A stretch of DNA of 32,000 bases, from NCBI GenBank assembly GCA_000743035.1, contig CP008936.1, forward strand, positions 1,170,001-1,202,000, read 5' to 3'. Shown one piece after another: positions 1-32,000 of the stretch. A program made the translations under genes and the position numbers. The notes beneath the pieces are model-generated. The model made no database searches and was not told the DNA's origin. It worked only from the letters and a program-made list of their open reading frames with translations. Source of the DNA: Candidatus Paracaedimonas acanthamoebae. Lineage in GTDB: Bacteria > Pseudomonadota > Alphaproteobacteria > Caedimonadales > Caedimonadaceae. The first letter of the stretch is position 1; each line of letters starts with the position of its first letter.

Positions 1-32
1 TGGGACAAGCCCAAGGATGACAGGATAAGGTG

Positions 33-1066
33 GTCATTCTCGGGCGTGTCCCGAGAATCTCAAGTAACCGATAGGTCTCACCCATCACCACTCGATGCCT
101 GTCTTCTTCACACTGCGCCTCTCACGCACAATGAGGACTCTTCTCTGGTACCTTTCAGCATCTCTTTGTTGCCTGAGATCCCCGCCTCCGCAAGGATGAC
201 AAAGAAGAAGCCAGGGCTGACAAAAGAAAGGATTTTTCCTCTATCGGAGCCTTTCCATGACTTTCCTCGTTTCAAAAGGTAAAACCAGAAAAATTGTCCT
301 CTCGTTGTCACTAACTTCACGCCTTTTCTTTTCCAACTCGTGCCTCTCACACACGGTTGAGGACTTCCTGTCCGTCCCCTTATTTGTCATTCCCGCGAAG
401 GCGGGAATCCATCCTCTGTTTTTCGCAAGCGTGCCTCTCAGGCGCACTTGGGACCTTCTGGCACCTATGCACATCCTCAGGTTGCCTGAGATCCCCGGCA
501 CAAGGCCGGGGATGACCGTGTGGTCGATATGTCTCAAGTTCATCAGTTTTAATTCTTTTGTTTCCAATCATTTTTTCTTCCTTCCTTTATTGTTTTCATT
601 TCTATTTAGTCTTCACCAATGAATTTCAAATCCTTACATTCTCGTCATCCTAGGCCTTGTGCCTAGGATCTCAAGCGACCTGCAGGTCTCTCCTGTCACC
701 ATTTGTTGTCCTTCGGTCCTTCCTGGATCCCCGCGTCTCGCCTCGACGTAGACAGGATCTCAGGGAGAACAAGAGAGAGGCTAGGAATGACAAACCAACA
801 CCTTTCAATCCTCCTTATTTTCCACCAAACCCTCTCCTTTTCCGTGCCCAACTCGGCCTTTTCATCAGGCAAAGAGGGGGCATTTGCTCAAAAAGAGCGT
901 TCATTGGCTTTTAATGAGCTTTTAGGGCTCAATTTTTAATCGGACGGATGGAGGGAATTTTTGAAGAGGATTGAGAGCTTTTTTAAAGGCCCGCAAGGAA
1001 GTAAATTTCATCTCTGACCATCTACTAATAGGCTACCATATCATGATACAAAAATCAAGAAAATTC
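33..1066. repeat. Long composite repeat, copy A (1034 bp = the 721-bp block plus a 313-bp extra segment)
   Basis: 33-148 and 462-1066 match 18270-18385 and 18386-18990 base for base by eye (offsets +18237 and +17924). The ORF track gives identical peptides at 657/18581 and 703/18627. Hairpin modules lie at 36-58, 389-408, 491-513 and 647-669. The region is visibly more GC-rich than the flanking DNA. Confidence 0.9.
149..461. repeat. Copy-A-specific 313-bp segment absent from copy B, with TCTGG at both junctions
   Basis: Copy B reads ...ctcttctctgg|cacctatgc..., while copy A reads ...ctcttctctgg|tacctttcagc...(313 bp)...ggaccttctgg|cacctatgc. The segment carries two more hairpin modules: 171-200 (degenerate) and 386-410 (gtcattcccgcgaaggcgggaatcc). 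Confidence 0.85.
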
Positions 1067-1299
1067 GCCCCAAATATGTATTATTTTATTGTTTTAAATC
1101 AAGTAGTTGAAAGAATATTTTAACTTACCTAAATCTTCCAGATAATATCGATAGTTAGGCGGTTTCGTTCTGCCACCTAAACATTTAAGAATTAAATGAT
1201 GTTTTAGAACTTAAAGCTCTTTTTTTGAAGAGCATCCCCCTTAAGATAAAATATTCCTAAGTTTCTCTATAAGGTCCTTTGCATAACCATAAAAGCCTT

Positions 1300-1700
1300 T
1301 TCCGGCATCTCCTAAACTCCGCTTTCGCGGAGATAACAAGATGAAATCCGAGGATAACAAGAAAGAATGCCTGAATATGCGCTTTTACTTTTCCTCTCCT
1401 CTTCCAGCTCATGCCTGTCACACAATTAGAAGCTTCTGCTACCTTTCACAGCATCCTCTGGTGGCCTGAGACCCCGTCACAAGGCCGGGGATGACGATGG
1501 AGACGTTGCTTATCCTATGTTTTCCTTTCCAACATCCGTTCTTATGTTTTCTTTCTCCCCCAACCTGTGTCATCCTCGGGCTTGTCCCGAGAATCCCAAG
1601 CGACCGGAAGACCTATCCCGGCCCCAATCAATGCCTTTCCTTCAGTATTCTCTGGATCCCCGCCTGTGCGAGGATGACCTAACAGAGCTTTTTTGTCTCT
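1300..1700. repeat. Cluster of diverged hairpin-repeat modules, related to 18075-18385
   Basis: Modules: 1316-1345 (ctccgctttcgcggag), 1464-1495 (gcctgagaccccgtcacaaggccggggatgac), 1569-1613 (gtcatcctcgggcttgtcccgagaatcccaagcgacc) and 1652-1678 (ctggatccccgcctgtgcgaggatgac). The flanks (cttccagctcatgcctgtcacaca, cttatcct..ttcctttccaacat) align at roughly 70-75% by eye with 18090-18270. Confidence 0.75.
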
Positions 1701-2122
1701 AACAACACCATGTTTATTTCTTATTCATCACGCTTTTTTGACATTTTAGGATTACCTATGATGAAAAAAATGAGATATAAAACTTTTATCGCAACAAACG
1801 AGATAAAAAGCAATAAAATCAAGCACTTTTATACTTGCATTTCCAATAAGAGCTCGCTATGATGTTTTTAGATAGGTAGCTGGGGGCTGCCAAAGCGTTC
1901 ACTAAAGATCCTAGCAAGTTAGGGGAGGGAGCTTTAGATAAAAAAACAGGGAAGGCTTAAAGATTTAACATCACCCCCACCAATTTCTTAAGTTTTTCAT
2001 TTTTATGAGTCATTTTAGAAATCTACGATTTGTATAGGGTTTTTCTTACAATTTCTCGTGAATCGATCATATAAAGAAATTTTTCATCCTCATAATCAGT
2101 TAAAATTCCATTGTGATGCAAT

Positions 2123-2155
2123 AAAAAAAGAGGCCTTAAAAGGCCTCTTTTTATT
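2123..2155 (-). terminator. Rho-independent terminator downstream of the 2173-3144 gene (bidirectional shape)
   Basis: The stem agaggcc/ggcctct (2129-2135 / 2142-2148) is flanked by an A-run on one side and a T-run on the other. It lies 20 bp beyond the stop codon. Confidence 0.7.
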
Positions 2156-2172
2156 TTTAAAAATAAAATTCT

Positions 2173-3144
2173 TTATTTTTTGATCGCAAATGCGATTGTA
2201 AATTCGGAGCTAGCCAATCTCTCTGAACTTCCATCTTCTAAATAATAATGCCCAACAAAACCTTCAAAACCTTGAGCGCTTAAAGTATGACTAATTCTTT
2301 TTTCATCAATATCAAGCTTCGCTTTAGCATTGGGATACTCTGCAAGAATATTGGCAATCCTTTGAACGCCGGGAGCAGCAAGCTTATGAGAAGCAAGACC
2401 ACCTTGGATTTCTTCCTTTTGGCGCACAACATCTCCAGCAAGCATTGAATAGCCTAGATCTAATTTTCTCCATTCCAAAGGGATACCCAACAATCTTTTT
2501 ACTTCCTCATAGGTGAGTGAGGGTGGTGCCCCCGCAACATGAGATGGAAGTTTTACTTTCATGACAGGCCCTGTTTTCTCATCTTCCTCTACAAAGGTAA
2601 CCTTTACAGGAATAGGAAGAACAATTTTGCTGGACGCTGTACTTGATGAGGGTAAGTGTGTGGCAAATGGATCTTCATTTTTTACGCTAGGATTTGCTTT
2701 TCGACGACCAGCTTTTGGTGACTCCCTTTCAACACTTTCTTTTGAACCTTTAAGAGAGTGTGTTTTCTTTACAGACTTCCTGTGGGTTTTTGGAGATTTC
2801 GTCTCTTCGGGCTTCTCGCCGAAGGTGGATGAAGAACCATTATTGATACTAGGAGATTCATTATCACCTTCAAGGGAAAGCGGTTGCCAAGGACGAGGAG
2901 TCGATGGTAATACGGGAGCAGGTTCGTCGAACGCTTCTTCATTATTAATTTCTTGATTAGCTTTTTTGTTCGCTAATGCAATATCATCAGGAGTAAAGTA
3001 TCGCGCATCTTTCTTGTTGAGAAAAGAAGGTAAGCTTCTTTGCGCTGTAGATTCTTCTTCTGGTTGTGAAGCCCATAGAGATGCCCCCGCGGACACCGCC
3101 CATACTGACACACTTAAGACAATTTTTTTTGCGACATTTTTCAT
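2173..3144 (-). CDS. Exported hypothetical protein, paralogue family member 1 (323 aa)
   Basis: Long ORF with an ATG start. Signal peptide MKNVAKKIVLSVSVWAVSAGASLWA. The middle is S/P/K/E-rich and low-complexity. The C-terminal region is related to the 4048-5205 product (AKLDIDEKRISHTLSAQG vs ARLSADERRSHSTLAGH). A terminator follows. Confidence 0.8.
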   Translation of the reverse strand: MKNVAKKIVLSVSVWAVSAGASLWASQPEEESTAQRSLPSFLNKKDARYFTPDDIALANKKANQEINNEEAFDEPAPVLPSTPRPWQPLSLEGDNESPSINNGSSSTFGEKPEETKSPKTHRKSVKKTHSLKGSKESVERESPKAGRRKANPSVKNEDPFATHLPSSSTASSKIVLPIPVKVTFVEEDEKTGPVMKVKLPSHVAGAPPSLTYEEVKRLLGIPLEWRKLDLGYSMLAGDVVRQKEEIQGGLASHKLAAPGVQRIANILAEYPNAKAKLDIDEKRISHTLSAQGFEGFVGHYYLEDGSSERLASSEFTIAFAIKK

Positions 3145-3379
3145 CCATGGCTCCTTTTCTGCTATAGTAAAGTCCTTTACTTATAACAGAACTAAACTAA
3201 AATTCAAACAAAAATTGTCAAAATGGTATTTTTAAAACTCTATCAGAAAATGGCGAGAATTTCCTCTAGCCTTCCTTCTTTAATTTGCGAGCCTCCTTTT
3301 GAACAGCAAAAGTGAGACAAATCAAAATGCTAGGGATTCTCTCTGTTCCGATATAAGCATGATAGAAACCAAAATTAGA

Positions 3380-3895
3380 CTACATCTTTGGCCCAAGCGT
3401 ATTCGCATTCCTTTTCTCATCGCCGATTTCTTCGGTGTGAAAGTTGGCCTGTAATGTTCTCACCGCTTTCTCAAATTTACGAAAATCTCCCTGCAAGCCA
3501 ACAAGAAAGCCTTTCATAAACTTTTTTATATCTTCCGCCTTGGTGACAATAAGGCTATCTTTGACCTTATTAACAGCTGGCTTTTTGATTATTTTATCAT
3601 ACCTGATTGCGGTCCTTAAATTCTCGAGGCCTTTCCCTTCATTTCAAGGTCTTCAGGTTGTACGTTGAGATCTTCAGCTTTTGCGTCATAAAAACCAGCT
3701 GTCATTTGTTGGTATGGAAGATAGACTTTATTATATTTTCTTGTTGCATTTCCACCCCCCAACCCTATCCCTTGCTCTCCAGCACAGGCAATAAGAATAA
3801 AATTTCTTGCCGGAGTTCAGCGCTGCTACTTGCAAAAAAGCTGCTACTTGCCAAAGATAAAGGCTGAGAGAAATTTTTTGGCCCAATTCTTTCAT
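3380..3895 (-). pseudogene. Degraded ORF, possibly a former lipoprotein gene, split over at least three frames
   Basis: Minus-strand frames read MKELGQKISLSL..., then ..NFILIACAGEQGIGLGGGNATRKYNKVYLPYQQMTAGFYDAKAEDLNVQPEDLEMKGKASRI*, which has the lipobox-like motif LIAC. The third frame reads NLRTAIRYDKIIKKPAVNKVKDSLIVTKAEDIKKFMKGFLVGLQGDFRKFEKAVRTLQANFHTEEIGDEKRNANTLGPKM*. No single intact frame exists. A 12-nt unit gctgctacttgc is duplicated at 3822-3833 and 3840-3851. Confidence 0.3.
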
Positions 3896-4047
3896 TACAC
3901 ACCTCCACTTCATATTATAGAGCCTGTTTTAACAATAGATGGAAAATGTAAAGCAAGTTGCCAATAAGGCTTTTTATCGCTAAATTTCAGCGTATAGCAA
4001 AGCTCTACTTCATTTATTTTTTTTATAAAAAGACAAGAGTAACATCA

Positions 4048-5205
4048 TTACTTTTTATGATAAAAAGTTAAGCTAAGTACAACCCCCTCCATGTCATACT
4101 GTTTTTCTACAATCTGATACTCAGCTAACTTAGAAATGTGTCCTGCAAGTGTTGAATGACTTCTTCTTTCGTCTGCACTTAGCCTTGCACCTGCATGCCT
4201 TAAGCACAAGTCTTCAATTTTCTTTTGTAGCCCTTCAATTGCATTATTTATTGTAAGAGATTCAACACGAGAAAATGATGTTTTAACAACTTCATTGTTA
4301 TCCTTTATAACCAAATACTTTTTCAAAATTGCAAGAGGTTCTGAATTTCTAAATTTATCAAGGAGAAGAAAAGGAAACAAATCCTCTTCTTTTTTACCTT
4401 TTAACAGACTTTTATAGTTACAACTTAAGTCTTGCCCAGGAAAAAAAACTTTATAAGTCATCCCAGTATGGGGATCATCTCCTGCTAGCAAAAGCAAGAT
4501 GAGTTCCCAAGCTTCTAGTCGAGCCGGCAAAGCAAAAGTCTTTTTAGTCTCTTTCTTTTCCCCTAAGAACTCGTCAAAGAGATTTTGTGCTACATTAGAG
4601 CTCAAATTATTTACCTTCAAAGGCTTTTTCTCTTCTGACTTGTTGTCTAACTCCGTAGGCTTTTCCTCATCATAAGGCTTAATAATCATTGTGACAGGTC
4701 TAGACTCATCTTCTAGTATGTTATTGTTTGCAATAACCTGACTTATTGTTTCTGCTTCGTTTTTACTTTTTGCAGTCGCCTTTGGCTTTTGGACTTTTTT
4801 CGCTTTTGCTCCTTTTACTGGTACTGGCTCTTTCTCTTTTTCCTTCTCTTTAAGAACCTTTAATTTTGCAAGACGAGGAGAATGTCCCTTCTTTTTAGAA
4901 GATGTGGTTGTCGGTGCCGTTATGGTTATATTTTCTAAAGCTTCTTCAGCTTTTTCAAGCTCGTCAAGTACGAACTGTCGATCTTCTAAAGGAGCTATTT
5001 TTTTCATTAGCGCAACACGGTTAAGTTCTTGAGGTGCATGAGGATCAACTTGACTTGATATCATACTTGAGTGAGGTGCTCTATATCCCTTAGGAGAAGC
5101 TTCTTCAAATTCAGAACTCGCTATGAGGCTAGCACTATGCATTAAAATAAAAAGACTATAAAAACTGAAAACAAATGATCTATAAGATACCAAAATAAGC
5201 TCCAT
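4048..5205 (-). CDS. Exported hypothetical protein, paralogue family member 2 (385 aa), lysine-rich
   Basis: Long ORF with an ATG start. The hydrophobic N-terminus ends in ..HSASLIA|SS. It has a K/E-rich stretch (KEKEKEKEPVPVKGAKAKKVQKPKATAKSK). The C-terminus LAEYQIVEKQYDMEGVVLSLTFYHKK is related to its neighbours. No obvious RBS. Confidence 0.75.
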   Translation of the reverse strand: MELILVSYRSFVFSFYSLFILMHSASLIASSEFEEASPKGYRAPHSSMISSQVDPHAPQELNRVALMKKIAPLEDRQFVLDELEKAEEALENITITAPTTTSSKKKGHSPRLAKLKVLKEKEKEKEPVPVKGAKAKKVQKPKATAKSKNEAETISQVIANNNILEDESRPVTMIIKPYDEEKPTELDNKSEEKKPLKVNNLSSNVAQNLFDEFLGEKKETKKTFALPARLEAWELILLLLAGDDPHTGMTYKVFFPGQDLSCNYKSLLKGKKEEDLFPFLLLDKFRNSEPLAILKKYLVIKDNNEVVKTSFSRVESLTINNAIEGLQKKIEDLCLRHAGARLSADERRSHSTLAGHISKLAEYQIVEKQYDMEGVVLSLTFYHKK

Positions 5206-5259
5206 TTAAAAATTTACCAAATTTACCATTAGATAATGGTTTAAGTACTTTTTGCCTCA

Positions 5260-5871
5260 CTAATTAACCTCTTCAGTTTTTTTAACTTTATGAAATTCGA
5301 TCTTCAGAACAACATCGGCTATAGAGGTTCCAGTGAGAGTATATTCAGCTAAAATTATTTTAGGAGAAGATGCTTTCAATCTTTTATGGCCATTTGCTTG
5401 ATCTGTTTTTAGTAAAGACGCTCGTGTTTTTTGGTCTTTCTTAATTTCTTCCACAATATCAAAGGATATTAAGTTCTTCACACCAACTTCAATACTTTTT
5501 AAGCGCGCCTCTCTTCTTGAAAAGACAACCTCTACTCTATCTAAAATATTGACCAAATCTTGAAAATTTATTTTTGTTGGCGTCGAAAAGACCTTCGGTT
5601 TCTCTTTTGACGCAAACTCAGTCCCTACTGTTTTATAATTTTTTTTACCCGAATCTTTACCCTTTTGAGACAATAAAGCCGAAAAAGGATCTGAGATTGG
5701 ACCTAGAGTGCTCGCCTTTCTTTTGGTAGACGGAGACATTCTCATTATATGCTTAGCTGATATATTTTCTTCTCCATATATATCTTCTGCAAGAGAACTA
5801 GTAGCTAAAGCAGGCATTAAATAACTGAAGAAAAAAACAAAAAATGTAAGAACAAAGCTGATTAATTTCAT
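5260..5871 (-). CDS. Exported hypothetical protein, paralogue family member 3 (203 aa)
   Basis: ORF with an ATG start. Signal peptide MKLISFVLTFFVFFFSYLMPALA. The C-terminus LAEYTLTGTSIADVVLKIEFHKVKK aligns with member 2. A GGGAGA motif lies upstream of the start. Confidence 0.75.
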   Translation of the reverse strand: MKLISFVLTFFVFFFSYLMPALATSSLAEDIYGEENISAKHIMRMSPSTKRKASTLGPISDPFSALLSQKGKDSGKKNYKTVGTEFASKEKPKVFSTPTKINFQDLVNILDRVEVVFSRREARLKSIEVGVKNLISFDIVEEIKKDQKTRASLLKTDQANGHKRLKASSPKIILAEYTLTGTSIADVVLKIEFHKVKKTEEVN

Positions 5872-5960
5872 CGAGAGTCTCCCATCCCAAAAGAATATGT
5901 CTCGCTGTGGATAGCTTCACTGTATAAATAAATGACCACAGAAGCAAAACAAATTTTTTA

Positions 5961-5990
5961 TTGACATGTTGTCGCACTTATTTTAAGAAT
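5961..5990 (+). promoter_or_regulatory. Candidate sigma70-type promoter for the 6020-6721 gene
   Basis: TTGACA (5961-5966), a 17-nt spacer, then TAAGAA (5984-5989). It lies about 30 nt upstream of the start codon. Confidence 0.35.
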
Positions 5991-6019
5991 GAAATGATAT
6001 TTCCATTATGGAGTTTAAT

Positions 6020-6721
6020 ATGAAAGCTTTTAAATTTCTTGCTCTATCTGCCGTTGCCGTATCAACAACCTCCGTTTATGCAAAAGAAAAGTTTTCAGAG
6101 AATGCTGAAGCTCGCCCTCTTCGCTCACGTGCAGCAGAGAAAGATCTTTTAGTTCTTTCCGGTCTTAACACTGCAAAAGGTGTTATGAAAACCAAACAGA
6201 TCCTTGAAGATATCTATAAAAAACTTGCAAAGGATCAACGTAAGCAAAGAATCGCAGCAAGAAAAGCAGCTTTAAAAAAAGCAAGAATGGAGCAAAAGGA
6301 AAAGCTTGCTATTGAAGCAAAACTTAATGCGATTTCGAAGCTTCCTGCCGTAGTTGATACGCTGAATGTTCCAACAGCGATGAAACTTTTGTTTATGTAT
6401 CCACAAGTCCAGAATCCAGATCTTGAAGAGGCCATTGTAAATAAAACAAATGCTCTTATGAGACGCCGTAAAGATTCAGTTGCGATCGATAGAAAAGCTG
6501 AATACATTAATAAACTTGACGTTTATTTTGCCGAGGTCGAGCAGGATTCAAAATATTGGGCACTTGGTAATGATGGCTACCGTCACGTTGTAAAATCAGT
6601 AAGTCGCCCTCATGTTGAGAAGATCTTCTCTGAGAATAGTTTCTCAAAGCCAAAAACACGCCTATTCGCAAAAAGAATGAAGGTATGGGAAAAGAAAGAA
6701 AAGGCCGCGGCAGCTGCGTAA
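6020..6721 (+). CDS. Exported hypothetical protein, K/R/A-rich and probably coiled-coil (233 aa)
   Basis: The ORF is open from 6008, but GGAG at 6010-6013 sits 6 nt before the ATG at 6020. That start yields a clean signal peptide, MKAFKFLALSAVAVSTTSVYA. A terminator follows the stop. Confidence 0.75.
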   Translation: MKAFKFLALSAVAVSTTSVYAKEKFSENAEARPLRSRAAEKDLLVLSGLNTAKGVMKTKQILEDIYKKLAKDQRKQRIAARKAALKKARMEQKEKLAIEAKLNAISKLPAVVDTLNVPTAMKLLFMYPQVQNPDLEEAIVNKTNALMRRRKDSVAIDRKAEYINKLDVYFAEVEQDSKYWALGNDGYRHVVKSVSRPHVEKIFSENSFSKPKTRLFAKRMKVWEKKEKAAAAA

Positions 6722-6744
6722 GCTTAATCTCATAAAAGTTTTAT

Positions 6745-6780
6745 AAAATCCCTCGTTTTTTTTACGAGGGATTTTTTTTA
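6745..6780 (+). terminator. Rho-independent terminator after the 6020-6721 gene
   Basis: The stem atccctcg/cgagggat (6748-6755 / 6765-6772) is followed by a T-run (6773-6779). Confidence 0.75.
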
Positions 6781-7042
6781 CCCTTTCTCTACTTTCCACC
6801 TTTTGAGTTTTCCACTTGCATATTCTCCTCCTAGAACATTACGCTACAGAAATTATTAAGGAAAATTATGAGCTCTAATTGAATTGCTACTAGATTGCAA
6901 TGATTGACAATGATCCAGGGAGAACATTAACAACGGCCTTTCTCGCCCTCTCACAGCTTCTCCGACACAATATTATTTTTACCGTATCCCATGAAGTTAT
7001 TATGAACAGAAAAGGAATTAAATGCTTAACAGTTAATGGACA

Positions 7043-7098
7043 TAAAAAATAGGCTACTGATCTTAAGCTATTCACCTTATAATTGATCAGCAGCCTAT
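7043..7098 (-). terminator. Probable terminator after the 7122-7640 gene
   Basis: A 14-bp stem with one mismatch, ataggctactgatc (7049-7062) / gatcagcagcctat (7085-7098), with a 22-nt loop. On the minus strand it is followed by TTTTTT (plus-strand A-run 7044-7049). Confidence 0.5.
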
Positions 7099-7121
7099 CC
7101 AAACATGATCGCGCAAGAGAA

Positions 7122-7640
7122 TTATTGAGCAACCCATAAAGATTTTAAATTCTCAAGACGAGCCCGTGTGACAAGATAACCCGCCACAAAATCTTCTGTT
7201 TGTTCTGTGGAGTGCCCTTCTTTCCATTCAAAATGATTCAAGATAAGAGTATAGATCTCATTAACATTGGCAACGAGACTTTTCCGTGTCAAAGCATCAC
7301 CCATTGGAACATGTACCTTTCCTTTGCTAAAAATATCTGCCATATATTTTGCCGTCTTTAATATATGTTCTTCCTTAGTATATTGCTTTAGTGTTTCCAT
7401 CAAAAAGTGGGGAAGCCCATGTTTCAACATTTCATCAGATAATGACATAGTAAGCCCTGGTTTTACTTGAGAGAGATCCAACTTAAGTTCCCCATTCCAG
7501 CCAGCCACCACAGAAGTATGCTTAGATAAAAATACCTTAACTTCCTCTTCACTCATGATCCCCTTCTCAATAGCGTTGGCACCAGGAATACACAACGCAC
7601 AAGACATAACATACGCCAACAAGTGATTTTTTAAAAACAT
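7122..7640 (-). CDS. Exported hypothetical protein (172 aa)
   Basis: The ORF is open to 7676. AAGGAG lies 7 nt upstream of the ATG at 7640, which gives the signal peptide MFLKNHLLAYVMSCALCIPGANA. I recognise no family. Confidence 0.7.
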   Translation of the reverse strand: MFLKNHLLAYVMSCALCIPGANAIEKGIMSEEEVKVFLSKHTSVVAGWNGELKLDLSQVKPGLTMSLSDEMLKHGLPHFLMETLKQYTKEEHILKTAKYMADIFSKGKVHVPMGDALTRKSLVANVNEIYTLILNHFEWKEGHSTEQTEDFVAGYLVTRARLENLKSLWVAQ

Positions 7641-7778
7641 TTTAGTGCTCCTTTTGATTCTAAGACAATCATGCATTCAGTATACCAAACATCTATTAAT
7701 TTAATACTAAAAATGGTAATCAATTATAAGAATAATTCTATTTCTGAGAAAAAGGCTTAACAACACAAAAGCCAATAA

Positions 7779-9719
7779 TTATTTCCTTGATTGCAAATTA
7801 AAAATGGCTTGATAGATCACATAATTCTCGATCACGCGTTGAATATAGTTGCGGGTCTCGCTATAAGGAATTTTCTCAACCCAATCAATGGCATCCACCT
7901 CTGGACTTCTTGGGTCACCATATCGTTCAATCCACTTCTTCACACTTCCCGGCCCTGCATTATACGCGGCTAAGGTTAAAATAACGGAACCTTGATAATC
8001 TTGAAGACGTTCTTTGAGATAAGTTGTTCCAATCAACATATTATAATGCATATCCGTCTTCAGCCGCTCCTCACTAAAGTGAATACCTAATTTCTGAGCA
8101 ATCATTCTTGCAGTTGATGGTGTCACTTGCATCATTCCACAAGCTCCTGCCTCACTTAAGGCTGTGGGGTTAAATTTACTTTCTTTACGAATTAAGGCAT
8201 GAATCATCGCTTCTTCTAAGCATTGTAAAGAGGATCCTTTTTTCTGATTAACTTGAGGATAGGCTTCTTTATAGTGTGTGTTATGAAGGATAGACATGCT
8301 ATCTGCCATGCCCACAGCAAACTGCGGTGAAAGAGTTGATGCTAAAGAAAGCATCATCAGTGCTTCGTGGGATGAAGACGTCTGGGCAAACATATAACCA
8401 AACGGCAAAAGTTCTTCAGTGAGACCTGCTTTATGCAAAAGTTTAATTGCTCTTACAAACTCATGGTTTTCAAACTGCCGAACTTCTGAAAGAGGAAAAG
8501 ATAAAGATTTTAGGTGAAAATTTTGAGGTTTTTGAAGGGCTTTTAAAGCCAGTTGCCCATAATAAGTCGCCGGATAATAAGCAGCTTTCTGGTACCATAG
8601 GTGAGCTTCTTGAGGGAGTTTTTGGGCTTGTGCTGCTCTTCCGGCCCAGTAAGCAGCTTTAGAACGAGAATACGCTGAATTTACTTTTTGATAAAGATGG
8701 TTAAAGTGATGAAAAGCTTGCCCTGGTTGCTTAAGAAATCTAAGAGAAATCCACCCTAAAAGCCATTCAGCATCAACAAATTTCTCCCCTTGATGGAGTC
8801 CATGGCGATGGATGACTTGATAGGCCTCTTGGTACCTTCCAGCTGTTATTAAATCACGCCCTAGCGTATGGCGTGTTGACCAAAAATCTTCCGGATGCTG
8901 CTCAATAAGATGCTTATGTTTTTTAAAAAATTCATAAGCATGATGATCATCATTATGCAAACGATATTTAAGTTCATCATGAATCAGTCCTACATCCAAG
9001 CGTTGTTGCTCAGAGAGACCTCGTAGAAGTTTAAGGGCATCATGCTTCCTGTCGCGTAAAGCAAGCCTCACCTTGATGAGCTGTCGAACATTTTTTGATA
9101 GATAAGGCGCTAGCCTGTTAGCTGCCTCAACCTTATTTTCACGTAACAACCTTCTCGCGCGCGCATGATGGAGCGCAGGAGAAATCGAATTCTTATAATT
9201 TGCGAGCAGGATTTTTTCTTCTTCATGCGAAAAATTCTGATGAAGCCATGCTTTTTCAATAATCACACGCGCTTCTTTAGGAAATCCTTGCTGCCTTAAG
9301 GCCTCAACGTAAGCCACGACGCCCTTTGCCATTTTGGGCGGATGCTTTTTAAACCATGCCAATGTCTTGGATGGATTTTCATCTTGCTTGGCAACTAATT
9401 CAGCTCGTTTCTTAAAGACATAAACCCAGGGCCAATTTGGATTTTTTCCAATAAAATTTGTATATTCTTCAAACGCACCCATCGAGTTGTCACTTTTTAA
9501 GCGCAAATAAGTAACTAACTTCTTAACTGTGGGGCACTGCTTACCGTTCAATATTAAGGTTGCCTGAGGCCAGTCTTCTTGTCCTGCAGCCTTCAACGCA
9601 TCCCCACAAATTTGATATTCATACTCTATGGAAGGTAACGCCATTCCTGGCATACACACAAAAAAGACCCAGAATAAAATTTTATGCATGATTAAAAGGG
9701 AGTATTTGATTCTTTTCAC
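7779..9719 (-). CDS. slt: Soluble lytic murein transglycosylase (Slt70-like)
   Basis: 646-aa ORF with a hydrophobic N-terminus. It has a long helical-repeat N-domain and a C-terminal lysozyme-like domain with the motifs IRKESKFNP, GACGMMQV and AYNAGPGSVKKW. The start could instead be the internal Met 10 codons downstream. Confidence 0.85.
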   Translation of the reverse strand: MKRIKYSLLIMHKILFWVFFVCMPGMALPSIEYEYQICGDALKAAGQEDWPQATLILNGKQCPTVKKLVTYLRLKSDNSMGAFEEYTNFIGKNPNWPWVYVFKKRAELVAKQDENPSKTLAWFKKHPPKMAKGVVAYVEALRQQGFPKEARVIIEKAWLHQNFSHEEEKILLANYKNSISPALHHARARRLLRENKVEAANRLAPYLSKNVRQLIKVRLALRDRKHDALKLLRGLSEQQRLDVGLIHDELKYRLHNDDHHAYEFFKKHKHLIEQHPEDFWSTRHTLGRDLITAGRYQEAYQVIHRHGLHQGEKFVDAEWLLGWISLRFLKQPGQAFHHFNHLYQKVNSAYSRSKAAYWAGRAAQAQKLPQEAHLWYQKAAYYPATYYGQLALKALQKPQNFHLKSLSFPLSEVRQFENHEFVRAIKLLHKAGLTEELLPFGYMFAQTSSSHEALMMLSLASTLSPQFAVGMADSMSILHNTHYKEAYPQVNQKKGSSLQCLEEAMIHALIRKESKFNPTALSEAGACGMMQVTPSTARMIAQKLGIHFSEERLKTDMHYNMLIGTTYLKERLQDYQGSVILTLAAYNAGPGSVKKWIERYGDPRSPEVDAIDWVEKIPYSETRNYIQRVIENYVIYQAIFNLQSRK

Positions 9720-9793
9720 CTGCTTGCCCCTTTGACTTTACCAACACCCCACGGTATTGTCTTGACATTATAGCTAAAATTTAAAGGATTGCT

Positions 9794-10702
9794 ATGTTTA
9801 AAGGTTCTCTCGTTGCTTTGATTACACCTTTTAAAGAAAATCAAATAGATTTTGATGCTTTAACTCGTCTCGTAGAATGGCATAAGCAAGAAGGAACGCA
9901 TGGGATTGTTGCGTGTGGGACAACAGGGGAATTCTCAAGCCTCACTCTCCAAGAACAACGCCAAATCTTAAGCACCTGTATCGATGCTGCTCAAGGAAGA
10001 TTTCCTATCATTGCCGGGATTAATGCTTTTGATGTGAAAAACGCTGTAGATCTGATCTCTCAAGCGCAAGAAGTTGGTGCACAAGGCGTCATGGTGGTCA
10101 ATCCACCCTACATAAAACCAACACAAGAAGGGCTGTACGAGTTTTTTAAGGCAATTCACGATCAAACCCACCTTCCCATCATTATCTATAATAATCCTGG
10201 GCGCACAGGCACCCTTATTACTCCACAAACGCTTGCTCGTCTTTCTAAGTGCACACGGTTTGTGGCGGTGAAAGATTCAAGCGGCAATTTGCTTGCTCCT
10301 CTAGAGCTTAAGCGGCTTGCTGAAGAAGATTTTACTCAACTTTGTGGAGAAGATCCTATGACCGTTGCTTTTTTAGCTCATGGTGGTCAAGGATGCATCT
10401 CAGTAACAGCAAATGTTGCTCCTCGGCTTTGCGCTGATCTTTACTTAGCCTGGAGAGAAAATGATCTTGAGCGCGTCAGTTTCATTAGAGATTGCCTAGC
10501 ACCTTTAAATAAAGCGCTCTTCATTGAAGGAAATCCTGTCCCTATTAAATATGCTGCTTCGCTTTTAGGGCTATGCCACAATGAAGTTCGAGCGCCGCTT
10601 CTCTCTGCAAGTGAACATGCTCGTATTGTAGTGAGAACAGCCTTAGAATATGCTGGCCTCATTCCTAAAGAAGCGACCACAAGGAAAGAATCTCATGGCT
10701 AA
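9794..10702 (+). CDS. dapA: 4-hydroxy-tetrahydrodipicolinate synthase
   Basis: 302-aa ORF. Motifs: [34 protein letters not shown] and VAVKDSSGN (Schiff-base Lys context). Confidence 0.9.
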
Positions 10703-11162
10703 AAGTTCAAGTTATAAAGTCATTGCTGAAAACCGTCGTGCACGCCACGATTATGAGATTCTTGAAACCATTGAAGCAGGTATTGTTCTAACAGGCTCTG
10801 AGGTAAAATCGTTGCGGGTTGGAAAAGCCAGCATTGCAGAATCTCACGCTTCAGAAAAAGCTGGAACCATTCTTCTCTTTAATGCAACGATTCAAGAGTA
10901 TGCAGCAGCCGCTATTTTTGGACATGAACCCAAACGACCACGAAAACTTCTTTTAAAACAACGCGAGATTAATAAACTTATTGGCTCGATAACGCGCAAA
11001 GGAATGACGCTTGTTCCTTTAACTATTTATTTTAATGAACGAGGTCGTGTAAAAGTTTCTTTAGGTCTTGCAAAGGGAAAAACAATAGCAGACAAGCGAC
11101 ACAGCGAGCAGGAACGGGATTGGAAAAGAGATAAACAGCGACTTTTAAAAGAACGTTCTTAA
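10695..11162 (+). CDS. smpB: SsrA-binding protein SmpB
   Basis: Motifs: [32 protein letters not shown] and [16 protein letters not shown] lies 6 nt upstream of the ATG at 10695. The gene overlaps the dapA stop by 8 nt. Confidence 0.9.
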
Positions 11163-11227
11163 AAATTCATCACTCAAGAGTTGCATTCAAGAAAATTTCT
11201 GCGTATGTTATGGCCAACGCCAGTATT

Positions 11228-11302
11228 TGGGGAGTCGCCAAGTGGTAAGGCATCGGTTTTTGGTACCGACATTCGAGGGTTCGAATCCTTCCTCCCCAGC
11301 CA
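11228..11302 (+). tRNA. tRNA-Gln (anticodon UUG), 75 nt with encoded CCA
   Basis: The cloverleaf folds by hand. Acceptor TGGGGAG/CTCCCCA. D-arm GCC-AAGTGGTAA-GGC. Anticodon stem TCGGT/ACCGA with loop TTTTGGT. T-arm GAGGG-TTCGAAT-CCTTC. Close to the E. coli tRNA-Gln pattern (TGGGG..TCGCCAAG.GGTAAGGCA). Confidence 0.9.
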
Positions 11303-11473
11303 TTTCTTTTGATAATATCTTTTTTAATATTTGCTCTTTTTTTTTCTAATAACTGCTCTTAATGTATTGTCGCCTCTTCGCTTATAAGTAGAAATTTCTC
11401 ACTTTATTCAGCTGTTAAGCATGTCTGTCATTCGTTAGGCTGAAATCGTTAACATCTTAGAAAGGATTTAAAG

Positions 11474-11680
11474 ATGAATTATACAACTGATAAGCTTGCA
11501 GGAAAGTGGAACCAAATTGTTGGTTCTGTGAAAGAAACCTGGGGCGAGCTTACTGATCAAGATCTTGACAAAGTCAAAGGAAAAAAAGATCAACTTGTCG
11601 GCCTTATCCAAGAAAAATATGGTGCTGCTAAAGAAGAAATCGAGCACAAAATTAATCAATGGCTTGATAAAGCTGATTAA
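11474..11680 (+). CDS. CsbD-family stress-response protein (68 aa)
   Basis: The typical CsbD pattern is present: KLAGKWNQIVGSVKETWGELTDQDLDKVKGKKDQLVGLIQEKYG. Confidence 0.8.
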   Translation: MNYTTDKLAGKWNQIVGSVKETWGELTDQDLDKVKGKKDQLVGLIQEKYGAAKEEIEHKINQWLDKAD

Positions 11681-11718
11681 AACCAATTCATTTATTTTCA
11701 ACTTAAGGAGGTATACAG

Positions 11719-12312
11719 ATGTCTAAACTTAATTTTAAGCTTATTTCAGCAACAGTTCTAGGATTCACATTCTTAATCATAACGCCCACTATCGCTAAGC
11801 AAAAAACAGAGCGGGAAATCGCTGAAAAAAATGAATCCGTGAGTGAGTACCTCGATGATGCCGCTCTCACTGCTAAGGTGAAAGCTGCTTTAGTCGCCGA
11901 ACGTCATCTGAGTGCAGGAGATATTCATGTCATTACCACGCAAAATGTCGCTGAGTTAAAAGGAATCGTAAATAATATAAGTGAAAAGCAGCGTGCTGAA
12001 GATGTCGCGTCTAAGGTGAGAGGGATTACAAGAGTCATTAATAACCTTGAAATTCGCGCACCTAGAGAAGCTGCAGAAAGAGATGAAACCTTAGGCGAGT
12101 ATGTTGATGATGCGGCGGTGACAACAAAGGTTAAGGCGAAACTTAAAGCAGAGCCTAATTTCGATGCCAGTGACATTAAGGTTACAACTGTTAAAAATAG
12201 TGTTAAATTAACAGGAACTGTCCGTAGTTTAGCTGAAAAAGAGAAAGCGCAAGAACTTGCCTTAAATGTAACTGGAGCAAGAAAAGTTATTAACAATCTT
12301 ACAATCAGGTAG
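11719..12312 (+). CDS. BON-domain (OsmY-like) periplasmic protein with two BON repeats
   Basis: AAGGAGG at 11705-11711. Signal peptide MSKLNFKLISATVLGFTFLIITPTIA. Internal duplication: SEYLDDAALTAKVKAAL...VAELKGIV...RGITRVINNLEI and GEYVDDAAVTTKVKAKL...SVKLTGTV...TGARKVINNLTI. Confidence 0.8.
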   Translation: MSKLNFKLISATVLGFTFLIITPTIAKQKTEREIAEKNESVSEYLDDAALTAKVKAALVAERHLSAGDIHVITTQNVAELKGIVNNISEKQRAEDVASKVRGITRVINNLEIRAPREAAERDETLGEYVDDAAVTTKVKAKLKAEPNFDASDIKVTTVKNSVKLTGTVRSLAEKEKAQELALNVTGARKVINNLTIR

Positions 12313-12356
12313 AATGAGAGGATTTTCCTCTAAAGCTTTTTCCTGCTTGAAGTCGA

Positions 12357-12394
12357 GAAGGCATCCTTTAATGGATGCCTCTCTCTCTTTTTTA
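12357..12394 (+). terminator. Probable terminator of the csbD-BON unit
   Basis: The stem aggcatcc/ggatgcct (12359-12366 / 12373-12380) is followed by ctctctc and then T6 (12388-12393). Confidence 0.45.
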
Positions 12395-12511
12395 TACATG
12401 AGGCTTTAGAGCTTTTTTATTTTAGATAATCTGAAGGTTTCTTTATTCTCGCCGACTTAACCCTGTTAGTTCACTTTTTTCATTATTTTACATAGAGCTT
12501 ACTCTTACTTT

Positions 12512-12543
12512 CCCAGTGCCTCATCACACGTGTGATGAGCTGG
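12512..12543. other. 32-bp near-perfect palindrome with a CACGTG core
   Basis: cccagtgcctcatcacacgtgtgatgagctggg. The inner 20 bp, ctcatcacacgtgtgatgag, is a perfect palindrome. On the plus strand it is followed by agtttttaccttttttt. It lies 65 bp beyond the stop of the minus-strand 12608-13132 gene. Confidence 0.6.
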
Positions 12544-12607
12544 GAGTTTTTACCTTTTTTTCATAAAACAAAAAAAGCTACCTGCCTTGGAGCAAAGAAA
12601 GGTTACT

Positions 12608-13132
12608 TCATTCTGATAAATTTGGTTTCTCTTTATAAAAAGCAATAACAAGGCTATACCCTTCAAGGCGAGATCCTTTTTTATCTTCAGGCTTATCCTT
12701 TTTATGAAAATGATAAGTGACAATAAAAGGCTTATACTTTTCGCCCATCGTTCCTTGCGGACGAGTCTCTTCTACAACACGCTTTACATAAATAAGTTCA
12801 TTCTTATCTGCGTTAATAAGGTTCATTAAACGTATGGTATCCGGCATTTTATGCGCTGCCCACAAACCTAATTCAATTTCTTTTGGTTCAGCAACTAGAT
12901 CAGGTATCGATCCACTTTCTGGATTAGGAAGAACTTTCCTACACTTAGCATTTAATATCTCCAATAATTTTTCTCGCCCAATAGTTTTTGGGCAAACAAA
13001 TACATTTTCTTTGTTAGGCTTGCCTTTTTCTAAATATTCTTCAAATACATTCGTCGAGGCCATTCCTACAGAGGGATAAACCAATATCAATCCAGCACTT
13101 AATAACATACTTGAAAATGAGCGATTCTGCAT
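12608..13132 (-). CDS. Exported hypothetical protein (174 aa), possibly a distant member of the 2173-5871 family
   Basis: ATG start with AGGGGA upstream. Signal peptide MQNRSFSSMLLSAGLILVYPSVGMA. C-terminus ..FIVTYHFHKKDK..RLEGYSLVIAFYKEKPNLSE resembles FTIAFAIKK and LSLTFYHKK. Confidence 0.7.
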   Translation of the reverse strand: MQNRSFSSMLLSAGLILVYPSVGMASTNVFEEYLEKGKPNKENVFVCPKTIGREKLLEILNAKCRKVLPNPESGSIPDLVAEPKEIELGLWAAHKMPDTIRLMNLINADKNELIYVKRVVEETRPQGTMGEKYKPFIVTYHFHKKDKPEDKKGSRLEGYSLVIAFYKEKPNLSE

Positions 13133-13252
13133 CTTTGTTCCCCTAGAGATAAGATTAATAAAAGAGATTCAAACATATTCTTTCCATATTGGATATAAAA
13201 TTTCAATAAGAAATTCTCTCATTAAAGCTTATGATGAGGTTAGAAGAAAAAC

Positions 13253-15361
13253 TTAAATCCGTTCCTCAACCTGATTAAAATCAGCGACTTTCTCAAGCGT
13301 TTGACGCATCATGGCTAGCGTATTAAGACGGTTGGCTCTTAAGCCTGAATCTTCAACGTTAACTGTCACTGTTTCAAAATAACGATCAATGATGGGGCGT
13401 AAAGCCGATAATTCATTCATCACGCTTATGAAATCATGATTTTGAAGGCTTGCCTCTAATAAGGGACGACGACTTTCAAGAGCCCGATAAAGTGCTTTCT
13501 CAGCCTCAGCCACTAAGGCGCTTTCTTGTACAGGTCCTGAATAATTCTTACCATCTTTGCGTTCTTCAATTTGCACAATATTCACAGTACGCCGATAACC
13601 GGTGAGCAGATTAAAGCCTTCAGGGGAGCCAATAAAGTCTTCCAAAGCCTTTACACGCGCTTTTAAAACATAAAGCGAATCATGATTCCCCACGGCAAAG
13701 GCTGCACTGATCGTATCATGGCGAATCCCTTGCTCTCGCCAATATACTTTAAGGCGATCAAGGATAAAGGCTTTAAGTTGTTCTAAAACTTCTGCTTGTG
13801 AAGGAATTTCTTTTTGATGGAGGAGTTGAGGGTGATAAAGCGTATATGCCTTTTCAAAAAGAGACGACAATTTAAGGTCACCCCCTTGCTCTAAGATACG
13901 AATAATGGCAAGCGCGATCCGTCGTAAAGCAAAAGGATCCTTTGAACCTGTAGGACGAATGCCAACGGCAAAGAAACCAACAAGCGTATCAATGCGATCT
14001 GCAAGCGCTAGAGTGCGCCCCAAAGCTGAATCAGGAAGAGAATCTCCCGCCCCTTTAGGGAGATAGTGCGCGGCGATTGCCTGCGCAGCAACCTCAGGGT
14101 ATCCCTCAAGTTGAGCATAATAGCTTCCCATAATCCCTTGCAATTCAGGGAACTCACCGACCATTCCCGTCACCAAATCGGCCTTCATCAGCCCGGCAAC
14201 ATCAGCACTCAACTGAGGCTCTGCGCCTAAATAAGATGCTATTTCCTGGGCTAAGATTTGCACGCGCGCAACCTTCTCATTCATCAGTCCAAGGCGATCA
14301 TGAAAAACAATATGCTCCAATTTTTTTGCATGTTCTTTGAGCGAAACCTTTTGATCTTGCAGATAAAAGAATTTTGCATCTGCAAGTCGGGCACGCAACA
14401 CACGTTCATTGCCCCGCACAAGAGTCTTTCCACCGTCTTTAGCCATAATATTTGAGATAAGAATGAAATAAGGTACAAGCTGACCTTTGTCATCTATCAG
14501 CGCAAAATAACGTTGATGAACACGCATACTCGTGATCAATATTTCTTTTGGAAGTATCATAAACTCTGGATCAATCTGTCCTAAATGCGCCTGCGGCCAT
14601 TCAACAAGGCCTGTGACTTCTTCTAAAAGACCTGGATCTGGATAAACGGCAAGATTTTTGGCTTCAGCAAGTTTTGTGATTTGCTGTTCGATCAAAGCCC
14701 GCCTCTCATTAGCGGATAAAATCACATAGTTTTTCTTCAATTGAGCTTGATAATCAGCAAAATCTTTGACTGAAAAAGCAGGCCCTCCCATAAAACGATG
14801 CCCCTGTGTTTGATTGCCGAAGTTTATCATCGGCCCCTCACCCGCGCCATTAAAATGAAAAGAAAATGGCAAAATCTCGCCATTAAAAAGACAAATGCCA
14901 GAATGTGCAGGCCTTACCCATGTCTTATTTCCAACAGCCCAGCGTTGCGATTTTGGCCATGGGAATGTCGCTATAATATCATTGAAGATTTCAGGGAGAA
15001 TGTCCTTTGCTGGGCGGCCTTTCCGCTGAATGTTTGCAAACAAAAAGATTCCTTTTGGCGTTTCGCGTTGACTACACTGCTCAAGCGTTAGCCCTGTGGA
15101 AGCTAAAAATCCCTCAATGGCTGCTTGAGGCGCATCAGCACGCGGCCCACGTCGTTCTTCAGTCACATCGCGTTGTTGCGTCTCAAGACCTATTGCATGA
15201 AGCGCAAGGCGTCGTGGAGTAACATAAGTTGCAACGGACTGCACCTGAAGCTTTTGTTCTGCTAGACGCTCTGTAAACATTGACTTTAAATCATCAGCGG
15301 CGCGCCTTTGCATACGCGCAGGGATTTCTTCACACAAAATTTCAAAAAGAAGTTCACTCAT
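13253..15361 (-). CDS. glyS: Glycine--tRNA ligase beta subunit
   Basis: 702-aa ORF. N-terminus [18 protein letters not shown]. Motifs: HVTPRRLA-like (YVTPRRLA), VHQRYF and DPFALRR. The start overlaps the glyQ stop (ATGA). Confidence 0.9.
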
Positions 15362-16254
15362 GCTGTGGCTCCTTCATAAGAAGGAAGATTTTTTACATAA
15401 ACCTCACAACACCCTTTCGCCAATGCCCGAACACGCCCGATATAGCTTGCACGCTCAAGCACACTAATGACACCACGCGCGTTTAAAAGATTAAAGAGGT
15501 GACTTGCTTTAATACAGTATTCATAAGCAGGTAAGGCAAGATTTTTCTCAAGAAGGTTGCTACACTCTTCCTCGGCATCCTTAAAATGTTGAAAAAGGAT
15601 ATCTGTGTTAGCATGTTCAAAATTATAGGCTGAGATTTCTTTTTCATTGCGCAAAAAGACATCGCCATACGTCATCTTGAGAGGACCTTCTGCCCCATTC
15701 CAATCCAGATCATAGACATTATCAATCTCTTGAACAGCTTGCATTGCAAGACGCTCTAATCCATAAGTAATCTCTGTTGAGACAGGATTGCACTCAATGC
15801 CACCAATTTGTTGAAAATAGGTAAATTGTGTAATTTCCATACCATCACACCATACTTCCCATCCAAGCCCCCAAGCCCCCAATGTAGGACTCTCCCAATC
15901 ATCTTCAACAAAACGAATATCGTGCTGTAAGGGATCAATACCTAACACCTTAAGGCTTTCAAGGTAAAGTTCCTGAGAATTTAAGGGAGATGGCTTTAAA
16001 ATGACCTGGAACTGGTGATGTTGTTGAAGGCGGTTAGGATTCTCACCATACCGCCCATCTGTGGGGCGCCGTGAAGGCTGAACAAAAGCTGCTCGCCAAG
16101 GATGTGGCCCTAAAGGTCTTAAAGTCGTTGCGGAATGAAATGTCCCTGCACCCATTTCCACATCATATGGCTGTAAAATGACACAGCCCTGTTTCGACCA
16201 GAAGTCTTGCAATTTGAGAATAATATTTTGGAAACAAGTTTCTCGGGTACTCAT
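15358..16254 (-). CDS. glyQ: Glycine--tRNA ligase alpha subunit
   Basis: 298-aa ORF. Motifs: [52 protein letters not shown] and [10 protein letters not shown]. Confidence 0.92.
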
Positions 16255-16286
16255 AAACTTACTCTTGATTATTAAATGGTTGCCTA

Positions 16287-16315
16287 AGCCTAATCAGTCC
16301 GCCCACCAGGGTCAA
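16287..16315 (-). promoter_or_regulatory. Candidate sigma70-type promoter for glyQS
   Basis: The minus strand reads TTGACC (16315-16310), a 17-nt spacer, then TAGGCT (16292-16287). It lies about 30 nt upstream of the glyQ ATG. Confidence 0.3.
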
Positions 16316-16437
16316 GGGCTGATCTATCACATTAGAGAAAAAAGAAGAGTTTTATAAAAATTGGGACTTAGAGTGACTATTTAAGAATTATTGTAGGTTA
16401 AGATAAATTAGTTTATTTTCTTGTAAAATAAAAGTAT

Positions 16438-16702
16438 TTAGCCTTTGTCCTTGAGATATGTAATGATATCATGCTCTTGATCTATGTGCACAACGTGACG
16501 TGGTTTTGGCGGAGTGGCACTTTCCATCAATCTTTTTATATCTAGTTCAGAAAGACTAGAATTATTAGAATTATTTTCTTTTGCTTTTCTAGCAGTAGAA
16601 TTTTTACTTTTTACATCAGCCGGTGATTTTTTTTACATCACTACATTGACCATGAGAATAAATTAATAACATTACAGCAGACAAAGTAAGTAGGAATTTC
16701 AT
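16438..16702 (-). pseudogene. Small secreted-protein ORF interrupted at an A8 homopolymer
   Basis: The minus strand reads MKFLLTLSAVMLLIYSHGQCSDVKKITG*. After the A8 tract (plus-strand T8 at 16627-16634), a shifted frame continues KKSPADVKSKNSTARKAKENNSNNSSLSELDIKRLMESATPPKPRHVVHIDQEHDIITYLKDKG*. The ATG lies 2 nt after the stop of the restored protease frame. Confidence 0.45.
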
Positions 16703-16704
16703 GA

Positions 16705-17611
16705 TCATAGCCTTTTAGTAAAATCACTTAGATCAGAGTTTATACTGGAAAGTCTAACATAAATATTCTTTAAACTAGACTTTAAAATTTCGCCACTATA
16801 TTCTGTAGTTCCGCCCTTCACCTCTCCAGCGCTTGTGTGAATGCCTATCATCCTTACCTTGATAAACAATAGATACACCACTTGAACCGCCTAAAGTAGG
16901 AATAGTATGATTTTGATTTCCTGGAGTTATGAATCCCTGGTTAATTCTCTGACCCTCTACTCCATAAGGATAGTGAAAAATGGTTACTTTTCTTTTTATG
17001 GTAATTTCTTGGTGGTCTCTAGGCATACTATAACTAGCCAATTTTGTTTTCTCAATAACAGGAGTTGTTAGTTCACACTCTATGTAAGCCAGATCTTCTG
17101 TATTATGAATAAATACTCGCTTAGCAGTATATAAAGCTAAATGTGTTATAAGAGAGTTACCAGGCATGGTTAATACCGAATCCATTGTAAAAGTTATAGT
17201 ACCTTTTTCTTGTACGACATGTGCTGCAGTTAGGACTTTAATGGTGTCAGTATTGTTTTCAATAATAGTGCCCGTACCTGCATTAATAACGGTTTTTCCC
17301 CCTAAAGGATCAAAAAATTCATTTTCAATAAAACCAACCGAACCTTGAAAATTGTTCTCAATCAACGAAGTTGAAGGAAAAATTTCCTTAAATTGATCGT
17401 CATTAACCTTATATCGTCCATGTCCTACTTTCTCCATGGAGACTTTATTTTTGCCAAGAAAAGCTTCAAGCTTTTTTAAATCTTTATCGTCTTCATTAAA
17501 ATCAGAGACAGATGCATATAGTTGTGGCGTGAAACTAAGTATGGAAACGACACTTAAAATCAATTTAGGAAGTTTCTTGCTGTCGAAGAAAAACTTTAGC
17601 CAATGACTCAC
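16705..17611 (-). pseudogene. Trypsin-like (S1 family) serine protease, apparently frameshifted near its 3' end
   Basis: Triad in chymotrypsin-fold order: LTAAHVV (His), TEDLAYIE (Asp) and TLGGSSGVSIV (Ser). Frame 1 ends at 16796 with the atypical tail KDDRHSHKRWRGEGRNYRI. A shifted frame from about 16855 reads MIGIHTSAGEVKGGTTEYSGEILKSS...DFTKRL* (stop at 16705-16707), which restores the expected xIGIH motif after the catalytic Ser. The likely start is GTG at 17611, preceded by GGAGGAG, giving the signal peptide VSHWLKFFFDSKKLPKLILSVVSILSFTPQLYA. The ORF is open upstream to 17854, but that part is repeat DNA. Confidence 0.6.
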
Positions 17612-18269
17612 ATTCTCCTCCACTATTTTCTTCTTTTGTGCTCTAAAGAGCACGACCAAAGTGTCTATTACTTTCGTCTTCCTGAAACTCCAAAAAAGCT
17701 TTCCTCTCTCTGGCCCATGCCTACCCCACATGCCAAGGGCCTTCTGGTGCCTATTCACATCTTCTGATGACCTAAGATCCCCTCCTTCGCGGGGATGCCG
17801 GCGTGTGTGGTACTCTTGGAGCTCGTCATTTAATAGCTTTTTATTTCTAATCATTTGTTCTTCCTTTCTTTATTCATTTTCATTTCCAGTAGTCTTCGCT
17901 ATTAAGTCCTGAGTGCTTCCATTCTCGTCATCCTAGGCCTTGTGCCTAGGATCTCAAGCGACCGTAAGATCTCACCTACCACCACTCGATGTCTTCGGCC
18001 TTTCCTGGATCCCCTCCTCCGCGAGGATAACAATAGGAGTGTGCAGGAATGATACAAAAAAGTGTTTGTTGCCATCCGTGCCTTTACTTTACCCCTCCTC
18101 TTCCAGATCGTGCCTGTGACACACAAGTACGCCTCTCGCCACCTTCAGGCTGCCTGAGATCCCCGGCACAAGGCCGGGGATGACGATGCAGAAGACGCTT
18201 ATCCTCGGAGTTCCTTTCCAACATTCTTTCTAACATCCTTGCCAACGAGCACTCTCGCACCCAACTTGT
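17612..18269. repeat. Array of diverged hairpin-repeat modules abutting repeat copy B
   Basis: 17770-17975 is a diverged copy of 484-690 (ttatttctaatcatttgttcttcctttctttattcattttcatttcc...cattctcgtcatcctaggccttgtgcctaggatctcaagcgacc). Modules lie at 17771-17797, 17927-17975, 18005-18031 and 18152-18184. 18075-18269 is related to 1385-1570. Confidence 0.8.
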
Positions 18270-18990
18270 GTCATTCTCGGGCGTGTCCCGAGAATCTCAA
18301 GTAACCGATAGGTCTCACCCATCACCACTCGATGCCTGTCTTCTTCACACTGCGCCTCTCACGCACAATGAGGACTCTTCTCTGGCACCTATGCACATCC
18401 TCAGGTTGCCTGAGATCCCCGGCACAAGGCCGGGGATGACCGTGTGGTCGATATGTCTCAAGTTCATCAGTTTTAATTCTTTTGTTTCCAATCATTTTTT
18501 CTTCCTTCCTTTATTGTTTTCATTTCTATTTAGTCTTCACCAATGAATTTCAAATCCTTACATTCTCGTCATCCTAGGCCTTGTGCCTAGGATCTCAAGC
18601 GACCTGCAGGTCTCTCCTGTCACCATTTGTTGTCCTTCGGTCCTTCCTGGATCCCCGCGTCTCGCCTCGACGTAGACAGGATCTCAGGGAGAACAAGAGA
18701 GAGGCTAGGAATGACAAACCAACACCTTTCAATCCTCCTTATTTTCCACCAAACCCTCTCCTTTTCCGTGCCCAACTCGGCCTTTTCATCAGGCAAAGAG
18801 GGGGCATTTGCTCAAAAAGAGCGTTCATTGGCTTTTAATGAGCTTTTAGGGCTCAATTTTTAATCGGACGGATGGAGGGAATTTTTGAAGAGGATTGAGA
18901 GCTTTTTTAAAGGCCCGCAAGGAAGTAAATTTCATCTCTGACCATCTACTAATAGGCTACCATATCATGATACAAAAATCAAGAAAATTC
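18270..18990. repeat. Long composite repeat, copy B (721 bp)
   Basis: Identical by eye to 33-148 plus 462-1066, in the same orientation. Hairpin modules at 18270-18320, 18408-18440 and 18568-18614. Confidence 0.9.
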
Positions 18991-19194
18991 AATACCAAAA
19001 TATAAGAAATAACTATTTAAAATCAATTATTTATAAATAATTTTCCCATTATTCCCCACGTTTCTACATCCTGATGAGCTCCAGCTTTACTTAAGACGAG
19101 CCTTATTTATTAAACAAATTAACGCCTCCATCGACAGAAAGACGATTAAAAAATTTACTGCGATTCTTCTTCCACCTTCAGTTTTTTTACAAAT

Positions 19195-19461
19195 TTACAA
19201 GAACTTAACAGCCACAGGTTTAACAAAATAAGCTTCAATTTTTGCAAAAAGCTCATCATGTTTTTCTGTTGAAGCCCATTTATCTAATTTCTCTTCACTT
19301 GAAAAAGACAAAGTGACCGTTGGATGAAGGTCCACCGTATTGCAAACCATCGAGATAAAACCGTCTTGCTGCCTTACTGCTTCCATTACATCCTTATACC
19401 AAGATGAAAAAGAAGAAAGCCCATCAGGCATAAGAAAATATGTGATCTCTATCGTAAACAT
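19195..19461 (-). CDS. Small ABM/ferredoxin-fold-like protein (88 aa), hypothetical
   Basis: ATG start with AAGGAAG upstream. The pattern ..VTLSFSSEEKLDKWASTEKHDELFAKIEAYF.. resembles antibiotic-biosynthesis-monooxygenase-type domains. The family call is tentative. Confidence 0.55.
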   Translation of the reverse strand: MFTIEITYFLMPDGLSSFSSWYKDVMEAVRQQDGFISMVCNTVDLHPTVTLSFSSEEKLDKWASTEKHDELFAKIEAYFVKPVAVKFL

Positions 19462-19501
19462 TTCTTCCTTGAACGGTTAGTAATTTAGGCGCGTTTAATC
19501 T

Positions 19502-20173
19502 TCAGGAAAGGTACTTTAGGCTTTCCACCAGCTCATTCACCGCGTTAAGAACTGCTTCACGATAAGGCTTAAAATCTTCGGATGCATTTTTAAGCTTTTT
19601 CTTCTCATTTAACATTTGAGGAGCAAGACCAATAGCAGGCATCGTTGAGGAAAATTTCATTTTAAAGCTTTCTAAAACTTGCTTTAATTGCATTGCTGCT
19701 TTTGCACCACCATCTTGGAACCCATAGCTTATAATGATGGCAGGTTTATCTTTCCATTCAGCATAAAGATAATCGATGGCATTCTTCAATGATGCAGGAT
19801 AGCCACAATTATATTGCGGTGTCACAAAAATATACCCATCATATGAGGCAATTTCATGGCCCCATTTCTTAGTATGAGCATGCACATAGGTTTTGGGCCC
19901 ATTGAGAGGCATTCCTGGCTCATTAAAAAGGGGCAAATTCCACTTCTCAAGGTCAACCAAAGTAAACTGTAAATTTGGTGCTTCTTGAACTTGTTGGAAG
20001 ACCCACTCAGCCACTTGCCCACCAATTTTGTTGGGACGTGTGCTGCCAATAATGATGCCAATTTTATAAGTTGATTTTTCTTTCACTGGGTTAGTATTTG
20101 CAAGATGAGCTTCTTGCCCGCTGAGCGATAATGGCCCCCATATCATTAAAAAAAGACTTAAAATAAAGCGCAT
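19502..20173 (-). CDS. NADPH-dependent FMN reductase family protein with an N-terminal signal-like extension
   Basis: ATG start with GAGGA upstream. The core KIGIIIGSTRPNKIGGQVAEWV...YDGYIFVTPQYNCGYPASLKNAIDYL is typical of the FMN_red family. It is preceded by about 35 extra residues, MRFILSLFLMIWGPLSLSGQEAHLANTNPVKEKSTY. Confidence 0.8.
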   Translation of the reverse strand: MRFILSLFLMIWGPLSLSGQEAHLANTNPVKEKSTYKIGIIIGSTRPNKIGGQVAEWVFQQVQEAPNLQFTLVDLEKWNLPLFNEPGMPLNGPKTYVHAHTKKWGHEIASYDGYIFVTPQYNCGYPASLKNAIDYLYAEWKDKPAIIISYGFQDGGAKAAMQLKQVLESFKMKFSSTMPAIGLAPQMLNEKKKLKNASEDFKPYREAVLNAVNELVESLKYLS

Positions 20174-20302
20174 TTTTCCTCTTCTTAATAAATAAATTTA
20201 AAGGACTCTTATAGCATGATTTTCAAAAGGACAGAAGTATAAGAAATCTTCTCTCTTATTTAACTATTTGATATTTTTTCGAATACTATTGATTTTTTAC
20301 TT

Positions 20303-21025
20303 CTAATGGAATCTCAACTTAAGAGGAATTTTTTGCATGTAGTATTTTAATGTATATTTTCCAGCTGTTAAAAACGCCTCAAGATCAACTCTAAAAAGCA
20401 TGAGGAGTTGTTTCCCATCTTTATAGTAAGGGTTTACTTCTTCAAAATAGCCATCGTATGAAGAGATTCCTTCGACCGCTTCTTTTCGAACAAGGTTCAT
20501 TTTCTTGTAGGCTGTAAGCAGAAAAATATCGTCCTGCTCTTCATATTTGCCTTCGCCCGCTACTGTTTGAGCAACAAGTTTCATTAACTGTTTTGTAAAA
20601 TCATCGATTTTCGTCCCTTTTTGAGGAAAGTGATTAGGGTAACGCTGGGCGATATTATACGATTTAGGCGTTGCCATAAAACAAGCAAAACACATTTTTT
20701 TACCAGGAAATTTCCATAATGTTCTGAAACAACTATCGAATAAGACAGTATTCACAAAATGATGGCGTTGATAGTGTGTTTCAACGGCTCCATTTCCCAC
20801 ATAAACAATGACGTAATCTTGCAAAATAATCCATTTAATTGCCAATGTCCCTATAAGCTTATGCTCTTCTTTATCAAAAAAAGCATATAATAAGTCTTTC
20901 TGGGAAAGTGAATTTATCAAATCGTTCTTCATCAGCTTAAAAAAGCTTTTTTCCAAAATGATAAATTCCTCAAGAAGATTTTTTTCAATTTTTTGACAAT
21001 TAATAACTTGATATGAAATTTTCAT
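20303..21025 (-). CDS. Hypothetical protein (240 aa), possibly a GNAT-fold acyltransferase
   Basis: Long ATG-initiated ORF with no signal peptide. The segment LAIKWIILQDYVIVYVGNGAVETHYQRHHFVNTVLFDSCF loosely resembles a GNAT motif A region. The assignment is weak. Confidence 0.6.
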   Translation of the reverse strand: MKISYQVINCQKIEKNLLEEFIILEKSFFKLMKNDLINSLSQKDLLYAFFDKEEHKLIGTLAIKWIILQDYVIVYVGNGAVETHYQRHHFVNTVLFDSCFRTLWKFPGKKMCFACFMATPKSYNIAQRYPNHFPQKGTKIDDFTKQLMKLVAQTVAGEGKYEEQDDIFLLTAYKKMNLVRKEAVEGISSYDGYFEEVNPYYKDGKQLLMLFRVDLEAFLTAGKYTLKYYMQKIPLKLRFH

Positions 21026-21197
21026 TTTAATGACTTTCTAAAAGGTTATCTACTTTTCTAGAATATCACCAAATGGTAAATTTTTCCTTTTAGGAAAAGT
21101 TAAATTTCTAATTATTATAGAGATATAAGAGCTTTATATAAAACTAATTACCTTTTAAGCAAAATATTAAAAGGAAAGGATGGGAGCTATTCACTAA

Positions 21198-21230
21198 ATA
21201 AAAAAGGAGTCGTTACTGACTCCTTTTTTA
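21198..21230 (-). terminator. Rho-independent terminator after rpoC (bidirectional shape)
   Basis: The stem aaaaaggagtc/gactccttttt (21201-21211 / 21218-21228) has a 6-nt loop. It is flanked by an A-run and a T-run and lies about 20 bp beyond the rpoC stop. Confidence 0.8.
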
Positions 21231-21249
21231 GTAGAGAAATGCAAAAAGC

Positions 21250-25434
<4,185 letters not shown>

Positions 25435-25465
25435 TCAGAACTCCAAGGATATTCTATCTAGTCAC

Positions 25466-28400
25466 CTATTCACCAAACTCGAGATTCAAACTCAACGAGC
25501 GCAATTCTTTTACCAACACATTAAAGGACTCTGGAATACCAGATTCAAATGCATCTTCCCCACGTACGATGGCTTCATAAACCTTTGTGCGTCCTGAGAC
25601 ATCGTCCGATTTGACGGTGAGCATTTCTTGCAATGTATAAGCAGCACCATACGCTTCAAGAGCCCAAACTTCCATTTCACCAAAACGTTGTCCACCAAAC
25701 TGCGCCTTACCACCAAGAGGCTGTTGCGTGACAAGACTGTAAGGTCCAACGGAACGAGCATGGATCTTGTCATCAACCATGTGGCTTAATTTGAGCATAT
25801 AAATGTATCCAACTGTAACGGGACGCTCAAAAGGCTCACCTGTTCGACCATCAATGAGTCTGACTTGGCCAGAAGTATTTAATTTCGCACGTTGAAGTTC
25901 ACGAATAATATCATCTTCATGAGCACCATCAAAGACCGGTGTTGCCATTGGGACACCTCGGATCATGGAAGCTGCTGTCTCAATAATCTCAGCCTCATCC
26001 ATTTTCTCAATCTTCTGAATATCTGTTTCTTTTTGATAAATCCCCGTCATCAATTTTTTCAAATCTTCAGGGTTTTTATTATTAGAATAAATATCACCAA
26101 GCATTTGGCTGATTTGTTTTCCTAAGCCAGCCGCTGCCCATCCAAGATGGGTTTCCAGAATCTGGCCCACATTCATTCGCGAAGGAACGCCTAAGGGGTT
26201 TAAGACAATGTCAACAGGGGTCCCATCTTCAAGGTGTGGCATATCTTCTTCAGGAACAATAACGGAAACGACGCCTTTATTTCCATGGCGTCCAGCCATT
26301 TTATCTCCTGCCTGAATTTTGCGCTTTGTTGCAATGAAGACCTTAACTGTTTTGAGCACACCTGTTGGCAGTTCATCGCCGCGACGCACTTTCTCAACTT
26401 TATCCTCGAAGCGCTTTTGAATGACCGCAACATCTTCGTCGTGTTGCTTCCGCATCGCTTCGATTTCAGTCATAATGACATCGTTCTCAACAACAAGTTG
26501 ACGCCATTGCCCCGTGGTAAGAGCTGCAAGATAAGCTTCATCAATCTGGACATTCGTTTTTGCACCTTTAGGAGCTCCAACCACTTTTTGTTCCAAAAGC
26601 AATTGTTTTAAACGCGCAAAGAAAGCACGTTCGAGAATGCCCTTCTCTGTATCGCGGTCTGCAGCCAAACGATTAATTTCAGCCCGTTCAATAGCAAGTG
26701 CACGCTCATCTTTTTCAACTCCACGACGTGAAAAGACTCGAACTTCAACAACAGTTCCGCTAACACCTGGTTGAACTCGTAAAGAGGTATCCCGAACATC
26801 AGAAGCTTTTTCTCCAAAGATTGCTCGCAAGAGTTTTTCTTCTGGCGTTACAGGCGTTTCACCTTTTGGTGTCACTTTTCCAACAAGAATATCACCCGGC
26901 TTTACTTCAGCACCAATAGAAACGATGCCTGCCTCATCCAAGTGGCATAAAGCTTCATCCCCAACATTTGGAATGTCACGGGTAATTTCTTCTTGCCCTA
27001 GCTTTGTATCGCGTGCATGAACCTCGAATTCTTCGATGTGAATTGAGGTAAATACATCTTCACGCACTAAACGTTCGGAAAGAATAATAGAGTCTTCGAA
27101 GTTATAGCCATTCCAAGACATAAAACCAACAAGGACATTTCGACCTAAAGCCAATTCACCTGCATCTGTGGCTGGACCATCAGCAATAATGTCTCCTGCT
27201 TTTACAAATTCGCCAGGACGCACTAAAGGCCGTTGGTTAATGCAAGTATTTTGGTTAGACCGTTGAAACTTCTGCAAATTATAAATATCAACAACAGAAG
27301 GTGTTGAAGCACTTGTTTCTTTCACGCGAATAACAATTCGTGTTGCATCAACTTGATCAACAATGCCATCACGTTTTGCAACCACAGTCACCCCTGAATC
27401 GCGAGCCACGGACTTCTCCATACCTGTTCCCACGAGTGGTGTTTCAGCCCGCATCAAAGGAACAGCTTGACGTTGCATGTTGGAGCCCATTAACGCACGG
27501 TTCGCATCGTCATTCTCAAGGAATGGAATCAAGGATGCCGCAACAGAGACCAGCTGTTTTGGAGAAACATCAATAAATTGGATATCGCTTGGCGGCGCAA
27601 TTGTGAACTCGCCTCCCTTACGACAGCTGACGAAATCTTCTAGCAGCTTACCTGCTTTATCCATAGCAGCACTTGCTTGTGCAATAGCATACCGACCTTC
27701 TTCAGCAGCAGAGAGGTAAACAATTTCATCAGAAACACATCCGTCAACGACACGACGATAAGGACTTTCAATAAAGCCATACTTATTAACACGCGCAAAA
27801 GTAGCAAGCGAGTTAATTAAACCAATATTTGGCCCCTCAGGTGTCTCAATCGGACAAATACGACCATAATGGGTTGGGTGAACGTCTCGCACCTCAAATC
27901 CAGCACGATCACGTGTAAGGCCTCCTGGCCCTAAAGCAGAAAGGCGACGTTTATGAGTAATTTCTGCAAGTGGGTTCACTTGATCCATAAACTGAGAAAG
28001 CTGTGAAGAAGCAAAGAATTCTTTTACCGCTCCGGAAACAGGTTTTGCATTGATGAGATCATGCGGCATCACGGTATCAATCTCAACAGAACTCATCCGC
28101 TCACGAATAGCTCTTTCCATTCTTGAAAGGCCTGTGCGATACTGATTCTCAAGAAGCTCACCAACAGGACGAACACGACGATTACCAAGATTATCAATGT
28201 CGTCAATTTCACCACGACCATCCTTAAGCTCAAGAAGAACTTTTACAATCGCAATAATATCGTCTTTACGCAGAGTCCGAGCACTGTCTTCAGTCTCAAG
28301 CCCTAAACGCGCATTCATTTTCACACGACCAACCGCTGAAAGATCAAACCTTTCAAAGTCAAAGAAAAGACCAGAAAACAAAGCCTCAGCACTTTCAAGT

Positions 28401-29629
28401 GTTGGTGGCTCTCCAGGACGCATTACTCTATAAATATCAAGAAGCGCATCTTCTCTCGAATAATTTCGGTCAGCTGCCAAGGTATTCCTTAGATAAGGAC
28501 CTATGTGGATATGGTCAATTGCAAGCGTTGCAATATCTTTAAAACCATTTGAAACCAAGTTTTGAATAAGTTGCCCTGTTAATTCTTCCCCAGCTTCAAC
28601 AAAGATTTCCCCCGTACTTTCATTAATCATGTCTTCAGCAGCATAACGACCAATCAAGTCATCTGATGGCACTAAAATTTCGTTCAGCCCATCTTCTTTA
28701 AACTTCTTTGCAAGACGCGGGGTCATTTTCTCCCCAGCGGCTACAACAATTTTGTTCGTCTTTGCATCAATAAGGTCATGAACAAGCTTTCCACTTTTCC
28801 AACGCATAGGCTCAAACGGTATTTTCCAACCCTTATCGTGGTGCGTAAAAGTGATTGTTTCGTAAAACAGCTTTAAAATATTTTCTCGTGATAAACCTAC
28901 AACCTCACCTGGCGCAAGTTCTTTACCTTCTTGCTCGGCCTTTTCACGTTTTTTAGCGGTTTCTTCATTATCAAGCGTCATCAATAGAGTCGTTGCAGGC
29001 AATTTTCTGCGCCGATCAATACGAACATATAAAAGATCTTTCGCATCAAATTCAAAATCAAGCCATGAACCACGATAAGGAATCACACGACCTGAGAATA
29101 ATAATTTTCCTGAAGCATGCGTTTTACCACGATCGTGATCAAAAAACACCCCAGGAGAACGGTGCATTTGTGATACAATCACACGCTCAACACCATTAAT
29201 AATGAAAGTACCATTATCTGTCATGAGAGGAATATCTCCCATGTAAACTTCTTGCTCTTTAATGTCGCGAATCGAACGAGCTCCTGTATCCTCGTCTACA
29301 TCCCAAACGACTAACCTAAAAACAACCTTTAAAGGAGCAGCATAGGTTGTTCCTCTTTGCCGGCACTCTTCAACATCATATTTAGGCTCATCAAAATCAT
29401 AATGATAAAACTCAAGTTGAGCCTTGTCTGAAAAGTCTTTGACTGGAAACACTGAATGAAAAACAGCCTGCAATCCAAGCATTTGCCGCTTTTCAAAAGG
29501 AATATTTCTTTGTAAAAATGCTTCATACGAGTTTTTTTGAAGCTCAATTAAATTCGGCATGGGAGCCACACCGCTTAATCTCTCAAAACTCTTGCGTATA
29601 CGCTTGCGACCAGCCATAGATAATGCCAT
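25466..29629 (-). CDS. rpoB: DNA-directed RNA polymerase subunit beta
   Basis: 1387-aa ORF. Motifs: [34 protein letters not shown] (rifampicin cluster), [24 protein letters not shown] and [20 protein letters not shown]. The start could alternatively be Met5 (29617). Confidence 0.97.
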
Positions 29630-29786
29630 CTGCCCCTCAATCAGCTAATAAATGTGCAATTTTAGTCTATTCGTATGCAAAAATTTCTACGCTACCAATC
29701 TTAAAATTGAAAAAGCTATAGATTTACACGAAGAGACTAAATTCACTCATATATACGTTAAACTTTAATAATGCAAGTAATACATG

Positions 29787-29831
29787 CGCGATCGGAAATT
29801 ATGCCTTCTCAAAAAGCTTTTTCCGATCGCG
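29787..29831 (-). promoter_or_regulatory. Stem-loop in the rplL-rpoB intergenic region (candidate attenuator or processing site)
   Basis: A 12-bp perfect inverted repeat, cgcgatcggaaa (29787-29798) / tttccgatcgcg (29820-29831). The loop contains the palindrome aaaaagcttttt. It sits between the rplL stop and the rpoB start. Confidence 0.45.
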
Positions 29832-29852
29832 TCTTTAATCCAACAAAAAGAA

Positions 29853-30224
29853 CTACTTAAGTTCGACTTTTGCGCCAGCCTTCTCAAGTACATCCTTAAT
29901 TTTTTGAGCTTCGTCCTTGCTAACGCCTTCCTTAACAGGCTTTGGAGCGCCTTCAACAAGGTTCTTTGCTTCAACAAGACCTAAGCCTGTAATTGTGCGA
30001 ACTTCTTTAATGACGTTAATTTTTTGTGCGCCACCATCTACGAGCATCACTGTGAATTCTGTTTGCTCTTCAGCAGCAGCAGCGGCAGGTGCAGCAGCAG
30101 CAACGGCAACAGGTGCAGCAGCAGAAACGCCCCACTTTTCTTCAAGAAGCTTCGCAAGCTCAGCTGCCTCAAGAACACTCAATCCAGATAGATCGTCTAC
30201 GATCTTTGCTAACTTTTCAGCCAT
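29853..30224 (-). CDS. rplL: 50S ribosomal protein L7/L12
   Basis: 123 aa. N-terminal dimerisation helix [33 protein letters not shown], Ala-rich hinge, and C-terminal [56 protein letters not shown]. Confidence 0.97.
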
Positions 30225-30266
30225 TTTATATCTCCTTTATCTCTTCAAAAACTATAATTACAATAA

Positions 30267-30776
30267 TCAGCCTTTTTTGCTGTAAGCCGACACGACGCGT
30301 GCAAGCTGCCCTGCAGGCGCTTGAACAACGCGAGCCAGTTTTCCAGCAGGAGCTTGTAGTATACCAATAATCTTTCCTCGCAATTCATCGAGAGAAGGCA
30401 AGGTCGCAAGAGCTTGAACATCTGCCTTGCTGAGGAATTTATCCCCCATCGCGCCACAGACAATCTCAAGTTTTTGGTTATCATTGGCAAACTTTACAGC
30501 AATACGCGCAGCTGCGATTGGATCAGATGAATAAGCTAATGCTGTTGGACCTTTTAAATGGTCTATCAACATCTCATAGCTTGTTCCCTTCACAGCCAAC
30601 CGGGTCAAAGTGTTTTTAGTCACCTTGAATTGAGCTCCCGCATCATACATCTGACGACGTAGAGCTTGAGACTCAACAACAGTTAACCCAACCTGTCGCG
30701 TAATGACAACAAGTCCAGCCTGATCAAGCGCGGATCGCATTGAAGCGATAAAGAGTTCTTTTTCTCTTTTTTCCAC
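30267..30776 (-). CDS. rplJ: 50S ribosomal protein L10
   Basis: The ORF is open to 30791, where the codon is TTG. AAGGAG lies 6 nt upstream of the GTG at 30776, giving VEKREKELFIASMRSAL.., which is closer to the usual L10 N-terminus. The position between rplA and rplL supports the call. Confidence 0.9.
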   Translation of the reverse strand: MEKREKELFIASMRSALDQAGLVVITRQVGLTVVESQALRRQMYDAGAQFKVTKNTLTRLAVKGTSYEMLIDHLKGPTALAYSSDPIAAARIAVKFANDNQKLEIVCGAMGDKFLSKADVQALATLPSLDELRGKIIGILQAPAGKLARVVQAPAGQLARVVSAYSKKG

Positions 30777-31020
30777 GGTTTTCTCCTTCAAGCTTCACAC
30801 CACTCCTCATGAGCGGTGCTCGTTTAACAATTCTGCCCGGAAAGAGAAACACACTTAAAAATGATTGTGCCTTCTTCCGTCTATGTAGGCGGCAGACCAT
30901 TAAAAACCAATGTCTACCTACAGTCTCGGACAGAGCGTAGGGAACTTCCCTACTAAGCAACACGAATTACTTCATGCTACATTTTCATACTTAGTTTGAG
31001 CAATATCTCAAATTAAGTTA
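30777..31020 (-). promoter_or_regulatory. rplJ upstream region: probable promoter plus structured leader
   Basis: A 244-nt non-coding gap inside an otherwise tightly packed ribosomal operon. It contains the hairpin gtagggaacttccctac (30947-30963) and an imperfect longer stem around 30880-30925 (gtctatgtaggcggcagaccatt..aatgtctacctacag). The function is inferred by analogy with L10-leader autoregulation. Confidence 0.35.
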
Positions 31021-31716
31021 TTAACTTGCGAAATCGGCAAGATCAACACGCACAGATGGCCCCATTGTCGAACTTAAAGAAATTTTCTTCAAATACGCTC
31101 CTTTAATGCCACTTGGACGTGCCTTATTGATAACCTCTACAAACATCTTGATATTTTCAACGAGAGCTTTCTCTGTAAAACTTACTTTACCAACACCACC
31201 ATGAACAATCCCCGCCTTCTCAGCACGGTATTCAATTTGCCCACCTTTCGCAGCTTTCACAGCTTCAGCGACATTGGGTGTTACTGTTCCAAGTTTGGGA
31301 TTTGGCATAAGCCCTTTAGGTCCCAAAACCTTTCCAAGTTTTCCAACAACAAGCATCATGTCTGGCGTTGCGATACAACGATCAAAAGCAATTTCACCTT
31401 TCTGAACTTTATCAGCAAGATCATCAGTCCCGACAAAGTCAGCGCCTGCAGCTAGAGCTTCCTTGGCCTTTTCATCTTTTGCAAAAACAGCAACACGAAG
31501 CGTTTTACCTGTTCCATTAGGAAGCTGAATCATTCCACGCAAGCTTTGATCTGCCTTCCGCGTATCAATGTTTAAATTTAAAGCAATTTCTACTGTTTCA
31601 TCAAATTTCGCAGTCGCACGAGTCTTAATGATTTTAACAGCTTCTTCAAGAGAATAAGCTGCCACAGCATCCAAATTCTCGTAAGCTTTTTTAAGTCTTT
31701 TTCCAATTTTTGTCAT
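31021..31716 (-). CDS. rplA: 50S ribosomal protein L1
   Basis: 231 aa. Motifs: [47 protein letters not shown] and [15 protein letters not shown]. Confidence 0.96.
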
Positions 31717-31719
31717 CGC

Positions 31720-32000
31720 TTACTCCACCACCTCAAGACCCATTGATCGCGCAGAACCAATAATCATTTGCACCGCAGCATCAACTGTAGTCGCATTAAG
31801 ATCAACCATTTTCTTTTGAGCAATCTCTTGAATTTGGCCCTTTGTTACTTTTCCAACCGTCCCTTTCCCTGGAGTCTGAGACCCCTTAGGAAGACCTGCA
31901 GCTTTCTTTAAAAAATAGCTGACGGGCGGAGTTTTTGTAACAAAACTAAATGAACGGTCTGAGTAAGCTGTAATAACCACAGGAATTGGCATCCCAGGCT
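31720..32000 (-). CDS. rplK: 50S ribosomal protein L11, 3' portion only (5' end lies beyond the window)
   Basis: The C-terminal sequence [66 protein letters not shown] is typical of L11. The reading frame stays open to the window edge. The stop lies 3 nt before the rplA start. Confidence 0.93.

What the first reader, a model, noticed from the sequence alone, without database searches (positions are those of the whole stretch)
2173..5871. Tandem family of diverged exported proteins with a shared C-terminal module and no family I recognise
Three same-strand neighbouring genes (2173-3144, 4048-5205, 5260-5871) share one architecture. Each starts with a signal peptide, continues with a length-variable K/E/S/P-rich low-complexity linker, and ends in a related C-terminal region.

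- **Member 1 vs member 2:** AKLDIDEKRISHTLSAQG vs ARLSADERRSHSTLAGH, and IPLEWRKLDLGYSMLAGD vs LEAWELILLLLAGDD.
- **Member 2 vs member 3:** LAEYQIVEKQYDMEGVVLSLTFYHKK vs LAEYTLTGTSIADVVLKIEFHKVKK.
- **Shared ending:** all three stop just after an alternating-hydrophobic strand followed by lysines (FTIAFAIKK, LSLTFYHKK, LKIEFHKVKK).
- **Possible fourth member:** the unlinked 12608-13132 product ends in a similar way (YSLVIAFYKEK).

Tandem duplication, fast divergence and export are what I would expect of a surface or effector family in a host-associated bacterium.
Basis: partly seen in the sequence, partly recalled or inferred. Interest (0 to 1): 0.7.

Follow-up and report, generated by a model that had tools for sequence, protein, structure and literature searches.

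The report
New exported protein family, amoeba symbiont
An amoeba-dwelling bacterium carries a cluster of fast-evolving genes for exported proteins that share a small, previously undescribed C-terminal domain found almost nowhere else; its role is unknown but may be in dealing with the host.

Summary
The window is chromosome of Candidatus Paracaedimonas acanthamoebae, a Holosporales symbiont living in Acanthamoeba cytoplasm.

- **Architecture:** the minus-strand genes M1 (2173-3144), M2 (4048-5205) and M3 (5260-5871) each encode a signal-peptide-like N-terminus, a linker of 36-175 aa rich in K/E/S/P, and a C-terminal module of about 140-190 aa.
- **Homology:** direct BLAST between the three is not significant. 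Profiles connect them through M4 (12608-13132), which is just signal peptide plus module. M1-M4 is strong. M2 is a divergent member (hhalign P 2.6e-5 over 141 colinear columns). M3 is the weakest (P 0.001; HMM score beats all 2000 shuffles).
- **Missed member:** a decayed fourth tandem paralog lies at 3269-3913.
- **No known relative:** nothing in Pfam, NCBIfam, PDB sequences or Foldseek (PDB, BFVD). An exhaustive profile search of 1.84 billion proteins gave 18 genuine matches, most with a hydrophobic signal-like N-terminus and a linker before the module.
- **Fast evolution:** orthologs are 34-58% identical where flanking housekeeping genes are 75-96%.
- **Function:** untested. I favour a host-directed or surface role. 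A periplasmic or envelope role is the main rival.

The parts
2173..3144 (-). M1 (IM40_06095), 323 aa. Signal-peptide-like N-terminus at about 3067-3144, a K/E/S/P linker at about 2650-3066, and the C-terminal module at about 2176-2649.
   Evidence: ORF. It is 100% identical to P0001. The module scores E 9e-54 against the family HMM and aligns with M4 over about 150 columns. Orthologs occur in L001, L007, L010 and L011.
3269..3913 (-). Pseudogene of a fourth tandem paralog (type OG2b, ortholog of the intact 343-aa gene L001:8846-9877). The start of its signal peptide is kept, most of the linker is deleted, there are at least two frameshifts and one in-frame stop, and the C-terminal motifs are still readable (GDEKRNANTLG, ILICLTFAVQKE).
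   Evidence: tblastn with the L001 protein gives 61-70% identity in two frames, E 7e-56.
4048..5205 (-). M2 (IM40_06115), 385 aa; NCBI starts it 4 codons later. Signal-peptide-like N-terminus at about 5119-5205, a K-rich linker at about 4633-5118 holding one ESRPVTMIIKP unit, and a divergent enlarged module at about 4051-4632.
   Evidence: ORF; P0010. hhalign of A1 vs A4 gives P 2.6e-5 over 141 columns. The broadened HMM, which did not contain M2, gives E 0.0045 at the C-terminus, ranked directly after the undisputed members.
5260..5871 (-). M3, 203 aa. Signal-peptide-like N-terminus at about 5803-5871, a short linker at about 5692-5802, and a putative degenerate module at about 5263-5691. It lacks the H-K and DE.R..T motifs.
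   Evidence: ORF. Orthologs occur in L001, L007, L010 and L011 at 34-36% identity. The family HMM gives E 6.3e-5, with 0 of 2000 shuffles reaching that score. hhalign gives P 0.001.
12608..13132 (-). M4 (IM40_06165), 174 aa. This is the minimal member: a signal-peptide-like N-terminus (13058-13132) followed directly by the module (12611-13057).
   Evidence: ORF; P0007. BLAST against M1 gives E 1e-4, and the alignment is A1. The AlphaFold2 model has pLDDT 73 and pTM 0.69.
2120..2157 (.). Palindromic hairpin (18-nt arms, 89% complementary) with A/T runs on both sides, 16 nt after the M1 stop codon. It is probably the terminator that closes the array.
   Evidence: Inverted repeat I11 and the terminator scan. 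That it actually functions as a terminator is inferred.

Best explanation
**What it is.** This is an undescribed protein family restricted to one lineage of Holosporales endosymbionts. In Candidatus Paracaedimonas acanthamoebae it appears as an old, partly decaying tandem array, M3 - M2 - pseudogene - M1, on the minus strand. A minimal unlinked copy, M4, lies 9.5 kb away.

**Shown here:**
- Each protein has a signal-peptide-like N-terminus, a flexible polyampholyte or basic linker of very variable length, and a compact alpha/beta module of about 130-150 aa (enlarged in M2).
- Across 20 divergent members the module has invariant His-Lys, Thr and Tyr and a near-invariant Glu.
- The module ends in an amphipathic strand followed by lysines.
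- There is no relative in the domain or structure libraries I could search.
- The family evolves much faster than its neighbours.
- Copies have been gained, lost, broken and, in two proteins, doubled.

**Inferred.** The proteins cross the inner membrane by Sec and are cleaved by signal peptidase I. The module is the working part, with its conserved polar residues forming one binding or catalytic site. The linker acts as a spacer or carries short interaction motifs. The family acts at the bacterium-host interface, either released into the amoeba cytoplasm or exposed on the envelope, and evolves under pressure from the host.
For: **The family is real:**
- M1-M4 BLAST gives E 1e-4. Alignment A1 is colinear over about 150 residues.
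- hhalign of A1 vs the M2 family gives P 2.6e-5 over 141 columns. A1 vs the M3 family gives P 0.001. Controls give 0.15-0.73.
- The family HMM ranks the M2, OG2b and M3 types directly above noise. M3 beats all 2000 shuffles.

**The family is new and narrow:**
- Pfam and NCBIfam give nothing above their cut-offs.
- The PDB profile search gives 0 hits at E <= 10.
- Foldseek gives best E 0.087 with TM <= 0.24 against PDB, and best E 0.018 against BFVD.
- Word-indexed searches of 5.8 billion proteins gave only 6, 3 and 3 hits for M1, M4 and M2, the query's own database entry included in each count.
- The exhaustive profile search of 1.84 billion representatives gave 20 hits. Two of them are repeat-driven false positives.

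**Conserved site:** H69, K70, T103 and Y115 are invariant, and E97 and L81 are at least 90% conserved, across 20 sequences that are 15-63% identical to M4.

**Module fold:** the M4 model has pLDDT 73 and pTM 0.69, with three helices and seven strands, the last three of them long.

**Fast evolution and turnover:**
- M1 is 45-48% identical to its orthologs, M2 54%, M3 34-36% and M4 42-58%. In the same genomes SLT is 78-92%, DapA 75-87%, SmpB 93-96% and GlyS 79-83%.
- There is a pseudogene in the window.
- The M2 ortholog is split in all six places shown for Caedibacter sp. 38-128, drawn from NCBI, ENA, JGI and Logan assemblies.
- L007 has no M2 at all.
- Two-module proteins exist: both modules of P0020 score strongly; in P0026 only one of the two reported stretches was significant.

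**Host-facing context:**
- The organism lives in Acanthamoeba cytoplasm (PMC11909080).
- Neighbours of family members elsewhere include LRR, Sel1, PLD and a kinase-like protein with a signal peptide.
- In the same order, Holospora periplasmic protein PRP1, which has a putative signal peptide, is released into the host nucleus (PMC9866348). Chlamydial periplasmic HtrA reaches the host cytosol (PMC3107777).
Against: - No experiment or expression data bear on the question.
- Signal peptides were judged by a crude heuristic only.
- A Sec signal peptide delivers a protein to the periplasm only. The systems proposed for Holosporales effector delivery are type VI (PMC11909080) and plasmid-borne type IV (PMC5751055), and to my knowledge their substrates do not normally carry Sec signal peptides.
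- The array sits beside a housekeeping-type lytic transglycosylase, which fits an envelope role equally well.
- Rapid divergence can also reflect weak constraint.
- M3 membership rests on modest statistics.
- The M2 structure model failed (pLDDT 44), so M2's fold could not be compared with M4's.
Confidence: 0.55

Rival explanations
1. The proteins are periplasmic or envelope-associated and serve the bacterium itself, for example in cell-wall or outer-membrane organisation. They are not released to the host. Fast divergence then reflects weak constraint in a small-population endosymbiont.
For: - A Sec-type N-terminus is the only export signal seen.
- The array is syntenic with a Slt70-type lytic transglycosylase in every related genome.
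- M4 sits among housekeeping genes: glyQS, BON, CsbD, smpB.
Against: - Core envelope functions are not usually 34-58% identical where their neighbours are 75-96%.
- They are also not usually lost, broken or doubled between close relatives.
- The family is absent from all other bacteria.
- There is no lipobox cysteine and no C-terminal aromatic beta-barrel signal; the proteins end in lysines.
Confidence: 0.27
2. The array is a set of periplasmic immunity proteins, including orphan or decayed copies, that protect against a peptidoglycan- or membrane-targeting toxin of a type VI or similar system.
For: - Tandem arrays of divergent small periplasmic proteins with signal peptides, some of them decayed, are typical of immunity-gene islands (my own knowledge).
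- Holosporales widely carry a type VI system (PMC11909080).
- An SLT-domain gene is nearby.
Against: - No toxin-like partner gene was recognised next to any member. The neighbours have no Pfam hit, or are LRR, kinase-like or PLD proteins in unrelated positions.
- The SLT gene is the conserved 646-aa housekeeping type, at 78-92% identity.
- Long disordered linkers of 139-175 aa are unusual for immunity proteins, to my knowledge.
- M4 stands alone among housekeeping genes.
Confidence: 0.07
3. Only M1 and M4, and perhaps M2, are homologous. M3 merely shares a lysine-tailed amphipathic C-terminal strand and a similar composition, so the 'three-gene family' is overstated.
For: - BLAST finds no link from M3 to any member.
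- M3 lacks the H-K and DE.R..T motifs.
- hhalign probability is only 5-31%.
- Two of the five M3 orthologs score within noise.
- The exhaustive search with the M1+M4 profile recovered no M3 or M2 type.
Against: - M3 and two of its orthologs score 11-16 bits against a family HMM built without them, above all 2000 shuffles and above their reversed sequences.
- The alignment is colinear over the whole module.
- The M3 position at the head of the array is conserved in four related genomes.
Confidence: 0.2
4. The whole resemblance is a compositional artefact of K/E-rich proteins, and the ORFs are unrelated orphans.
For: Raw pairwise BLAST between the three tandem genes is not significant, with E 0.9-4.6.
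Against: - Profile comparisons give P 1e-3 to 2.2e-6, while compositionally similar neighbouring secreted families give 0.15-0.73.
- Shuffle controls were beaten.
- The same invariant residues recur in distant members from unrelated contigs.
Confidence: 0.03

Closest known systems
Holospora obtusa periplasmic region proteins (63-kDa PRP1, 89-kDa invasion-tip protein)
   Same: They come from the same order (Holosporales). They have novel sequences with a putative signal peptide, accumulate in the periplasm, and are then exposed or released to the host (PMC9866348). This is the nearest precedent for how a Sec-exported protein of such a symbiont could reach the host.
   Different: No sequence relationship was found or tested directly. 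PRP1 is much larger and has a D5_N DNA-binding domain. Holospora has a specialised infectious form, whereas Paracaedimonas is a cytoplasmic symbiont. The resemblance concerns the route of export only.
Sec-dependent secreted proteins of obligate intracellular bacteria (e.g. chlamydial cHtrA, PMC3107777)
   Same: A signal peptide is followed by a periplasmic stage and then appearance in the host cytosol, without a dedicated effector signal.
   Different: Those proteins belong to known enzyme families. The module here matches no known family.
Tandem paralogous surface or effector gene families of intracellular bacteria (e.g. Anaplasma msp2/p44, Rickettsia sca genes; my own knowledge)
   Same: Clustered paralogs, fast divergence, pseudogenes, variable repeat-containing linkers, and restriction to one lineage.
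   Different: Those families are outer-membrane beta-barrels or autotransporters. These proteins are small and soluble-looking, end in lysines, and have no beta-barrel signal. There is no evidence of recombination between copies, since no DNA repeats link them.
Periplasmic immunity-protein arrays of type VI systems
   Same: Small signal-peptide proteins in divergent tandem copies, some of them decayed.
   Different: No adjacent toxin gene was recognised, the linkers are long and disordered, and M4 lies alone among housekeeping genes.

Membership tests
Any curated domain family (Pfam-A, NCBIfam) | A score at or above the family's curated cut-off | tested here: not met
   The best hits are all below cut-off and mutually inconsistent, for example Peptidase_A3 at 15.5 bits against a cut-off of 21.3. 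Across 20 family members no Pfam family is hit by more than one member.
Any protein with a solved structure | Sequence-profile or fold similarity to a PDB chain | tested here: not met
The family defined here (Paracaedimonas M1/M4-type module) | Block A: a conserved Pro followed by an amphipathic helix (P..L/I....L..LL) at the start of the module | tested here: met
   The helix pattern is present in M1, M2, M3, M4 and the distant members. The conserved Pro itself is replaced in three of them (L1_190, P0025, P0028).
The family defined here (Paracaedimonas M1/M4-type module) | An invariant His-Lys (A-S/A-H-K-L/M) in mid-module | tested here: inconclusive
   The motif is invariant in the 20 M1/M4-type members. 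It is absent or unrecognisable in M2, in the pseudogene type and in M3. These are therefore divergent subtypes, not core members.
The family defined here (Paracaedimonas M1/M4-type module) | The D-E-x-R-x-x-x-T-L/F-G motif followed by G-x-Y-x-L | tested here: met
   Present in M1, M4, M2 (DERRSHSTLAG...AEYQI) and the pseudogene (DEKRNANTLG...GFYHA). In M3 it is degenerate: TDQANGHKRL...LAEYTL.
The family defined here (Paracaedimonas M1/M4-type module) | A terminal alternating-hydrophobic strand followed by Lys/Glu (F-x-I-A-F-x-x-K-K) | tested here: met
   Present in all four genes, the pseudogene and the distant members.
Outer-membrane beta-barrel proteins or autotransporters | A C-terminal beta-signal ending in an aromatic residue, with a long run of amphipathic strands | tested here: not met
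   The proteins end in KK, KKTEEVN or KEKPNLSE. The M4 model has 7 strands packed with 3 helices.
Bacterial lipoproteins | A lipobox with Cys at +1 of the cleavage site | tested here: not met
   None of M1-M4 has a cysteine at or near the end of the hydrophobic region.
Type VI immunity-protein arrays | An adjacent cognate toxin/effector gene | tested here: inconclusive
   No toxin domain was recognised in neighbours in the window or in related loci. However, several neighbours have no annotation at all.
H-Y-E type ADP-ribosyltransferases (considered because His, Tyr and Glu are conserved) | Conserved residues in the order His ... Tyr ... Glu, on an ART fold | tested here: not met
   The order here is H69, E97, T103, Y115. 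There is no ART among the Foldseek hits and no Pfam ART hit.

The most novel reading that the evidence does not exclude
The module is a new fold. Its invariant His-Lys / Glu / Thr / Tyr residues form an active or ligand-binding site. The proteins leave the periplasm and act on an Acanthamoeba target. The variable linkers carry short eukaryote-like motifs: basic SPK/RK clusters in M1 and M2, and PxxP runs in distant members such as P0025 and P0028. This would make the family the first defined Sec-dependent effector family of the Caedimonadaceae.
Probability: 0.25. Interest if true: 0.6.

Novelty: new variant of a known kind. Interest (0 to 1): 0.4.

Why it matters
Almost nothing is known about how Holosporales symbionts manipulate their protist hosts. 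A recent review names only the type VI system as a candidate and notes that no secreted molecules are known (PMC11909080).

This family offers a defined, testable set of candidate host-interface proteins. It is exported, fast-evolving, restricted to the lineage, and has a conserved putative functional site. A minimal 149-aa member (M4) is well suited to structure determination.

The family is also an example of a domain invisible to the standard libraries. It could be traced only by bridging through a small paralog and ortholog profiles.

If the proteins turn out to be merely periplasmic, the finding is an ordinary orphan family of local interest.

Tried and rejected
- **Raw pairwise BLAST** between the three tandem genes was not significant. 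I replaced it with ortholog profiles.
- **Exact-sequence lookup of M1** failed. The locus was reached through homologs instead.
- **Structure of the M2 module** from 3 orthologs plus pseudogene fragments gave pLDDT 44 and is unusable.
- **Genome-collection scan** with the M1 alignment returned only the already known Caedibacter sp. 38-128 contig.
- **Plasmid search** by tblastn found no match.
- **P0022 and P0027**, from the exhaustive search, were rejected as members. They are GYR/YLP-motif and giant repeat proteins.
- **An ADP-ribosyltransferase reading** of the conserved His, Tyr and Glu was rejected on residue order and the lack of fold hits.
- **Beta-barrel and lipoprotein readings** were rejected from the sequence itself.
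- **dN/dS** was not attempted, because at 35-55% amino-acid identity synonymous sites are saturated.
- **Literature searches** found no paper on these genes.

Full report
**Where the window comes from.** M1 (2173-3144, minus strand) is 100% identical to 'hypothetical protein IM40_06095 [Candidatus Paracaedimonas acanthamoebae]', on a 1,722,347-bp contig. M2 corresponds to IM40_06115 (100% identical over 99% of the ORF; NCBI starts it four codons later) and M4 is IM40_06165. This organism was formerly called Candidatus Caedibacter acanthamoebae. It is a cytoplasmic symbiont of Acanthamoeba in the Caedimonadaceae (Holosporales), with a 1.7-Mb, 38% GC chromosome (PMC11909080). The rest of the window is ordinary chromosome: a lytic transglycosylase, dapA, smpB, a CsbD-like gene, a BON-domain gene, glyQS, rpoBC and ribosomal protein genes.

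**Checking the observation.** The three ORFs are at the stated coordinates, all on the minus strand.
- Each has a hydrophobic N-terminal core followed by small residues at -3/-1: M1 LWA|SQ, M2 LIA|SS, M3 ALA|TS, M4 GMA|ST. This is my own crude heuristic, not SignalP.
- There is no lipobox cysteine.
- The linkers are 139 aa (M1), 175 aa (M2) and 36 aa (M3). K+E+S+P makes up 41-47% of them, and hydrophobic residues only 16-25%, against 31-36% in the modules.
- Pfam and NCBIfam give nothing above cut-off.

**Is the C-terminal similarity more than chance?** Raw BLASTP among M1, M2 and M3 is not significant, with E 0.9-4.6 in a six-sequence database. M1 against M4, however, gives E 1e-4 over 94 residues.

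I collected orthologs from syntenic contigs. These were Caedibacter sp. 38-128 and several unnamed metagenome assemblies. BLAST among them added further links:
- An M4 ortholog matches the start of the M2 module (E 1e-4).
- An extra 343-aa paralog in Caedibacter sp. 38-128, which I call OG2b, matches the M2 module (E 0.001-0.009).

The M1 and M4 families align colinearly over about 150 columns, with invariant P, I..G..A.HK, E, T and Y. Profile-profile comparison with the tool gave:
- (M1+M4 families) vs the M2 family: probability 75%, P 2.6e-5, 141 aligned columns spanning the whole module.
- (M1+M4 families) vs the M3 family: probability 22%, P 0.001, 107 colinear columns.

My own hhalign runs agree. 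They give P 4.6e-6 for the last 51 columns of (M1+M4 families) against the M2 and OG2b families, and P 7e-5 for the first 38 columns of the M4 family against the M2 family. Two compositionally similar neighbouring secreted families (6008-6721 and 7122-7676) served as controls and gave P 0.15-0.73.

An HMM built from M1/M4-type members only, searched against all 198 ORFs of the window and seven related loci, ranked the sequences in a clear order. The five M2- and OG2b-type ORFs came directly after the true members (E 0.0017-0.0097, always at their C-termini). Two of the M3 types came next (E 0.085 and 0.25), and a third (0.57) sat level with the first noise hit; the other two scored at 4-8.

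After I added M2 and OG2b to the HMM, M3 scored 16.4 bits (E 6.3e-5) and two of its orthologs scored 15.5 and 11.1 bits. None of 2000 global or local shuffles of each sequence reached those scores, and the reversed sequences scored below 3 bits.

So M1 and M4 are clearly homologous. M2 and OG2b form a divergent subtype with an enlarged middle region and no His-Lys motif. M3 is a probable, degenerate member.

The 'LEW...LAGD' pairing is probably off by about 17 residues.

The 900-bp gap between M1 and M2 holds a pseudogene (3269-3913, minus strand) of the OG2b paralog.
- tblastn gives 61-70% identity to the intact gene of Caedibacter sp. 38-128, E 7e-56.
- The match is split over two frames and contains an in-frame stop.
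- Most of the linker is deleted, while the start of the signal peptide is kept (MKWRCVMKELGQKISLSL vs MTWSWVMKTLEQKISFSL).

The decay is reciprocal. In Caedibacter sp. 38-128 OG2b is intact, but the M2 ortholog is split into 232-aa and 190-aa ORFs in all six places shown, drawn from NCBI, ENA, JGI and Logan assemblies. Another relative (L007) has only M3 and M1.

No DNA-level repeats link the paralogs, and each paralog has its own orthologs. The duplications therefore predate these lineages. A palindromic hairpin at 2120-2157 follows M1.

**How widespread, and is it known?**
- Word-indexed searches of 5.8 billion proteins found 6, 3 and 3 hits for M1, M4 and M2, the query's own database entry included in each count.
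- An exhaustive HMMER search of 1.84 billion cluster representatives with the M1+M4 module profile found 20 proteins at E <= 0.001. Two of them are repeat-protein false positives.
- Most of the genuine distant members show the same plan: a hydrophobic, signal-like N-terminus, then a P/K/S-rich linker, then the module. Two of them were reported with two matched stretches; both modules of P0020 score strongly, while only one stretch of P0026 was significant.
- Across 20 members that are 15-63% identical to M4, H69, K70, T103 and Y115 (mature M4 numbering) are invariant, and E97 and L81 are at least 90% conserved.
- No Pfam family is hit by more than one member. The PDB profile search is empty. 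There is no plasmid match. No paper discusses these genes.

**Structure.** AlphaFold2 on mature M4, with a nine-sequence alignment, gave pLDDT 73 and pTM 0.69. The order of elements is H4-9, H28-35, four short strands, H75-83, and then three long strands at 89-97, 108-119 and 129-143. The invariant residues lie at or near the ends of these strands.

**Rate of evolution.** I compared the window with four or five related genomes.

| Gene | Identity to orthologs |
|---|---|
| SLT | 78-92% |
| DapA | 75-87% |
| SmpB | 93-96% |
| GlyS | 79-83% |
| M1 | 45-48% |
| M2 | 54% |
| M3 | 34-36% |
| M4 | 42-58% |

Within the M1 family the signal peptide and the ASHK-to-C-terminus part of the module are the best conserved (61-70%). 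The linker is the least conserved (33-57%), apart from islands such as FDEPAPV and the basic SPK..RK.VKK cluster. The M2 linker unit ESRPVT(M/K)IIKP occurs once in the window, twice in P0012 and four times in the L011 ortholog.

**Most likely mechanism.** The following are shown: the domain plan, the homology network, the conserved polar residues, the narrow distribution, and the fast turnover inside a stable syntenic backbone.

The rest is inferred. I think the proteins are exported by Sec and cleaved, and that the module is a small binding or catalytic domain held on a flexible spacer. I favour action at the symbiont-host interface, at about 0.5, for four reasons:
- The organism lies naked in the amoeba cytoplasm.
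- The family behaves like host-interaction genes.
- Members elsewhere sit beside LRR, Sel1, PLD and kinase-like secreted proteins.
- Periplasmic proteins with signal peptides are known to reach the host in Holospora (PMC9866348) and Chlamydia (PMC3107777).

The main rival, at about 0.27, is a purely periplasmic or envelope role. It is favoured by the Sec-only signal and by the conserved position next to the lytic transglycosylase. An immunity-array reading (about 0.07) lacks any recognisable toxin partner. A purely compositional artefact is excluded by the controls.

**Verdict.** This is a real, previously undescribed, lineage-restricted family of exported proteins, arranged as an old and partly decaying tandem array plus a minimal unlinked copy. 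It is a new domain within a familiar kind of biology, namely fast-evolving secretome families of intracellular bacteria. Interest is moderate. It would rise if the module proves to be a new fold acting on the host.

Noticed in passing
window 33-756 and 1381-1680; repeated at 17790-18680: A dispersed, GC-rich repeat bearing palindromes. Its largest shared block is 300 nt at 100% identity (457-756 = 18381-18680). One cluster lies just downstream of M1 and the other next to the trypsin-like ORF. It explains the GC spikes (0.47-0.48) at 1-1000 and 18001-19000.
   Followed up: partly
L010:5105-6628 (-) and L001:11702-12490 (-); no counterpart in window 1-2172: In two related genomes a 507-aa protein with a signal-peptide-like N-terminus and a weak protein-kinase match (Pkinase E 6.5e-4; HLDFKL catalytic-loop-like motif) converges on the M1 ortholog. 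tblastn finds nothing of it in the window, where the repeat elements sit instead.
   Followed up: partly
window 6008-6721 (+) and 7122-7676 (-): Two more proteins with signal-peptide-like N-termini and no Pfam or NCBIfam match lie between the array and the lytic transglycosylase, and are syntenic in related genomes. The first is very basic (pI 10), ends in a poly-Ala tail, and is only 32-51% identical between genomes. It is not related to the family (hhalign P 0.15-0.67).
   Followed up: partly
L001:7493-8708 (also L002-L006): The M2 ortholog of Caedibacter sp. 38-128 is split into overlapping 232-aa and 190-aa ORFs in all six places shown (NCBI, ENA, JGI and Logan assemblies), while its OG2b neighbour is intact. 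This is the reverse of the window, and suggests the two paralogs are functionally redundant.
   Followed up: partly
window about 4660-4710 (M2 linker); L011:5890-7170: The short linker unit ESRPVT(M/K)IIKP (with flanking D/E) varies in copy number between orthologs: 1 in the window, 2 in P0012 and 4 in L011. A similar string, EEDEKTGPVMKVKLP, sits at the start of the M1 module.
   Followed up: no
window 16796-17854 (-): An ORF with a weak trypsin-like peptidase match (Trypsin_2 E 1.3e-4, below cut-off) and an internal signal-peptide-like stretch. Its 5' end reads into the dispersed repeat, so the true start is probably further downstream or the gene is damaged.
   Followed up: no
P0020 (L014:5154-6491) and P0026: Both distant family members were reported with two matched stretches. 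In P0020 both modules score strongly. In P0026 the profile made only one significant match, so a second module there is not established. The P0020 locus also encodes PLD-like, Sel1-repeat and LRR-like proteins.
   Followed up: partly
L015:4613-6175: In another syntenic relative (GCA_006365035.1) a 520-aa leucine-rich-repeat protein is inserted directly after the M4 ortholog, between it and the BON-domain gene. It is absent from the window.
   Followed up: no
window 19502-20173 (-): An NADPH-dependent FMN reductase (FMN_red E 4e-34) that carries an N-terminal hydrophobic, signal-peptide-like extension, which is unusual for this normally cytoplasmic family.
   Followed up: no
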